64,000 bases of DNA from Arenicellales bacterium. Its GTDB lineage: Bacteria; Pseudomonadota; Gammaproteobacteria; Arenicellales; JAJDZL01. Below are positions 1-64,000 of the stretch, one piece after another; position 1 is the first letter of the stretch, and each line of letters begins with the position of its first letter. The notes under the pieces were generated by a model. That model was not told the DNA's origin. It did no database searches and saw nothing but the letters and a program-made list of their open reading frames with translations. A program made the position numbers and the translations under genes. The stretch lies in the NCBI GenBank assembly GCA_965200425.1, contig CBDAUA010000004.1, forward strand, positions 146,105-210,104, read 5' to 3'.

Positions 1-648
1 GTATTCATTCGCTCTGTGGCAGCGCGTGGACATCTCGGCGGCTTGACCTCAACAGCTCAAAACATAATTGACCTGTTCGATGCTGCAGGCTGGGACAAGA
101 TCCTTGTGGAGACAGTGGGGGCGGGGCAGTCCGAAATCGAAATCTCGGAAATAGCAGATACAGTAGTAGTGCTAGAATCGCCAGGACTCGGTGATGAGAT
201 TCAATCGATCAAAGCAGGTTTAGTTGAGGTTGCAGATTTCATCGTAGTGAATAAAGCCGATCTACCGAAGTCGGATTTAACGATGAGTTATATAAAAAGC
301 GCAATTGCCTTACGGCATTCGACGAAATCGCCTAAAGTGCTCAAGACTACTTCGACGACAGGTCAAGGAATTGATGAGTTGGTACAACAGGTGTGTGATC
401 ACATGGAGATCATCGACAAGTTTGAGCGTAATCGGTCAGCAAAATCCCAAAATAGAAAGTCCGTCGCGCGAATTTTGGGAGAAAGCGTTGAACGTGCATT
501 TCGTAGTTCGAGCGAAACAAAAATAGATGATATGACTCGATTGATTCAGTTGGGTGAGCTAGATCCCGACTTAATTGCCCAGCGAATTATTCGCTATATA
601 TCGGTAGAGCACCCGAAAATTACTGGATCCAAACCATCGCTTAACTGA
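1..648 (+). CDS. meaB: MeaB/ArgK-type G3E GTPase (methylmalonyl-CoA mutase accessory protein), C-terminal part; 5' end lies outside the window
   Basis: Frame 1 is open from base 1 (VFIRSVAARGHLGG...). ETVGAGQSE and VVNKAD (NKxD) motifs are typical of MeaB/ArgK. Confidence 0.85.
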   Translation, partial: VFIRSVAARGHLGGLTSTAQNIIDLFDAAGWDKILVETVGAGQSEIEISEIADTVVVLESPGLGDEIQSIKAGLVEVADFIVVNKADLPKSDLTMSYIKSAIALRHSTKSPKVLKTTSTTGQGIDELVQQVCDHMEIIDKFERNRSAKSQNRKSVARILGESVERAFRSSSETKIDDMTRLIQLGELDPDLIAQRIIRYISVEHPKITGSKPSLN

Positions 649-682
649 AAAAATTGAATCCGAGAATTACAGGTAATCGTAT

Positions 683-967
683 CTAACGATTGAAGATTCG
701 AGCCCCGGACTCTCGAATGATTTGCTTCGCTTTAAAGATGGCGTGTTGGCAAGCAGAGTCAAAGTCCGGATGAGTATCTGCACGGATAAAATAGTGTTCT
801 TGTCGTTCACCATTTTCTTGATCTTGGTAGATATACCCTGCGGTAACGTAAGTGTTACTTTGTTTCATCGGTGCAGGTTTTATCAGAAAACCTTCGTGTT
901 CCACCATTTCAACGTTCGGTTCTGCTTCTGGCTTATTCTTTCCGAGCAGTCGACTAAAGAATCCCAT
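683..967 (-). CDS. Small HlyU-like protein (PF10115-type family of unknown function)
   Basis: 94 aa. The pattern MGFFSRLLGK..EPxxVEHEGFxIKPAP...FIRADT...AxxKAKQIIxExGxRIF matches my memory of the proteobacterial 'transcriptional activator HlyU' family. Confidence 0.6.
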   Translation of the reverse strand: MGFFSRLLGKNKPEAEPNVEMVEHEGFLIKPAPMKQSNTYVTAGYIYQDQENGERQEHYFIRADTHPDFDSACQHAIFKAKQIIRESGARIFNR

Positions 968-1900
968 ATTATTACTAATTGTTGATGGTTAAAAAATTAT
1001 GATTTTTTCCAGTCGATAAATTGTCCTTGGTACCGAACAATATGTTTGAAATTTTAACAGACAAGGATTTCGCGCACATCCGATTTTGAAAGTCATTCCA
1101 GATCCATCCCTAGATAAGACATCAAATTTGAAATAAATCAGGAAATTTTACGCGCTGATCCGAGTGCTGGGATTTGAAGGCGATTTGTACTTGATAATTT
1201 CACAAAACATACATTTTTTGAAAACGATTTCCGATTGGGATGCATCTTCTTAGCACCTAAAAGCATCGATGGTACCTAGGGAATTTCATGACGCGCACGT
1301 TAGCCAGCTGTCGTAGTAAATTTTCGCAGCTGACGGTAAGTAACAAGATTATGCTAGATTTTGAAGTTGTAATCGAATCCGAGCTGTAGCCGGGTTGTTC
1401 AAATTAAGGTCTGTGCGCTTAACGAATACGGAGGTGTTATCGAGCAGCAAGGTATTAGGCGGTTGGATCAGTAATCATTGAGCACCAAGATATTAAGTCT
1501 TATTCGAACAAAAAGAACAATTCTTTTACTCCATTTTCGCTTCGATGACTTTCTAGGAGATGTTTTGGTGTGGCATCCTTGTATATTGTTGTAGATGTTG
1601 ACAGGACGCACGATAAGTTGTCAGATTTTAGGCTTGTTGGAAAGAGCTGACGACTTAGTCATCTTTCTGAAAACATATTTCGGGAAGTCTCAGAATTTAC
1701 GAAAATAATGAAGATTTATTTTGAAAAAAGACGCCAAGAAAATTTTTCAATTTCTACTTGATTCTACATACGAACGTCCAAAATGGTGGGTAAGGAACGG
1801 CAGTAAATTGAGTGTTCTATGAAATCAATTGACAAGATTTACAATTGATTGTCAAAGTGAGGAGTTAGCCTGTCATTTTGTGACTAATTGACTTGTTGAA

Positions 1901-2242
1901 TTACTGAGTTCTATCTTCCTTTTTCAGCGTGCCATATTCCCTAGTTAGGGTAGCAATAATTTGATCCTGTTGACGAGCCATAGTTGCAAGGTCAGTTTTC
2001 ATAGCACGGAAATCGGTTTTCAATGCACGGACATCAGTCACTAAAGTCGCAACATCAACTTTTAATGAGGTAATTTCAGATGTCAGTTTTTCTCCTACGT
2101 CGTCAATTCTTGTGGTCAGATTCCAGAAGGAACCAATCATCGCAGCAGTAAGAAAAAAGCAAAAACCAATTGCTGTCCTACTCAGCGTTACATGGACACT
2201 TAGCGTCCCTATAACTTTGGCTAGCTTTGACTGAGTATCCAA
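1901..2242 (-). CDS. Small membrane-anchored coiled-coil protein, tandem paralog A (4 heptads, TTG start)
   Basis: 113-aa ORF. The N-terminal 66 aa match copies B and C except for one residue. One TM segment (AIGFCFFLTAAMIGSFW) is followed by LKVDVAT-LVTDVRA-LKTDFRA-MKTDLAT. There is no in-frame ATG, only TTG. Confidence 0.55.
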   Translation of the reverse strand: MDTQSKLAKVIGTLSVHVTLSRTAIGFCFFLTAAMIGSFWNLTTRIDDVGEKLTSEITSLKVDVATLVTDVRALKTDFRAMKTDLATMARQQDQIIATLTREYGTLKKEDRTQ

Positions 2243-2319
2243 TTCTTCTCGGGTAGCGTGTTGGTGCTTGTCAAGGAGAGGATCTAACCTGTCATTTTGT
2301 GACCAATCGACTTGTTGAA

Positions 2320-2628
2320 TTACTGAATTCTATCTTCCTTTTTCAGCGTGCTTAGGATAGCAATAATTTGATCCTGTCGACTAGCCAAAGCCGCAACATC
2401 AGTCTTTAAAGCCGCAACATCAGTCTTTAAAGTCGCAACATCAACTTTTAATGAGGTAATTTCAGATGTCAGTTTTTCTCCTACGTCGTCAATTCTTGTG
2501 GTCAGATTCCAGAAGGAACCAATCATCGCAGCAGCAAGAAAAAAGCAAAAACCAATTGCTGTCCTACTCAGCGTTACATGGACACTTAGCGTCCCTATAA
2601 CTTTGGCTAGCTTTGACTGAGTATCCAA
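2320..2628 (-). CDS. Small membrane-anchored coiled-coil protein, tandem paralog B (3 heptads, TTG start)
   Basis: 102-aa ORF with the same N-terminus and TM segment. Heptads are LKVDVAT-LKTDVAA-LKTDVAA. The start codon is TTG. Confidence 0.55.
   Translation of the reverse strand: MDTQSKLAKVIGTLSVHVTLSRTAIGFCFFLAAAMIGSFWNLTTRIDDVGEKLTSEITSLKVDVATLKTDVAALKTDVAALASRQDQIIAILSTLKKEDRIQ
2389..2451 (-). repeat. 3 x 21-nt in-frame tandem repeat encoding the heptad LKTDVA(A/T)
   Basis: agccgcaacatcagtctttaa occurs twice, followed by agtcgcaacatcaacttttaa. Copy C has two units (2775-2816). Copy A has four more diverged units (about 1982-2065). Confidence 0.9.
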
Positions 2629-2705
2629 TTCTTCTCGGGTAGCGTGTTGGTGCTTGTCAAGGAGAGGAGTTAGCCTGTCATTTTGTGACCAATTGAATTG
2701 TTGAA

Positions 2706-3026
2706 TTACTGAATTCTATCTTCCTTTGTCAGCGTGCTTAGGATAGCAATAATTTGATCCTGTCGACTAGCCAAAGTCGCAACATCAGTCTTTAAAGTCG
2801 CAACATCAACTTTTAATGAAGTAATTTCAGATGTCAGTTTTTCTCCTACGTCGTCAATTCTTGTGGTCAGATTCCAGAAGGAACCAATCATCGCAGCAGC
2901 AAGAAAAAAGCAAAAACCAATTGCTGTCCTACTCAGCGTTACATGGACACTTAGCGTCCCTATAACTTTGGCTAGCTTTGACTGAGTATCCAATTCTTCT
3001 CGGGTAACATATTGGTGTTCATTCAT
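2706..3026 (-). CDS. Small membrane-anchored coiled-coil protein, tandem paralog C (2 heptads, ATG start, promoter-proximal)
   Basis: 106-aa ORF with an ATG start (MNEHQYVTREELDTQ...). A TATAAT lies about 20 nt upstream. Heptads are LKVDVAT-LKTDVAT. Confidence 0.7.
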   Translation of the reverse strand: MNEHQYVTREELDTQSKLAKVIGTLSVHVTLSRTAIGFCFFLAAAMIGSFWNLTTRIDDVGEKLTSEITSLKVDVATLKTDVATLASRQDQIIAILSTLTKEDRIQ

Positions 3027-3044
3027 GTCTATTTCTCTCTAGTC

Positions 3045-3050
3045 ATTATA
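3045..3050 (-). promoter_or_regulatory. Candidate -10 box (TATAAT on the minus strand) for the tandem array
   Basis: The reverse complement reads ...tggaatcatttatataaaatcTATAATgactagagagaaatagacATG. The -35 (TGGAAT) is weak. Confidence 0.3.
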
Positions 3051-4029
3051 GATTTTATATAAATGATTCCAGATGTGGGAAACGATGTTCCATTTACATT
3101 GCCCAGGTTCGAAACCAACGACAAGCTCAAAATTTGAATTGAGCGAATCAACGAGTGGAATAACAATAGAAGCCCACTAATTTCGATTCCGCATCAATAT
3201 CAAGTTCCGAGGGTAAGGGTTCAATAGCCTGCCTGTTAAACCCTTTGCGTGAGCGGAATTAACGAAAGGGCCCATATCATAACACTTGAAGGCATAGTTT
3301 GCCAAACTTTGATAACTAGATACTAAGTCGAAATAACTTTTGAATGCAAATATCAGTGAGAAAAACAGTACTTGCGATTCGAAAGCACACCTGGTCTTTT
3401 CCAAAGGGAATTTGCAACAGCCATTACATCGAAACTAGTTAACGAATTTCATTCCCCCGATGAATGCCGATTAAATGGCTGACGAAATCAACTCCAAAAC
3501 AACCGATCGAAAGAGACCGAAAATTAGAAATTCAGAGCCGAAAACCCATTTTCATCCCCTTTCCAGCGGTATTTTCATTGTTTTGCGAATTGTGAACAAG
3601 CAAAGTCAAGCAACTGGGCGTAGTGCTAACGAAATAGGGCTGAACTTACCGTGCTCATCGGCTTAGGCCACGGTGATTAAAGGTGAAAGCACTAGTATGT
3701 TAGATGCACACAGAAACCAAAGTGCTTCTGTTTTAGCTGAAAATCAAGTATTTGTTCCAACTGATAAGCCTCTCGATTTACAATTTATGCTACTCGGAAT
3801 TTCAAACTTTACTAGCAATCAATTACTCACCAACTCAGCTCTACAATCCGATCAATATCCTTCGAATCGCATAGTCCGAATTACTGAATGCGGTAGGAAA
3901 TAGGGTGTCGCGATATTCGAAAAGGATAAAATGTACATTTTGCTGAATTAAAATTCATGGAACGAATTCACCAGCCTAGGTCATTTACCGTCTCCATCTT
4001 AGCTGTACACCTTGATTCGTAAGAAAGTC

Positions 4030-4785
4030 ATGATATCGAAAAAAATTGTTGGAAATTGGAAAATGAATGGGAGTTACGACTTCGCTCGTACATTGACAAA
4101 ACAACTGTTGCAGGGTGCCAATAAATCCCAGTCAGCTGAGCTGGTCATTTGTCCGCCTTCGGTATACTTGCAGTTTGTAGCCAATATGATTGCCGATTCG
4201 AGCGCTATAGCGCTAGGGGCACAAAACACGAACGAACACTCGAGCGGTGCTTTTACTGGCGAAGTATCAACCTCGATGCTCAAGGAATTAGGATGCAAGT
4301 TTGTAATCACCGGTCACTCCGAAAGACGGCAGTATTATGGTGAAACGGATACTGAAGTAGCTCGAAAGACCTTGGCGGTAATCAATCAAGGCTTGATACC
4401 CATCGCCTGTGTCGGAGAAACACTGATCGAAAGACAAAATAACCAGGCTCGTGAGGTTATCCAAAGGCAGTTAGACTCAATTCTAGCATTGATACCGGTT
4501 GACAAGTTAGTGAGTCTTTGTGTCGCCTATGAACCAGTGTGGGCAATTGGAACCGGCCAGGTTGCCGCGCCAGAGCAAGCACAGGAAGTACACGACTGGA
4601 TTAGGCAGCGACTCGAGGCAAAAAATTCCACCGTTTCCGATTCTTGCCCCATCCTCTACGGCGGTAGTGTGAACGGTGCAAATGCAGCGAGTATTTTGCT
4701 ACAACCAGATATTGACGGATGCTTGATAGGAGGCGCATCCTTGAAGCCAGATGAATTCTTGAAAATATATAATGAAGCAGGATGA
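4030..4785 (+). CDS. tpiA: Triosephosphate isomerase
   Basis: MISKKIVGNWKMNG..., ITGHSERR and AYEPVWAIGTG motifs. I prefer the ATG at 4030 over the TTG at 4012. Confidence 0.95.
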   Translation: MISKKIVGNWKMNGSYDFARTLTKQLLQGANKSQSAELVICPPSVYLQFVANMIADSSAIALGAQNTNEHSSGAFTGEVSTSMLKELGCKFVITGHSERRQYYGETDTEVARKTLAVINQGLIPIACVGETLIERQNNQAREVIQRQLDSILALIPVDKLVSLCVAYEPVWAIGTGQVAAPEQAQEVHDWIRQRLEAKNSTVSDSCPILYGGSVNGANAASILLQPDIDGCLIGGASLKPDEFLKIYNEAG

Positions 4786-4801
4786 AGGAAATGTCTAAAC
4801 C

Positions 4802-5155
4802 ATGGAAATAATTACAAAGATTCTATTGGGTCTGTTTTTCGTAACTGCGATTAGTCTAATCGTTTTGATCTTGTTGCAGCGCGGGCGCGGTTCCGATTTG
4901 GGGGCTGTTTTTGGTGGTGGTTCACAATCAGTCTTCGGAAGTCGTGGATCTGCCAGTTTTCTCTCTAGAATAACCGCTGTACTCGCCACCGTTTTTTTTG
5001 GTATCGCTTTAAGTTTGGCCTATATCTACACAGGGTCTCGTACCCCACAAAGTATCACGGATACTATATTGGAGACAGTGTCTGAATCTGATTTGCCACA
5101 AATTGAATCTTCGGAAGAACAAGATTCCAGTGAATTACCCAAAGTACCAGAATAA
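4802..5155 (+). CDS. secG: Preprotein translocase subunit SecG
   Basis: 117 aa. LLQRGRGSDLGAVFGGGSQSVFGSRG is the SecG signature, and the gene sits between tpiA and tRNA-Leu. Confidence 0.93.
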   Translation: MEIITKILLGLFFVTAISLIVLILLQRGRGSDLGAVFGGGSQSVFGSRGSASFLSRITAVLATVFFGIALSLAYIYTGSRTPQSITDTILETVSESDLPQIESSEEQDSSELPKVPE

Positions 5156-5173
5156 TTCGAAATTTTTGTTTGT

Positions 5174-5257
5174 GCCGGAGTGGTGGAATGGAAGACACGC
5201 CGTCTTGAGGGGGCGGTGGCTTAGGCCGTGCCGGTTCGAGTCCGGCCTTCGGCACCA
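5174..5257 (+). tRNA. tRNA-Leu (anticodon GAG), with encoded CCA
   Basis: Folded by hand. Acceptor GCCGGAG/CTTCGGC with one G-U pair. Anticodon stem CCGTC/GGCGG with loop TTGAGGG. Long variable arm. T-arm GCCGG-TTCGAGT-CCGGC. Discriminator A plus CCA. Confidence 0.93.
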
Positions 5258-5293
5258 TAGTAATCAATTGCTATAAACCAACAGGGAATCGTA

Positions 5294-5650
5294 ATGCTAG
5301 CCAACTATGTTCCAGTCTTGATATTCATTTTGGTAGCGATGATATTCGGTGGCGCGATGCTGCTTGTTGGGCGAGTGCTAGGACCACATAATCCAAACTC
5401 GGAAAAATTATCTCCTTATGAATGCGGCTTTGAAGCATTTGAAGATAGTCGAATGAAATTTGATGTTCGATATTACTTGGTCGCGATCCTCTTCATCATT
5501 TTTGATTTAGAAATTGCTTTTCTCTTTCCCTGGGCAATTGCGTTGGACAGCGTGGGGCTGTTTGGATTCATTGCTATGATGATCTTTTTGGGAGTTTTGG
5601 TAATAGGATTTATTTACGAATGGATGAAAGGCGCACTTGAGTGGGAGTAA
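5294..5650 (+). CDS. nuoA: NADH-quinone oxidoreductase subunit A
   Basis: 118 aa. YECGF...[17 protein letters not shown] motif; first gene of the nuo operon. Confidence 0.95.
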
Positions 5651-5653
5651 ACC

Positions 5654-6130
5654 ATGCCAATTGAAAATTTAATGCACCAAGGTGTCGCTACTACATCAAT
5701 CGATAAATTGGTGAATTGGGCAAGAACCGGTGCGATGTGGCCCATGACCTTTGGACTTGCTTGCTGCGCCGTCGAAATGATGCACGCCGGTGCAGCTCGC
5801 TATGATCTCGACCGATTCGGAATAATTTTTCGCCCCAGCCCTCGCCAATCCGATGTGATGATCGTTGCAGGTACCTTAGTGAACAAAATGGCACCTGCAT
5901 TGCGTAGAGTCTACGATCAAATGGCTGAACCACGTTGGGTAATTTCGATGGGTTCTTGTGCCAACGGTGGCGGTTACTATCATTATTCCTATTCGGTTGT
6001 TCGAGGTTGCGACCGAATCGTTCCCGTCGACGTCTATGTTCCGGGATGCCCGCCGACTGCTGAAGCTTTAGTCTACGGAATTTTGCAGTTGCAGAGAAAG
6101 ATCAAGCGAACACACACTATAGCGAAATGA
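5654..6130 (+). CDS. nuoB: NADH-quinone oxidoreductase subunit B
   Basis: [20 protein letters not shown] and GCPP motifs (N2 cluster ligands). Confidence 0.96.
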
Positions 6131-6137
6131 CCTAGTT

Positions 6138-6749
6138 ATGTCATCACTCGCCCAACTTACAGACTCGGTTCAGAGTTTACTAGGGTCACAGCTTGAGTCA
6201 ATTGTCCAAGCAAGGAACGAGTTGACGGTTGAAGTCGACCGTAAAAATATCGTACCGGTTTGTATTAGCTTGAGAGACCATGAAGATACCAAATTTGAGC
6301 AAATGTGTGATCTTTGTGGGGTCGATTATTCGAAATATGGGTACGAAGATTCGGTAGGTCGCGCCTGGAGTGGGGCCCGTTATGCAGTGGTCTATCACTT
6401 ACTATCCGTCAGCCTCAATCATAGATTACGAGTAAAGACATTTCTTGATGACGAGTTTCCGACAGTCCAATCCGTCATCGAGGTTTGGCCCTGTGCCGAC
6501 TGGTTCGAACGCGAAGCATTCGATTTATTTGGCATCGTCTTTGAAGGTCATCCTGACCTACGTCGGATATTGACGGATTACGGTTTCATAGGGCATCCAT
6601 TTCGTAAGGATTTTCCATTGTCTGGTTATGTCGAAATGCGATACGATGCCGACAAAGGTCGTGTTGTATATGAACCCGTGACCATAGAGCCCCGTACTTT
6701 AGTCCCCCGCATAATACGAGAGGATAGCTTCGGTGACAGAGATTCGTAA
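6138..6749 (+). CDS. nuoC: NADH-quinone oxidoreductase subunit C (separate from D)
   Basis: [24 protein letters not shown] and [12 protein letters not shown] motifs. Confidence 0.95.
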
Positions 6750-7986
6750 CTACACCATGAATTTCGGCCCGCAGCATCCCGCCGCGCATGGGGTACTGCG
6801 ACTCGTCTTGGAAATGGATGGTGAAGTCATCGAACGCGTTGACCCGCATATTGGACTACTCCATCGAGCGACGGAAAAGTTAGCCGAATCCAAACCCTTT
6901 AACCAAAGCATTGGTTATATGGACCGCCTCGATTACGTTTCGATGATGTGCAATGAACATGCTTATGTACTGGCGATCGAAAAACTGTTGGGTGTTGTAC
7001 CGCCGATTCGAGCACAGTTTATTCGAGTGATGTTCGATGAGATTACGCGTATCTTGAACCACTTGCTATGGCTCGGCGCACATGGACTCGACATTGGTGC
7101 GATGACCGTCTTTTTGTACTGTTTTCGTGAACGTGAAGATCTCATGGACTGCTACGAGGCTGCGTCCGGAGCGCGCATGCATGCGACTTATTACCGACCC
7201 GGTGGCGTATATCGCGATTTACCTGATTCGATGCCCCAATATGCTCCATCAAAAAATCGTGGCAAACGAAAACTCGCCGAAATCAATAGGAATCGTCAAG
7301 GTTCGCTACTGGATTTCATTTGGGACTTTACCGACCGCTTTCCGAAACGGGTCGACGAATACGAAACACTGTTGTCAGATAATCGAATTTGGAAGCAACG
7401 AACGGTTGATATAGGAGTTGTATCCCCTGAGGAATGTCTAGCGAGAGGATTTACAGGCCCGATGCTACGAGGTTCTGGAGTCGAGTGGGACTTGAGAAAG
7501 AAACAACCATACGCAGTGTACGATCAGATGGATTTCGACATTCCCGTTGGCACCAACGGTGATTGTTATGACCGTTATCTGTGTCGTGTAGAAGAAATGC
7601 GTCAATCCAACAGAATCATTCGTCAATGCGTGAAATGGTTAAACGATAACCCCGGTCCAGTCATAATCGATGATGCAAAATTGATCGCTCCCAATCGGGA
7701 AACGATGAAGCGGGATATGGAGTCGCTCATTCATCACTTTAAGCTGTTCACCGAAGGTTATTGTGTACGAGAAGGAGAGGCTTACGCAGCAGTTGAAGCT
7801 CCTAAAGGTGAATTTGGAATTTATTTGATATCGGATGGTGCGAATAAACCGTATCGCTTAAAGATTAGAGCACCGGGTTTTGTTCATTTGTCCGCTTTAG
7901 ACCAAATGTGCAGAGGGCATATGTTGGCTGATGTCGTCGCAATTATCGGGACACAGGACATTGTATTTGGAGAAGTTGACCGCTAG
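6733..7986 (+). CDS. nuoD: NADH-quinone oxidoreductase subunit D
   Basis: GTG start. [24 protein letters not shown]...; C-terminus DIVFGEVDR. Overlaps nuoC by 17 nt. Confidence 0.96.
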
Positions 7987-8456
7987 TGTTATCGATTCAG
8001 GCACAAGACGAAATTCGAAGTGAGATTAGAAAGTATCCAGCCGGTCATGCGCGGGCAGCAGTAATGGCAGCACTTCGAATCGCACAGCAAGAGCATGGCT
8101 GGGTGAATCGCGATGTCATGGAGTACATCGCGGATTTTCTGGAAATCGAACCGATCAAGGTAGCGGAAGTTGCTACCTTCTACACCATGTACGATCTAAA
8201 GCCAATTGGTCGTTACAAAATTAATCTTTGTACGAATATAACCTGTGCTTTAAGAGGGTCGGATACGATTACAAAATATCTGAACGAAAAATTGGGTATT
8301 GGCTTCGGAGAGACTACAAAAGACCAACTTTTTACATTGCAAGAAGTAGAATGTCTCGCGGCCTGTGATTGGGCGCCCGTTGCGCTAATCAATACGGATT
8401 ATTACGAGCACCTTACCCCGCAAAAAATAGACAAAATTTTAGACTCTCTGCCATGA
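7986..8456 (+). CDS. nuoE: NADH-quinone oxidoreductase subunit E
   Basis: [2Fe-2S] motifs [10 protein letters not shown] and [12 protein letters not shown]. Confidence 0.94.
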
Positions 8457-9727
8457 CAGTTCAGGAAGTTCGAATTTGCTTGCCACAACCAGGGCTGAAA
8501 GAGTCTTGGACTCTAAAGGCCTACGAAAGTATTGGTGGATATGAACAATGGCGCAAAATTTTGGCAAATTCTACTCCACCTGTAGACATCATCAACGAAG
8601 TCAAGGCATCCGGACTCAGAGGCAGAGGCGGTGCTGGTTTTCCGACAGGACTGAAGTGGAGCTTTATGCCACGTCACGTACCTGGTCAAAAATATCTGGT
8701 TTGTAACTCGGATGAAGGTGAACCAGGCACATTCAAGGATCGAGACATTCATGTCTACAATCCCCACGCTCTTATTGAAGGAATGGCGATCGGAGGTTAT
8801 GCCATGGGTGCAACCATCGGCTACAACTACCTTCGAGGAGAATTTTTTAAACCATACGAGCGCTTCGAACAAGCTTTGGCGGAAGCTAGGCAGGCGGGAC
8901 TACTAGGCACGAATATCTTCGGTAGTGGTGTGGATTTTGATATTCATACTCATCTCGGTGCAGGAGCCTATATCTGTGGGGAAGAAACGGGTCTTTTAGA
9001 GTCATTGGAAGGTAAATCTGGTCAACCAAGATTCAAACCTCCTTTCCCAGCACAGTATGGTGCTTTCGGTCGACCAACTACGATCAATAACACTGAGACC
9101 TTAGCCAGTGTACCGCGAATTTTGCAAGAAGGCGCACAATGGTTCGTAAATCTAGGCCCGAAGAACAATGCAGGAACCAAAGTCTTTTCGGTGTCAGGAC
9201 ATGTTAAAAAGCCGGGAAATTATGAAATTCCTCTCGGTGTACCGTTTCGCGAGTTATTGGAGCTTGCAGGTGGGATGCTCGACGGTTCACGCTTGAAGGC
9301 CGTCATTCCAGGAGGGTCCTCCGTCCCAGTCTTGCCGGCCGAAATCATAATACAATCTAACATGGACTATGATTCCTTGCAGGCTGCTGGTTCTATGTTG
9401 GGTGCTGGATCCGTCATTATCATGGATCAAACTACTTGTATGGTGCAGGTGCTGGAACGAATCGCATATTTTTACTGGGAAGAATCCTGTGGGCAGTGTA
9501 CTCCTTGTCGCGAAGGTACGGGATGGCTCTACCGTCTAGTGAAAAAAATTCGTACAGGTCGTGCCCGAATGGAAGAAATCGATCAGCTATTAGATGTTGC
9601 CAATCGAATTGAGGGCAGAACAATTTGCGCTTTGGGGGACGCGGCAGCTTGGCCCGTACAGAGTTTTCTGAAGCACTTTCGACATGAATTCGAAGCCAAA
9701 ATTTTGGCTTCAAAACGAGCAGCATAA
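8453..9727 (+). CDS. nuoF: NADH-quinone oxidoreductase subunit F
   Basis: The ATG at 8453 forms an ATGA overlap with the nuoE stop. [16 protein letters not shown] (FMN), [19 protein letters not shown] and [12 protein letters not shown] motifs. Confidence 0.95.
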
Positions 9728-9734
9728 ATAGACA

Positions 9735-12143
9735 ATGGCCACCGATAATATGATTACAGTTGAAATAGACGAGCAGACACTGACATGCTCGCCAGGGGAA
9801 ATGGTGATCCAAGTCGCTGATGAAGCAGGGATCTACATTCCTCGATTTTGTTATCACGAGAAGCTTTCGGTCGCCGCGAATTGTCGGATGTGTCTAGTTG
9901 AGGTCGAACGGGCACCAAAACCATTACCGGCCTGTGCCACACCAGTGATGGATGGCATGAAAGTGAAGACCGTTTCAAAAAAGGCGGTCGAAGCACAAAA
10001 AGATACACTCGAATTTTTGCTAATTAATCATCCACTTGATTGTCCAATTTGCGATCAAGGTGGTGAATGCCCATTACAAGATCAAGCCGTAGGATACGGG
10101 GGACACCTTTCGCGATTTGAAGAAAAAAAACGTGTGGTTTCCGATCATGATATCGGCCCCCTTATCGAGACTGAAATGACGCGATGCATTCACTGCACCC
10201 GGTGTGTGCGTTTCGGAGAAGAAATTGCCGGTGTGATGGAACTAGGTATCACTCATCGAAGTGAACACTTAAAGATAGATACTTTTTTCAACAGTCCTGT
10301 TCACTCTGAAGTGTCGGGAAACGCCATTGACCTATGTCCGGTTGGTGCTTTGACATCAAAACCCTATCGATTCACTGCGCGATCATGGGAATTGATTGGC
10401 CATTCTTCCGTCAGTCCACATGATTGCGTCGGTACAAATCTCGAAATCCAAACTTTACGTGGTGAAGTCAAACGAGTGTTGCCGCGAGTCAATGAGGCGG
10501 TAAACGAATGTTGGATTTCAGATCGAGATCGATATAGCTATGAAGCAGTTATCGGCGCCGGCCGGTTAACTCAGCCGATGATGCGTACTGAATCTGGCAT
10601 GATCGAGGTGAGCTGGCACGACGCTCTGAACAAAGTCGTAAGTGAATTAAGGTCGGTCATTGAAGAACATAGTGTGAACGAGTTGGGTGCATTGGTATCT
10701 CCGACTTCGACGTTCGAAGAATTCTATTTGATGCAAAAATTGATGCGTGGCCTTGGTTGCCAGAATGTCGATCATCGATTGCGTCAGATTGATTTTTCAG
10801 GTGATAAAAATGCGCCACTATTTCCAGGTTCAAGCGTTCACATCGATCAGCTATCGACAGCTCGTGCAATTGTGCTTGTCGGTTCCAATATTCGGAAAGA
10901 GCAACCACTGCTTAGTCTGCGAGTACGCAAGGCATCTTTAAATGGAGCCAAAATCGCAGCCATCAATTCAATGGCTTGGGACTACAACTTCAAGCTTGAT
11001 TCCGATGTCACGGTTGCCCCACGTGTGATGCCTTATGCACTAGCACATGTGCTTCAATGGGTTTGTTCGATCAAAGGTATAGAGTATCCAGTAGATATAT
11101 CAACCGAGTTCCTACGTGGAGCGAGTCGATTTGCAAATAGTGAAAATTGTCAAGAAATCGCTCAGTTGTTGTGTGACCAGGGTTCTGAATCTGTTTTAAT
11201 TCTAGGACAATCTGTGATTTCGCATCCGATGTATAGTTGTATAGAACGGCTAGCAAATCACACCGCTGACTTGTCAGGATCGTCCTTGGTAACATTGCCT
11301 CCAGCAAATTCAGCCGCCGGCTGGCTAGCCGGTTGTATTCCTCACCGCACGGAAAATGGTCAAGCTGTTTCGTCACCGGGTTTTAACGCTCGTCAAATGG
11401 TGCACAATCCGAAGTCGGCGTACTTACTCTTCAATGTGGAGCCTACGAAGGATTTATCGGATGGGTTGCATGTTGCCGATGCGATGGATAGCGCGAAGTT
11501 CGTGATCAGTTTTCAATCCTTCGATGAGATTCCGGATTATGTAGACGTAGCACTACCGATCGCTCCGTTCACGGAAAACGCCGGGACGTTCATTAGTTGT
11601 GAAGGTCGCATTCAGAAGGCGGTTGCAGCAACTGAACCAATCGGAGAAGCTCGACCTGGCTGGAAGATATTGCGCGTACTCGGCAATTTTCTGGGAATCG
11701 ACGGGTTTGATTATGTGACGGTAGATGAGATTTTGCAGGAAGCCGCTCCGCCAGAGGGTCTTTGTGCATATTTGGACTCTGTTCAGGATGACACGGTTCC
11801 CTGTATAGCAAAGGAAAAAGAAAAAGAACCTGGTCGATTTGAATTGATCACGGATCCATTAATTTACGCGGTCGATCCTGTCGTGCGACGAGCGAAATCA
11901 TTGCAGCAAACAGCTGATGCTGCACCTGTCAATGTTGGTCTCAATCCCAGCGATATGGCAAGCTTGGACTTAGAGAGCGGTTCTGCAGTTACCTTACATC
12001 ATGATTTGTTTAGCATTCACACTCACGCCTACCCCGATTCTCGGGTTGCCCTGGGATGCGCATATTATCCGTCGGGAAACGCTGACGGTCCGACTGCTGC
12101 ATATGGTGCCGAGATTTTACTCGAGCACGAGGTTTGTGAATGA
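9735..12143 (+). CDS. nuoG: NADH-quinone oxidoreductase subunit G
   Basis: 802 aa. N-terminal 2Fe-2S ([18 protein letters not shown]), [14 protein letters not shown] and [10 protein letters not shown] motifs. Confidence 0.95.
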
Positions 12144-13183
12144 ATACGCTACTTTCTGCATGGGCAAGCCTACCTTGGACTGTACAAACAGGAATCGAAA
12201 GCTTAGTAAAAATTCTGGTCATTCTCATTCCACTATTTCTTTGTGTCGCATACCTTACCTACGCGGAACGAAAAATCATTGGTTACATTCAAGTTCGTAT
12301 CGGGCCGAATCGAGTTGGCCCTAAGGGTTTGTTTCAGCCTTTTGCAGATGCAATCAAACTTGCACTTAAAGAAATTATCATTCCTTCGAATGCGAACCGG
12401 GCACTGTTTATTTCTGCCCCAATTCTTTCATTGGCTCCCGCATTGGCAGCGTGGGCTGTCATTCCATTCACCGATTCTTTCGTCTTGGCAAACTTAGATG
12501 CTGGACTACTTTACATTCTGGCACTTACTTCGCTTGGGGTCTATGGCGTAATTATTGCCGGTTGGGCATCTAACTCCAAGTATGCATTTTTGGGCGCAAT
12601 GCGTTCAGCCGCGCAGATTGTGGCGTATGAAATTGCTATGGGATTTGCTCTAGTCGGATTGCTCATGGTTGCGGGTAGCTTGAATTTGGTACAAATCGTG
12701 ACCGCACAAGGCGGAGGTATTCACCAGTGGTTCGTATGGCCTTTGTTGCCGTTGTTCCTGGTTTATTTCATTTCAGGAGTTGCAGAAACCAATCGCGCTC
12801 CGTTTGATGTTGCGGAAGGCGAATCGGAGATTGTCGCCGGTTTTCATGTTGAATACTCGGGCATGTCGTTTATGGTGTTTTTCCTAGCTGAATACGCCAA
12901 TATGGTTTTGATCTCGACTCTTGCCGCGATTCTGTTTTTGGGTGGTTGGCATGCTCCGTTTGATTTCGCTCCGTTTACGTGGATTCCGCCTTTGTTCTGG
13001 TTGTTCGGTAAGATTGGATTGATGTTGTTCTTTTTTCTCTGGTTTCGAGCAACGTTTCCTCGCTATCGCTATGACCAAATTATGCGCCTTGGCTGGAAAG
13101 TATTTATTCCAGTGACAATTGTTTGGATTGTTGTGATTGGAGTGTTTCGTTATCTAACTCCTTTCGGCTTCATATTTAAATAA
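12140..13183 (+). CDS. nuoH: NADH-quinone oxidoreductase subunit H
   Basis: [29 protein letters not shown] and [26 protein letters not shown] motifs. Confidence 0.96.
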
Positions 13184-13196
13184 TAGGATTTGTCTC

Positions 13197-13688
13197 GTGT
13201 TAACTTGGATTCAACGAAATCTTAAAACATTTTTGCTACTCGAACTTGTTCGAGGCCTATCGGTTACGGGACGACATTTGTTTCGACGAAAAATTACCGT
13301 CCAATACCCTGAAGAAAAAACACCGAAGTCCCCTCGATTTCGTGGCATGCATGCCCTTCGCAGATATCCGAATGGTGAAGAACGTTGCATTGCATGCAAA
13401 TTATGTGAAGCGGTTTGCCCGGCACTCGCAATCACAATCGATTCGGAAGAAAGACCAGATGGTACTCGGCGTACGACTCGTTACGACATCGATATGTTCA
13501 AATGTATTTACTGCGGATTTTGCGAGGAAGCATGTCCTGTCGATTCTATCGTAGAAACGGACATTCACGAGTTTCACTTTGAAAATCGTGGCGACAACAT
13601 TCTAACCAAAGAAATGTTGCTTGCCATCGGAGATGAGTATGAAAAGCGCATCGCCGAGGCAAGACAGGCAGATTCAGCCTATCGATAA
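13197..13688 (+). CDS. nuoI: NADH-quinone oxidoreductase subunit I
   Basis: Two 4Fe-4S motifs, [12 protein letters not shown] and [15 protein letters not shown] start. Confidence 0.95.
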
Positions 13689-13699
13689 AGGGATTAATT

Positions 13700-14332
13700 T
13701 TGACATTTCTTCAATTCTCTTTCTATTTGTTTGCTGCGATCTTGATATTCGCTTCGACCATGGTGGTGACGGTCCGAAATCCGGTCAAGGCGGCCTTGTT
13801 TTTGGTGTTGGCGTTTTTTAGTGCAGCCTGTATTTGGATCACACTTGAGGCGGAATTTTTAGCGATTGTTCTAGTTTTGGTCTATGTCGGTGCCGTTATG
13901 GTACTGTTTCTGTTTGTTGTCATGATGCTTGATATCAATTTGACTAGACTGAAAGAAGGATTTGGCGAGTATTTACCGATCGGTGGAATCGTAGCTGTAT
14001 TGCTTGTCATTGAAATGGTGGTTGTATTGAATACCAAGGTGTTCAGTACAGAGACGATGCCAAGGCCTCCAGGACAACCAGAAAACTATAGCAATACCAT
14101 GGAGTTGGGTAAGATTCTCTATACCCAGTATGCATATCCTTTTGAAATTGCTGCCATTATCTTACTTGTCGCAATTGTCGCAGCGATTTCCTTGACCTTG
14201 AGAAAACGGCCTGAAACGCGTTACCAAAAGCCAGCAAAGCAAGTGGCTGTTCAAAAACGAGATCGATTGCGGATCGTTTCAATGAAAGCTGAAACAGATC
14301 ATCTAAATTCACCTAAAGATAAAGATAAGTGA
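13700..14332 (+). CDS. nuoJ: NADH-quinone oxidoreductase subunit J
   Basis: 210-aa polytopic membrane protein ([19 protein letters not shown]) at the conserved position. TTG start. Confidence 0.9.
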
Positions 14333-14634
14333 TTCCACTGTCACATTATTTAATCTTGGCGGCCATCGTTTTTTCGATCGCCATTGTTGGCATCTTTCTT
14401 AACCGAAAGAATGTCGTGATTTTGCTGATGGCGATTGAGCTTCTGTTACTTGCAGTCAATATCAATTTTGTTTCATTTTCACACTATCTACAGGATTTAT
14501 CGGGTCAGGTTTTTGTCTTTTTTATTCTGACAGTAGCGGCCGCGGAAGCAGCCATAGGACTTGCCATTTTGATCGTACTATTTCGAAATCGCCGCACGAT
14601 TAACGTTGAAGACCTTAACCGACTTAGCGGCTAG
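14329..14634 (+). CDS. nuoK: NADH-quinone oxidoreductase subunit K
   Basis: 101 aa. [15 protein letters not shown]...[16 protein letters not shown]. Overlaps nuoJ by 4 nt. Confidence 0.94.
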
Positions 14635-14652
14635 TTTTATCGACTAAGTTCT

Positions 14653-16617
14653 ATGCTAATCGTTTATTCATTGATTCCATTTAGCTGTCTTGCTGCTGCT
14701 GTGATCGCTGGTTTGGGTGGCAAGCTAATCGGGCGTACTGCAACGCACCGAGTCGCGATTAGTGGTGTTGCAATCAGTTTCGCTCTTTCTCTGTATGTTC
14801 TTATCGATGTCCTACTAGGCAACACGTTCAATGGAACCCTATACATTTGGGGCAGTAGCGGCAATTTGACATTTCAAATCGGTTTTCTCGTTGATGAACT
14901 GTCCTCGTCGATGGCTGTGATAGTCACATTCGTATCCTTTATGGTGCATATTTACACGATCGGGTATATGCGCGATGATCCCGGTTATCAGAGGTTTTTC
15001 AGCTACATTGCTCTATTTACCTTTGCAATGCTCATGCTCGTTATGGCCAACAATTTCTTGCAGTTATTTTTTGGTTGGGAAGGTGTTGGAGTCGTGTCCT
15101 ATCTGTTGATTGGGTTTTGGTTCGATCGGGACTCGGCGATCTTTGCGAACATGAAAGCCTTTTTGGTCAATCGAATAGGAGACTTCGGATTTATTCTTGC
15201 AATCGCGGCGATAGCCTACCTATTTGGTACATTGGATTACGCGCATATTTTTGAGGCAGCACCTGCTGCCAAATCGTTGATGGTCGAAGTGTCTCATGGA
15301 ACCCATTGGCATTGGTTGACGATCATTTGTTTGTTACTCTTTGTCGGTGCTATGGGTAAGTCCGCGCAAGTACCCTTGCATGTTTGGTTACCTGATTCAA
15401 TGGAAGGACCCACTCCTATATCAGCCTTAATTCATGCCGCGACAATGGTGACTGCTGGTATTTTTATGGTAGCAAGAATGTCGCCTTTGTTTGAGCAATC
15501 AGAAGTCGCATTGACCGTAGTGATCACCATCGGAGCCATCACTGCTTTATTTATGGCTTTGATTGGCTTGGTACAAAACGATATCAAACGAATTGTTGCG
15601 TACTCGACACTTTCACAACTCGGTTATATGACGGTTGCACTTGGAGCCTCTGCCTATGCCGCCGGAATATTTCATCTAATGACGCATGCGTTTTTCAAGG
15701 CACTGTTGTTTTTGGCTGCTGGGTCAGTCATTGTCGCGCTTCATCATCAACAGGATATTCGTCATATGGGGGGCTTGCGGAAGCTTATGCCAATTACCTA
15801 CTGGACGGCAGTTCTCGGTTCCTTAGCACTGGCTGGGTTGCCACCATTTGCTGGCTTTTTCTCAAAAGACATGATCATAGAAGCCGTTCATGCTAGTAAT
15901 TTGCCAGGCAGTGGGTTTGCATATTTTGCCGTCACGATAGCTGTCTTTATCACAGCCTTGTATTCGTTTCGGATGCTGTTCCTCGTCTTTCATGGTAAGA
16001 CACGGATGAGCAAGCATGAATGGGATCACGCGCATGAATCTCCATGGGTGATAACGCTGCCTTTGGTTGCGCTGGCGATTCCTTCTGTTTTGTTCGGTTT
16101 TTTCTTTATCGAGCCCATGCTATTTGGTGGATTTTTCTCGAGTTCGATTATGGTTTCGAGTCATCATGACGTACTCGCTTATCTTGCGCAGGGATTTGAA
16201 GCTAAAGATGCCTTCGGTGTTGCGCTTCAGATGATGAGTCACTCTATCGTAACTCTTCCATTTTGGCTGGCGGTGGGCGGGATATTTGTGGCTTGGTTGC
16301 TATACATCCGTAATCCAGATTTACCTGAAAAAATCCAATCTCGTGTTCGGGTACTCTGGTACATTCTCGATCGAAAATATGGGTTTGACGATTTCAATGA
16401 GATCGTTATCGCGAGCAATACTCGATCGCTTGGTCATGCCCTCTGGCGCATCATCGACGATCGAGTCATAGACGGCTTTATTGTCAACGGCCTTGCAAAT
16501 ACTGTGAAGAAAATCTCAGCTCGAATTAGACATATGCAATCGGGTTTTGTGTACCACTACGCGTTTTCAATGATCATCGGGCTATTTCTATTGATGACAT
16601 GGCTTGCAGCTAGGTAG
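14653..16617 (+). CDS. nuoL: NADH-quinone oxidoreductase subunit L
   Basis: 654-aa antiporter-like subunit. FFGWEGVGVVSYLLIGFW, GKSAQVPLHVWLPDSMEGPTPISALIHAATMV. Confidence 0.95.
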   Translation: MLIVYSLIPFSCLAAAVIAGLGGKLIGRTATHRVAISGVAISFALSLYVLIDVLLGNTFNGTLYIWGSSGNLTFQIGFLVDELSSSMAVIVTFVSFMVHIYTIGYMRDDPGYQRFFSYIALFTFAMLMLVMANNFLQLFFGWEGVGVVSYLLIGFWFDRDSAIFANMKAFLVNRIGDFGFILAIAAIAYLFGTLDYAHIFEAAPAAKSLMVEVSHGTHWHWLTIICLLLFVGAMGKSAQVPLHVWLPDSMEGPTPISALIHAATMVTAGIFMVARMSPLFEQSEVALTVVITIGAITALFMALIGLVQNDIKRIVAYSTLSQLGYMTVALGASAYAAGIFHLMTHAFFKALLFLAAGSVIVALHHQQDIRHMGGLRKLMPITYWTAVLGSLALAGLPPFAGFFSKDMIIEAVHASNLPGSGFAYFAVTIAVFITALYSFRMLFLVFHGKTRMSKHEWDHAHESPWVITLPLVALAIPSVLFGFFFIEPMLFGGFFSSSIMVSSHHDVLAYLAQGFEAKDAFGVALQMMSHSIVTLPFWLAVGGIFVAWLLYIRNPDLPEKIQSRVRVLWYILDRKYGFDDFNEIVIASNTRSLGHALWRIIDDRVIDGFIVNGLANTVKKISARIRHMQSGFVYHYAFSMIIGLFLLMTWLAAR

Positions 16618-16624
16618 ATCAATA

Positions 16625-18106
16625 ATGTTCAGTGAATTTGGACTGTTATCTGCGACGATTTGGTTGCCGATATTGGGAGGAGTGGCCGTAATCGTCATCG
16701 GCGCCATTCGCCAGGAATGGGTCAGAGTCAGTGCACTGATCGTATCCTTAGTGGTTTTCGTCATTAGTCTTCCACTGTATTTCAAATTCGATGTGACGGA
16801 TGCTGGGCATCAATTTGTTGAACATCGCGAGTGGATTCCAGCGTTCAACATCAATTACACCATAGGGATTGATGGTATATCGCTACCTCTGATTCTCCTT
16901 ACGACCTTCCTGACGGTGCTTGTCGTAATTGCAGGTTACAAAGTCGTTCAATACAAGGTCGGGAGTTATATGGGAGCCTTTCTGATATTGGAAGGCTTCA
17001 TGATTGGTGTATTTTCAGCCTTAGACGCAGTCCTTTTTTACATATTTTGGGAAGCGATGTTGATTCCCATGTTCTTGCTCATTGGTATGTGGGGAGGAGA
17101 GAATCGAATCTATGCAACGATCAAGTTCTTTCTGTACACCTTACTCGGATCTTTGTTGATGTTGGTGGCGTTTCTGTATCTATACAACGTCAGTGATTCC
17201 ACTTTCAACATATTGGATTGGCACTATCTTCACATTGGGTATACGCCCCAAATCTTGTTATTCATTGCTTTTTTCGCTGCTTTTGCAGTCAAGGTTCCGA
17301 TGGTGCCCGTACATACATGGTTGCCTGATGCACATGTTGAAGCCCCAACTGGCGGCTCTGTCATTCTGGCTGCGGTTATGTTAAAAATGGGTGCATACGG
17401 ATTTCTTCGATTTAGTTTGCCGATATTGCCAGATGCCTCCCAGGCACTCGCTGGTGTCATGATCGCTTTGTCGTTGATTGCAATCGTCTACATTGCTTTG
17501 GTCGCGCTGGCCCAAACCGACATGAAGAAGTTGATCGCCTACTCATCGATTTCACACATGGGCTTTGTGACACTCGGGTTCTTTGTCTTTAATACCTACG
17601 GCATTGAGGGGGCTATAGTGCAGATGATCTCACATGGATTTGTATCGGGTGCTCTGTTTCTCTGTGTGGGTGTCTTGTATGATCGACTGCATTCCAGAAA
17701 AATAGAAACGTATGGAGGTGTCGCGCACAGCATGCCAGTTTTCGCTGCACTGATGATGGTCTTTACCTTAGCGAATGTGGGATTGCCTGGCACTTCAGGT
17801 TTTGTGGGAGAATTGCTCGTCATTATTGGTACATTTCAAGAGAACGCGGTATACGCCGGAATCGCTGCTTTGACTTTGATCTTTGGTGCTGCTTACACTC
17901 TTAGATTGTATAAACGAGTGATTTATGGAAGAGTAACCAGCGATGCCGTTGCCGCTCTAAAGGACTTACAAGCTCATGAGATCATAAGCTTAGGACTGAT
18001 TGCAATTTTTGTGTTACTGCTTGGAATTTGGCCTTTTCCACTCTTGGAAGTAATGCACCCGGCCGTAGAACTGTTGGTCGAACAATCCTCGCTTAGCAAA
18101 CTCTGA
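16625..18106 (+). CDS. nuoM: NADH-quinone oxidoreductase subunit M
   Basis: I prefer the ATG at 16625. GIDGISLPLILLTTFL, KVPMVPVHTWLPDAHVEAPTGGSVILA. Confidence 0.95.
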   Translation: MFSEFGLLSATIWLPILGGVAVIVIGAIRQEWVRVSALIVSLVVFVISLPLYFKFDVTDAGHQFVEHREWIPAFNINYTIGIDGISLPLILLTTFLTVLVVIAGYKVVQYKVGSYMGAFLILEGFMIGVFSALDAVLFYIFWEAMLIPMFLLIGMWGGENRIYATIKFFLYTLLGSLLMLVAFLYLYNVSDSTFNILDWHYLHIGYTPQILLFIAFFAAFAVKVPMVPVHTWLPDAHVEAPTGGSVILAAVMLKMGAYGFLRFSLPILPDASQALAGVMIALSLIAIVYIALVALAQTDMKKLIAYSSISHMGFVTLGFFVFNTYGIEGAIVQMISHGFVSGALFLCVGVLYDRLHSRKIETYGGVAHSMPVFAALMMVFTLANVGLPGTSGFVGELLVIIGTFQENAVYAGIAALTLIFGAAYTLRLYKRVIYGRVTSDAVAALKDLQAHEIISLGLIAIFVLLLGIWPFPLLEVMHPAVELLVEQSSLSKL

Positions 18107-18251
18107 GGAAATTCCTTTACTCGAGGCGGGTTTATCCTCCGAAATCACAATTTACTTGTCTGAAGTTGAGAGACGAGTAACGAAATTTCTTAAATCTTTC
18201 TTCGTTTTGATAACATTTCCCTTGTAAACGAGTGTTTTCAATTTCTTTTAA

Positions 18252-19226
18252 GTGAATACGATTATGAATAAGTTAATTCCAGATTTTGCCCCTAAGCTTG
18301 ACTGGTCAGTTCCATTGCAGGCTCGAGATGAGAATGGAAATTCCGATGAATTGTTTCATTGGGGTGTCAATTCCGAATACGGAGTACTGCACGATGTATT
18401 GCTCGGTTCCCCTGAGTGTTTTCGCTGGATGGGCGAAGAGAATCTTGAATTTAGCTCGATTTGTAGAGCATCTGAGCGTTCTGGATTGAATTTTGATCAC
18501 TCCTTAGCGCTAAGGCAACATGCGGAGCTAGTCGACGCTTATCAGTCGGCGGAGGTTGATGTTCACATTCTAGAACCGAATATGCACACTCCTTATCAAG
18601 TGTATACGCGAGATTCCAACTTTATGACACCATTCGGTGCGGTTGTGTGTCAACTTGCAAATCCGAGGCGGCGAGGGGAGTACGCTGAAATCTTGAGATT
18701 TTACTTAGCTAAAGGTATTCCAATCTATGACCTGGTGAGTGCCGGCAATTTTGAAGGCGGCGATTTCAATCTAATCGAACCTGGAGCAGTGCTTATTGGC
18801 TATACCGATCACCGGACTGAAGAACGTGCTGCGTTTCAAGTTGGCGGTTGGATGGAAAATGAAGGTTGGGAAGTGAAATACGCCCCAATCGATGAATTCT
18901 ACGTACACATTGATTTGATGGTGTGTATGGTCGCAGAAAAGTGTGCTGCAGTTTGTCTAGATACGACAAGTGATGATGTTCTAGACTGGCTTCGAAGTCG
19001 AAATATTGAAATGATTCCTGTGAGTTTTCGAGATACGATGGACCTTGCCTGCAACGTTGTCGCACTTGGTAACGATCGTGTGATTTCCACTGAAGCTGCG
19101 GTGGATTTAAATCGTAAACTCAGAGCGTTGGGATTTGAAGTCTATGACCCTGACATGTCTATGTTTACGCAAGCCGGTGGAGGTGTCCACTGCATGGCGC
19201 AACCGCTGCGTCGAGAACCGGCTTGA
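18252..19226 (+). CDS. Guanidino-group-modifying enzyme superfamily protein (amidinotransferase / DDAH / arginine-deiminase-like)
   Basis: 324 aa. NFEGGDF, a central His-containing segment and the C-terminal nucleophile motif GGGVHCMAQPL. An alternative ATG start is at 18264. Confidence 0.7.
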   Translation: MNTIMNKLIPDFAPKLDWSVPLQARDENGNSDELFHWGVNSEYGVLHDVLLGSPECFRWMGEENLEFSSICRASERSGLNFDHSLALRQHAELVDAYQSAEVDVHILEPNMHTPYQVYTRDSNFMTPFGAVVCQLANPRRRGEYAEILRFYLAKGIPIYDLVSAGNFEGGDFNLIEPGAVLIGYTDHRTEERAAFQVGGWMENEGWEVKYAPIDEFYVHIDLMVCMVAEKCAAVCLDTTSDDVLDWLRSRNIEMIPVSFRDTMDLACNVVALGNDRVISTEAAVDLNRKLRALGFEVYDPDMSMFTQAGGGVHCMAQPLRREPA

Positions 19227-19230
19227 CAAC

Positions 19231-19716
19231 TTATTTCGGTTTAGAAATCCGAATGGAACGACCCGCATTGCGCGGTTTTGGCAGCTTTTTGTGTTGGCAA
19301 TCGAGTTCATATAGAGCTTGTTGAACCAAGGGCTTAAAATTCATAACACCTCTTTCATTCAAGTCAAAACCTAGTGCTAAAACTTCATTCGTAGCTGCCA
19401 GGTACTGCTCGTCGGTTTGATACAGTTCATGATAAATTCGAAAACGCTTATCGTCGAATTCCAGCAATTGTGTGGTAACGAGTAAAGGAGCGCCGAGTCG
19501 TACTTCGGCCAAATAGTTTACGTGTGTTTCGACTACCGCGTATTCGGCCCCCTGTCTTTGTTCAATTGATAGATTGTCGTTGATTAACTCCCAGAACGCA
19601 TAAGTTGATTGGTCACAGACGAGTACGTAGTAGGCTAGATTCATATGGTCGTATTCATCTACCCATTCTGCACGCACATGGTCACGGTGCAACTGTAAGG
19701 TTTGATCAGAGATCAT
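19231..19716 (-). CDS. Hotdog-fold acyl-CoA thioesterase (4HBT/YbgC-like)
   Basis: 161 aa. The N-terminal pattern VRAEWVDEYDHMNLAYYV is typical of 4HBT-type thioesterases. It lies 23 bp downstream of the amidase on the same strand. Confidence 0.65.
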   Translation of the reverse strand: MISDQTLQLHRDHVRAEWVDEYDHMNLAYYVLVCDQSTYAFWELINDNLSIEQRQGAEYAVVETHVNYLAEVRLGAPLLVTTQLLEFDDKRFRIYHELYQTDEQYLAATNEVLALGFDLNERGVMNFKPLVQQALYELDCQHKKLPKPRNAGRSIRISKPK

Positions 19717-19739
19717 ATCTTTGATTTTTGGTTACGAAA

Positions 19740-21164
19740 CTATCGTAGGTTTAATGTAGGGGCAGCTACGAGTGACTCCAGACGAAGACCAGCTGCGAGT
19801 AGTTTTTCTTCATTATTCGGTGGTGCCATTAGCTGAAAGCCTACTGGCATTGCATTGTGATCGAGCCCTACCGGTACTGTAAGAGAACACAAATTGAGAT
19901 AACTTCCGACCGAGGTGTTTTGCAGTGCCAACAGATTTTTCGGCATATAAGCACCAGGAATTTCAATTTCTTCGACGGTGGGTGGTGACAATGGTACAGT
20001 GGGCGAAGCAATGACATCGCAGTGTTGGAATTGTTCCAAGGCTTGTGATCCAAGGTTTCGAATTCGCCGAGCGCGCCTCAAAAACTCGACTGCACTGATA
20101 TCGTCTCCATTACGGACTCGATCCCGAATCACTAAATCCAAGGAATCAATCCATTCAGGGAGCTCGGATAACATAAACTCAGTGAGTTCTGCTGAAATCG
20201 TACTTCCTGTGTTCCTCAATTGGATTGCTTGCGAAGCTTCAGGAAAATCCAGGTTGTGGACGGAGCAGCCATCGGACTCCAATGCTTGCAATGCAAGCAT
20301 GCAGACATTTTGAATCGAACGTTCGCAGGTTTGCCACATTCGGTTGTCATCAAGCCCAATTCTGAAATTGTTTTCTGCCACTACCGACAATTTTTCAAAG
20401 AACTCAATGGCCGAGTTCATCGATGACGATGATGCGTTGTCTAGTGCATGGAAAGCATAGATGGCATCTTCTACTGTTCTAGTAAGCACTCCTGCTGTAT
20501 CCAAAATGGGGCTTAGGGGCACGATGCCTTCTGTAGACCAGCGGTGCTTCGTTGTTTTTAAACCGACCATCCCCGCATAGCTGGCTGGTACTCTCACCGA
20601 ACCGGCCGTGTCTGTACCCATTGCTAAAAAAGCCGATCCTTCAACTAGCGAAATTCCTGCACCGGAACTGGATCCACCGGGTACTCGATGTTGATTTCGA
20701 TCCCACGGATTCCGCGGAGTTCCCCAGTGATGATTTACGCCGAGTCCTCCGTACGCGAACTGAACTGTGTGTGTTTTGCCCATCAGCACCGCCGATTGCT
20801 GTTGGAGATTTTGTACGACAGGCCCTGCTTTACGCCATTGGTTCGGCAGCGGGATTTTACTTCCGGCGTAGGTTGAATAACCCGGAATTCCATAGATGTC
20901 TTTGATTGAAATTGGAATGCCGTGTAAGCATCCGTAATCCATTCCTCGCTTGAATCGATGATCGGCTTGTTGGGCCAGAGTCAGAGCGCGTCGAGGTGCC
21001 CATTCGAGGTATGCATTGAAATTCTCACCAACAGATTCGTGTTGTGCAATTGCCTGGCGAGTCAAATCAACACTCGTTATTTGACCGTTTCGCAATAACT
21101 GTGCGAGCTGGGTAATCGAGTATTCGGAGAATCGATTTAGACGCGGTTCATTCATGGAACTCAA
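19740..21164 (-). CDS. Amidase-signature family amidase with intact catalytic triad
   Basis: 474 aa. HGIPISIKD (Lys), GGSSSGAG (cis-Ser) and GTDTAGSVRVPAS (nucleophile Ser). Confidence 0.88.
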   Translation of the reverse strand: MSSMNEPRLNRFSEYSITQLAQLLRNGQITSVDLTRQAIAQHESVGENFNAYLEWAPRRALTLAQQADHRFKRGMDYGCLHGIPISIKDIYGIPGYSTYAGSKIPLPNQWRKAGPVVQNLQQQSAVLMGKTHTVQFAYGGLGVNHHWGTPRNPWDRNQHRVPGGSSSGAGISLVEGSAFLAMGTDTAGSVRVPASYAGMVGLKTTKHRWSTEGIVPLSPILDTAGVLTRTVEDAIYAFHALDNASSSSMNSAIEFFEKLSVVAENNFRIGLDDNRMWQTCERSIQNVCMLALQALESDGCSVHNLDFPEASQAIQLRNTGSTISAELTEFMLSELPEWIDSLDLVIRDRVRNGDDISAVEFLRRARRIRNLGSQALEQFQHCDVIASPTVPLSPPTVEEIEIPGAYMPKNLLALQNTSVGSYLNLCSLTVPVGLDHNAMPVGFQLMAPPNNEEKLLAAGLRLESLVAAPTLNLR

Positions 21165-21576
21165 TTAATAAGTTGTGGTTAGGTCAACGAGTTTAGCTCG
21201 AAATCTTTTCAAAATGCAGATAAATAGGAAGATTCAATTTGTTCACACTCTTTAGTCTTCTACGAGAAAACAAATATCCAATACAAAAAAAGTCAGTGAA
21301 CGAGGAATGTATTTTATCCGAGTGCTAAGTTGTTTAAATTGAGTCCTTCAAGCCAATGCTAAATCAGTGACGAGGAATGCGTAAGTGAGGTGAGCTCTTT
21401 TGGCTGAACTCGAGGCAATTAACTACGGCTAAACCCAATATTCTAATCGCGGCTCATCAAAAATTACTCATTGAACGATGGCTCAACCACTCGATCATCT
21501 TTCTGATTCATTCTTAGAAGTAAATCGAACTCGAATTTCTCTTGAAAATATCCTAAGATTGTAGCTGTCTATATGA

Positions 21577-22554
21577 TTATCCCCACAATGAAGGATGAGC
21601 CGGTGATAGTATACCGTCTCGGAAATCTAGCCCGCCCGTTCGGTCTCGCTTTAGCCAAATGGATGAATCGAGATCAACGTAACTTGCATCCTGGGATAGT
21701 AGAAATGCAGGTGCGAGGCTCAGTGAAGTGGACATCATACTGCCGATCATCAGCCTTTTACCGGCATCTTTAATCTTTCGGGACGAATGAATCGCTTCCG
21801 TTAAACCACCTGTTTTGTCCAGCTTGATATTAAAAACATCATATCGACACTGCAAGCGGTCTAAATCTTGAGAAAGATGAAACGACTCATCTGCGCAAAG
21901 CAAAATAGAACAATCAAAGTTTTCAAGAAAGTCATCTGAGCCAGCAGGAAATGGTTGTTCAATCATCTCGACTCCCAAGTCTTCGAGTTCAGGAAGATCC
22001 CGAACAAATTGTTCGGGTGTCCATGCTTCATTGGCGTCTACAATCAATCTTGAATCTGGGCAAACATCTCGCACTGCTCTTACAGACTCGACAACTTGAC
22101 TGCTGCCAAGTTTCAGCTTCAGAAGTTGGAAATTGCTCCACGCTTTGGCATCTTCAGCGAGTATTTCAGGCTCAGCTAAACTGAGTGAACAAGCACCGAC
22201 GACTGCAACGGGTTCGGGTAGATTTGCAATTTTCCAAACGGGGCGTCGACTTGACTTTGCCTCGAGGTCCCACAGTGCACAATCTAGCGCGTTGCGCGCA
22301 GCGTTTGCTGGAAATTCCTTAAGTAGTCTTTCTCGAGATAGATCTGACTTTAATGAACTCTCGATTCTTCGAATGCAGTCCAAGGTTTCATCGACAGTTT
22401 GTCCATAATGTGCATATGGAACCGCCTCGCCTTTACCGATACAAGATTGATCAGTAATTTCCACGACTACAACATCGACACTGGATTTACTGCCTCGAGA
22501 AATCGAAAATGAATCCCGAAGTGGCCACGTTTCGTGATTAGCCTTGACTTGCAA
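21577..22554 (-). CDS. dgcA: Enolase-superfamily dipeptide epimerase / N-acetyl-D-glutamate racemase-like (DgcA-like)
   Basis: 325 aa. KLKLG, VDANEAW, IEQP, CADES and NIKLDKTGG metal/base motifs of the MLE subgroup. Directly downstream of a DUF1611 gene. Confidence 0.7.
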   Translation of the reverse strand: MQVKANHETWPLRDSFSISRGSKSSVDVVVVEITDQSCIGKGEAVPYAHYGQTVDETLDCIRRIESSLKSDLSRERLLKEFPANAARNALDCALWDLEAKSSRRPVWKIANLPEPVAVVGACSLSLAEPEILAEDAKAWSNFQLLKLKLGSSQVVESVRAVRDVCPDSRLIVDANEAWTPEQFVRDLPELEDLGVEMIEQPFPAGSDDFLENFDCSILLCADESFHLSQDLDRLQCRYDVFNIKLDKTGGLTEAIHSSRKIKDAGKRLMIGSMMSTSLSLAPAFLLSQDASYVDLDSSIWLKRDRTGGLDFRDGILSPAHPSLWG

Positions 22555-22599
22555 AACCGTTTCCTGTTAGATGATCTATAGACTTCTAGCTTTGTAGAA

Positions 22600-23598
22600 T
22601 CAAAGCATGTTGTCAACTAGTTTTTCGACACCAGTAACGAAAGGATCAACAGCTGGAAGCTCGAAATGATGCTCCAAACGAGCCAGCAGTTCTGTTCTTT
22701 TCGATTCGGTGATGTGCTTGGTATTGACTGAGATTCCAACAAAACGAGTTCGGTCGCAAACAATTTTCGCTGATTCCAAGTACAAGTCAATGACGTCCTC
22801 GAGTGCTGGCATCGGTCTAGTGGGTAGTCCGCGCATGTGAGTTCTTGTGGGTTCGTGACACAAGACCAGAGCCTCAGGTTGGGCGCCATGCAGCAAGCCT
22901 AAACTGACTCCAGCAAAGGACGGATGATGAAGGGCACCCTGACCTTCGACTATGTCCCAGTGTGTTTCAGAATTCGCGGGGCACAAGTCCTCAACAGATC
23001 CCGAGATAAAGTCAGCAACAACGGCATCAACGGGGATCCCAGAACCAGCAATGAAAATTCCAGTTTGGCCAGTGGCTCGGAAGTCTACATCGACATTGCG
23101 CGAGCGTAGTTCCTTCGTAATGGCTAAGGCGGTGTACATTTTTCCTACTGAACAGTCGCTTCCAACCGTAAGCACTCGATGCCCACTACGATAGCTGCCT
23201 TTTCCAACCGAAAGATCAGCTGGTGGATTTCGAATTTCAAGTAAATTGCCGGAGCTAGATTCGGCGGCTTTTTGAACTTCTGGAATTGAGTCTAAGGAAG
23301 TATGAAGCCCGTTGGCGATAGACATATTTTGAGCAAGAGCTTCGACCATAGGAGCAGTCCAAGTCTGGGGAATTTGACCTCCAGGAATAGCAACTCCTAT
23401 CAAAACAGTTTGAACCCCTAGCTTGGCCGCCTGCTGCATCGTTAACTCAGGTAGATCTAGTTTTGCTGCGCAGCCTGGTAGCTTGAATTGTCCGATGCAT
23501 TCATCTTTACACCAATCCAATACGCCAAACGCGGTTTTTGCAGCTAAGTCGTCGCGCGCATCACCAATAAATAACAAGTACGGTTTTTTCAGTTTCAT
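22600..23598 (-). CDS. dgcN: DUF1611 protein (DgcN-like D-glutamate N-acetyltransferase)
   Basis: I prefer the start at MKLKKPYLLFIGDA (ATG at 23598); the 31-codon upstream extension is AT-rich and low-complexity. VGSDCSVGKMYT and GQGALHHPSFAGVSLGLLHG are typical of DUF1611. Confidence 0.7.
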   Translation of the reverse strand: MKLKKPYLLFIGDARDDLAAKTAFGVLDWCKDECIGQFKLPGCAAKLDLPELTMQQAAKLGVQTVLIGVAIPGGQIPQTWTAPMVEALAQNMSIANGLHTSLDSIPEVQKAAESSSGNLLEIRNPPADLSVGKGSYRSGHRVLTVGSDCSVGKMYTALAITKELRSRNVDVDFRATGQTGIFIAGSGIPVDAVVADFISGSVEDLCPANSETHWDIVEGQGALHHPSFAGVSLGLLHGAQPEALVLCHEPTRTHMRGLPTRPMPALEDVIDLYLESAKIVCDRTRFVGISVNTKHITESKRTELLARLEHHFELPAVDPFVTGVEKLVDNML

Positions 23599-23747
23599 CG
23601 ATTTAGTATGAATGAAAGTGTATCTCTGAATAAAATATTGTTTATATTTATACAAGCTGTTACATCGAAACAAATTAAATCTATGAGTCAATATTTTCGA
23701 CGTAGCATAGTCCCGATCTCAACAAATTCAATCCTCTATTTGGTTCT

Positions 23748-24665
23748 ATGAGTAATTGGATTAGGCGAATGACCAATATCGACGGTCAGATTACGCCCAC
23801 AGAAAAAGCAATGATACCAGTCACTGATCGAGGCTTTCTTTACGGAGATTCCGTTTATGAGGTGTTGCGAACCTATGGTGGAATTCCGTTCATGTTAGAA
23901 GAACACTTTGAGCGACTTGAAAATTCGGCGCGTCTTATTCACATGGAGATCTCTCAATCGCGCGAGCTATTGACCCACGAAATTAAACGAACTGCAAAAG
24001 CCGCGGGCATCGCTAAGGATCAAGATGTATATGTTCGTTTCAAGATAACCAGAGGTGAAGGTCCGATTGAACTTCATCCGAAGGCGAATCCCACGACTCG
24101 TTTTGTCATTTTAGTCGCGCCTCTACCGTCATGGAATCCAAAGCACTATGCTGTGGGGATGTCTATGGCGATTCCAGACGTGTATCGCAATCCAGTAAAT
24201 TCACTTGATCCAAATATCAAGGGTGGGAATTATCTAAACAACATTATGGCCGTGATGCAAGCCCGAAAAAGAGGTGCTGACGAAAGCTTAATTTTGAATT
24301 CAGAAGCTTATGTAACTGAGGCGTCAAACAGTAACGTCTGGTTCGTTATCGACGATTTAGTCGTTACGCCAGCCACTGGCAACCTACGAGGGTTGACAAA
24401 AGCTGGAATATTCAAAGCCTGTGCTGAAAAGGGCCCCAAAATGGTGGAACGAGACGTTCATGTGAAAGAGTTATCTCAAGCAACAGAGTGTTTTATTTCT
24501 AGCGCAACGCGAGAAGTTATGCCAGTGTATTGTTTAGAATTGACGGATGGAACAATTGTCGATTTCCCTATTGGAGGCGGAGTACAAACCAAAGCAATTC
24601 ATGCGACCTATCGACAATTTATCCAAGAATATATCGATTCGCATGCTGCCGAGTCCTTTTTGTAG
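23748..24665 (+). CDS. Class IV (fold type IV) aminotransferase, D-amino-acid or branched-chain type
   Basis: 305 aa. PVTDRGFLYGDSVYEVLRTY, FERLENSA and NIKGGNYLNNI motifs. Confidence 0.85.
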   Translation: MSNWIRRMTNIDGQITPTEKAMIPVTDRGFLYGDSVYEVLRTYGGIPFMLEEHFERLENSARLIHMEISQSRELLTHEIKRTAKAAGIAKDQDVYVRFKITRGEGPIELHPKANPTTRFVILVAPLPSWNPKHYAVGMSMAIPDVYRNPVNSLDPNIKGGNYLNNIMAVMQARKRGADESLILNSEAYVTEASNSNVWFVIDDLVVTPATGNLRGLTKAGIFKACAEKGPKMVERDVHVKELSQATECFISSATREVMPVYCLELTDGTIVDFPIGGGVQTKAIHATYRQFIQEYIDSHAAESFL

Positions 24666-24723
24666 AAAAAAAATAGTTTAGGATCGAATAAGAATTTTGG
24701 GGTACCAAATGGAAGGAGATGGT

Positions 24724-25827
24724 ATGGAAAAGCTTAGAATTGCCTTGCTTTTTGGTGGACAATCGTGTGAACACGAAGTGTCTGTTACTTCAGCCCGTTG
24801 CATATACGAAGCGCTTGACTCGAACCGGTTTGACGTGACATTGATCGGCATTACAAAATTAGGTAGCTGGTTTTGGATTACCGACCCCAAGCCGATATTC
24901 GAGAGTAAAGAAGTAACGCCAGATGGTCATCGACCAGTCATGCTCGATTATCGAAAACGAGGCACAGTTTTAGCGCTGAATGAGAAAAACAATTCCTTTG
25001 AGTCTCTGAATTTAATTGATGTGATATTTCCGATACTACACGGCCCCTACGGGGAAGATGGAACCATTCAAGGTTTACTAGAACTTTCGAGAACTCCATT
25101 CATTGGCTCCGGTGTAACAGGGTCCGCGGTTGCGATGAACAAAGCCGTGGCAAAATTTGTCTGTGAAGCAGAGTCGATTCCCCAAGCGAAGTATTTGGTT
25201 ATCAATCGTAGTCGCTGGGAAGCCCACCAAGAAGAGGTTTTTCAAGAAATCGAAAGTTCATTACGCTATCCGTTGTTCATTAAACCTTGCAGTCTTGGTT
25301 CGAGTGTGGGTATCAGTAAAGTTCACGATTCAACAAATCTCAAAACGTGTATGGACTTTGCTGCAAAGTTTGATCTTGCCCTCGTTGTAGAAGAAGGTTT
25401 TGAGAACTGTTACGAAGTTGAAGTTTCTGTGATCGGTAATGATGATCCAAGTGCTTCTGTGGTTGGAGAGATTATTCCGGGTGCGGAATTCTACGATTAT
25501 GAGGACAAATACGTCAATAATCTTACACAATTCGATATTCCTGTAGAATTGCCTGATAGGGTAGTTGCTACAATCCAAAATCACGCAATTTGTGCGTATA
25601 AAGCTATGTCAGTTCAGGGATTGGCAAGAGTCGATTTCTTTGTCGATAAGGAAAGCCATCAAGTCTACTTGAATGAAATTAATACGATGCCGGGCTTTAC
25701 ACCCATCAGTATGTATCCAAAACTTTGGGAGTCGAGTGGAATTAAATATGCAGATCTTATTGATACTTTGATTCAATATGCTCTAAATCGCCGCCAAGAA
25801 CAAGATCGCACTCAATACGTTCTTTAA
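24724..25827 (+). CDS. ddl: D-alanine--D-alanine ligase, DdlA-type
   Basis: The ATG at 24724 is preceded by GGAAGGAG. MEKLRIALLFGGQSCEHEVSVTSA... closely parallels the E. coli DdlA N-terminus. EINTMPGFT occurs near the C-terminus. Confidence 0.9.
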   Translation: MEKLRIALLFGGQSCEHEVSVTSARCIYEALDSNRFDVTLIGITKLGSWFWITDPKPIFESKEVTPDGHRPVMLDYRKRGTVLALNEKNNSFESLNLIDVIFPILHGPYGEDGTIQGLLELSRTPFIGSGVTGSAVAMNKAVAKFVCEAESIPQAKYLVINRSRWEAHQEEVFQEIESSLRYPLFIKPCSLGSSVGISKVHDSTNLKTCMDFAAKFDLALVVEEGFENCYEVEVSVIGNDDPSASVVGEIIPGAEFYDYEDKYVNNLTQFDIPVELPDRVVATIQNHAICAYKAMSVQGLARVDFFVDKESHQVYLNEINTMPGFTPISMYPKLWESSGIKYADLIDTLIQYALNRRQEQDRTQYVL

Positions 25828-25866
25828 GATAATGTTGTGCTTGCAAAAAATTCTAAATCTAGATCC

Positions 25867-27540
25867 ATGACACAAGCTTGTGATTACATCATCGTCGGGG
25901 CTGGTTCTGCCGGCAGCACACTGGCCAATCGTTTGACAGAAGATGAAGATGTACGTGTCGAATTGGTTGAAACCGGGCCCAAAGATGGTAGTTGGATGCT
26001 CGATATGCCAGCTGCGTTTTCGCGACCACTGTTGAGCGATCGCTTTAACTGGGCCTATCGTTCACAACCTGAGCCGTATTTGAATCAACGCAGAATGGAC
26101 TGCCCTCGAGGACGTGTTCTGGGAGGCTCTTCATCCATTAACGGAATGTGCTATGTTCGAGGCAATGCGAGGGACTATGATCGTTGGGCCGTAGAATCTG
26201 GTGATCCAAGCTGGTCCTACGCACACTGTCTACCGTACTTTCGAAAGGCAGAGACTCTTAAAGACGGGGCCGATGAATATCATGGTGGCAAAGGACCGTT
26301 GATAGTTACCAAAGCACCCTGTGAGAATCCATTATTTCAAGCATTTATCGAAGCTGGCGTGCAAGCGGGATATGGCTATACCGAAGATCAGAACGGTTAT
26401 CGTCAGGAAGGTTTTGGGCCAATGTTTATGACCGTTAACGACGGAGTACGGTGGAGTACCGTTAGGGCTTACTTGGATCCAATTTCATCGGTGCGAAAAA
26501 ATCTGAAAATTAGACGAAAGAATTTGGTGACAAGGATCCTTTTTGATGGTAACCGAGCAATTGGAATTGAAACCTTTGCGAAAGGTAAATTCGATACCAT
26601 CCAATGTGACCGAGAAGTGATTGTATGCGGTGGTTCGATCAACTCTCCTCAATTGTTACAGTTATCGGGAATCGGTCCAGCCAAATTACTCAAACAAATT
26701 GATATTCCTTGTCGAATTGATTTGCCAGGAGTTGGTGAAAACCTGCAAGACCATCTTGAGGTTTATGTACAGCACGGGTGCAAACAACCAGTTTCATTGT
26801 ATCCGGCGCTCAAGTTCCATGTTCAGGCGATGGTTTTACTACGGTGGAAGTTTACAAAACAAGGTTGGGGCACCTCCAATCACTTTGAGGCTGGCGGGTT
26901 TATTCGCAGCCGAGCGGGCATCAAACATCCGAATTTACAGTACCATTTTTTTCCAGTAGCAGCCAACTATGATGGTCGTGCTCCCGCAAAAGGACATGGT
27001 TTTCAAGCTCATGTTGGACCAATGCGACCAACGAGTCGCGGATTTGTACGTACGATATCCAATGATCCGAGAAAGCCACCCGCGATTCAATTCAACTACT
27101 TGCAGACTGAGAGTGATCGTGAAGAGATGTTGGATGCAATCCATCTAACTCGAGAAATTTTTAGTCAAAAGGCCTTCGATCCCTATCGCGGTCCGGAACT
27201 GGCTCCTGGAAAATCGGTTCAAGCTGACGAAGAAATTTTAGAGTTTGTAAGAGCCAAAGCGGAAAGTGCTTACCATCCCACTAGTACTTGCAAAATGGGT
27301 ACAGATGACATGGCAGTCGTTGATTCTGAAGGACGAGTACGAGGTGCTGAAAATCTTCGAGTGATTGATGCGTCTATTATGCCGAGTCTCGTCAGTGGAA
27401 ATACCAATGCGCCTACCATCATGCTGGCTGAAAAGTTAGCCGATAAAATTCGAAAGCTTGAGCCTCTTGAAGCTTCCAATGCCGCCGTTTTCGTGGCGAG
27501 ATCCTGGAAAACTGAGCAGCGATTGTCCACACCTCATTAG
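25867..27540 (+). CDS. GMC-family FAD oxidoreductase (choline dehydrogenase-like)
   Basis: DYIIVGAGSAGSTLANRL, GGSSSINGMCYVRG and C-terminal HPTSTCKMG...IMPSLVSGNTNAPTIMLAEK motifs. Confidence 0.88.
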   Translation: MTQACDYIIVGAGSAGSTLANRLTEDEDVRVELVETGPKDGSWMLDMPAAFSRPLLSDRFNWAYRSQPEPYLNQRRMDCPRGRVLGGSSSINGMCYVRGNARDYDRWAVESGDPSWSYAHCLPYFRKAETLKDGADEYHGGKGPLIVTKAPCENPLFQAFIEAGVQAGYGYTEDQNGYRQEGFGPMFMTVNDGVRWSTVRAYLDPISSVRKNLKIRRKNLVTRILFDGNRAIGIETFAKGKFDTIQCDREVIVCGGSINSPQLLQLSGIGPAKLLKQIDIPCRIDLPGVGENLQDHLEVYVQHGCKQPVSLYPALKFHVQAMVLLRWKFTKQGWGTSNHFEAGGFIRSRAGIKHPNLQYHFFPVAANYDGRAPAKGHGFQAHVGPMRPTSRGFVRTISNDPRKPPAIQFNYLQTESDREEMLDAIHLTREIFSQKAFDPYRGPELAPGKSVQADEEILEFVRAKAESAYHPTSTCKMGTDDMAVVDSEGRVRGAENLRVIDASIMPSLVSGNTNAPTIMLAEKLADKIRKLEPLEASNAAVFVARSWKTEQRLSTPH

Positions 27541-27549
27541 GGGTTCAAT

Positions 27550-28932
27550 GTGATCGAACAGACTGTCCAGGAATTGAGCAGTCAAATTCATAATCGAGGA
27601 ATTGCTGTATCGGCTCTTATTGACGAATACTTGCAGCGAATTGAATCGAATTCACACTATCAATCCATCGAATTCGTGCCAACTGAAGGAATTCGCATAC
27701 TTGCGAAAAAAGCAGACCGGTCAGTTGAATCCAAAAGGAAATTAGGGCGGTTGCACGGTGTTCCAGTATTGGTAGACGATTTGCTTGATGTTGCCAATCT
27801 GAGAACTAGTTATGGAAGTCAATGTTATCGAGAACATGTTCCAAACGTTGACTCCTTAGCGGTACGAAGACTGCGAGAATCTGGAGCCATAATCATGGGT
27901 AAAACCAAGACTTCAGAGTTTGGTTTGATTCAATGTGAATCTTTAAATCAGTATGTATCGAAGTCTGCTTTGGGGCATGAGTACGTGAGCGGTGGTGGGT
28001 CGAGTGGAATGTGTGTTTCTTTAGCTCTAAATCTTGCATCACTGTCAATCGGGATAGATGTAGGCGGTAATGTCCTACTACCAGCAGCGTTTCAAGGTTT
28101 ATTTGCATTCCGACCGACGCACGGTCGTATACCACATACTCCGATTTACTCGCAAGGGATGATGTTTCCTGATGTTGTGCCGGTTACAAGAAGTGTTTAC
28201 GATTGTGCCTTAATGATGGAAATTATGAGCGGTTATAGCGCGGTCGATCCGTTTTGTCTTCAAACTCGCTCACCCAAGTTCGAAGATTCTTTGAATCGAT
28301 CTGTCAAATCTTTGAATATTGCACATTATCCGTCCTTGTGGAATGCCCCCGTTGACGATGACCATCGACATGCACTTGACGAAATGGTGGAATTCTTGCG
28401 GTCTATGGGAAGTCGTGTTGCGAAAGTTCGACCACCCATTCGAGACTCGACAAAAGCTTGGGAAACGATTGTCTCAGCTGAATTATTTGCACAGCATGAA
28501 AACGCTTATTTTGAGCAGCGCAGTTTGCTCAGTCCTTTTGTATCGAGCTGGATTCGACGAGGCGCGGAGCTTACAGCGAAGGAATATCTTGAGGCGCAAA
28601 GGCAAATTTTTGGGCTTCGAGCTTTACTTCGTAGATTTTTTGACGAACATGATATTTTCCTATTTGCTGGAACTGGGTGTGTACCTTTTAAGTACGGTGA
28701 AACTCCTTCCAATCTTGATTGCAGAAACGAATGTACGAGCTGGCAGCAGTACGCTTCAGGGTGTTCTTTTGGCGCGATAAGCGGATTTCCGGTAGCTCAT
28801 CTTCCTTGTGGAACGAATTCCGATGGTTTGCCAGTTGGGCTGTTTGTAGTGGCTGGTTATGGCAATGACGATTTGGTATTTTCTATTTGTGTAGCCTATG
28901 AACGAGTCCTAAATCAAAGAACTCAGGGCTGA
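27550..28932 (+). CDS. Amidase-signature family paralog with substituted catalytic Lys and Ser (probable pseudoenzyme)
   Basis: 460 aa, GTG start 9 bp after the GMC stop. HGVPVLVDDLLDV replaces the ..KD.. motif, and GIDVGGNVLLPAAF replaces ..D(T/G)GGS(I/V)R.PA.. The GGGSSG motif is retained. Confidence 0.8.
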   Translation: MIEQTVQELSSQIHNRGIAVSALIDEYLQRIESNSHYQSIEFVPTEGIRILAKKADRSVESKRKLGRLHGVPVLVDDLLDVANLRTSYGSQCYREHVPNVDSLAVRRLRESGAIIMGKTKTSEFGLIQCESLNQYVSKSALGHEYVSGGGSSGMCVSLALNLASLSIGIDVGGNVLLPAAFQGLFAFRPTHGRIPHTPIYSQGMMFPDVVPVTRSVYDCALMMEIMSGYSAVDPFCLQTRSPKFEDSLNRSVKSLNIAHYPSLWNAPVDDDHRHALDEMVEFLRSMGSRVAKVRPPIRDSTKAWETIVSAELFAQHENAYFEQRSLLSPFVSSWIRRGAELTAKEYLEAQRQIFGLRALLRRFFDEHDIFLFAGTGCVPFKYGETPSNLDCRNECTSWQQYASGCSFGAISGFPVAHLPCGTNSDGLPVGLFVVAGYGNDDLVFSICVAYERVLNQRTQG

Positions 28933-28958
28933 GCTCAAAATGTTCATTGCGAACTTAC

Positions 28959-29867
28959 CTAAAACTTCGATTTATCGAACACTTTGTCGGAGATATCAAC
29001 TATCGCTGCACTGAAAATTAGTGTGATACCGATAATTTGAGTCCAGCCGAATGGTTCACCGGAGAGCCATGCAGCTGAAGTTACTCCAAAAATTATTTCG
29101 CTCATCATCAAAATACCCACTCGAGCTGGGCTTATGATTTGTGCAGCCCAGAACACTAGAAATAGAGACGGTAAGTAAGCAACGATAAAGATGATCAGCC
29201 AAAAAGACGAGGCCAGTACCGCATTCATGCTAGGCACTTGGTCTAGTCCGTGAACAGGCAGAAAAATAAAGAATACCGAAGCGATCGCGCCTCCTATATA
29301 AAAGCCACCCACTTGTTCCCATACTGCAGCATTTTCATCATCACGAATTCGAACCGTAGCATAAGCCCAAAGTACGCCTGAGGCTAGAGCAAGCAGGTCG
29401 CCCAGATTGGCAAGTCGAGGGAGACCATCAGCGAGTCCTAAAATTACGAACAATCCAGCGAGTCCCAAAACAACCGAACATATGCGAAAGAGCGTAATTT
29501 TTTCGCTGAGAAAAATGCGCCCTAATATTGTGCTCCAAACTGGAGTTAAGTAAAACAAAAGAACAGTTTTGACAACTTCTGTTATCACGAGCGCGACTGC
29601 ATAAAAGATCACACAAGTGCCCGACAGAAGCCCGGTCAAGAGTACCGCCCAAGGCAGTCTAGCCGTTTTTTGCCACTGTACTAGAAAGGCCATGACAAAA
29701 AACAAACCAGTGATACCAAAGGTGATAAATGAAGACCAGGACGCGGTTACTCCATTTTCATCCAACTGTCGAAGTGGAATCCAGTAAACTCCCCAGATTG
29801 CCCCACCTACGGCGACTGCAATGCTAGCAAGTAGTATCGAATTTTTAGATCTTTTCAACAAATTCAA
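28959..29867 (-). CDS. DMT superfamily (EamA-like) transporter
   Basis: 302 aa with 10 predicted hydrophobic segments and the two-repeat architecture typical of EamA. Confidence 0.8.
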   Translation of the reverse strand: MNLLKRSKNSILLASIAVAVGGAIWGVYWIPLRQLDENGVTASWSSFITFGITGLFFVMAFLVQWQKTARLPWAVLLTGLLSGTCVIFYAVALVITEVVKTVLLFYLTPVWSTILGRIFLSEKITLFRICSVVLGLAGLFVILGLADGLPRLANLGDLLALASGVLWAYATVRIRDDENAAVWEQVGGFYIGGAIASVFFIFLPVHGLDQVPSMNAVLASSFWLIIFIVAYLPSLFLVFWAAQIISPARVGILMMSEIIFGVTSAAWLSGEPFGWTQIIGITLIFSAAIVDISDKVFDKSKF

Positions 29868-30213
29868 GCCAATGACAACCGTCGGTGCTGATCTGCAGCA
29901 GAGCTAATCCAGCACACTGTCAATCGAATTGTTGGTTCTAGAGGCTGCGTAGAGTAAATTCGCGTAGGATTGGATATTCCATCAATTTGTAGAGTCTAGT
30001 TGTCATATTTTATGGAAATTGTTCAATCTACATTACCAGTTACAGCTAGAAATTTTAGCCAATGTCAAATAACAGTATGATTTAAATCGATTTTCTTCAA
30101 CAGCTATCCAATTTGATGTGGCTTCAATTTTGGATTTTCAACGAATGAAATTAAAACTCGATTATTTAGGAAAGCTTAGGCAAGAACGAAGTATTTCAAT
30201 CATAATCAGTGTG

Positions 30214-30222
30214 TTATACACA
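30214..30222 (+). promoter_or_regulatory. DnaA-box consensus match (TTATACACA)
   Basis: Exact match to TTATNCACA inside a 1.6 kb ORF-free AT-rich spacer. Confidence 0.4.
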
Positions 30223-30531
30223 TTTATGGGTTACAAGATTGGCCTCACCGAGCTCAGTTTTTGGCCTCATATTTGAATAAATATGGGTCTTTGGAAGCTT
30301 GAAAAACCACCAAATTTATAACTGAAAATAGAAGTAATATCTAAAATTTAGCAAGAATTCCTTCCGTCATGAATCAAGTAATACTCGTTAAGTGTTTTAT
30401 TTCATTAATAAAACTAAATTATTTTTCGACTAGTACGAGTTCGTTATCTGCTTTGCCCAACTTACCAAAAAATCTGTATGCAGATCTGATGACGTAACTT
30501 GTAAATTGCTAAAAATAAAGAATAAACTTTG

Positions 30532-30564
30532 TTTTACACGAAGTTATCCACAGACTTATGAACA
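30532..30564 (+). promoter_or_regulatory. Three same-orientation DnaA-box-like 9-mers in 12-bp phase
   Basis: TTTTACACG (7/9), TTATCCACA (9/9) and TTATGAACA (8/9), separated by 3-bp spacers. Confidence 0.4.
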
Positions 30565-31306
30565 GCTATTGTTAGTAACTAATTGAAACCATTACAAAGC
30601 TGATTTTTGATTTTCTCTACCTGTTTTTGTGGCCTTATGACATATCTGACTTTGCTTAGTGTTCTTTGGTGCATCAAGACCAATCAATTAATTTTCAAAG
30701 GCTTCAATTGGAAATCTACGCAATTCTTATTTAATAGTAATCGCAGATTTTCAAATCTTGGACGAACCGATGCGGCTATGTCTATTCTGATCGGGTTAAT
30801 TAGATTGCCTGGGTCTAGATTTTTGTCCTGCTTATATCGTTGGGCTAGTCACATTAAGACTCCTGTTTATTCGTAAAGTTGCTCACAATCATTTAACCAT
30901 ACGCTGTAGTTCTATTATCGAGTCGTATCATCTTTCTTTACTCAAATGGCTCATTGCCTTTTCCTGTGGTTCGGCAGCTACAAAGTGGTCTTAAGTTAGA
31001 AGATTTTCGTACTTTCGTGACTTTGTGTGGCAACAGGTTTGTAGACCCTAGCAGTATTCTTGTATTTTCCGCAAACGATTTGCCGACAGTACAGAAAGAA
31101 AGGAAATTCACCGTCCTGTTATCCATCAAGTCTACTTAACCCAATTACGCAAACAAGCTTATTTACAGTCCTACCGGCGGTCTCGAACGCTCTAGTAAAC
31201 CACAATATTCATTTAGTTCTTTTCTTTTGTTATAACTTGAAAAATCGCTAGCTGAAGTATCGCAAGAATAATAACCAGATTCCTGTGAGCACAGTCAAAT
31301 TCTGTA

Positions 31307-31315
31307 TGCTATAAT
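31307..31315 (+). promoter_or_regulatory. Extended -10 promoter (TGcTATAAT)
   Basis: tgcTATAAT at 31307-31315. I found no good -35, which is consistent with the extended -10 class. Confidence 0.45.
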
Positions 31316-31321
31316 TTTATC

Positions 31322-31437
31322 GCAAACGTGTATGTTCCTGTGTACGAAGGGGGTAATCCTTGATTGGGAAATCCTGTTCTTCAGTAAAAAATACACCACA
31401 AAAGGGGATTGGTAAACCTCGCTTTTGCGAGGTTTTT
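31322..31437 (+). ncRNA. Candidate small RNA or leader transcript of about 115 nt upstream of rimP
   Basis: Bounded by the extended -10 promoter and an intrinsic terminator. It has no credible ORF. It contains a direct 13-nt repeat, GATTGGGAAATCC / GATTGGTAAACC. Confidence 0.35.
31415..31437 (+). terminator. Rho-independent terminator
   Basis: aacctcgc-tttt-gcgaggtt followed by ttt. Confidence 0.7.
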
Positions 31438-31456
31438 AAGTTATTGATAAAGGGAC

Positions 31457-31485
31457 TTGAAAAACTAGGTACTTGACCATAAATA
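31457..31485 (+). promoter_or_regulatory. Candidate sigma70 promoter for rimP (TTGAAA-N17-TAAATA)
   Basis: Hexamers are at 31457-31462 and 31480-31485. This would give an almost leaderless rimP mRNA (ATG at 31496). Confidence 0.3.
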
Positions 31486-31495
31486 ATTAGAGAAA

Positions 31496-31963
31496 ATGAG
31501 TTTCGCGACGACAAAGGAAAGGTTGTTTGATCTGCTTAGTGGTAATATTGAGAAATATGGTTATGAATTGATACATTTAGAGCTGATAGGTCGAGAAACG
31601 TCACGCGTACTTCGTTTGTATATTGATGCACCAGGAGGCATTACGCTTGACGATTGCTCATTCGTGAGTCAACAAGTAGGACGATTACTTGACGTAGAAG
31701 ACCCGTTCCCGGATCGTTACACCTTGGAAGTGTCATCGCCTGGTATAGAAAGGCCGCTTGCTCGTCGTGAGCACTTTGAGCAATTTGTTGGGGAACGGAT
31801 ACAGCTGTCAACCTTGATCAAGTGTAAAGGTAGGAAAAATTTTTTAGGAAATTTGATTAAGGTCGTAGGTAACTTTATTGAATTGGATGTGGATGGAAAG
31901 ACTTACACGATCGATTTAAAGAAGGTTAAACAGGCTCGATTGAAGCCTCTCCTGGAGCAGTAA
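31496..31963 (+). CDS. rimP: Ribosome maturation factor RimP
   Basis: LRLYIDAPGGITLDDCSFVSQQVGRLLDVEDPFPDRYTLEVSSPGIERPL. Confidence 0.93.
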   Translation: MSFATTKERLFDLLSGNIEKYGYELIHLELIGRETSRVLRLYIDAPGGITLDDCSFVSQQVGRLLDVEDPFPDRYTLEVSSPGIERPLARREHFEQFVGERIQLSTLIKCKGRKNFLGNLIKVVGNFIELDVDGKTYTIDLKKVKQARLKPLLEQ

Positions 31964-31993
31964 AGATAAATAACGGAATAAAATACGGAAATT

Positions 31994-33490
31994 GTGAATA
32001 CGAAAGAGATACCTCAAGTTGTTCAAGCATGGTCAGTTGAGAAGAATCTGCCGTCTACTGTGATTTTCGAGGCCTTAGAGTTGGCACTTGCCGCGGCTAC
32101 GCGCAAACATTATTTTCACGAGATTGACGCTCGCGTGAGCATCGATAAAAATACTGGTGAATTCGATACATTTCAGCGCTGGGAGGTAGTGACTGATGAG
32201 GATTACGAATCTTCCGATCTACAAATTTTATTCGATGAAGCACGTAAGCAAAATGCTGAAATAGAAGTCGGTAAGTATATTGAGAAACCTATGAAGTCGA
32301 TTGAAGCAGATCGAATTTCGGCGCAAACTGTTCGGCAAGTGGTGATGCAAAAAGTATACGAAGCCGAACGCGAACGAGTGTTTAAAGAATTTGAACCCAA
32401 AAAGGGCTCGATGCTGTTTGGTGTCGTAAAGCGAATTGATCGAGGTGATGCAATTGTTGACATCAATGGGGTGGAAGCTTTGCTACCTCGATACCTGAGT
32501 ATCCCCAAAGACGGTATGCGTAAGGGAGATCAAATTCGTGCAATCTTAAAGGATGTGAACCTGGAGTCTCGAGGACAGCAACTCATTCTTGATCGAGTGT
32601 GTCCGGAGCTTCTTGTTGAGTTGTTCAAGTTGGAAGTGCCGGAAACACGAGAAGGACTTGTTGAAATTCGAAACGCTGCGCGTGATCCTGGATTACGTGC
32701 CAAAATCGCCGTTAGCTCGGAAGAGCCTTATTCGATTGATCCGATTGGAGCTTGTGTCGGTGTGCGTGGAGCTCGAGTGCAGAGCGTAACGAGTCAAATA
32801 GCCGGTGAAAGAGTGGATATCGTGCAGTGGTCGAAGCTTGCGGTTCAATTTGTGATCAACGCACTTGCTCCTGCAGAAGTAGAGTCGATCGTTGTCGAAA
32901 ATGCAAAAACCAGCATGGATGTTGTGGTCGCGGAATCTCAACTATCACAAGCAATCGGCCGAGGTGGTCAAAATGTACGCCTTGCATCGCAACTGACAGG
33001 TTGGGATCTAAACATACTGACACGAGAAGAAGCAGAAAAGAAAGCCATCGACGAAGCAAAGGAAATTCAAGAACGTTTAGTAGAGCAACTAGACGTTGAT
33101 GAAGAAGTGGCTGCGAGATTAGTGCGAAACGAATATACGAGTACACTCCAAATTGCGTACGAAGATCCCGCATTACTTGCCAAAAAAACCCAGTTTGATA
33201 TGGAAACCGCCAAAACCATCCACAATCGAGCAATGATGGCGAATTTGGTTGAAGAAATGAAGCTGATCAAGGAAGCAGAAGAAAATGTTCCTGATGCATC
33301 TTTGTATGAAGTAGCCGAGATGGATGACGAGATCGCATGGAAATTGGCGGCACACGGTATTCGTACCATGGAAGAATTAGCGGAATGTTCGACGTTTGAA
33401 TTACTTGAAGTCCCAGGAATTTCAGAGGACCGCGCGAAAGAAATGATCATGAGTGCTCGAGCACCCTGGTTTGAAGAGTTGGAGAATTAA
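31994..33490 (+). CDS. nusA: Transcription termination/antitermination factor NusA
   Basis: 498 aa with S1 and KH regions (IGACVGVRGARVQ, AIGRGGQNVRLASQLTGW) and C-terminal acidic repeats. GTG start. Confidence 0.95.
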   Translation: MNTKEIPQVVQAWSVEKNLPSTVIFEALELALAAATRKHYFHEIDARVSIDKNTGEFDTFQRWEVVTDEDYESSDLQILFDEARKQNAEIEVGKYIEKPMKSIEADRISAQTVRQVVMQKVYEAERERVFKEFEPKKGSMLFGVVKRIDRGDAIVDINGVEALLPRYLSIPKDGMRKGDQIRAILKDVNLESRGQQLILDRVCPELLVELFKLEVPETREGLVEIRNAARDPGLRAKIAVSSEEPYSIDPIGACVGVRGARVQSVTSQIAGERVDIVQWSKLAVQFVINALAPAEVESIVVENAKTSMDVVVAESQLSQAIGRGGQNVRLASQLTGWDLNILTREEAEKKAIDEAKEIQERLVEQLDVDEEVAARLVRNEYTSTLQIAYEDPALLAKKTQFDMETAKTIHNRAMMANLVEEMKLIKEAEENVPDASLYEVAEMDDEIAWKLAAHGIRTMEELAECSTFELLEVPGISEDRAKEMIMSARAPWFEELEN

Positions 33491-33508
33491 ATCGACTAGA
33501 GTTTTAGT

Positions 33509-36031
33509 GTGGCTGTATCTGTAAAATCTCTCGCAAGAAAATTAAATCTTTCACCTCAAAGTTTATTCACGTTATTGGATGCTGCCGGTGTTTCTGGCAA
33601 ATCACTCGAGGATGAAATAACTCAGGATGAAATGAGACATATTTTTCGATTAGTTCATCCTGAATCTGGTGAAGCCAAAGTAAACCCGAAAGGATCCAAG
33701 CAAAAATTCGAAACGAGAGGTAGATCGGGTTCGAAACGAGTAATTTCTGTCGAGATCAAGAACGATCATGTTCCAGCTCCTAGATCTCTTACGCGCTCGG
33801 TAATTGAAAAAATTCGAAAGCCGATTATGCCACCCGAGGTCCCGCAAAAAGAAGTTGCAAAAGAGGTCGAGCCTGCTCCTGAAGAAGCGATTCCAGAACC
33901 GATACAACCAAAAACCGAGGAAGTCGCTCAAGTCACTGAAAAAACAGAAGCTGTAATTCTGCCTGCTGACGAGCCTAAGCCCGAATCTAAATCCAAAGTG
34001 ATTGCCCCTGAGCAAGCGGATGTGGGTGATGAAGCAAAACCTGCAATTAAACCCTCGGTTAAAGCTGATGTAGAGCGAAAAGACAAGAAAGAAGAAGCCG
34101 ATTCTGATTCAAAGAAACAAGAGACTAAGTCAAAGCCGAAGCTTGAACGGCCAAAACGCAAGCCAACGAAGGGAAATGAAGTTCCGCGTAAAAGATTGCG
34201 ATTACCAAAACGTGTTCTAAGAATCGAGCGTGAGCAAGAATTACGAAAGAAGTACGGAGAAAAGAGAAAAAAACAACACCAATTCGTTGCACCGCAAGAA
34301 CCACGTACTCTTGAAGTAGAAATCTCCGAATCGAATTTATTAACCGATCTCGCAAAGGCAATGTCAGTTAAGTCAAATACCTTGATACAAAAATTGTTTG
34401 AGCTCGGTGAGGCCGTTACAGTCAATGATCGAATTGACAAAGATACCGCAATCTTTCTCGTTGAAGAACTCGGGCATAAGCCAAGAGAAGTCGATGTTCA
34501 AAATATCGAATCGAATTTAACGAGTCGAGACGATGATGACCGAGAGCAGTTGCCTCGAACCCCAGTGGTCGTTGTGATGGGACACGTTGACCACGGAAAA
34601 ACCACATTGTTGGATGCAATTCGGTCGACTCATGTTGTAAAAAGCGAAAAAGGTGGGATTACCCAACATATCGGTGCTTACATGGTGAAAACTCAACTTG
34701 GCAAAATCACCTTTTTGGATACTCCCGGTCATGAAGCATTTGCTGCGATGCGAGTAAGGGGTTCTAAAGTTACGGACATTGTGGTTCTAGTCGTTGCTGC
34801 AGATGATGGTGTAATGCCACAAACTATCGAATCAATCAAACACGCCAAGAATGCGGATGTTCCAATCATTGTCGCCATCAACAAAATTGATTCTCGTCTA
34901 GCTAACCCCAATCGAGTTTTACGCCAATTGACAGAACATGGGATTCTGACTGAAAATTTGGGTGGTGACGTCCAAGTTGTTGAAATTTCCGCTTTGAAAA
35001 AGACTGGTATTGACGATCTTTTGGAGGCCATTCAACTGCAGTCAGAAATTCTTGAGTTGACAGCTCCAGTAACAGGGCCCGCAAGCGGAGTAGTCATAGA
35101 AGCGCGTGTGGATGTCGGTCGCGGTGTTGTTGCAACAGTATTGGTTCAGAAGGGAACACTAAAGCGCAGTGACGATATAGTTGCTGGCTCAAAGATTGGA
35201 AAAGTTCGAGCTCTGAAGAATGATGTAGGAAAAACTGTAAGACGAGGCGGACCATCCGTACCACTTGAAATACAGGGTCTGAAAGAAGTTCCGGATGTTG
35301 GTGATCAGTTTTTAGTGGTTCCGAACAAAAACTCTGCAAAGGAACTAGCGGAATATCGTCTCGGTGTGAAACAATCTGCGAAACAGTCTAGGCAAAAAAT
35401 AGGTGATATTTTTAATTTTGATGAGCCTATGACTCTCAATATTTTGGTGAAATCTGACGTTCAGGGCTCGGTAGAAGCGATCACTAATGCGATTAGAAAC
35501 TTGTCTTCTGAAAAAATCGAGCTGAAAGTAATTCACGAAATGGTGGGTGGAATCAGTCAGTCGGATGTCAACTTGGCGATTACTACAGAAGCAATTATCA
35601 TCGCTTTCAACGTTCGGGCCGATACAAAAGCACGTCAGATGATCGAAGAGTACAAGCTTACGGTTATCTATAGTGGAGTGATTTACGATGCCTTGGGCGC
35701 GTTACAAGAAGTGATCGCCGGAAGAGTTGAGCCGGAATATGAAGAAAAAGTGATTGCTAGAGCCAAAGTATTGGAGGTATTTCGACTCTCCAAAGGGAGA
35801 ACAGTTGCTGGCTGTTTCGTTACAGATGGTACGGTTCAAAGCAGCGCGTCAGTTCGCGTGTTGACCAACAACATAGTAATGCATAACGGAGTCATAGATT
35901 CTCTTCGCCGCTACAGAAGCGATGTTGCAGAAGTGAAGGCAGGTATGGAATGTGGAATCAGTATCCGCAACTACCACGATGTCGACGTCAACGACGAGCT
36001 TGAAATCTTTCAATCTCGACTAGTTAGCTAG
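33509..36031 (+). CDS. infB: Translation initiation factor IF-2
   Basis: 840 aa. K/E/P-rich N-terminal region, then the G domain VVVVMGHVDHGKTTLLD, DTPGHEAF and NKID. Confidence 0.96.
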   Translation: MAVSVKSLARKLNLSPQSLFTLLDAAGVSGKSLEDEITQDEMRHIFRLVHPESGEAKVNPKGSKQKFETRGRSGSKRVISVEIKNDHVPAPRSLTRSVIEKIRKPIMPPEVPQKEVAKEVEPAPEEAIPEPIQPKTEEVAQVTEKTEAVILPADEPKPESKSKVIAPEQADVGDEAKPAIKPSVKADVERKDKKEEADSDSKKQETKSKPKLERPKRKPTKGNEVPRKRLRLPKRVLRIEREQELRKKYGEKRKKQHQFVAPQEPRTLEVEISESNLLTDLAKAMSVKSNTLIQKLFELGEAVTVNDRIDKDTAIFLVEELGHKPREVDVQNIESNLTSRDDDDREQLPRTPVVVVMGHVDHGKTTLLDAIRSTHVVKSEKGGITQHIGAYMVKTQLGKITFLDTPGHEAFAAMRVRGSKVTDIVVLVVAADDGVMPQTIESIKHAKNADVPIIVAINKIDSRLANPNRVLRQLTEHGILTENLGGDVQVVEISALKKTGIDDLLEAIQLQSEILELTAPVTGPASGVVIEARVDVGRGVVATVLVQKGTLKRSDDIVAGSKIGKVRALKNDVGKTVRRGGPSVPLEIQGLKEVPDVGDQFLVVPNKNSAKELAEYRLGVKQSAKQSRQKIGDIFNFDEPMTLNILVKSDVQGSVEAITNAIRNLSSEKIELKVIHEMVGGISQSDVNLAITTEAIIIAFNVRADTKARQMIEEYKLTVIYSGVIYDALGALQEVIAGRVEPEYEEKVIARAKVLEVFRLSKGRTVAGCFVTDGTVQSSASVRVLTNNIVMHNGVIDSLRRYRSDVAEVKAGMECGISIRNYHDVDVNDELEIFQSRLVS

Positions 36032-36088
36032 TCTGGAATAAGTCTCAAGTCATTCTCCAATTGATCCCCTCGATGTGAGGATACGTTC

Positions 36089-36469
36089 TTGACAGACTAC
36101 CGATACTGGTTAGATTCCGCTGGAATTGATCGAACGAAAAGAATCGCTTCAGTAGTTCATCGCGAGCTCAGCTCTATTTTGCAAAACAAAGTTGCAGACC
36201 CGCGAATCGAATCTATTACGATTACCGAAGTTTTGGTATCGAAAGACCTAAAACACGCGACAGTATTCACGGTAGGTGGCGGCTCTTCCACATCGTTGGA
36301 CAATACAATTGAAGCCCTAAATCATGCGAAGGTTTACCTGCGGCATCAATTGGCAAAGCAGACTCATTTGAAATATGTTCCGAGGATCACATTCCAAGTC
36401 GATTTGGCTCCAGAACGAGGTGCTCGAGTCTTAAATCTAATTGAGCACGTTTCCAAATCAGCAAAATAG
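36089..36469 (+). CDS. rbfA: Ribosome-binding factor A
   Basis: 126 aa. RIASVVHRELSSIL...DPR...TITEVLVSKDLKHATVF. TTG start; position between infB and truB. Confidence 0.9.
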   Translation: MTDYRYWLDSAGIDRTKRIASVVHRELSSILQNKVADPRIESITITEVLVSKDLKHATVFTVGGGSSTSLDNTIEALNHAKVYLRHQLAKQTHLKYVPRITFQVDLAPERGARVLNLIEHVSKSAK

Positions 36470-36482
36470 AATTACTTCGTCA

Positions 36483-37388
36483 ATGAAAAAAAAGAATCCA
36501 TCACCCGGAGTATCAGGTGTATTGTTGCTAGATAAACCATCCTATATCACGTCTACTGCAGCAGTCAACCAAGTAAAGAAACTTTTTCGTGCAAACAAAG
36601 CGGGACACACTGGTAGCCTAGACCCGATTGCGACAGGATTGTTGCCAATCTGTCTTGGCAGTGCAACAAAAGCAGCGGGCTTTTTCTTACATGCCGATAA
36701 AACCTATTGGGCTTGTATAAAGTTGGGAGAGACGACGGACACTGGTGATAGCCAAGGTGAATTGATCGAAAGCAACGAAGTCAAAGCATCCGATCGCAAA
36801 ATTGAAAGAGTTGTACATAGTTTTATCGGAGAATACGAACAAGTACCACCGATGTATTCGGCTGTGAAGGTCAAAGGCAAGCCTTTGTATAAATATGCAA
36901 GGAAGGGATTGGAAGTCCAACGTAAAGCTCGTAAGGTAAAAATTCACAATATCCAAGTATTGAATATTCGAAAAGAATTTGTTTCGATCGAGTTAACTTG
37001 CTCTCGAGGATTTTATGTTCGAGTATTGGCAGAAGAAATTGGTGAACAACTAGGCTGTGGTGGCCATGTGCAGTCTTTAAGAAGATTGGGAGTAGGGCAG
37101 CTGAACGTGGACGACAGTTATACGATTGACGCTATTCGTGAATTGGATTCCTTACAGGATAGACTAGACTTGTTAGTGCCTTGTGATGAAACTTTGACGG
37201 ACTTACCCAAAATTGATCTTTCGTTTGATGCAGCCTATTATCTGTGTCGCGGTCAAACAGTTCGTGCGAAAAATTTGCCCGCTACCGGGATAGTACGCTT
37301 ATACGAAGATACTGTTGGATTTTTAGGATTCGGAACTTCGTTGGGAGATGGCCGAGTTGCACCAAAACGACTTTTCCATCCAAGCTAA
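36483..37388 (+). CDS. truB: tRNA pseudouridine(55) synthase TruB
   Basis: GVLLLDKPSYITS and KAGHTGSLDPIATGLLPICLG motifs. I prefer the ATG at 36483. Confidence 0.94.
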   Translation: MKKKNPSPGVSGVLLLDKPSYITSTAAVNQVKKLFRANKAGHTGSLDPIATGLLPICLGSATKAAGFFLHADKTYWACIKLGETTDTGDSQGELIESNEVKASDRKIERVVHSFIGEYEQVPPMYSAVKVKGKPLYKYARKGLEVQRKARKVKIHNIQVLNIRKEFVSIELTCSRGFYVRVLAEEIGEQLGCGGHVQSLRRLGVGQLNVDDSYTIDAIRELDSLQDRLDLLVPCDETLTDLPKIDLSFDAAYYLCRGQTVRAKNLPATGIVRLYEDTVGFLGFGTSLGDGRVAPKRLFHPS

Positions 37389-37508
37389 AACGAAAAACGA
37401 GTATGATAAAGAAGCTCCAAGTATCCACAAACATTTTTATACCGCAATCTATAAATTCTAAATAAGGTTGCGTCTTTTTTTCAAAACTTAGTAGAAGGAA
37501 GTAGAAAC

Positions 37509-37778
37509 ATGGCTTTGTCTGTTGTCACAAAGACCAAAATCATTGAGGAATATCGCCTAAATGAGAACGATACAGGTTCGCCTGAAGTTCAGGTTGCTCT
37601 GCTCACGGAGAGAATTCGAGGGCTTACCGATCATTTCAAGCAGCACAAACACGATCATCATTCTCGAAAGGGATTGTTGCGAATGGTGAATCGTAGGCGC
37701 AAGCTGTTGACTTTTTTGAAGTCGGAAGAACCATCTCGGTATCAAGCCATTATTACTAGACTTAAATTGAGAAAGTAG
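37509..37778 (+). CDS. rpsO: 30S ribosomal protein S15
   Basis: 89 aa. [33 protein letters not shown]. Confidence 0.97.
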
Positions 37779-37802
37779 CCTGCACATTAGGAGTTCAAAA
37801 GA

Positions 37803-39899
37803 ATGAGCGAAATAGCAGATATATGTTTCCAATATGGATCACATGAAGTCCGTTTGGAAACTGGGCGTATTGCCAGGCAAGCAACAGGTGCAGTTGTAGC
37901 CAGTATGGGGGACACTTCGGTGTTGGTTACAGTTGTTGCTGGATCAACGCCGAAAAATCTCAATTTTTTACCACTTACTGTCGAATATGAGGAACGGACG
38001 TATGCCGCCGGTCGAATACCCGGCGGTTTTTTTAAGCGAGAAGGTCGACCGTCAGAAAAAGCGGTTCTTACTTGTCGATTGATTGATCGTCCCCTACGTC
38101 CTCTTTTTCCAAAAGGCTTTTGCCATGAAGTTCAAGTTATTGCAACCATTATGTCGGTGGACCCAAATATCGATCCAGATGTCATTGCCTTGCTAGGTGC
38201 ATCGGCTGCAGTAAAAGTTTCTGGGATTCCTTTCGAAGGTACATTAGCTGCCGCGAGAGTTGGTTTCGTTAATGGTCAGTTTGTACTTAATCCTGATTTG
38301 GATGTTTTACAAACAGATTCGAAATTAGATTTGGTGGTAGCTGGTACGGACAACGCAGTTTTGATGGTTGAATCCGAAGCCAACTGCTTGTCCGAACGGC
38401 AAATGCTTGGGGCGGTTATGTTTGGTCACGACCAATTGCAAACTGCGATTGATGCAATCGACAGATTGGCTGAACGTGCAGGAAAGCCAAAATGGGATTG
38501 GCGACCAATCGTTTCGGACACCAGTCTAACCCAGCAGCTTGAAGAAATTGCAAAAACCGAATTAGAGCGTGCGTATGACATCCCTGAAAAAACCGCCCGT
38601 CAAGAAGAGCTCGCTAAAATTCGAAACGAAGTGCTTGAAAACCTGTGGGATGCGGAGGAAAATGACACCGACGAGTTAAACCGAATCAAGTCTGAAATTA
38701 AGGGTATCGAATCTAACATTGTTCGAACAAGAATTATCAATGGATTGCCAAGAATTGACGGTCGAGATGGAAAGACTGTCAGGCCGATTGATATTCAAAC
38801 ACGTGTGTTCGCCCGAACACACGGTTCGACGGTTTTTACGCGGGGTGAAACGCAGGCAATTGTGATTACAACCTTGGGTACCGAACGAGATGCACAAATC
38901 ATTGATGCTCTAGAAGGCGAACATCGAGATCCCTTTTTGCTTCATTACAACTTTCCACCATTTTGTGTTGGTGAAACAGGACGAATTGGCTCCCCCAAAC
39001 GTCGAGAAATCGGACACGGTCGGCTCGCCAAAAGAGCACTTGCTGCAGTATTACCCGACCGCGAAGACTGTCCGTACGTAATTCGAATTGTTTCCGAAAT
39101 TACCGAATCGAATGGCTCGAGTTCGATGGCGACGGTATGTGGTGCTAGTCTTTCGTTAATGGATGCAGGAGTAGAAATTTCAGCGCCAGTTTCTGGTGTA
39201 GCAATGGGCCTTATTAAAGAAGGCGACAAGTTCGAAATTTTGACTGATATTCTCGGCGATGAAGATCATCTTGGAGATATGGATTTTAAGGTCGCGGGTA
39301 CAGCGAACGGCATTACCGCTTTGCAGATGGATATCAAGATCAAAGGTATTACAGAAGAGATTATGCACGCTGCTTTGGCGCAGGCGCGAGACGCTAGACT
39401 ACATGTGCTTAACGAAATGAGCAAAGCCCTCGCGGCCCCGCGTGCTGAAATTTCCGAGTTCGCTCCGCGCATCATTACCATGAAAATAAATCCGAAGAAA
39501 ATACGCGATGTCATCGGTAAAGGTGGCGCGACGATTCGTGCTCTTTCCGAAGAAACGGGTGCAAGGATTGATGTTTCTGACGATGGTGTGATCAACATCT
39601 CCTCGGTTGACAAAACTGCAGGGGAAAGCGCAAGAAAACGCATCAAATACATCACTTCAGATGTGGAAATTGGGAAAGTCTATGATGGTACTGTTGTAAA
39701 ACTGATGGATTTCGGTGCTTTTGTTAATATTTTGCCTGGGCGAGACGGCTTGGTTCACATATCACAAATCTCGCGAAAGCATGTAAAGCAAGTGTCGGAT
39801 GTCTTGACTGAAGGCAAGAATGTAAAAGTGAAAGTTCTTGATGTAGACAAACAGGGTCGAATCCGACTCAGTATGAAAGCTGTTGGTGTTGCTGCATAA
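37803..39899 (+). CDS. pnp: Polyribonucleotide nucleotidyltransferase (PNPase)
   Basis: 698 aa with two RNase PH domains, a KH domain ([11 protein letters not shown]) and an S1 domain ([18 protein letters not shown]). Confidence 0.97.
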
Positions 39900-39929
39900 G
39901 GTGTTGAATTTTGTTAATTGTTAGCGCGC

Positions 39930-40382
39930 ATGAAGGTTTTGGTTCAACGTGTTCTGAGTGCAGAGGTTACGGTATCGGGAAAGACAATAGGTGAAATTGA
40001 TGAGGGGCTGTTGCTGTTCGTGGGTTTTACGAACGGGGATGATGAATCAATGGTTCAGTATCTCGTCAATAAAACAGTCAATCTAAGAGTCTTTGCAGAT
40101 CAAACCGGGCGCTTGAAAAACTCGGTTCTAGAAGTTGCGGGTGACGTTTTAGCGATTCCTCAATTCACGTTGTATGCAAATACCTCGAAAGGTCGGCGAC
40201 CTGATTTTACAAAGGCGTTGCATCCGAAAGCTGCAAGCAAGTTGTTCGACCAGTTTGTTTCGAAATTGTCAGTTTTAACTTCTGCAAAAGTTGCTCAAGG
40301 AAAATTTGGTGCGTACATGAAGGTTTCTTTGGTAAACGATGGTCCTTTTACAGTCATGTTAACGAAGGAATCGAATCAATAG
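39930..40382 (+). CDS. dtd: D-aminoacyl-tRNA deacylase
   Basis: MKVLVQRV...GLLLFVGF...SQFTLYA-like (PQFTLYAN)...NDGPFT. Confidence 0.93.
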   Translation: MKVLVQRVLSAEVTVSGKTIGEIDEGLLLFVGFTNGDDESMVQYLVNKTVNLRVFADQTGRLKNSVLEVAGDVLAIPQFTLYANTSKGRRPDFTKALHPKAASKLFDQFVSKLSVLTSAKVAQGKFGAYMKVSLVNDGPFTVMLTKESNQ

Positions 40383-40496
40383 ATTGACGGTGTGGAATGA
40401 AAATCGTCAAAAGCTTTGTCTGAAGTTTGCAGCTAAGTAGTTCATCCAAAGTGGTTAAACGACGAAAGAGCCTTCGATAGGACTCTGCCGCGACGA

Positions 40497-41825
40497 TTAA
40501 GCGAATTGTATGGGTAAACCCCGTACGTTTGCTTGAATCTGACCGTTTGCAAACGCTATTTTGCCTCCTACAATCGTCCACTGAGGCCAGCCGGTTAATT
40601 CCATACCTTGGTACGGACTCCACTGGACCTTCGTGAACAGTTCTTTGTTTAGTACTGGTCGGTAGGTGTCGACATCTACGATCGCCAAATCGGCATCCAT
40701 TCCTTCTGCAATCTGTCCTTTCCCAATCATGTTGTAAGCATCTGCGGGTGCCCAACACATCCATTTCAGTAGTTGAGCGAGACTGCACTTACCAGATTTC
40801 CAGGCAGTGATCATTAGGGGTAGAGAGGTTTCAACCCCTGGTATTCCCGATGGTGAAGCCGGGTAGCTTGCTCTTTTCTCCTCCCTTGTATGAGGTGCGT
40901 GATCCGTCGCAATAAAATCAATAGTTCCAGAGTGTAACCCGTTCCACAATGCGTCCTGATCAGCCTGGGTTCGAATCGGTGGATTCATTTGTATCAAACT
41001 ACCAAGTCTATCGTAGTCATCGTCAGTTAGGAATAAGTGATTTGGAGTGCACTCTACTGTAATTTGATCGGATTTGTGTTCACTCAAGTAGTCGACTTCC
41101 AGGGCGGAAGTCAGATGCAATATATGTAAACGACGAGAATACTCTAGAGATAGTTCAGTTGCTCTACGGGTTGCTAGAAGTGCGCACCGATCGTCTCGAA
41201 TTTCGGTATGAATTCGAAGATCTTGCTCACCAGCTTGTCTATATTTCAAGAATTGCTCGGAACGGCGGCGCAATCGATCTTCGTCCTCAGCATGAACTGC
41301 AATCAATCGGCTACCATTTTGGAAAATATTTCGTAGGTCTTGCTCCTGATCGACCAATAAGTTTCCAGTACTAGATCCCATGAAAATTTTGATTCCACAA
41401 GCTGGATTTACAGAATTGAGTACAGGATAATTTGTCGGTGTAGCGCCGATGAAGAAACCATAGTTGGCAACCGACACTTTTGCCGCGCGCTTGAGCTTTC
41501 GTTTCAAAGCTTCCTGATCGACTGTGGGTGGTGACGTATTGGGCATTTCCAAAAAGCTGGTTACACCACCTCGTACTGCAGCGCGCGAACCGCTTGCAAT
41601 ATCTTCTTTATACGTCAATCCGGGATCGCGAAAGTGAACCTGGGCATCTATGACGCCTGGGATGACCAAGTGACCTGCAGCGCTTATTTCCTGGCGGGCG
41701 GTTTGATCGATGGATGAATCAATTTTTACAATTCGTCCTTTTGAACAGGCGATCTCGAGCTCTAATGTCGTGCCATCTATTTGAGCAATCAGACCCTCTC
41801 GAATAATTAAATCGTAGCAGTCCAT
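40497..41825 (-). CDS. pyrC: Dihydroorotase-family cyclic amidohydrolase
   Basis: 442 aa. GVIDAQVHFRDPGLTYKEDIASGS and ATDHAPHT motifs. Confidence 0.8.
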   Translation of the reverse strand: MDCYDLIIREGLIAQIDGTTLELEIACSKGRIVKIDSSIDQTARQEISAAGHLVIPGVIDAQVHFRDPGLTYKEDIASGSRAAVRGGVTSFLEMPNTSPPTVDQEALKRKLKRAAKVSVANYGFFIGATPTNYPVLNSVNPACGIKIFMGSSTGNLLVDQEQDLRNIFQNGSRLIAVHAEDEDRLRRRSEQFLKYRQAGEQDLRIHTEIRDDRCALLATRRATELSLEYSRRLHILHLTSALEVDYLSEHKSDQITVECTPNHLFLTDDDYDRLGSLIQMNPPIRTQADQDALWNGLHSGTIDFIATDHAPHTREEKRASYPASPSGIPGVETSLPLMITAWKSGKCSLAQLLKWMCWAPADAYNMIGKGQIAEGMDADLAIVDVDTYRPVLNKELFTKVQWSPYQGMELTGWPQWTIVGGKIAFANGQIQANVRGLPIQFA

Positions 41826-41937
41826 GCCAAAGCGAAAAATTGAAAAATGTCACAATAGTGAAATTTACTTCACTGAGATTGAAGATTCTTCATTAATTTG
41901 TTCAATGAAGGCTTGGTGAACAAATGGCGAAAATCTC

Positions 41938-42297
41938 CTAGAAGCTACGACGTTCTCTTAGCTCATCGAGCTCTTTACAATCCATACAAAGTGTCGCGGT
42001 AGGTCGTGCTTCTAGCCGTTTGACAGCAATTTGGACCCCACAGCTAATACAAAAGCCATAGCTACCGATCTCGAGCCTAGCAATAGATTCTTCAATTTTT
42101 CGAATCAGGCGTCGTTCTCGATCACGATTCCGTAATTTGATCGACATTTCAGTTTCTTGACTCGCTCTGTCAGTCGGATCAGGATGATTGATGGTTTCAT
42201 CCTGTAGCGAGTGAACGGTACGAGAAGATTCATCTAGCAGCTCTTGGCGCCAGGACGTTAGTATTTTCATGAAATGTTCTCGTTGTTCTAGATCCAT
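41938..42297 (-). CDS. dksA: RNA polymerase-binding transcription factor DksA (short form)
   Basis: DPTDRASQE coiled-coil tip, RNRDRERRLIRKIE and the C4 zinc finger CISCG...CMDCK. Confidence 0.92.
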   Translation of the reverse strand: MDLEQREHFMKILTSWRQELLDESSRTVHSLQDETINHPDPTDRASQETEMSIKLRNRDRERRLIRKIEESIARLEIGSYGFCISCGVQIAVKRLEARPTATLCMDCKELDELRERRSF

Positions 42298-42536
42298 TTC
42301 TACCTCTTTGTAAAAAATGCGGTAAAGCCAAGGGGAAAAAGCAAATCAAAAATTATAAATTCGGTAATTAGGAGAATATGATAAAATAAATTGTAATCTT
42401 GCTACAGTTTGTGTAGTGTTAAGTGTAATTCTCAAGAAAGTGGTTGTATACCACAGAAACCAACGATTTTCAATTTATCAACACATTAAGTAAGTCGAAT
42501 TTCGTTAGCTCTGTTCACTCTTCGTGAATAAAATCT

Positions 42537-43142
42537 ATGCTTAAGTTGCGTTATTCCACGACTTCGCCTTATGTTCGTAAAGTGTCGGCCACAGTTATTG
42601 AGTGTGGTTTGGAAAATCAAGTCGAACGCGAACTAACAAATCCATGGGCGCCTGACACGGATTTACCTGTATCCAATCCACTTGGAAAGGTTCCAGCTTT
42701 GACTCTGGAAAACGGGCTGACTCTCTTTGATTCACCCGTTATTTGCGAGTTCCTTGATAGTCTGAGTAGTGTTCCAAAATTATTTCCGGTGGACGCGAAG
42801 GAACGATGGAGTGCCTTAATGCTGCAAGCACTCGGGGATGGGATGATGGATGCCTCGGTTGGCAGACTTTTAGAAAGCCGCCGACCCGAGCAGGAGCGTT
42901 CACCAGCTTTTATGAATCGGAACGCTACAACAGTGCAGCGCTCACTAGACCACTTGGAAGAAAATACGCAAGATTTGGCAAACGGATTTAATATCGGCCA
43001 AATCACGATTGCTTGTGCTTTGGAGTACCTAGATTTTCGATTTTCCGCGGAAAATTGGAGGGATGGTCGACCGAATTTAACGAACTGGCATGACTCTGTA
43101 GCCAATCGTCCGTCGCTACAACAAACTGTCCCACAAGAATAA
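42537..43142 (+). CDS. Glutathione S-transferase family protein
   Basis: 201 aa. SPYVRKV...NPLGKVPAL...LFDSPVICEFLD is an N-terminal thioredoxin-like GST domain. Confidence 0.85.
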   Translation: MLKLRYSTTSPYVRKVSATVIECGLENQVERELTNPWAPDTDLPVSNPLGKVPALTLENGLTLFDSPVICEFLDSLSSVPKLFPVDAKERWSALMLQALGDGMMDASVGRLLESRRPEQERSPAFMNRNATTVQRSLDHLEENTQDLANGFNIGQITIACALEYLDFRFSAENWRDGRPNLTNWHDSVANRPSLQQTVPQE

Positions 43143-43750
43143 TTGAATCGAATGGTTTTTAGGGTTGTAAGAACCCCATCTGCCATTAATACAGTCAAAT
43201 CGCCGAATCCAACCAAAAAATTAGTCCAAAAGATTCTAATTTTGCAGAATTTAAATACAAGGTCTAAATAGTTCGACAAAGATCGACTTGACTTTGGAGC
43301 CGAGGGGAAGTCGGCGGAATCGACTCAGCACATAGGAAGTATGGATGCTCTAATCTCGGACTTGAACCGGTCAGTCCAATTCCTGGTAGAAGAATTTGAG
43401 AAATTTGTTAAAGAAATCCTACAGCCCGTTATATGAAGATTTATCGTTCTACCAAGCAGGCATATCAGAAGGTTCCTGCTGAATTTTTCAGTGCTGAGAG
43501 CGGTTACTTCGGACAGTCCGGCGGCTGTCCAGATAACACAGGTTTAAGAACTTAAGCTTTGCTGCTTGATGACAATATTTACTGCCAATGCAAACGTTTG
43601 TAGAGTTTGATAGGTCAAATTCCGATGATTATTTTCACAACTCCAACATGAAGGACACCGTAATTTTATTTTTTGGAGTAATCCTATCAGCACCACCTGT
43701 AACAAATTTTTGCCCGCTAATTTTTGAGAGACTCAGGAGTACGTAACATC

Positions 43751-45373
43751 ATGGAATTCAGTCTTATTCTTTTCACTGTAATCTTAGTAGTAGGAATCCT
43801 TTGGTTGGTTAGCCGAAACGTATCAATTTCGACTTTGACTCAACCAGGAGCACTAAAGGAAAAGTTATTCGGGTTTCGTAAAGATGAGCAGCTTGCATTC
43901 GCGTCGATCGATGGCGGTGACTATATGGATGACATTCAATTAGGACCTGTAGAATCCTCCAATGGTTCCAGCTTTGAAGAATTGAATTACGATGCGAGAG
44001 CAAGTAAGCAGCAAGAAAAAATTGACGATTATGACGCGTCTACCGAAGCAGTGGAAATTTACCCCCAATTTGAGGGAAACGGACAAGCTCAACCAGAAAA
44101 TTTTGATGATGATATGTTTGGGGAAGAGTCGCTCCATTGGGATCAGAATCATGCAGAGAGCGAAGAAAAGGAGCAGCAACAATCGAATAGGGCTTCGCCG
44201 TTAAAAAAGATTTATAAATTCACCGATCGATTCGATTTTGCAGCAGAAACCAAATTTGAAAAAAATCATAATCCGCAAATGAGCCCAATTCATTTCGACG
44301 GAGAATCAGTGAACTTACCCGAACCGGGAGGTAATGAGTTTCAAGTCGGAGGTAACGGAGCGTCAGTCGATGTCAACAGCGCATCAATTTTTGATAAACC
44401 AAAAACTGAGTTAGCAGACGCTAACCAAGCAGAGCTAGAAATCAACATTGACTTCCCTGACTACTTTGAGAATATTGATCGCGATTTCGACATTATCGGA
44501 TGGCTACCTGGCGGTGATTCGGTAGGAAGTGATGAAGTTCTAAGTGTGTACAACAGTCTCAGAGTAGGGTTGAAATCTCCACTGACCATTCAAGGATTTG
44601 ATGTTGTCCACGGTAATTGGTGCGATCCCAGACGACAGCAAGAGGTCGTAGAATTCGCGGATGTTGTTTTTTCTATTCCCTTTTCCCATCATGGCGTCTC
44701 AGTGAGTGAACGAGATTGGTGGTTGTTTTCTAATTTGGTTGAAGATATGGCTAGTGCCTTTAATAGGAAGTTTTCCATATCCGAGACAACCAATACTGTA
44801 TTTCAAAGAGCTAGCGAAATTGGCGATAGACTTTCGGAATTGGATTTGCAAGTTGTTCTATTGCTGAAATCTGATGACGAGGGTCACATTTCGGAACAGG
44901 TCATGAATTATTTGGCTCGAGAATATCAACTAGAAAAACAATCTGGTTTTCCAATTTATGAACAACTAGATACATCGTTTGAAGAACCACGAGCGCTATT
45001 TAGCATCGTACCTATCAACGAATCAAGCACGATTCTGGCGCAAGAATTAGGGCAGGATCCAAATCTAAAAACATTGGTATTTATGAGTAGTTTGTCTGGT
45101 TGCTCTGATCCCAAGCAAGTCTTCGATAGCATGATTGAAGTTGCCCAAAGTATTGCTGATCGATTGTCAATGTCTCTTGTTGATCTTAACGATCAAAACA
45201 TAAGTTTCAATTCAATTCGATCCATTCGAAGAATAATCAATTCCGTTGTCTCTGATATGAACGAATTCGGCATTGAACCTGGCAGTAGTATTTCAGTTCG
45301 TTCGTTTGGTCACTCGGATTACTTACGAGAAATTATGAGTGAACAAACATCACCTCCAGAGTTACTTCATTAA
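43751..45373 (+). CDS. zipA: Cell division protein ZipA (unusually long, 540 aa)
   Basis: N-terminal TM (MEFSLILFTVILVVGILWLV), long acidic linker, and a C-terminal ZipA_C-like domain (ALFSIVPI...LVFMSSL...FDSMIEVAQSIADRL...). Directly upstream of ligA. Confidence 0.8.
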   Translation: MEFSLILFTVILVVGILWLVSRNVSISTLTQPGALKEKLFGFRKDEQLAFASIDGGDYMDDIQLGPVESSNGSSFEELNYDARASKQQEKIDDYDASTEAVEIYPQFEGNGQAQPENFDDDMFGEESLHWDQNHAESEEKEQQQSNRASPLKKIYKFTDRFDFAAETKFEKNHNPQMSPIHFDGESVNLPEPGGNEFQVGGNGASVDVNSASIFDKPKTELADANQAELEINIDFPDYFENIDRDFDIIGWLPGGDSVGSDEVLSVYNSLRVGLKSPLTIQGFDVVHGNWCDPRRQQEVVEFADVVFSIPFSHHGVSVSERDWWLFSNLVEDMASAFNRKFSISETTNTVFQRASEIGDRLSELDLQVVLLLKSDDEGHISEQVMNYLAREYQLEKQSGFPIYEQLDTSFEEPRALFSIVPINESSTILAQELGQDPNLKTLVFMSSLSGCSDPKQVFDSMIEVAQSIADRLSMSLVDLNDQNISFNSIRSIRRIINSVVSDMNEFGIEPGSSISVRSFGHSDYLREIMSEQTSPPELLH

Positions 45374-45745
45374 GAATTCGAGCTAAGATTGCACTGTATG
45401 GCATCTCATCTTCCTACTCCATTTGATTAAAAATAATTTTTCGTGTTGACTTTGTGACACGAAAGATTTACGACTCTACTTGCTGTTGAAAAACGCTTTC
45501 AATTCAGTTTAATTGGCCTAGCTGTTCATACTACAAAACTAGGTCAATTCCGCTGGGTCGACAACGCTACTGGCAAAATGCAATTTGCAATGAGTTCTAG
45601 AGTACTTTACTGCTTAAGCTTGAAATAAAATTCAATTTCCATCTTGAATCAAGATTAAATGGCAGATTGAATCGACCAAGGAAAAGTCTCATTCGAGTTG
45701 GAAAGGGTAGACACAGAGTATTCGATTGCAATGGCGAATTGATAG

Positions 45746-47947
<2,202 letters not shown>

Positions 47948-47980
47948 ATAAATACAAAGATATTTGGTTGTTTTTTCTAG

Positions 47981-48008
47981 CTTGAATAAACTGAAAGTGT
48001 CCTTATCT
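47981..48008 (+). promoter_or_regulatory. Candidate sigma32 heat-shock promoter (CTTGAAT-N13-CCTTATCT)
   Basis: Resembles CTTGAAA-N13/14-CCCCATnT. It lies 134 nt upstream of the hsp20 ATG. Confidence 0.45.
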
Positions 48009-48141
48009 GTTACATATAATTTACTTTATTTGAAGCAAGTTTTTAGAATTTAGAGTTAAAACGACTGTCAGTTGAGATAATGAAAAACTAGATCTTGTTG
48101 CTCAAATTAACCGATGATTTTGACAATACCGAGGTGAAATT

Positions 48142-48585
48142 ATGGTAGAAAAAATCACTTCTCCATTCGGAGGCTATTATATTTACCCAAACGATCCCAA
48201 CAATCTGTTTCAAACTCTTTTTGGACATTCAAAACCTCGTTCTCAACCTGAGGGCAGTAATGAGTTGACGCCGGCGGTTGATATCTTTGAAGATGATTCC
48301 GCGTTTTATGCTAGTATCGAAATGCCTGGGATTGACAAGAAAGATGTCAGCGTGTCGTGCATGGGCGGTAATATCACGATAAATGCTGCTGTCTCAAGAA
48401 GTGACCACGGCGATGGGCATTGGGTTCAGCACGAAAGAAGGACTGGTACCTATGTACGCAGTATTGCTTTTCGTGCGGATGTAGAGTCTGAAAATATTTC
48501 AGCAACCTACGAAAGAGGAATTTTAATGTTGACGATTCCAAAGCCATCAGATAAGGATAAGTCGATTTCTATCAGCGTCGACTGA
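48142..48585 (+). CDS. Hsp20/alpha-crystallin small heat-shock protein
   Basis: 147 aa. PAVDIFEDDSAFYASIEMPGIDKKDVSV...GILMLTIPK. RBS GAGGTGA. Confidence 0.93.
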   Translation: MVEKITSPFGGYYIYPNDPNNLFQTLFGHSKPRSQPEGSNELTPAVDIFEDDSAFYASIEMPGIDKKDVSVSCMGGNITINAAVSRSDHGDGHWVQHERRTGTYVRSIAFRADVESENISATYERGILMLTIPKPSDKDKSISISVD

Positions 48586-48610
48586 CATCTAAAAATTTTA
48601 ACTACAATTA

Positions 48611-48651
48611 AGTCGCACTCTATTTTTAAAATAGAGTGCGACTATTTTTTT
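48611..48651 (+). terminator. Strong Rho-independent terminator
   Basis: agtcgcactctatttt / aaaatagagtgcgact perfect inverted repeat followed by a T8 run. Confidence 0.9.
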
Positions 48652-48757
48652 ACTTGTATTCCGATTTGGACCAAACAGACTATTCAAGAGCTCAAAGGGT
48701 CTTGTTCTCAGTAACCAACGCGAAGTCCAATATTTACCTAAGTGTGTAGTACCTTAC

Positions 48758-51463
48758 ATGAATAAATCAAACAGCTTTGACACCCGTACTCAACTAGATG
48801 TTGGATATCGTTCTTATGAAATATTTTCATTGCAACGCCTCCGTGATAATTATGAAATCGATTCGCTGCCGTATTCCCTCAAAGTGTTGCTCGAGAATTT
48901 ACTACGAAATGAAAATGCAGTGGATGTCACTCGCGAACAGATACTGGCAGTTGCTGAGTGGGACGAGAATAAACCGCCCGAAATAGAGATTGGCTTTTCC
49001 CCATTTCGGGTACTAATGCAAGATTTCACAGGGGTGCCAGCAGTCGTTGACTTGGCGTCGATGAGGGATGCTCTCGGTGACATGGGACATGATCCTAAAG
49101 GAATTAATCCAGTTATTCGCACTGACTTGGTCATCGATCATTCCGTAATGGTTGATCATTTCGGTACTAAGAATGCAATTGATTTGAATGCGGTAATGGA
49201 ATACCGACGCAACACAGAACGCTATTCGTTCTTACGTTGGGGGCAGAATTCATTTGGCCAATTTAGTGTAGTGCCGCCATCGACGGGGATCGTACATCAG
49301 GTGAATCTTGAGTATTTGGCCAGTGTTATAGGTGAAAAGCATGTGGATGGAAAAATCTTAGTTTTTCCCGATACTGTTGTTGGTACAGACTCTCATACCA
49401 CAATGATCAACGGTATCGGTGTTTTGGGCTGGGGAGTAGGTGGCATTGAAGCTGAAGCAGCTATGTTGGGGGAGTCCATTGCGATGCTATTACCTCGAGT
49501 CGTAGGTTGTAAACTAAGCGGCGCCCTGCCTGAAGGAACAACGGCAACTGATTTAGTCCTTACAGTTGTTCAGCTGTTGCGAAAGCATGGAGTAGTCGGG
49601 AAATTCGTTGAGTTCTTTGGTGACGGGTTGGATCATCTTTCTGTTTCAGACCAAGCGACGATTTCCAATATGGCACCCGAATATGGAGCCACTTGCGGTG
49701 TATTTCCAATTGATTCAAATACACTAGATTACCTTCGGCTTACCGGGCGCCCAGATCGAGTAGTGGATCTTGTGGAAGCTTACGCAAAACATCAAGGAAT
49801 GTTCCGTGAAGCGAATACTACCCAAGAAGCACGCTACAACGAGGTAATTGAACTAGATGTGTCCAGCATCGCCCCAAGCATTGCCGGCCCGAAACGACCG
49901 CAGGATCGTTTATTGCTAACAGACGCAACGACTACTATTCGTTCAACGATTCAAGATCTACGCTCGAATCAGGACGATCCAAAATCTGTTGAAGTTGAAA
50001 TCGATTCGAAAACCGAAGACTTGACTGATGGGGATATTGTTGTTGCAGCAATAACGAGCTGTACAAATACTTCAAATCCAGCTGTAGTCGTCGCGGCGGG
50101 ACTAGTAGCAAAGAAAGCTATTGATGCTGGCTTGTCAGTGAAGCCTTGGGTGAAGACCTCCTTAGCACCTGGTTCGCAAGTCGTTACTGGGTATTTGGAG
50201 CGAGCAGGATTACTAAGTCCCTTAGAGGAGTTGGGATTTTCAATCGTCGGTTATGGATGTACAACCTGTATCGGAAACAGCGGGCCGCTTGCTGAAGCTG
50301 TAGCGAACGGAATAAAGCGAGGAGATCTAATTGTTAGCTCCATTTTGTCGGGTAATCGAAATTTCGAAGGGCGAGTTCATGCTGCGGTCAAGATGAACTT
50401 CCTAGCCTCGCCGCCATTGGTCGTGGCATATGCGTTGGCCGGTTCAATGAACGTCGATATAACGAATGAACCCATTGGCACCAATGAACAAAATGAGGAA
50501 ATCTATCTGAAGGATATTTGGCCAACGACTCAAGAAGTTAGTGCAATCATTGATCGTGTAGTAACCGAAGAATTATTTCAGTCAAAATATGTGGATGTAT
50601 TTCGGGGTGACAGCATGTGGGCGAAGATCCCAGTTGTTCAGTCGAGTCGGTACAAATGGCAGAGTGAGTCAACCTATATCCGAAGAGCACCATTTTTTGA
50701 CAATTTGGCTAGTTCGCGCAAAAGAATTCAGGACATCATGGGTGCCAGAGTTTTGGCGATGTTGGGTGACAGTGTTACAACTGATCACATCTCGCCAGCA
50801 GGAGCCATTATGTCAGATAGTCCAGCTGGTCAATATTTGATCGATCAAGGAGTACGTCGAGGGGACTTCAATTCATATGGGTCTCGTCGTGGAAATCATG
50901 AAGTGATGGTTCGAGGTACGTTTGCGAACATTCGCTTACGCAACGAACTTGCACCAGGGACTGAAGGCGGTTGGACGAAACATATGCCAACCAATGAAAT
51001 TATGTCGATTTATGACGCTTCGCTTCGCTATAAACACGAAAAAACTCCTCTAATTGTTATTGCTGGAAGAGAATATGGGTCAGGTTCGTCTCGAGATTGG
51101 GCTGCCAAGGGTTCGCTTTTGTTGGGTGTAAAAGCAGTCATCGTAGAAAGCTACGAGAGGATCCATCGTTCCAATTTGGCTGGTATGGGAATATTGCCCC
51201 TACAGTTTGAAGAAGGTGATTCACGAACTAGTTTGGGACTTTCAGGCGAAGAAGTATTTCACATAGAAGGTATAAGAAAAGGTGCGAAAACAGTCCAAGT
51301 AGCAGCGATCAAAAACAATGGTCAGCGACAAAATTTCAATGCTCAGGTTCGAATCGATAGCGCTAGAGAATGGGACTACTACGAAAGCGGTGGAATTTTG
51401 AGATTTGTGTTACAGCAGCTAGCAGGCCGGCCTATGGCTACTCGGCCTGCGAATTTCGCGTAG
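48758..51463 (+). CDS. acnA: Aconitate hydratase A
   Basis: 901 aa. VVGTDSHTTMINGIGVLGWGVGGIEAEA, ITSCTNTSNP and GCTTCIGNSG cluster ligands. Confidence 0.97.
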   Translation: MNKSNSFDTRTQLDVGYRSYEIFSLQRLRDNYEIDSLPYSLKVLLENLLRNENAVDVTREQILAVAEWDENKPPEIEIGFSPFRVLMQDFTGVPAVVDLASMRDALGDMGHDPKGINPVIRTDLVIDHSVMVDHFGTKNAIDLNAVMEYRRNTERYSFLRWGQNSFGQFSVVPPSTGIVHQVNLEYLASVIGEKHVDGKILVFPDTVVGTDSHTTMINGIGVLGWGVGGIEAEAAMLGESIAMLLPRVVGCKLSGALPEGTTATDLVLTVVQLLRKHGVVGKFVEFFGDGLDHLSVSDQATISNMAPEYGATCGVFPIDSNTLDYLRLTGRPDRVVDLVEAYAKHQGMFREANTTQEARYNEVIELDVSSIAPSIAGPKRPQDRLLLTDATTTIRSTIQDLRSNQDDPKSVEVEIDSKTEDLTDGDIVVAAITSCTNTSNPAVVVAAGLVAKKAIDAGLSVKPWVKTSLAPGSQVVTGYLERAGLLSPLEELGFSIVGYGCTTCIGNSGPLAEAVANGIKRGDLIVSSILSGNRNFEGRVHAAVKMNFLASPPLVVAYALAGSMNVDITNEPIGTNEQNEEIYLKDIWPTTQEVSAIIDRVVTEELFQSKYVDVFRGDSMWAKIPVVQSSRYKWQSESTYIRRAPFFDNLASSRKRIQDIMGARVLAMLGDSVTTDHISPAGAIMSDSPAGQYLIDQGVRRGDFNSYGSRRGNHEVMVRGTFANIRLRNELAPGTEGGWTKHMPTNEIMSIYDASLRYKHEKTPLIVIAGREYGSGSSRDWAAKGSLLLGVKAVIVESYERIHRSNLAGMGILPLQFEEGDSRTSLGLSGEEVFHIEGIRKGAKTVQVAAIKNNGQRQNFNAQVRIDSAREWDYYESGGILRFVLQQLAGRPMATRPANFA

Positions 51464-52010
51464 AACGCCAAATAAAAAGTGGAATTACGATCAACATAAA
51501 GATGAGGGTGAGTGCGAGCACACCAAAGACTTTAAAGTTCACCCAAATTTCTTCTCGTTGTGCCTCAGGTAAATCTAGTCCATAGTAGAAAGCGACATAA
51601 ATATTGAGGAAACCGATAAAAATCGAAAACAAACCCCAGTTCAGGTTGATATTGCGCCAAACTGAGCTAGGTAGCTGAACTTTAGCATTGTTACCAGCTA
51701 GCCATTCGAATGCCGTTTGTTTGGTGAAGAACTGAGAATACAGAACGGCACCGCCGATAATCCAGTATACGATTGTCGTTTTCCACTTTATGAAGACTGG
51801 GTCGCGCAACAACAAAGTCAACCCGCCAAAAACAACCAAAGCACCCAAGGTTATGACGTGTAAGGTTTCGAATCGGCGATTCTTCCACCAAAACAGGCCG
51901 ATTTGAACAAAGGATGATGCGATAGCAACACCAGTTGCAACAAAAATGTCATAAATTTTGTATGCCGCAAAGAAAAGAATTAATGGAAATAGATCATAGA
52001 GAAATTTCAT
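51438..52010 (-). CDS. yciB: Intracellular septation protein A (YciB/IspZ)
   Basis: I prefer the start at MKFLYDLFPLILFFAAYKIYDIF (ATG at 52010). The longer ORF would run through the tRNA gene. The 3' end overlaps acnA by 26 nt, convergently. Confidence 0.9.
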   Translation of the reverse strand: MKFLYDLFPLILFFAAYKIYDIFVATGVAIASSFVQIGLFWWKNRRFETLHVITLGALVVFGGLTLLLRDPVFIKWKTTIVYWIIGGAVLYSQFFTKQTAFEWLAGNNAKVQLPSSVWRNINLNWGLFSIFIGFLNIYVAFYYGLDLPEAQREEIWVNFKVFGVLALTLIFMLIVIPLFIWRSTRNSQAE

Positions 52011-52034
52011 AGCGGCTTGTTTAATATCATTGAA

Positions 52035-52122
52035 TGGTGCCGGGAGAGAGACTCGAACTCTCACGGTGTCGCCACCGCCGGATTTTGAATCCGGTGCGTC
52101 TGCCAAATTTCGCCATCCCGGC
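52035..52122 (-). tRNA. tRNA-Leu (anticodon CAA), with encoded CCA
   Basis: The reverse complement reads GCCGGGA...CCGGA-TTCAAAA-TCCGG...long variable arm...GAGAG-TTCGAGT-CTCTC-TCCCGGC-A-CCA. Confidence 0.93.
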
Positions 52123-52295
52123 GGGTGAAATTTGTAGCGTAATTGTATTACATTTAGATTCGACTCTAATGTGTTCAAATCACCGCATGATTGGTAATAT
52201 TGAACAGGTTAGCTTTGCTCAAAGTTTCGGTTGAAGCAAACGCCAAATTCATTGATCAGTTGCTTACACCATCAATAGTTAGTTACAAAAGAGCT

Positions 52296-52996
52296 CTAGA
52301 GATCAACAAACATATCGTGCACCACAAATAGTCTGTTTTGGTAAGCTAAGTCGAGTTTCATATTGGTTAAATTAAAAGTGAAGGATTGAAGTTTCAATAG
52401 CTTGCATTTGGAATTGATCACTTTACAGCTGTGACATTGATACATTTGCTCTTCGGACGCCGAACGATCTATCGCTGATGAAAGCGTCATCGATTTTGAT
52501 TTAGCCGAGTAATTGATGGGCCCGTATAAGCTGGGTATTTGAAGTTTTAGAAACGCGTTTTGTGCTTTGTTTTCTAAAGCAGATCATTAGCGCATTGGTG
52601 ACAAACCAATGCGGCAGCGTCAGTTTGCTGGGTTTCTGTTCACTTCCAGTAGTCGGATGGTGAGACTTCGTACATTGATGCAAGAAATGACGCAATAGCA
52701 AATGAACTTTTTCATACTCCCAATGCTGACAATAAAAGCCATCCGGTGAGCGATGCTGATCGAGTTCATTCAAACCAACTTATTGGATAGAAAACACAGC
52801 GAACTATTGAAAAAGGTTGGTTTCTTTTGCGTGATAAAAAATTAGATAGTCTATAGACTACCCCAATGTTAGATTTTGATCGACGGTATTTTTCCATATC
52901 AACTGAATCTTTTGGATACGTCCAGTGTCGATATGGGCGAAGTAGTTGATGCTGTCTAATTTCGTCTCTATGCCGGATTTTCCCTTTTGTCCACAA
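52296..52996 (-). pseudogene. Decayed IS1595-family (ISXO2-like) transposase N-terminal fragment
   Basis: The ORF fragment at 52501-52773 reads RSPDGFYCQHWE...LHQCTKSHHPTTGS...SKLTLPHWF. The family pattern as I remember it is RWPxGFxCPxCG...YQCKxCRHQxSVTxGT...TKLPLxKWF. The Cys ligands are lost, the frame is broken, and no DDE domain is visible. Confidence 0.45.
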
Positions 52997-53081
52997 TGAG
53001 TTTTAAAAATTGAAACCCTATGATTGTGAAAAATGTTGAATTTATTCAACTTCAAGTCCCTTCAAGGCCTCAAACTAATTA

Positions 53082-54419
53082 ATGATTAATCTGCAAAATC
53101 TTTGGCATGAAAAGCGGTTGCTGCACAAGAAAGTGTTGAGTCTATCCTGGCCGGTAGTCATCGCGAATTTAAGCCTACCACTAGCTGGAGCAGTGGATAC
53201 AGCGGTTGTAGGGCATTTGCCGAATCCAGAATACATTGGTGCGGTCGCGCTAGGTGCATTGATTTTCTCGATGTTCTATTTCCTGTGTGGATTCTTGAGA
53301 ATGGGAACAACTGGATTCGTAGCTCAGAGTTTAGGCGCAAGAATCGACAGTGAAATTGTCGCTACTTTCATTAGAGCTCTTAGCATTGGTTTGATCATCA
53401 GCATTATCTTTATCGCTTTGCAGAGTCCTATAGCTGTTGCAATTTTTTGGTATTTCGACGCGGCTGAGACGGTTGAAGAGTTCGCACTTGATTACTTCCT
53501 AATCCGAGTTTGGGGCTCTCCGTTTGGGTTGACCAACTTAGTGATTATGGGCTTGTTGTTCGGACTACAGCGAATGCGAACTGCTCTGGTATTACAACTC
53601 ATACTCAACGGTATGAATATCGTTCTCGACCTGATTTTCGTGCACGGATTTGGGTGGGGTGTATCTGGAGTCGCAACTGCAACTTTAATCAGCGAGTCCG
53701 CTACTGCAATCATTGGATTGTTGATCTGTTATCGGTTGTTTAGAACTAAAAAAATCGAGAGAGTCAGATTAGATTTGTTTAATCGTAAAAAATTAAGCCG
53801 ACTAGCAACAGTAAATGTAAATATTTTTTTACGCACTCTGTGCCTAGAAATTGTCGTTGTTTACTTTATGTGGGTAAGCACCCAACAAGGTAGCTTGGTA
53901 CTTGCTGCGAACGCGATACTTCTCCATTTGGTTCATTTTCTGGCGTTTGGATTGGATGGATTTGCTCACGCGGCAGAAACACTGGCCGGTAACGCATACG
54001 GTATGAAAAGTCGAGAAAGATTACATAATGTAGTAGTGGTTACATTACTCTGGTCAGTTGTCGTCGCCCTTGTCTTTTGCATTGTTTACGCTTTGGGCGG
54101 TACTTTCATCGTCAGTCTGATGACTAGCATAGAAAGTGTTCAAGAAACAGCAAATCTCTATCTTCCTTGGTTGATTGTGGCTCCTATTTTTTGCGTCTGG
54201 CCTTTTCTGTATGATGGTGTTTACATTGGTATGACGAGAACCGTTGAAATGAGAAATAGTATGTTAATCGCCATGATCGTCTTTTTCATTACCGTGCAGC
54301 TCGGAATCGGGGCCTTGGGTACTCATGGACTTTGGTTAGGTTTTTTGGTGTTTATGGCAGTGCGGGGTTTAACTCTGGCATTTTGGTACGTGGGTATTGA
54401 ACGTAAGATCAAACTCTAG
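53082..54419 (+). CDS. MATE-family efflux transporter (DinF-like)
   Basis: 445 aa with 12 hydrophobic segments and the N-terminal pattern LSWPVVIANLSLPLAGAVDTAVVGHL. Confidence 0.88.
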   Translation: MINLQNLWHEKRLLHKKVLSLSWPVVIANLSLPLAGAVDTAVVGHLPNPEYIGAVALGALIFSMFYFLCGFLRMGTTGFVAQSLGARIDSEIVATFIRALSIGLIISIIFIALQSPIAVAIFWYFDAAETVEEFALDYFLIRVWGSPFGLTNLVIMGLLFGLQRMRTALVLQLILNGMNIVLDLIFVHGFGWGVSGVATATLISESATAIIGLLICYRLFRTKKIERVRLDLFNRKKLSRLATVNVNIFLRTLCLEIVVVYFMWVSTQQGSLVLAANAILLHLVHFLAFGLDGFAHAAETLAGNAYGMKSRERLHNVVVVTLLWSVVVALVFCIVYALGGTFIVSLMTSIESVQETANLYLPWLIVAPIFCVWPFLYDGVYIGMTRTVEMRNSMLIAMIVFFITVQLGIGALGTHGLWLGFLVFMAVRGLTLAFWYVGIERKIKL

Positions 54420-54562
54420 GAAGTGATTCAGTTTTAAGTTGAATCAAAGAATAAAAAGAGAATTAATTTTGAACGAATTAAAATTGAGCAGATGATCAAT
54501 GTATTTATTTGATTGAACTTGAACCATAGCTACTCATCGTCAAAATTCCACAATAATTCAAA

Positions 54563-55435
54563 ATGAGCAATTCACGGATGAATAACAATAAGCAACCATT
54601 AATCGAGGCAGTAGATGCCTTAGCCCTTTTGCATCAACCAGGCGTTAAATTTGTTGATGCGACTTGGTATATGCCCAATGTACCGACTAAGGCATATGAC
54701 GTATATTTGAATGAACACATTCCCGGTGCGATTCATTTCGATATCGACAAAGTCGCTGATCATTCAATTGATCTACCCCATATGTATCCGAGCCTACAGT
54801 ATTTCGAATCTTCGATGAGCATCTTGGGAATTGGCAGTTCGGACCAAATCATTGTCTATGATCGATCAACATTCGTAGCATCCGCACGAGTGTGGTGGAT
54901 GTTTCTTTCGTTTGGTCACGAAAACGTAAAAGTGTTAAATGGTGGTTTGAAAGCATGGAAAAATGTTGGAGGTTCGGTCGCGAGTGGTGCTGAAGTTGTC
55001 GCTAAACAGGGTTCTTATGCCGGACGAGCTGTCAGTTCCCAAATTATCGATCGTGAACGAGTTCGAGCCAACATGTCGAGTGCGAACGTCGCGATTGTAG
55101 ATGCTCGGTCGCAGGGTCGGTTCGACGGGACTGAACCAGAACCTCGGCCAGGATTACGCGGTGGGCACATTCCGGGCAGTCTTAATTTGTATTATGGCGA
55201 TGTGATGGATTCGGCTGGAATGATGCACGGTGCAGAACGAATCCAAAAGATCTTGGATGATTTGTCGGTCGATTCAAGTCCGACAATTGTTACGACTTGT
55301 GGTTCGGGAGTTACTGCTGCGATATTGTTGTTAGGAATTTATCAGGTTCGTCAGAAGGGTTTGACTATGTATGATGGCTCTTGGACCGAATGGGCATTAC
55401 ATCCGGAAAGTCCGATCGAATCCACTAACAGTTGA
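54563..55435 (+). CDS. sseA: 3-mercaptopyruvate / thiosulfate sulfurtransferase (tandem rhodanese)
   Basis: 290 aa. HIPGAIHFD, GHIPGSLNL and the active-site loop CGSGVTAA. Confidence 0.9.
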   Translation: MSNSRMNNNKQPLIEAVDALALLHQPGVKFVDATWYMPNVPTKAYDVYLNEHIPGAIHFDIDKVADHSIDLPHMYPSLQYFESSMSILGIGSSDQIIVYDRSTFVASARVWWMFLSFGHENVKVLNGGLKAWKNVGGSVASGAEVVAKQGSYAGRAVSSQIIDRERVRANMSSANVAIVDARSQGRFDGTEPEPRPGLRGGHIPGSLNLYYGDVMDSAGMMHGAERIQKILDDLSVDSSPTIVTTCGSGVTAAILLLGIYQVRQKGLTMYDGSWTEWALHPESPIESTNS

Positions 55436-56481
55436 GCGACAAACCATTGAGTCTTCTGAATATAGAAGACTTCGATTTTGATTTGCCCACGAGTCAAATC
55501 GCGCAGTATCCACTTCCGACTCGAACTCAAAGTCGTCTTCTTGTCGTCGGAGACGGACGTGGTTCTACTTATCAACTCGAATTCTCAGACTTGCTGAATC
55601 TGCTATGTGAAGGGGACCTAGTAGTTTGCAATGATACGAAGGTTATCCCGGCACGATTATATGGATATAAGTCCACAGGAGGCCGAGTCGAGCTCTTGAT
55701 CGAGCGTATTGTGGGCGATAGAACTATATTGGCACAAGCCAAGGCTAGAAGACCACTAAAGACGAGTGATACGGTTACCGTTGATGGTCAGTTCAAATTA
55801 ATAGTTCAGGGCAGGAATCGCAATTTTTTCGTGTTGGATTTGGTGAGTGAAACAACAGCCCAGGAACTAGTTCAAAATTGCGGAACTGTACCCTTACCAC
55901 CTTACATCAAGAGATCTGCGGTTCAATTTGATTCAGACCGTTACCAGTGCGTCTATGCGACGCACGATGGTTCGGTGGCAGCTCCGACTGCGGGTTTACA
56001 CTTTAGTGCCAATCTACTCCAAAAAATGGACAGTAAGGGTATCGAAATCAGCTACATCACACTCCATGTTGGTGCAGGCACATTTGCACCAATACGAAGT
56101 TCAAATCTAGATAATCATGTATTGCACTGTGAACGATACGTCGTGTCTGAAAGCGTAGTTAATGCAGTTAAGCAAGCGAAGCAACGTGGTTCGCGCATCG
56201 TCGCCGTTGGAACGACTGTGTTGAGGGCTCTTGAATCAGCATCAAGGTCTGGGAAATTGGAAACTAGTTCTGGTGAAACGGATTTGTTTATTACTCCTGG
56301 ATTTGAGTTTCAAACAGTCGATGCGTTAATAACAAATTTCCATCTTCCACGTTCCTCCCTCATCATGCTTGTATGTGCATTCGGTGGTACGGAGCGAGTT
56401 CTCGAAGCCTATCGACTTGCGATTCGTGAGGGATTTAGGTTTTATAGTTACGGTGATGCGATGTTTTTGGCTCCACAGTAG
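55432..56481 (+). CDS. queA: S-adenosylmethionine:tRNA ribosyltransferase-isomerase
   Basis: DFDFDLPTSQIAQYP...RLLV, AAPTAGLHF, VGTTVLRALES and TNFHLPRSSL motifs. The TTG start overlaps the sseA stop. Confidence 0.94.
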   Translation: MSDKPLSLLNIEDFDFDLPTSQIAQYPLPTRTQSRLLVVGDGRGSTYQLEFSDLLNLLCEGDLVVCNDTKVIPARLYGYKSTGGRVELLIERIVGDRTILAQAKARRPLKTSDTVTVDGQFKLIVQGRNRNFFVLDLVSETTAQELVQNCGTVPLPPYIKRSAVQFDSDRYQCVYATHDGSVAAPTAGLHFSANLLQKMDSKGIEISYITLHVGAGTFAPIRSSNLDNHVLHCERYVVSESVVNAVKQAKQRGSRIVAVGTTVLRALESASRSGKLETSSGETDLFITPGFEFQTVDALITNFHLPRSSLIMLVCAFGGTERVLEAYRLAIREGFRFYSYGDAMFLAPQ

Positions 56482-57164
56482 CGGTAGAATCAAGTTCGTT
56501 GCTTTTTGGATATTGAAGAGAAGCTAGTTTGTCTCTTTCATTGATCAAGGAAATTCTAACAATTAAATAGTCGAATCGGAAAAATCTAAAAAAACCTGTG
56601 AACAACGACTTCACGATCGGGTAAAGCAAAAATCGGCGTAGAAAAGAATATGAAAATGAAATAGACATTGATTTGGGTGAATTGCAGAGAACTACTGAAG
56701 AATTTCTTGGCTATTCGCCATCCTTAGGATGAAGCTGCCAATGAAATGTCTAGATTTCGACGACTAGACATGGCGGAACACCGAAGTAAACAGCAAATAA
56801 TATTCTGCCACAAGGCATCAACAGCTTTCTATGCCATCGGGTGAGCAGATCCAAAAAAGAACTACTCCCCCGTTACTATGCAAGCACAAGAGATTTAGAA
56901 CACGATCCAGACGAAATTATCTTGTATAACTGCAGTCGTTGATTGTTCACCGTCACTCAATCACCAATTTCAAAGGCGCCGCTCACAACTATTGTGATGT
57001 CCTGCATATTCTTTGATGTGCTAAAACAGATACTGAAAACTCTTTACACAGCCTTCACTGTTACTTTTACATCGCTAAAATTAATTTAATTTCATTGTGG
57101 TAACGCTCAGCAGTTCCAATATCGATTTCTAAATGAAAATCGGCTGTTCATGAAATGACAAATT

Positions 57165-57194
57165 TTGCATGTAAAACTAAAACTTGTGTAAAAT
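57165..57194 (+). promoter_or_regulatory. Candidate sigma70 promoter (TTGCAT-N18-TAAAAT) for the acyl-CoA synthetase/ABC operon
   Basis: The hexamers lie about 40 nt upstream of the ATG at 57232. Confidence 0.3.
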
Positions 57195-57231
57195 TCAATT
57201 CTTTCAAATATCGGAAAATGAATTTCGAAAG

Positions 57232-59181
57232 ATGGAACTGGATCCCAAATTAAACACATTTCCAAAAATACTATTTAACCGAAAGGAATTGTCTCCCGAC
57301 AAACCTGCGATTCGGGAAAAAGATTTTGGAATATGGCAAACTTCAACTTGGCAACAGGTTGTCGAAGAGGTCCAAGTTATTGCTTGTGGACTTGCCGCTG
57401 CTGGTTTTGGTCGAGGTGACAAGCTCGCCATAGTCGGCGATAACCGACCTAGACTATATTGGGGTATGGCAGCTGCGCAGTGTTTGGGCGGAATACCCGT
57501 ACCACTCTACCAAGATTCCGTTGCACAGGAAATGGAATATGTGATCAATCACGCAGATGTGAAATTCGCTTTGGTGGAAGATCAAGAACAAGTCGACAAG
57601 ATGCTGGAAATTTCTCCTAATTGTCCGAAACTGCAGAAAATCTATTATGATGATCCTCGCGGACTCAAGCATTACAATCTCGACAACCTTTATGAATACG
57701 AGCAGCTAAAAACCAACGGAGAGAAGTTTGACGCTGCGAATCCTGATTTTCTTCAAACGGAAATTGCGAAGGGTTCAAGTCGTGATATAGCGATCTTCTT
57801 GTACACGTCCGGTACCACTGGTTTCCCCAAAGGCGTGATTCTAACATACTATAACATTCTCACGACCGTTATCAATTCGATTGAATTTGACAGTCTAACG
57901 GAAAACGAAGAATGTCTGGCGTATCTTCCCATGGCATGGGTTGGTGATCACATTTTTTCTTATGCACAATCGTACATTGCGGGTTTTTGTGTGAGTTGTC
58001 CAGAAAGCACCGATACCGTGATGCACGACATGCAAGAAATCGGCCCTACATATTTTTTTAGTCCACCTAGGATTTTTGAAAGCATCTTGACTACAGTCCT
58101 CGTGCGGATGGAAGATGCCAGCTGGATCAAACGCAAGATGTTTGATTATTTCATTGAAGTAGCCAAACGATGTGGGATTGACATTTTAGAAAAACGTTCG
58201 GTCAACATTATCGATCGAGTTTTATATGCGTTGGGGAACCTACTCGTCTATGGGCCCCTCAAAAACACAATGGGGTTCAGCCGAATTAGGTTGGCTTACA
58301 CTGCGGGTGAGGCCATTGGCGAGGAGATGTTTGCTTTCTTTCGTTCTCTCGGCATTAACGTTAAACAACTTTATGGTCAAACCGAAGCAGCAGTCTACAT
58401 CACTGTACAGAAAGACAATGAGGTAAAATCCGATACTTGCGGAACACCGTTTCCTGGGGTCGAGGTAAAAATCGCGGATTCTGGCGAAATTATGTACAGA
58501 AGTCCGGGAGTCTTTCAGGGATATTACAAGAACCCTGAAGCAACTTTGTCAACTCGTACCGGAGAACGTTGGGTTTACACAGGTGACGCGGGATTTTTTG
58601 ACGATGATGGGCACCTAAAAATCATCGATCGGATAAAGGATGTCGGTAAACTCAATGACGGAACTCTTTTTGCCCCTAAGTATCTCGAAAATAAACTCAA
58701 GTTCTTTCCTCAGATTCAAGAAGCAGTCGCTTTTGGTGACGAGAAAGACTATGTCAGCGCGTTTATCAACATTGATCTTGATGCAATTTCTAACTGGGCC
58801 GAACGCCACAATGTAGCCTATGCTAGCTATCAAGAACTTGCTGCGAATGACAGAGTGTATGAGCTAATAGAATCGTGTATTCAAAAAACGAATCAGGATT
58901 TGGCGAATGACAGTAGAATTGCTGGCTCTCAAATTAAGCGGTTTTTAATCCTACACAAAGAGTTAGATGCTGATGACGGTGAACTGACTCGAACGAGAAA
59001 AGTGCGTCGAAGAATTATTTCTGAACGATTTGACTCACTCATCGATGCCCTCTACTCGAATTCCAATTGGGGTCACATTGAAAACGTAGTGACCTTTGAA
59101 GATGGTCGAAAGGGTACCATGGTGGCGGATTTGGAAATCAAGGAAGTTAAGACTTTTCAAGCTATGAAAATGGCGAGCTAG
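57232..59181 (+). CDS. AMP-dependent acyl-CoA synthetase/ligase
   Basis: I prefer the start at MELDPKLNTFPK. Contains LYTSGTTGFPKGV (AMP-binding), YGQTE and GDAGFFDDDGHLKIIDRIKD motifs. Confidence 0.9.
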   Translation: MELDPKLNTFPKILFNRKELSPDKPAIREKDFGIWQTSTWQQVVEEVQVIACGLAAAGFGRGDKLAIVGDNRPRLYWGMAAAQCLGGIPVPLYQDSVAQEMEYVINHADVKFALVEDQEQVDKMLEISPNCPKLQKIYYDDPRGLKHYNLDNLYEYEQLKTNGEKFDAANPDFLQTEIAKGSSRDIAIFLYTSGTTGFPKGVILTYYNILTTVINSIEFDSLTENEECLAYLPMAWVGDHIFSYAQSYIAGFCVSCPESTDTVMHDMQEIGPTYFFSPPRIFESILTTVLVRMEDASWIKRKMFDYFIEVAKRCGIDILEKRSVNIIDRVLYALGNLLVYGPLKNTMGFSRIRLAYTAGEAIGEEMFAFFRSLGINVKQLYGQTEAAVYITVQKDNEVKSDTCGTPFPGVEVKIADSGEIMYRSPGVFQGYYKNPEATLSTRTGERWVYTGDAGFFDDDGHLKIIDRIKDVGKLNDGTLFAPKYLENKLKFFPQIQEAVAFGDEKDYVSAFINIDLDAISNWAERHNVAYASYQELAANDRVYELIESCIQKTNQDLANDSRIAGSQIKRFLILHKELDADDGELTRTRKVRRRIISERFDSLIDALYSNSNWGHIENVVTFEDGRKGTMVADLEIKEVKTFQAMKMAS

Positions 59182-59192
59182 AATTTACAAGT

Positions 59193-60014
59193 ATGAATGT
59201 AGCCGTAGAACAAACAAATCAAACTACCCCATCAGAACTTAATCGTAACTTTGACGAAGAAATTCTGAAAGTAGAAGGGGTTAGTGTAAATTTTGGAGGC
59301 GTTAAAGCTCTTCAAAATGTTGGATTTACTGTATATAAAGGAGAGGTTTTTTCGATCATAGGTCCGAACGGAGCTGGCAAAACTTCGATGTTGAACGTCA
59401 TTAGCGGATTTTACAAAGCGAATTCTGGCGATATTTGGTTTGAAGGAACGAATCGTACGAAATCGTCGCCAGATGAAGTAGCACGCCTTGGTTTTGCACG
59501 TACCTTTCAGAACATTGCGTTGTTTAAAGGTATGTCCACGCTCGATAACATCATGACGGGACGAATAGTCAGAGTCGAAACTAGTTTTTGGAAGGAAGCT
59601 TTCTATTTCCCTGCTCGAGCGTCTGAATTTAAACAGCGCAAAATTGTTGAAGAAATCATAGATTTCCTAGAAATCCAGACCATCCGCAAGACACCAGTAG
59701 GTAAACTACCCTACGGTTTGCAAAAGCGCGTCGAATTGGGTCGCGCGCTCGCGATGGAACCAAAAATATTGCTATTAGATGAACCAATGGCAGGTATGAA
59801 TCTTGAAGAAAAAGAGGACATGGCAAGGTTCGTTTTGGATGTGAATGACGAGTTTGGTACTACCGTGATTTTGATTGAGCACGATATGGGTGTCGTCATG
59901 GATATTTCGGATCATGTTTTAGTACTTGACCACGGGGAAAGAATCGCATATGGGGAGCCGGATGACGTCCGAACAAACAAGGACGTGATAAGAGCTTATC
60001 TTGGAGATCACTAG
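59193..60014 (+). CDS. ABC transporter ATP-binding protein (LivG-like)
   Basis: Walker A GPNGAGKTS, signature-region YGLQKRVELGRAL, Walker B LLLDEP and a LivG-type C-terminus. Confidence 0.92.
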   Translation: MNVAVEQTNQTTPSELNRNFDEEILKVEGVSVNFGGVKALQNVGFTVYKGEVFSIIGPNGAGKTSMLNVISGFYKANSGDIWFEGTNRTKSSPDEVARLGFARTFQNIALFKGMSTLDNIMTGRIVRVETSFWKEAFYFPARASEFKQRKIVEEIIDFLEIQTIRKTPVGKLPYGLQKRVELGRALAMEPKILLLDEPMAGMNLEEKEDMARFVLDVNDEFGTTVILIEHDMGVVMDISDHVLVLDHGERIAYGEPDDVRTNKDVIRAYLGDH

Positions 60015-60031
60015 GAAAATTAGTCAAAGCG

Positions 60032-61252
60032 ATGGATTTAGTAGATTTTATTTTTTTTATTGAAGTATTAGTTGGTGGATTGCTATCAGGAATTATGTAT
60101 TCCCTAGTGGCGCTTGGACTTGTTCTGATCTTTAAGGCTTCTTCAATATTTAATTTCGCTCAGGGTGCACTGGTATTGTTCGGCGCCTTGACTTTTGTTT
60201 TGTTGACGGAAGTCGCGCCTGATTTTTGGATGTGGACAGGCTGGTTAGCAATCATTCTAGCGGGCTGCGCGGGAGTAATGTATCTGCTAACGAAAGTGAA
60301 GACCGAAGGTTCTACGCTGCATAAGTTTACCGATAAGTATCTCGGAAAAATTCCGCTTTATGTTGCTGCTGTCGTAATGGTTGTACTAGCATTGTTCATC
60401 GACGGTGGTCAAAACATGTGGCGTGCGGTATTCGTTACTCTTCTTATCTTTTTGATGCTAACAACCGCGGTTCGCTCACCCAAATGGGCGATTGGGGTTT
60501 TGTTAGGACTCGCTGTTGTCGCGCTAGTTACTGATGGATTATTGACTGCACGTTCATTGGCGGTTACCCTCGTGATCGTGATTGGCTTGGCGATGGCCAT
60601 TGAGCGCATTGTTTTACGCCCGATGGTCAATCAAGAACCCATAATTTTGTTTATGGCAACTATTGGCTTGAACTATGTTATTGAAGGTGTCGCGCAAGGT
60701 GTGTGGGATGCTGATGTCCACGCATTAGATATTGGAATTCCAGATATTCCGTTTGAGTTTTATGGAATCTATCTCAGTCAATTTGATATATACGCGGGTT
60801 TGATCGCGGCCGCTTTAGTTACGGCTCTCGCAATATTTTTCCAAAAAACGAGGGTCGGCCGTGCGTTGCGTGCAGTCGCTGATGATCACCAAGCCGCATT
60901 GAGTGTCGGTATTCCGCTAAAGAACATCTGGGCTGTTGTTTGGGCTGCAGCAGGTATTGTAGCTTTGGTTGCGGGTCTTATGTGGGGCTCGAAATTGGGA
61001 GTGCAGTTCAGCATATCCCTACTGGCCTTTAAAGCATTGCCTGTGATTATTATTGGGGGATTCACTTCCATACCGGGGGCTATCATAGGTGGTTTGATCG
61101 TTGGGGCGACTGAAAAACTCTTTGAAGTTTTTGTAGGTATTCCCTTTTTTGGTGGTGGAACGGAAAATTGGACACCATACATGCTAGGTATGTTCTTTTT
61201 AATGTTTCGGCCACAGGGTTTGTTCGGCGAAAAGATTATTGAACGTGTTTAA
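60032..61252 (+). CDS. ABC transporter permease (LivH-like, with a hydrophobic insertion of about 90-100 aa)
   Basis: 406 aa. LivH-type ends (GLLSGIMYSLVALGLVLIF...NFAQGA ... IERIVLRPM ... IGGFTSIPGAIIGG) with extra hydrophobic segments in between. Confidence 0.85.
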   Translation: MDLVDFIFFIEVLVGGLLSGIMYSLVALGLVLIFKASSIFNFAQGALVLFGALTFVLLTEVAPDFWMWTGWLAIILAGCAGVMYLLTKVKTEGSTLHKFTDKYLGKIPLYVAAVVMVVLALFIDGGQNMWRAVFVTLLIFLMLTTAVRSPKWAIGVLLGLAVVALVTDGLLTARSLAVTLVIVIGLAMAIERIVLRPMVNQEPIILFMATIGLNYVIEGVAQGVWDADVHALDIGIPDIPFEFYGIYLSQFDIYAGLIAAALVTALAIFFQKTRVGRALRAVADDHQAALSVGIPLKNIWAVVWAAAGIVALVAGLMWGSKLGVQFSISLLAFKALPVIIIGGFTSIPGAIIGGLIVGATEKLFEVFVGIPFFGGGTENWTPYMLGMFFLMFRPQGLFGEKIIERV

Positions 61253-61266
61253 TCGAGGCAAGATCA

Positions 61267-62394
61267 ATGATTTATAGGGAAGTAGGTCAGTACAAGACGA
61301 GTTATTCAGCCGATCAAGCGATCTTTCCGATAACGAACGATAGAATCGGCATTATGTTACTCCTGGTGGTTGCATTTGTTGTTCCGCCACTGTCGGGTAG
61401 CCAATACCTAATGGGACCGATTCTGACTCAGCTACTCGTTTTTGGATTGGCTGCACTTGGCTTGAATTTACTGACAGGCTATGCTGGCCAAGTTTCTTTG
61501 GGCACAGGTGGATTTATGGCAGTCGGCGCGTTTGGTTGTTATAACCTTGTGCTACGGCTTCCAGAAATCCCATTGTTTTTGGACTTTATCATCGCCGGTT
61601 TGATGGCTGCTTCAGTCGGCATAATTTTTGGGATTCCTTCGCTAAAAATTAAGGGATTTTATTTAGCAGTCGCTACCTTAGCGTCCCAGTTCTTCTTGCT
61701 GTGGATTTTTGATCATATTGGTTGGTTTACCAATTACGATCCCGCTGGAGTCGCATCAGCACCTAGTGCCACCTTATTTGGAAAACTTGCTGAAGAAGGA
61801 CAAATATTCGAATTTTTGGCACCAATTAATATCATTGTTTCCGGTCCGAATGCTACTACTGAAGCAAAATATTTACTAACGCTTACAGTTGTAGTGATTC
61901 TGGCTTTGCTAGCAAAAAATATCGTACGAAGTATGACCGGGCGCGCATGGATGGCGATTCGAGATTTTGATATTGCGGCCGAAATTATTGGTATAAGGCC
62001 GCTGCGTACGAAGCTCATTGCTTTCGCAGTAAGTTCGTTCTATTGCGGTGTTGCCGGAGCTCTATATGTGTTTACCTATGTCGGTAACGCGGATACGGAG
62101 GCATTCGACCTAATTCGTTCATTCACGATACTATTCATGATTATTATTGGTGGTCTTGGATCGATCATGGGATCATTTCTTGGAGCGGCGTTCATTGTTT
62201 TATTACCACCGTTCTTGAACATAGTCGCTTCACATTTAGGAGAAGGAACCTTATCCGGTTCTGCGCTAGCCAATTTAGAATTGATCGTTTATGGAGGAAC
62301 AATTGTGTTTTTCCTAGCGGTTGAACCGCTTGGATTTGCGCGTATGTGGCAAATTTTGAAGGAAAAACTGCGTCAGTGGCCTTTTCCGTACTAG
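61267..62394 (+). CDS. ABC transporter permease (LivM-like)
   Basis: 375 aa. NLLTGYAGQVSLGTGGFMAVGAF...IIGGLGSIMGSFLGA. Confidence 0.88.
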   Translation: MIYREVGQYKTSYSADQAIFPITNDRIGIMLLLVVAFVVPPLSGSQYLMGPILTQLLVFGLAALGLNLLTGYAGQVSLGTGGFMAVGAFGCYNLVLRLPEIPLFLDFIIAGLMAASVGIIFGIPSLKIKGFYLAVATLASQFFLLWIFDHIGWFTNYDPAGVASAPSATLFGKLAEEGQIFEFLAPINIIVSGPNATTEAKYLLTLTVVVILALLAKNIVRSMTGRAWMAIRDFDIAAEIIGIRPLRTKLIAFAVSSFYCGVAGALYVFTYVGNADTEAFDLIRSFTILFMIIIGGLGSIMGSFLGAAFIVLLPPFLNIVASHLGEGTLSGSALANLELIVYGGTIVFFLAVEPLGFARMWQILKEKLRQWPFPY

Positions 62395-62513
62395 TGTCTC
62401 AGGAAAAACGCCAATACAATCTTAAATCGCTGTTCAATTTCAGCATTACACTGATATATACTTTTTTGGATAAATTTAAAATAGTTGTAACTACATTTGT
62501 AGAGGTAATAGAA

Positions 62514-63854
62514 ATGAAATTTAAAGCCATTGTACTGTCGATAGTCGCTTCAGTAATGTTAGTTGTTCCTTTTACTGTATTGAAAGCAGAGGATATGGAA
62601 CAGTTCATTCCCGCGTTGGTGTATCGAACAGGTCCATATGCCGCAGGTGGTTCTGGATTTTTTGGAGGATTCGAAGACTATATGGCACTATTGAATCTGC
62701 GAGACGGCGGAGTCAACGGTGTTAAGTTAGTCTGGGAAGAGTGCGAAACTGCATACAACTCTGATCGAGGTGTTGAGTGTTACGAACGCCTAAAAGATAA
62801 AGGTGAGCATGGTGCGACAGTGGTTCACCCTTTAAGTACCGGTATTACTTATCGATTAATTGAACGTGCAAGTACTGACAAGATTCCAGTAATTTCAATG
62901 GGGTATGGCAGAACAGACGCATCGAACGGTAAAGTTTTTCCCTGGATTTTCCCACTTATCACAAACTACTGGAGTCAAAGCACTGCAAAGATTCGATTCA
63001 TCGGTTCTCAAGAAGGAGGAATGGAAAATCTAAAAGGGAAGAAGATTGTCAACCTTCATCACGATGGTAGTTATGGAAAGGAAACTAAACCCGTTCTTGA
63101 AGTTCAAGCTGAAAAATATGGATTTGAAGTCAAACACTATCCAGTTGCACACCCAGGTCTTGATCAGAAAGCCGCTTGGTTGGATATCGCTCGACGATAT
63201 AAACCAGATTGGGTAATTTTGAGAGGTTGGGGAGTTATGAATCCAACAGCTTTAAAAGAAGCAGCTCGAGTCGGATTTCCATCGAATCGCATCGTTGGTG
63301 TCTGGTGGAGTGGGGCTGAAGAAGATGTTATCCCCGCAGGCAAAGCGGCTGTAGGATTTATCGCTGGTGGGTTTCACCCATCCGGATCTGATTTTCCGGT
63401 TATCCAAGAAATCTTAGATATTGTTTATGGTGCTGCTAAAGGTAATATTTCACCCCAACGAGTCGGCACGATTTACTACAACAGAGGAGTTGTTGCTGGA
63501 ATCGTGACTATGGAAGCCATTCTCACCGCGCAAGCCAAATTTGGAGTAAAGGTGATTTCTGGTGAGGAAATGCGTTGGGGTCTCGAAAACTTAGACATCT
63601 CAGCAGAACGCATTGCGGAACTTGGTGCCGAGGGTTTGGTAGCACCACTGAAAATTACATGCGCCGATCATGAAGGTGGTGGCCCTGTTAAATTTAGCCA
63701 ATGGGACGGATCGGCTTGGGTTCCTGTCAGTGATTGGATCGAAACTGATAAGTCTATTGTGGATCCAATGATCATGGATTCCTCCATGGCTTACGCAGCA
63801 GAGAAGGGAATAACCCCACGCTCTGGTATGTCGTTGGGTACTGATTGCGGTTAA
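62514..63854 (+). CDS. Periplasmic substrate-binding protein (type I PBP, LivK-like)
   Basis: I prefer the start at MKFKAIVLSIVASVMLVVPFTVLKA (signal peptide) with GAGG upstream. The upstream 56 codons of the ORF overlap the livM end. Confidence 0.85.
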   Translation: MKFKAIVLSIVASVMLVVPFTVLKAEDMEQFIPALVYRTGPYAAGGSGFFGGFEDYMALLNLRDGGVNGVKLVWEECETAYNSDRGVECYERLKDKGEHGATVVHPLSTGITYRLIERASTDKIPVISMGYGRTDASNGKVFPWIFPLITNYWSQSTAKIRFIGSQEGGMENLKGKKIVNLHHDGSYGKETKPVLEVQAEKYGFEVKHYPVAHPGLDQKAAWLDIARRYKPDWVILRGWGVMNPTALKEAARVGFPSNRIVGVWWSGAEEDVIPAGKAAVGFIAGGFHPSGSDFPVIQEILDIVYGAAKGNISPQRVGTIYYNRGVVAGIVTMEAILTAQAKFGVKVISGEEMRWGLENLDISAERIAELGAEGLVAPLKITCADHEGGGPVKFSQWDGSAWVPVSDWIETDKSIVDPMIMDSSMAYAAEKGITPRSGMSLGTDCG

Positions 63855-63882
63855 CATACCTTGAATTAGACCGGCCAATACA

Positions 63883-64000
63883 ATGAACAAGAGTACAGCC
63901 ACGATAGCCAGCCAAAACGCTGCGTTAATTTCTGTAAATAACATCGAAGTTATTTACGATCGCGTTATTCTCGTTCTGAAAGGTGTATCACTTGAGGTTC
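63883..64000 (+). CDS. ABC transporter ATP-binding protein (LivF-like), N-terminal 39 codons only; continues beyond the window
   Basis: From the ATG at 63883, MNKSTATIASQNAALISVNNIEVIYDRVILVLKGVSLEV is typical of LivF-type ATPases. Open to the window end. Confidence 0.6.
   Translation, partial: MNKSTATIASQNAALISVNNIEVIYDRVILVLKGVSLEV

Follow-up and report, generated by a model that had tools for sequence, protein, structure and literature searches.

A three-copy tandem array of a small membrane-anchored coiled-coil gene with two, three and four heptads in an Arenicellales bacterium

Layout of the array and of its proteins

The window, a 64,000-nt stretch of an Arenicellales contig (CBDAUA010000004.1), contains three head-to-tail units on the minus strand that encode proteins of 106 (copy C), 102 (copy B) and 113 aa (copy A), the stops of C and B lying 386 nt apart and those of B and A 419 nt apart. 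Tandem Repeats Finder detected a period of 386 nt in 2.6 copies (94% matches, score 1694), as well as 21-nt in-frame repeats within each copy, a tandem repeat structure far beyond chance. The open reading frames (ORFs) and the repeat scan confirmed a preliminary description of the locus as three tandem units, each coding for a protein of about 100 aa with one transmembrane (TM) segment and a coiled coil, and its ladder of two (C), three (B) and four (A) heptads was counted correctly. The features, from the upstream side of copy C onwards, were as follows:

3045-3081, minus strand: candidate promoter region of the array (consensus matches only)
2706-3026, minus strand: copy C, 106-aa ORF with its native ATG at 3024-3026
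2796-3005, minus strand: apparently homogenised 210-nt block of copy C, from ACCCGAG to the end of heptad 1
2431-2640 (B) and 2045-2254 (A), minus strand: equivalents of the 210-nt block of copy C
2871-2942, minus strand: TM segment of copy C, about residues 29-52, VTLSRTAIGFCFFLAAAMIGSFW (from hydropathy and flank charges)
2775-2816, minus strand: heptads of copy C, 2 x 21 nt
2629-2705, minus strand: C-B spacer, a copy of the 3' flank plus a leader
2320-2628, minus strand: copy B, 102-aa ORF from a TTG, three heptads
2389-2451, minus strand: heptads of copy B, 3 x 21 nt, units 2 and 3 having the same DNA
2243-2319, minus strand: B-A spacer, with the same structure and junction as the C-B spacer
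1901-2242, minus strand: copy A, 113-aa ORF from a TTG, four mutually diverged heptads and a 12-nt insertion (REYG)
1982-2065, minus strand: heptads of copy A, 4 x 21 nt, units 2-4 mutually diverged
1849-1900, minus strand: 3' flank after copy A (52 nt)

Copy C comprises an N-terminal YVTREEL motif, one TM helix, two xKxDxxx heptads and a QDQIIAIL tail. The TM segment VTLSRTAIGFCFFLAAAMIGSFW is also present in B and A, whereas the peptide LKTDVAALKTDVAAL is specific to B and the peptides LVTDVRALKTDFRAMK and TLTREYGTLK to A. From LDTQ to VDVATL the three proteins were identical apart from a single A/T change, as previously noted, which lies in copy A. The earlier statement that the copies differ mainly in heptad number held for the counts, but A additionally has the REYG insertion and five amino acid changes in its tail; this tail is the closest of the three to the outgroup tail (RE.Y, RTQ).

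A 386-nt repeat at 94% identity can mislead assemblers, and a collapsed or expanded repeat was considered. It is scarcely credible as an explanation: a separately assembled ENA contig of 9.6 kb from HiFi reads (L002, ERZ25068762 ctg100938_2x_l) was 100% identical to the window over 1601 nt across the array, with the same copy and heptad counts, and over 5 kb the two sequences differed only by two indels, both outside the array. The copies are also individually distinguishable, and their architecture recurs at a sister locus in each of four independent assemblies (see below). The array is real and not an assembly error. Between the two available assemblies of the organism no variation was observed in the array. 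Short-read Logan contigs, among them those of runs SRR33960549 and SRR33960553, ended at the array edge.

The AF2 model of copy C was a single helix over residues 9-105 (pLDDT 88), for which Foldseek retrieved no matches in the PDB. Mean hydropathy of the TM segment was 1.6-2.4, and in all subfamilies its flanks carried two to four K/R on the N side versus one on the acidic C side. The "short basic N-terminus" of the preliminary description was only partly borne out, the membrane-proximal part being basic and the N-terminus of copy C as a whole not net basic (4 K/R vs 4 D/E). According to the positive-inside rule, the positive flank of a TM segment faces the cytoplasm side, so that the K/R excess on the N side indicates an N-in orientation. 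The predicted topology, held with low confidence, is N-in and C-out, with rods that would project from the inner membrane into the periplasm. The heptad register was clean in all three copies, including the diverged units of A, which keep the a/d/e/g positions (a = I/V, d = L, e = K, g = D), a pattern that is Lpp-like in sequence. The best sequence resemblance of the heptads was to Lpp and other coiled coils, mostly trimeric; we infer a parallel coiled coil, and likewise its oligomeric state.

Divergence between the copies and origin of the array

The spacers preserve the junctions of the duplications. In the C-B spacer, positions 2654-2705 repeat the ancestral 3' flank as far as its TTGACAA, and positions 2629-2653 are a leader derived from gene codons 3/4-11, which marks the duplication junction. 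The 3' flank after copy A is the template of both spacers and diverges past TTGACAA. This segment had been described as the leader stub of a fourth unit; its sequence is real, and it is best read as the ancestral 3' flank, co-duplicated with the gene. Homology to codons 1-11 of C continues in frame upstream of the TTG as far as 2661 in copy B, without a start codon, and as far as 2275 in copy A.

Divergence was distributed as a mosaic along the units. The 210-nt N-terminal blocks differed at only one or two nucleotides between copies (0.5-1%), in comparison with 4-7 differences in 46 nt of the spacers (9-15%) and 5-6 differences in 69 nt of the tail of A (7-9%); the contrast between blocks and spacers gave p ~5e-4 in Fisher's exact test. 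A near-identical block beside drifted spacers and a drifted A tail points to gene conversion. The extra heptad of B is an exact 21-nt duplicate, and the variable segment is bracketed by near-identical sequence, the 210-nt block upstream and AAGGAAGATAGAAYTCAGTAATTCAACAA downstream. Copy C showed three private nucleotide differences, found in neither B nor A. All five substitutions between the tails of B and A were non-synonymous (5/5), so that they do not demonstrate purifying selection on the tail of A.

The steps by which the array arose and evolved can be read directly from the DNA. The segment that was duplicated in tandem starts at codon 4 and ends about 52 nt beyond the stop, and a second round produced three copies with identical junctions; because the duplicated unit leaves out the first codons, only the first copy retains the native ATG and the upstream region. 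Heptad number shifts by gain or loss of 21-nt units, while gene conversion holds the N-terminal 210 nt near-identical and the spacers and the A tail have drifted. The earlier proposal of recent duplication or concerted evolution, with slippage or recombination changing the coiled-coil length, is supported by the mosaic divergence, by the exact 21-nt duplicate and by the variation among relatives.

Relatives of the window proteins and their genomic setting

All copies and relatives were searched against Pfam, NCBIfam, PHROGs and PADLOC, yielding sub-threshold coiled-coil noise, and no match of a window copy reached its cut-off; a profile search of the PDB returned generic coiled coils only, and literature searches did not find a description of the family. 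Neither profile nor structure searches placed the proteins in a characterised family, and the preliminary remark that the protein family was not recognised was a fair one, since it is absent from curated libraries. The family has no Pfam, NCBIfam, PHROGs or PADLOC entry and no named homolog.

A profile search recovered a rare unnamed family with a (Y/F)VTREEL head, a TM helix, LKTDV heptads and a QDQI(F/I)xIL tail. Full-length relatives are few, about a dozen out of billions of proteins. These four elements were common to the full-length relatives P0004, P0055, P0158-P0160 and P0119 and to the P0161 group, and the profile matched P0055 over its full length (E 1e-9 and 2e-44). The family was defined by a (Y/F)VTR[ED]EL head, one TM helix, xK[TS]D[VI]xx heptads and a Q-[DE]-Q-I-[IF]-x-[IV]-L tail, and the set comprised P0001-P0004, P0055, P0119, P0158-P0162, P0165, P0167, P0168 and P0175. 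In the alignments the window proteins fitted this definition, B and A without a translatable head motif.

A sister subfamily formed arrays at one syntenic locus in four strains, with two (L017), three (L005), three (L007) and five (L006) copies between flanks that were 95-97.5% identical across the four. Each of these arrays had a 5'-complete first copy and a trailing stub, the copies carried 3-9 heptad-like units, and all of them (13/13) kept open frames; the downstream copies had their own G-rich SD-like site and a GTG or ATG start. The relatives P0008 and P0004 differed by exactly one heptad. Copy and heptad numbers therefore vary between near-identical strains, and since arrays occur in two family branches and vary in this way in one of them, length diversity would be a property of the family rather than an accident of the locus. 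By these comparisons the gene family is real and changes fast, and the locus is no isolated oddity. One Arenicellales copy (L003) had a nonsense mutation in its heptads, and in the first copy of L007 the ATG was replaced by ATA, suggesting that family members are dispensable in some strains.

Neighbours of the relatives matched NsnA (3.6e-141) and PDC-M41B (5e-116), and others were a ZorD/DpdE-like SNF2 protein, a BrxD-like protein and a Schlafen/AlbA_2 ATPase; by these matches, from three loci, the relatives sit in defence islands. The neighbours of the window array were tpiA, secG, nuo, a HlyU-like gene and meaB, and no genes were common to the window and the related loci. The best named NuoD matches, at about 83-84% identity, belonged to MAGs of Arenicellales, Nitrosococcus and Acidiferrobacterales, which indicates no more than an uncultured gammaproteobacterium; the exact NuoD of the organism occurred in SRA runs SRR33991070-98. 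On each side the array is bordered by ~0.9-1 kb of DNA without Pfam or Rfam match: small flanking ORFs had no Pfam matches except for the HlyU-like gene, and Rfam gave nothing, whether in 900-4100 with E values of up to 1 or, at the gathering threshold, across the entire window. No defence genes or remnants were found in the flanks of the array, which counts against the reading that we favour below. A search of the window flanks for the defence neighbours of the relatives gave a single output, in which a 127-aa neighbour in L004 showed weak coiled-coil similarity.

Among known proteins, Lpp (PF04728, PDB 1EQ7), a periplasmic coiled-coil rod whose length matters, shares xxDVxxL-type heptads with the window proteins. 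Pfam LPP was the best resemblance of the heptad-rich relatives (P0005 31.2 and P0017 29.7 bits, cut-off 29.1), and the family profile matched 1EQ7 with an E of 1e-3. Membership was rejected for the window copies on several grounds: B scored 16.5 and A 15.0 bits against the Pfam cut-off of 29.1, C was not listed, and NF011925 gave 18.5-22 bits versus a cut-off of 108. The sole Cys, in IGFC, lies inside the TM segment with an F at -1, disallowed in the lipobox [LVI][ASTVI][GAS]C, and is absent in P0004 (IGISF). The C-terminal Lys for peptidoglycan cross-link is lacking from the window proteins, which end in ...EDRIQ or ...EDRTQ, relatives ending in PGN, PAN or PNK. In place of the lipobox and acylated Cys of Lpp, the window proteins have an N-terminal TM helix as anchor and are predicted in the inner rather than the outer membrane; unlike Lpp, the family forms multi-copy arrays with natural length variation.

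Rz-type i-spanins are of similar size and likewise bitopic (type II), with a TM helix at the N-terminus followed by a coiled coil in the periplasm, an architecture indicated for the window proteins by hydropathy, flank charges and the AF2 helix, with the periplasmic side assigned by the positive-inside rule. The best PHROG match was PHROG 739 (E 3e-4 to 4e-6, 22-28 bits), which together with the architecture might suggest phage-derived i-spanins left over from a prophage lysis cassette. These scores, however, are of the size expected from TM and coiled-coil composition, the array, whose neighbours are housekeeping genes and Pfam-matchless DNA, has no ORF for an o-spanin, holin or endolysin nearby, and tblastn found no matches in 50,697 phage genomes (n = 0). 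Close relatives were absent from JGI metagenomes, IMG/VR, phage genomes and plasmids. Without an o-spanin partner, lysis-gene context or phage homologs, an i-spanin origin is very improbable.

FtsB, FtsL and DivIC resemble the window proteins in their length of about 100 aa and in their layout, a short tail in the cytoplasm followed by a single TM helix and a leucine zipper in the periplasm. They were rejected by score (FtsL_2 15.5-18.9 bits vs 24.6; DivIC 12.4 vs 28.9), and differ in that the window genes are multi-copy, belong to a rare, strain-variable family and do not lie in a dcw or eno-ftsB context. The top match in the PDB profile search was the neck of DC-SIGNR/CLEC4M (PDB 3JQH, E 2.5e-5), a type II membrane protein with a coiled-coil neck of tandem repeats whose number varies between alleles. 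It is a eukaryotic protein with 23-residue repeats and a lectin head, and the similarity reflects coiled-coil composition, not homology.

Expression and possible roles of the copies

As described before, only the promoter-proximal copy C has an ATG; B and A read LDKHQHATREE at the equivalent codons, with no ATG, GTG or TTG ahead of the TTG, and a TATAAT lies upstream of C at 3045-3050, 18 nt from the ATG. An alternative promoter candidate was TTCCCA-18-TAAAAT at 3052-3081, also a consensus match. A consensus scan of the two spacers gave no promoter-like sites; the TTGACA of each spacer was rejected as a promoter for want of an acceptable -10 element, and the sole promoter-like match within the array was a weak ATGACA-17-GACAAT in the stub after A (1848-1876). 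No terminator-like sites were found between the copies or inside the array. The candidate terminator after copy A was unconvincing: it is an AT-rich inverted repeat of only 9 bp, and its folding z-score was -0.8. Fusion of C to B by frameshift or read-through was rejected as well: relative to C, B lies in the -1 frame, which has a TAG within the last codons of C, and no slippery site was found beyond that TAG.

The ORFs of B and A are intact to the stop codon (>100 codons each). Anti-SD pairing energy was -3.0 kcal/mol for their TTG versus -3.5 kcal/mol for the ATG of C and -0.4 to -2.2 kcal/mol for several nuo genes, so that pairing at the TTG is about equal to that of C and better than that of many housekeeping genes here. 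The preliminary view that B and A are poorly translatable is thus not established, given complete ORFs, a TTG with SD pairing, and sister downstream copies with their own starts.

We favour, as moderately probable, the reading that the locus is a three-copy paralog array from a rare family of small bitopic membrane proteins, evolving as set out above and expressed as follows. C, B and A would be co-transcribed from the AT-rich region upstream of C, and translation of B and A would begin at the TTG in place of Leu-12, so that their products would lack residues 1-11 and start with MDTQSK instead of MNEHQYVTR; coiled-coil rods of ~6, 7 and 8-9 heptads would thus be present together in the cell. 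Against this reading, TTG is a weak start whose SD-like GAG pairs across 3 nt only, and B and A are without the translatable head motif that the subfamilies conserve.

In a rather unlikely alternative, only C works and B and A are untranslated, 5'-truncated by-products of unequal crossing-over, the ladder being neutral repeat instability. Such copies would persist because they are young or patched by gene conversion from C, in a gene-poor stretch of a small genome. Consistent with it, the duplication junction separated B and A from the promoter, the native ribosome-binding region and the ATG, the conserved YV just before their TTG has turned into HA, and their five tail differences are all non-synonymous; the Pfam- and Rfam-matchless DNA on either side and the inactivating changes in other strains point the same way. 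Against it stand the two intact ORFs, the diverged heptads of A in perfect a/d/e/g register, an SD pairing of the TTG similar to that of the ATG of C, and the sister arrays, in which every copy is open and the downstream ones have SD-like sites and GTG or ATG starts of their own. If the downstream copies are untranslated, the locus is merely a tidy example of concerted evolution.

The preliminary description had also speculated on a cassette-type variation locus, with C as expression site and B and A as silent donors whose segmental gene conversion would switch coiled-coil length. Neisseria pilE/pilS, Borrelia vlsE and Anaplasma msp2 are silent-cassette antigenic variation loci in which the pilS, vls and msp2 donors are pseudogenes. 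The layout is alike, as one 5'-complete promoter-proximal copy, with the candidate promoter and an ATG, is followed by promoterless 5'-truncated copies with common blocks, the variable segment lies between the near-identical 210-nt block and AAGGAAGATAGAAYTCAGTAATTCAACAA, and gene conversion is evidently active. However, there are just two donors, both complete ORFs with a possible start (the TTG) and a stop and with no internal terminator before them, and no recombinase or other specialised element was found near the array. Nor does C appear as a changing mosaic of B and A, given its three private differences and two independent assemblies that are identical (two sequences only), and in the sister arrays each copy has its own start and is individually translatable. 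The speculation was not supported, and we consider it improbable.

Returning to the paralog array, its products are most likely inner-membrane-anchored, Lpp-like periplasmic rods of variable length. With low confidence, a probable role of the rods is that of a length-graded component, either of the envelope or facing the surface. That copies and lengths turn over rapidly in the relatives, and that these lie in defence islands, suggests a role exposed to an arms race, perhaps with phage; a role as structural spacer is just as likely. A bolder version, which we hold to be doubtful, is a so far undescribed, hypervariable envelope module of graded inner-membrane coiled-coil rods, with length under diversifying selection (phage block or evasion) or tuning envelope spacing; diversifying selection on rod length by phage would fit the defence-island location of the relatives. 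If true, the window array would exemplify, in a reduced genome, a contingency locus of a new kind. The genetic process itself (tandem duplication, 21-nt slippage and gene conversion) is textbook, but the protein family is not. An inner-membrane heptad ladder would be useful for questions of envelope distance and phage access, as the length of a periplasmic coiled coil has physiological consequences: Lpp with two to three added heptads makes the E. coli periplasm wider by 3-4 nm (PMC5736177).

Structure and origin of the array

The three head-to-tail units of the preliminary description were found as minus-strand ORFs, and both the stop-to-stop distances (386 and 419 nt) and the ladder of heptads (21-nt in-frame repeats encoding xKxDxxx) were reproduced:

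Copy C: 2706-3026, minus strand, 106-aa ORF, ATG start, 2 heptads
Copy B: 2320-2628, minus strand, 102-aa ORF, TTG start, 3 heptads
Copy A: 1901-2242, minus strand, 113-aa ORF, TTG start, 4 heptads

Tandem Repeats Finder gave a 386-nt period across the array (2.6 copies, 94% matches, score 1694) and detected 21-nt in-frame repeats within each copy. A TATAAT upstream of copy C was located at 3045-3050, and copies B and A, as described, lacked an ATG at the equivalent position, where LDKHQHATREE precedes their TTG. The short basic N-terminus that had been claimed was not borne out, since that of copy C carries no net basic charge, and an additional 12-nt (REYG) insertion with five substitutions in the copy A tail had been overlooked. 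A three-codon mini-ORF was observed on the minus strand in each spacer and in the stub behind copy A (2672-2683, 2286-2297 and 1867-1878), reading ATG ACA GGC TAA, or ATG ACA GGT TAG in the B-A spacer, where both substitutions leave Gly and the stop intact, possibly by coincidence.

A 9.6 kb ENA contig assembled separately from the window (L002; ERZ25068762 ctg100938_2x_l) was 100% identical to it in an alignment of 1601 nt that spans the array, and the sole differences over 5 kb were two indels, both outside the array. An assembly artefact, named beforehand as grounds for dismissing the array, was ruled out because this second contig carries an identical array, and we give it hardly any weight. 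Positions 1-617 of L002 did not match the window, identity ending at window position 5026, within secG; either the two assemblies differ structurally here or the contig, at 2x coverage, has a chimeric end.

Duplication boundaries were read from the unit alignment as the points where homology begins and ends. The 52 nt after each stop codon (TTCAACAA...TTGACAA) are the sequence that follows copy A, and in both spacers this 3'-flank sequence is fused to GCACCAACACGCT-ACCCGAG, whose homologue in copy C is codons 3/4-9 (GAACACCAATATGTT-ACCCGAG). These limits show that the duplicated segment started near codon 4 and extended some 52 nt beyond the stop. A tandem duplication of this segment, followed by a second unequal exchange, yields three copies, and explains why only the first kept its ATG, promoter and ribosome-binding region (the segment beginning at about codon 4) and why the junctions are identical in both spacers (the second exchange having produced the third copy). 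The 52-nt stub behind copy A was present as reported, but it reads as the ancestral 3' flank, which accounts for its trailing the array, and not as the leader of a fourth unit.

Differences between copies, by region
ACCCGAG to end of heptad 1: 210 nt compared, 1-2 differences between copies
Spacers and 3' flank: 46 nt compared, 4-7 differences between copies
Tail, C versus B: 69 nt compared, 1 difference
Tail, A versus B or C: 69 nt compared, 5-6 differences plus a 12-nt indel

The 210-nt block and the spacers differed in divergence (Fisher's exact test, p about 5e-4). Purifying selection acts on the protein and so leaves synonymous differences in place; on this comparison, homogenisation of the block must be due to gene conversion. 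Heptads 2 and 3 of copy B are identical 21-mers, which indicates that its extra heptad is a recent gain by slippage. Heptads 2-4 of copy A are mutually different at many positions and are old, and the copy A tail (RE.Y, RTQ) is closer to that of P0004, an outgroup relative, than the B and C tails are.

Relatives and recurrence of arrays

A word-indexed search with copy C retrieved little: C, B and A, P0004 (56% identity) and a single match limited to the heptads. An exhaustive profile search gave 690 matches, nearly all confined to the heptad region, with a few full-length relatives; a second profile search added more. The full-length relatives formed four subfamilies with a common head, (Y/F)VTR[ED]EL, a TM helix, xKTDVxx heptads and a common tail, Q-[DE]-Q-I-[IF]-x-[IV]-L, and no member bore a name in any source:

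Subfamily 1: window type and Arenicellales type, the latter exemplified by locus L003 (MAG OY282380.1)
Subfamilies 2-4: P0055 type; P0119 type; MKLTLEESNRWQR type

The MKLTLEESNRWQR subfamily occupied one syntenic locus in four assemblies, which has an SNF2 helicase fragment on one side and BrxD-like genes on the other; its flanks are 95-97.5% identical between strains. Arrays of 3 to 9 heptad-like units per copy were found at:

L017: 2783-3503, 2 copies
L005: 7219-8321, 3 copies
L007: 7216-8342, 3 copies
L006: 7518-9614, 5 copies

The layout is that of the window array: the N-terminus is longer in the first copy, which here has a GAGGAGG ribosome-binding site and ATG, later copies begin within the head region, and the last copy is trailed by a leader stub. 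Since the later copies start at GTG or ATG behind a G-rich SD-like site, they look like genes in their own right. Copies 3 and 5 of L006 showed no difference over 165 nt and copies 2 and 4 hardly any, suggesting a recent block duplication of two units.

Within the window's own subfamily, P0008 and P0004 differ by exactly one heptad, and in the L003 copy a TTA codon within the heptads has become the nonsense codon TAA (L003 ~10285 versus L001 ~10362). Taken with the sister arrays, these show arrays and heptad ladders to be habitual in the family, whose members can be lost. The earlier proposal of duplication and concerted evolution, with slippage altering coiled-coil length, is supported and has gained both a mechanism and a family-wide parallel.

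In P0119 (L015 3404-3847), a 14-residue unit, LQAGQNALKSDVAA, which contains the tail-like LQxGQ motif, is repeated four times, and the gene adjoins an IS66 transposase fragment. At L004 9615-9998, a 127-aa ORF that follows the P0160 family gene at a distance of 1.2 kb showed weak similarity (E 7.5e-5, 25% over 110 aa) to the window copies; it is perhaps a remote member of the family.

Possible expression of copies B and A

In consensus scans, terminator-like sites were absent from the array and promoter-like sites from both spacers, the sole promoter-like match inside the array lying in the stub after copy A (1876-1848). With no internal terminator-like site, a transcript begun upstream of copy C would read through C, B and A. 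B and A have a single in-frame start, the TTG encoding Leu-12 in C, and the sequence upstream of it has a predicted anti-SD pairing (-3.0 kcal/mol) near that of the copy C ATG (-3.5), several nuo genes reaching only -0.4 to -2.2; the poor translatability attributed to B and A is for this reason neither established nor refuted. We favour, with modest confidence, a co-expressed paralog array. That B and A are dead duplicates seems unlikely. A cassette variation locus, with C expressed and B and A as silent donors, is not supported and is considerably less probable still: the supposed donors are complete ORFs, three differences are private to C, the two assemblies are identical, and the sister arrays have individually translatable copies. 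A C-B fusion through frameshift or read-through was excluded by the frames, that of B being -1 relative to C, with a TAG in that frame within the last codons of C.

Predicted protein and genomic neighbourhood

No model in Pfam, NCBIfam, PHROG or PADLOC reached its cut-off for the window proteins, and the best matches, all sub-threshold, were of TM or coiled-coil type: FtsL_2 (18-19 bits), LPP (15-16.5 bits) and PHROG 739 (22-28 bits). The last is Rz-like spanin, but we consider a spanin reading very improbable. The AF2 model of copy C (16-sequence family alignment) is a single continuous helix (residues 9-105, pLDDT 88), for which Foldseek found no matches in the PDB, and the family profile matched only generic coiled coils among PDB sequences, mostly trimeric (DC-SIGNR neck, Lpp (1EQ7), P22 gp26, Reovirus sigma-1 and Fibritin). 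The family, unrecognised in the preliminary description, thus corresponded to no curated one.

Hydropathy indicated a single TM segment, spanning about residues 29-52 in copy C. In every subfamily it is flanked on the N side by 2-4 K/R with few acidic residues, and on the C side by 1 K/R with 2-3 acidic residues; by the positive-inside rule, the predicted topology is N-in, C-out. The heptad register is clean in all three copies, the diverged units of A included (a = I/V, d = L, e = K, g = D), and its last element is a conserved Q, which occupies an a position. Our working picture is an inner-membrane-anchored, Lpp-like periplasmic rod of about 6, 7 or 8-9 heptads, its location and oligomeric state being inferred.

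Among the relatives, P0004 in L001 is flanked by a full-length NsnA match (8180-9328, E 3.6e-141) and, on the other side, by a PDC-M41B/PDC-M30B (DUF5131) match (10689-11414, E 5e-116 to about 1e-116); in L006 the neighbours are BrxD-like genes and an SNF2 fragment of ZorD/DpdE-like type, and in L004 and L016 a Schlafen/AlbA_2 ATPase. This association with defence genes is suggestive, but defence islands also gather variable genes of many kinds. No PADLOC model matched the family proteins, and no remnants of such neighbours were found in the window flanks. The genetic process behind the array is well known and the protein family undescribed; its recurrent, strain-variable length ladders offer a lead of modest interest to the biology of the envelope or of phage defence. 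In L003, but not in L001, a 442-aa reverse-transcriptase-like ORF (7668-8996), which we read as group II intron-type, separates the family gene from a GmrSD/NsnA-like gene.

The neighbours of the window array are meaB and an HlyU-like gene (683-967) to one side and, to the other, tpiA-secG-tRNA-Leu-nuoA-N; the contig it comes from measures 1.52 Mb. Its flanks (968-1900 and 3027-4011, ~0.9-1 kb each) are of lower GC (34-43%), hold no Pfam-matching ORFs or Rfam matches, and are unusually gene-poor for a 1.5-Mb genome. ARAGORN placed tRNA-Leu(GAG) at 5174-5257, between secG and nuoA; a gathering-threshold Rfam scan of the whole window did not list this tRNA, but only the one at 52038-52122. The best named relatives of NuoD (~83-84% identical) were from gammaproteobacterial MAGs of Arenicellales and Acidiferrobacterales, plus Nitrosococcus, and the exact NuoD sequence was present in many runs of one SRA series.
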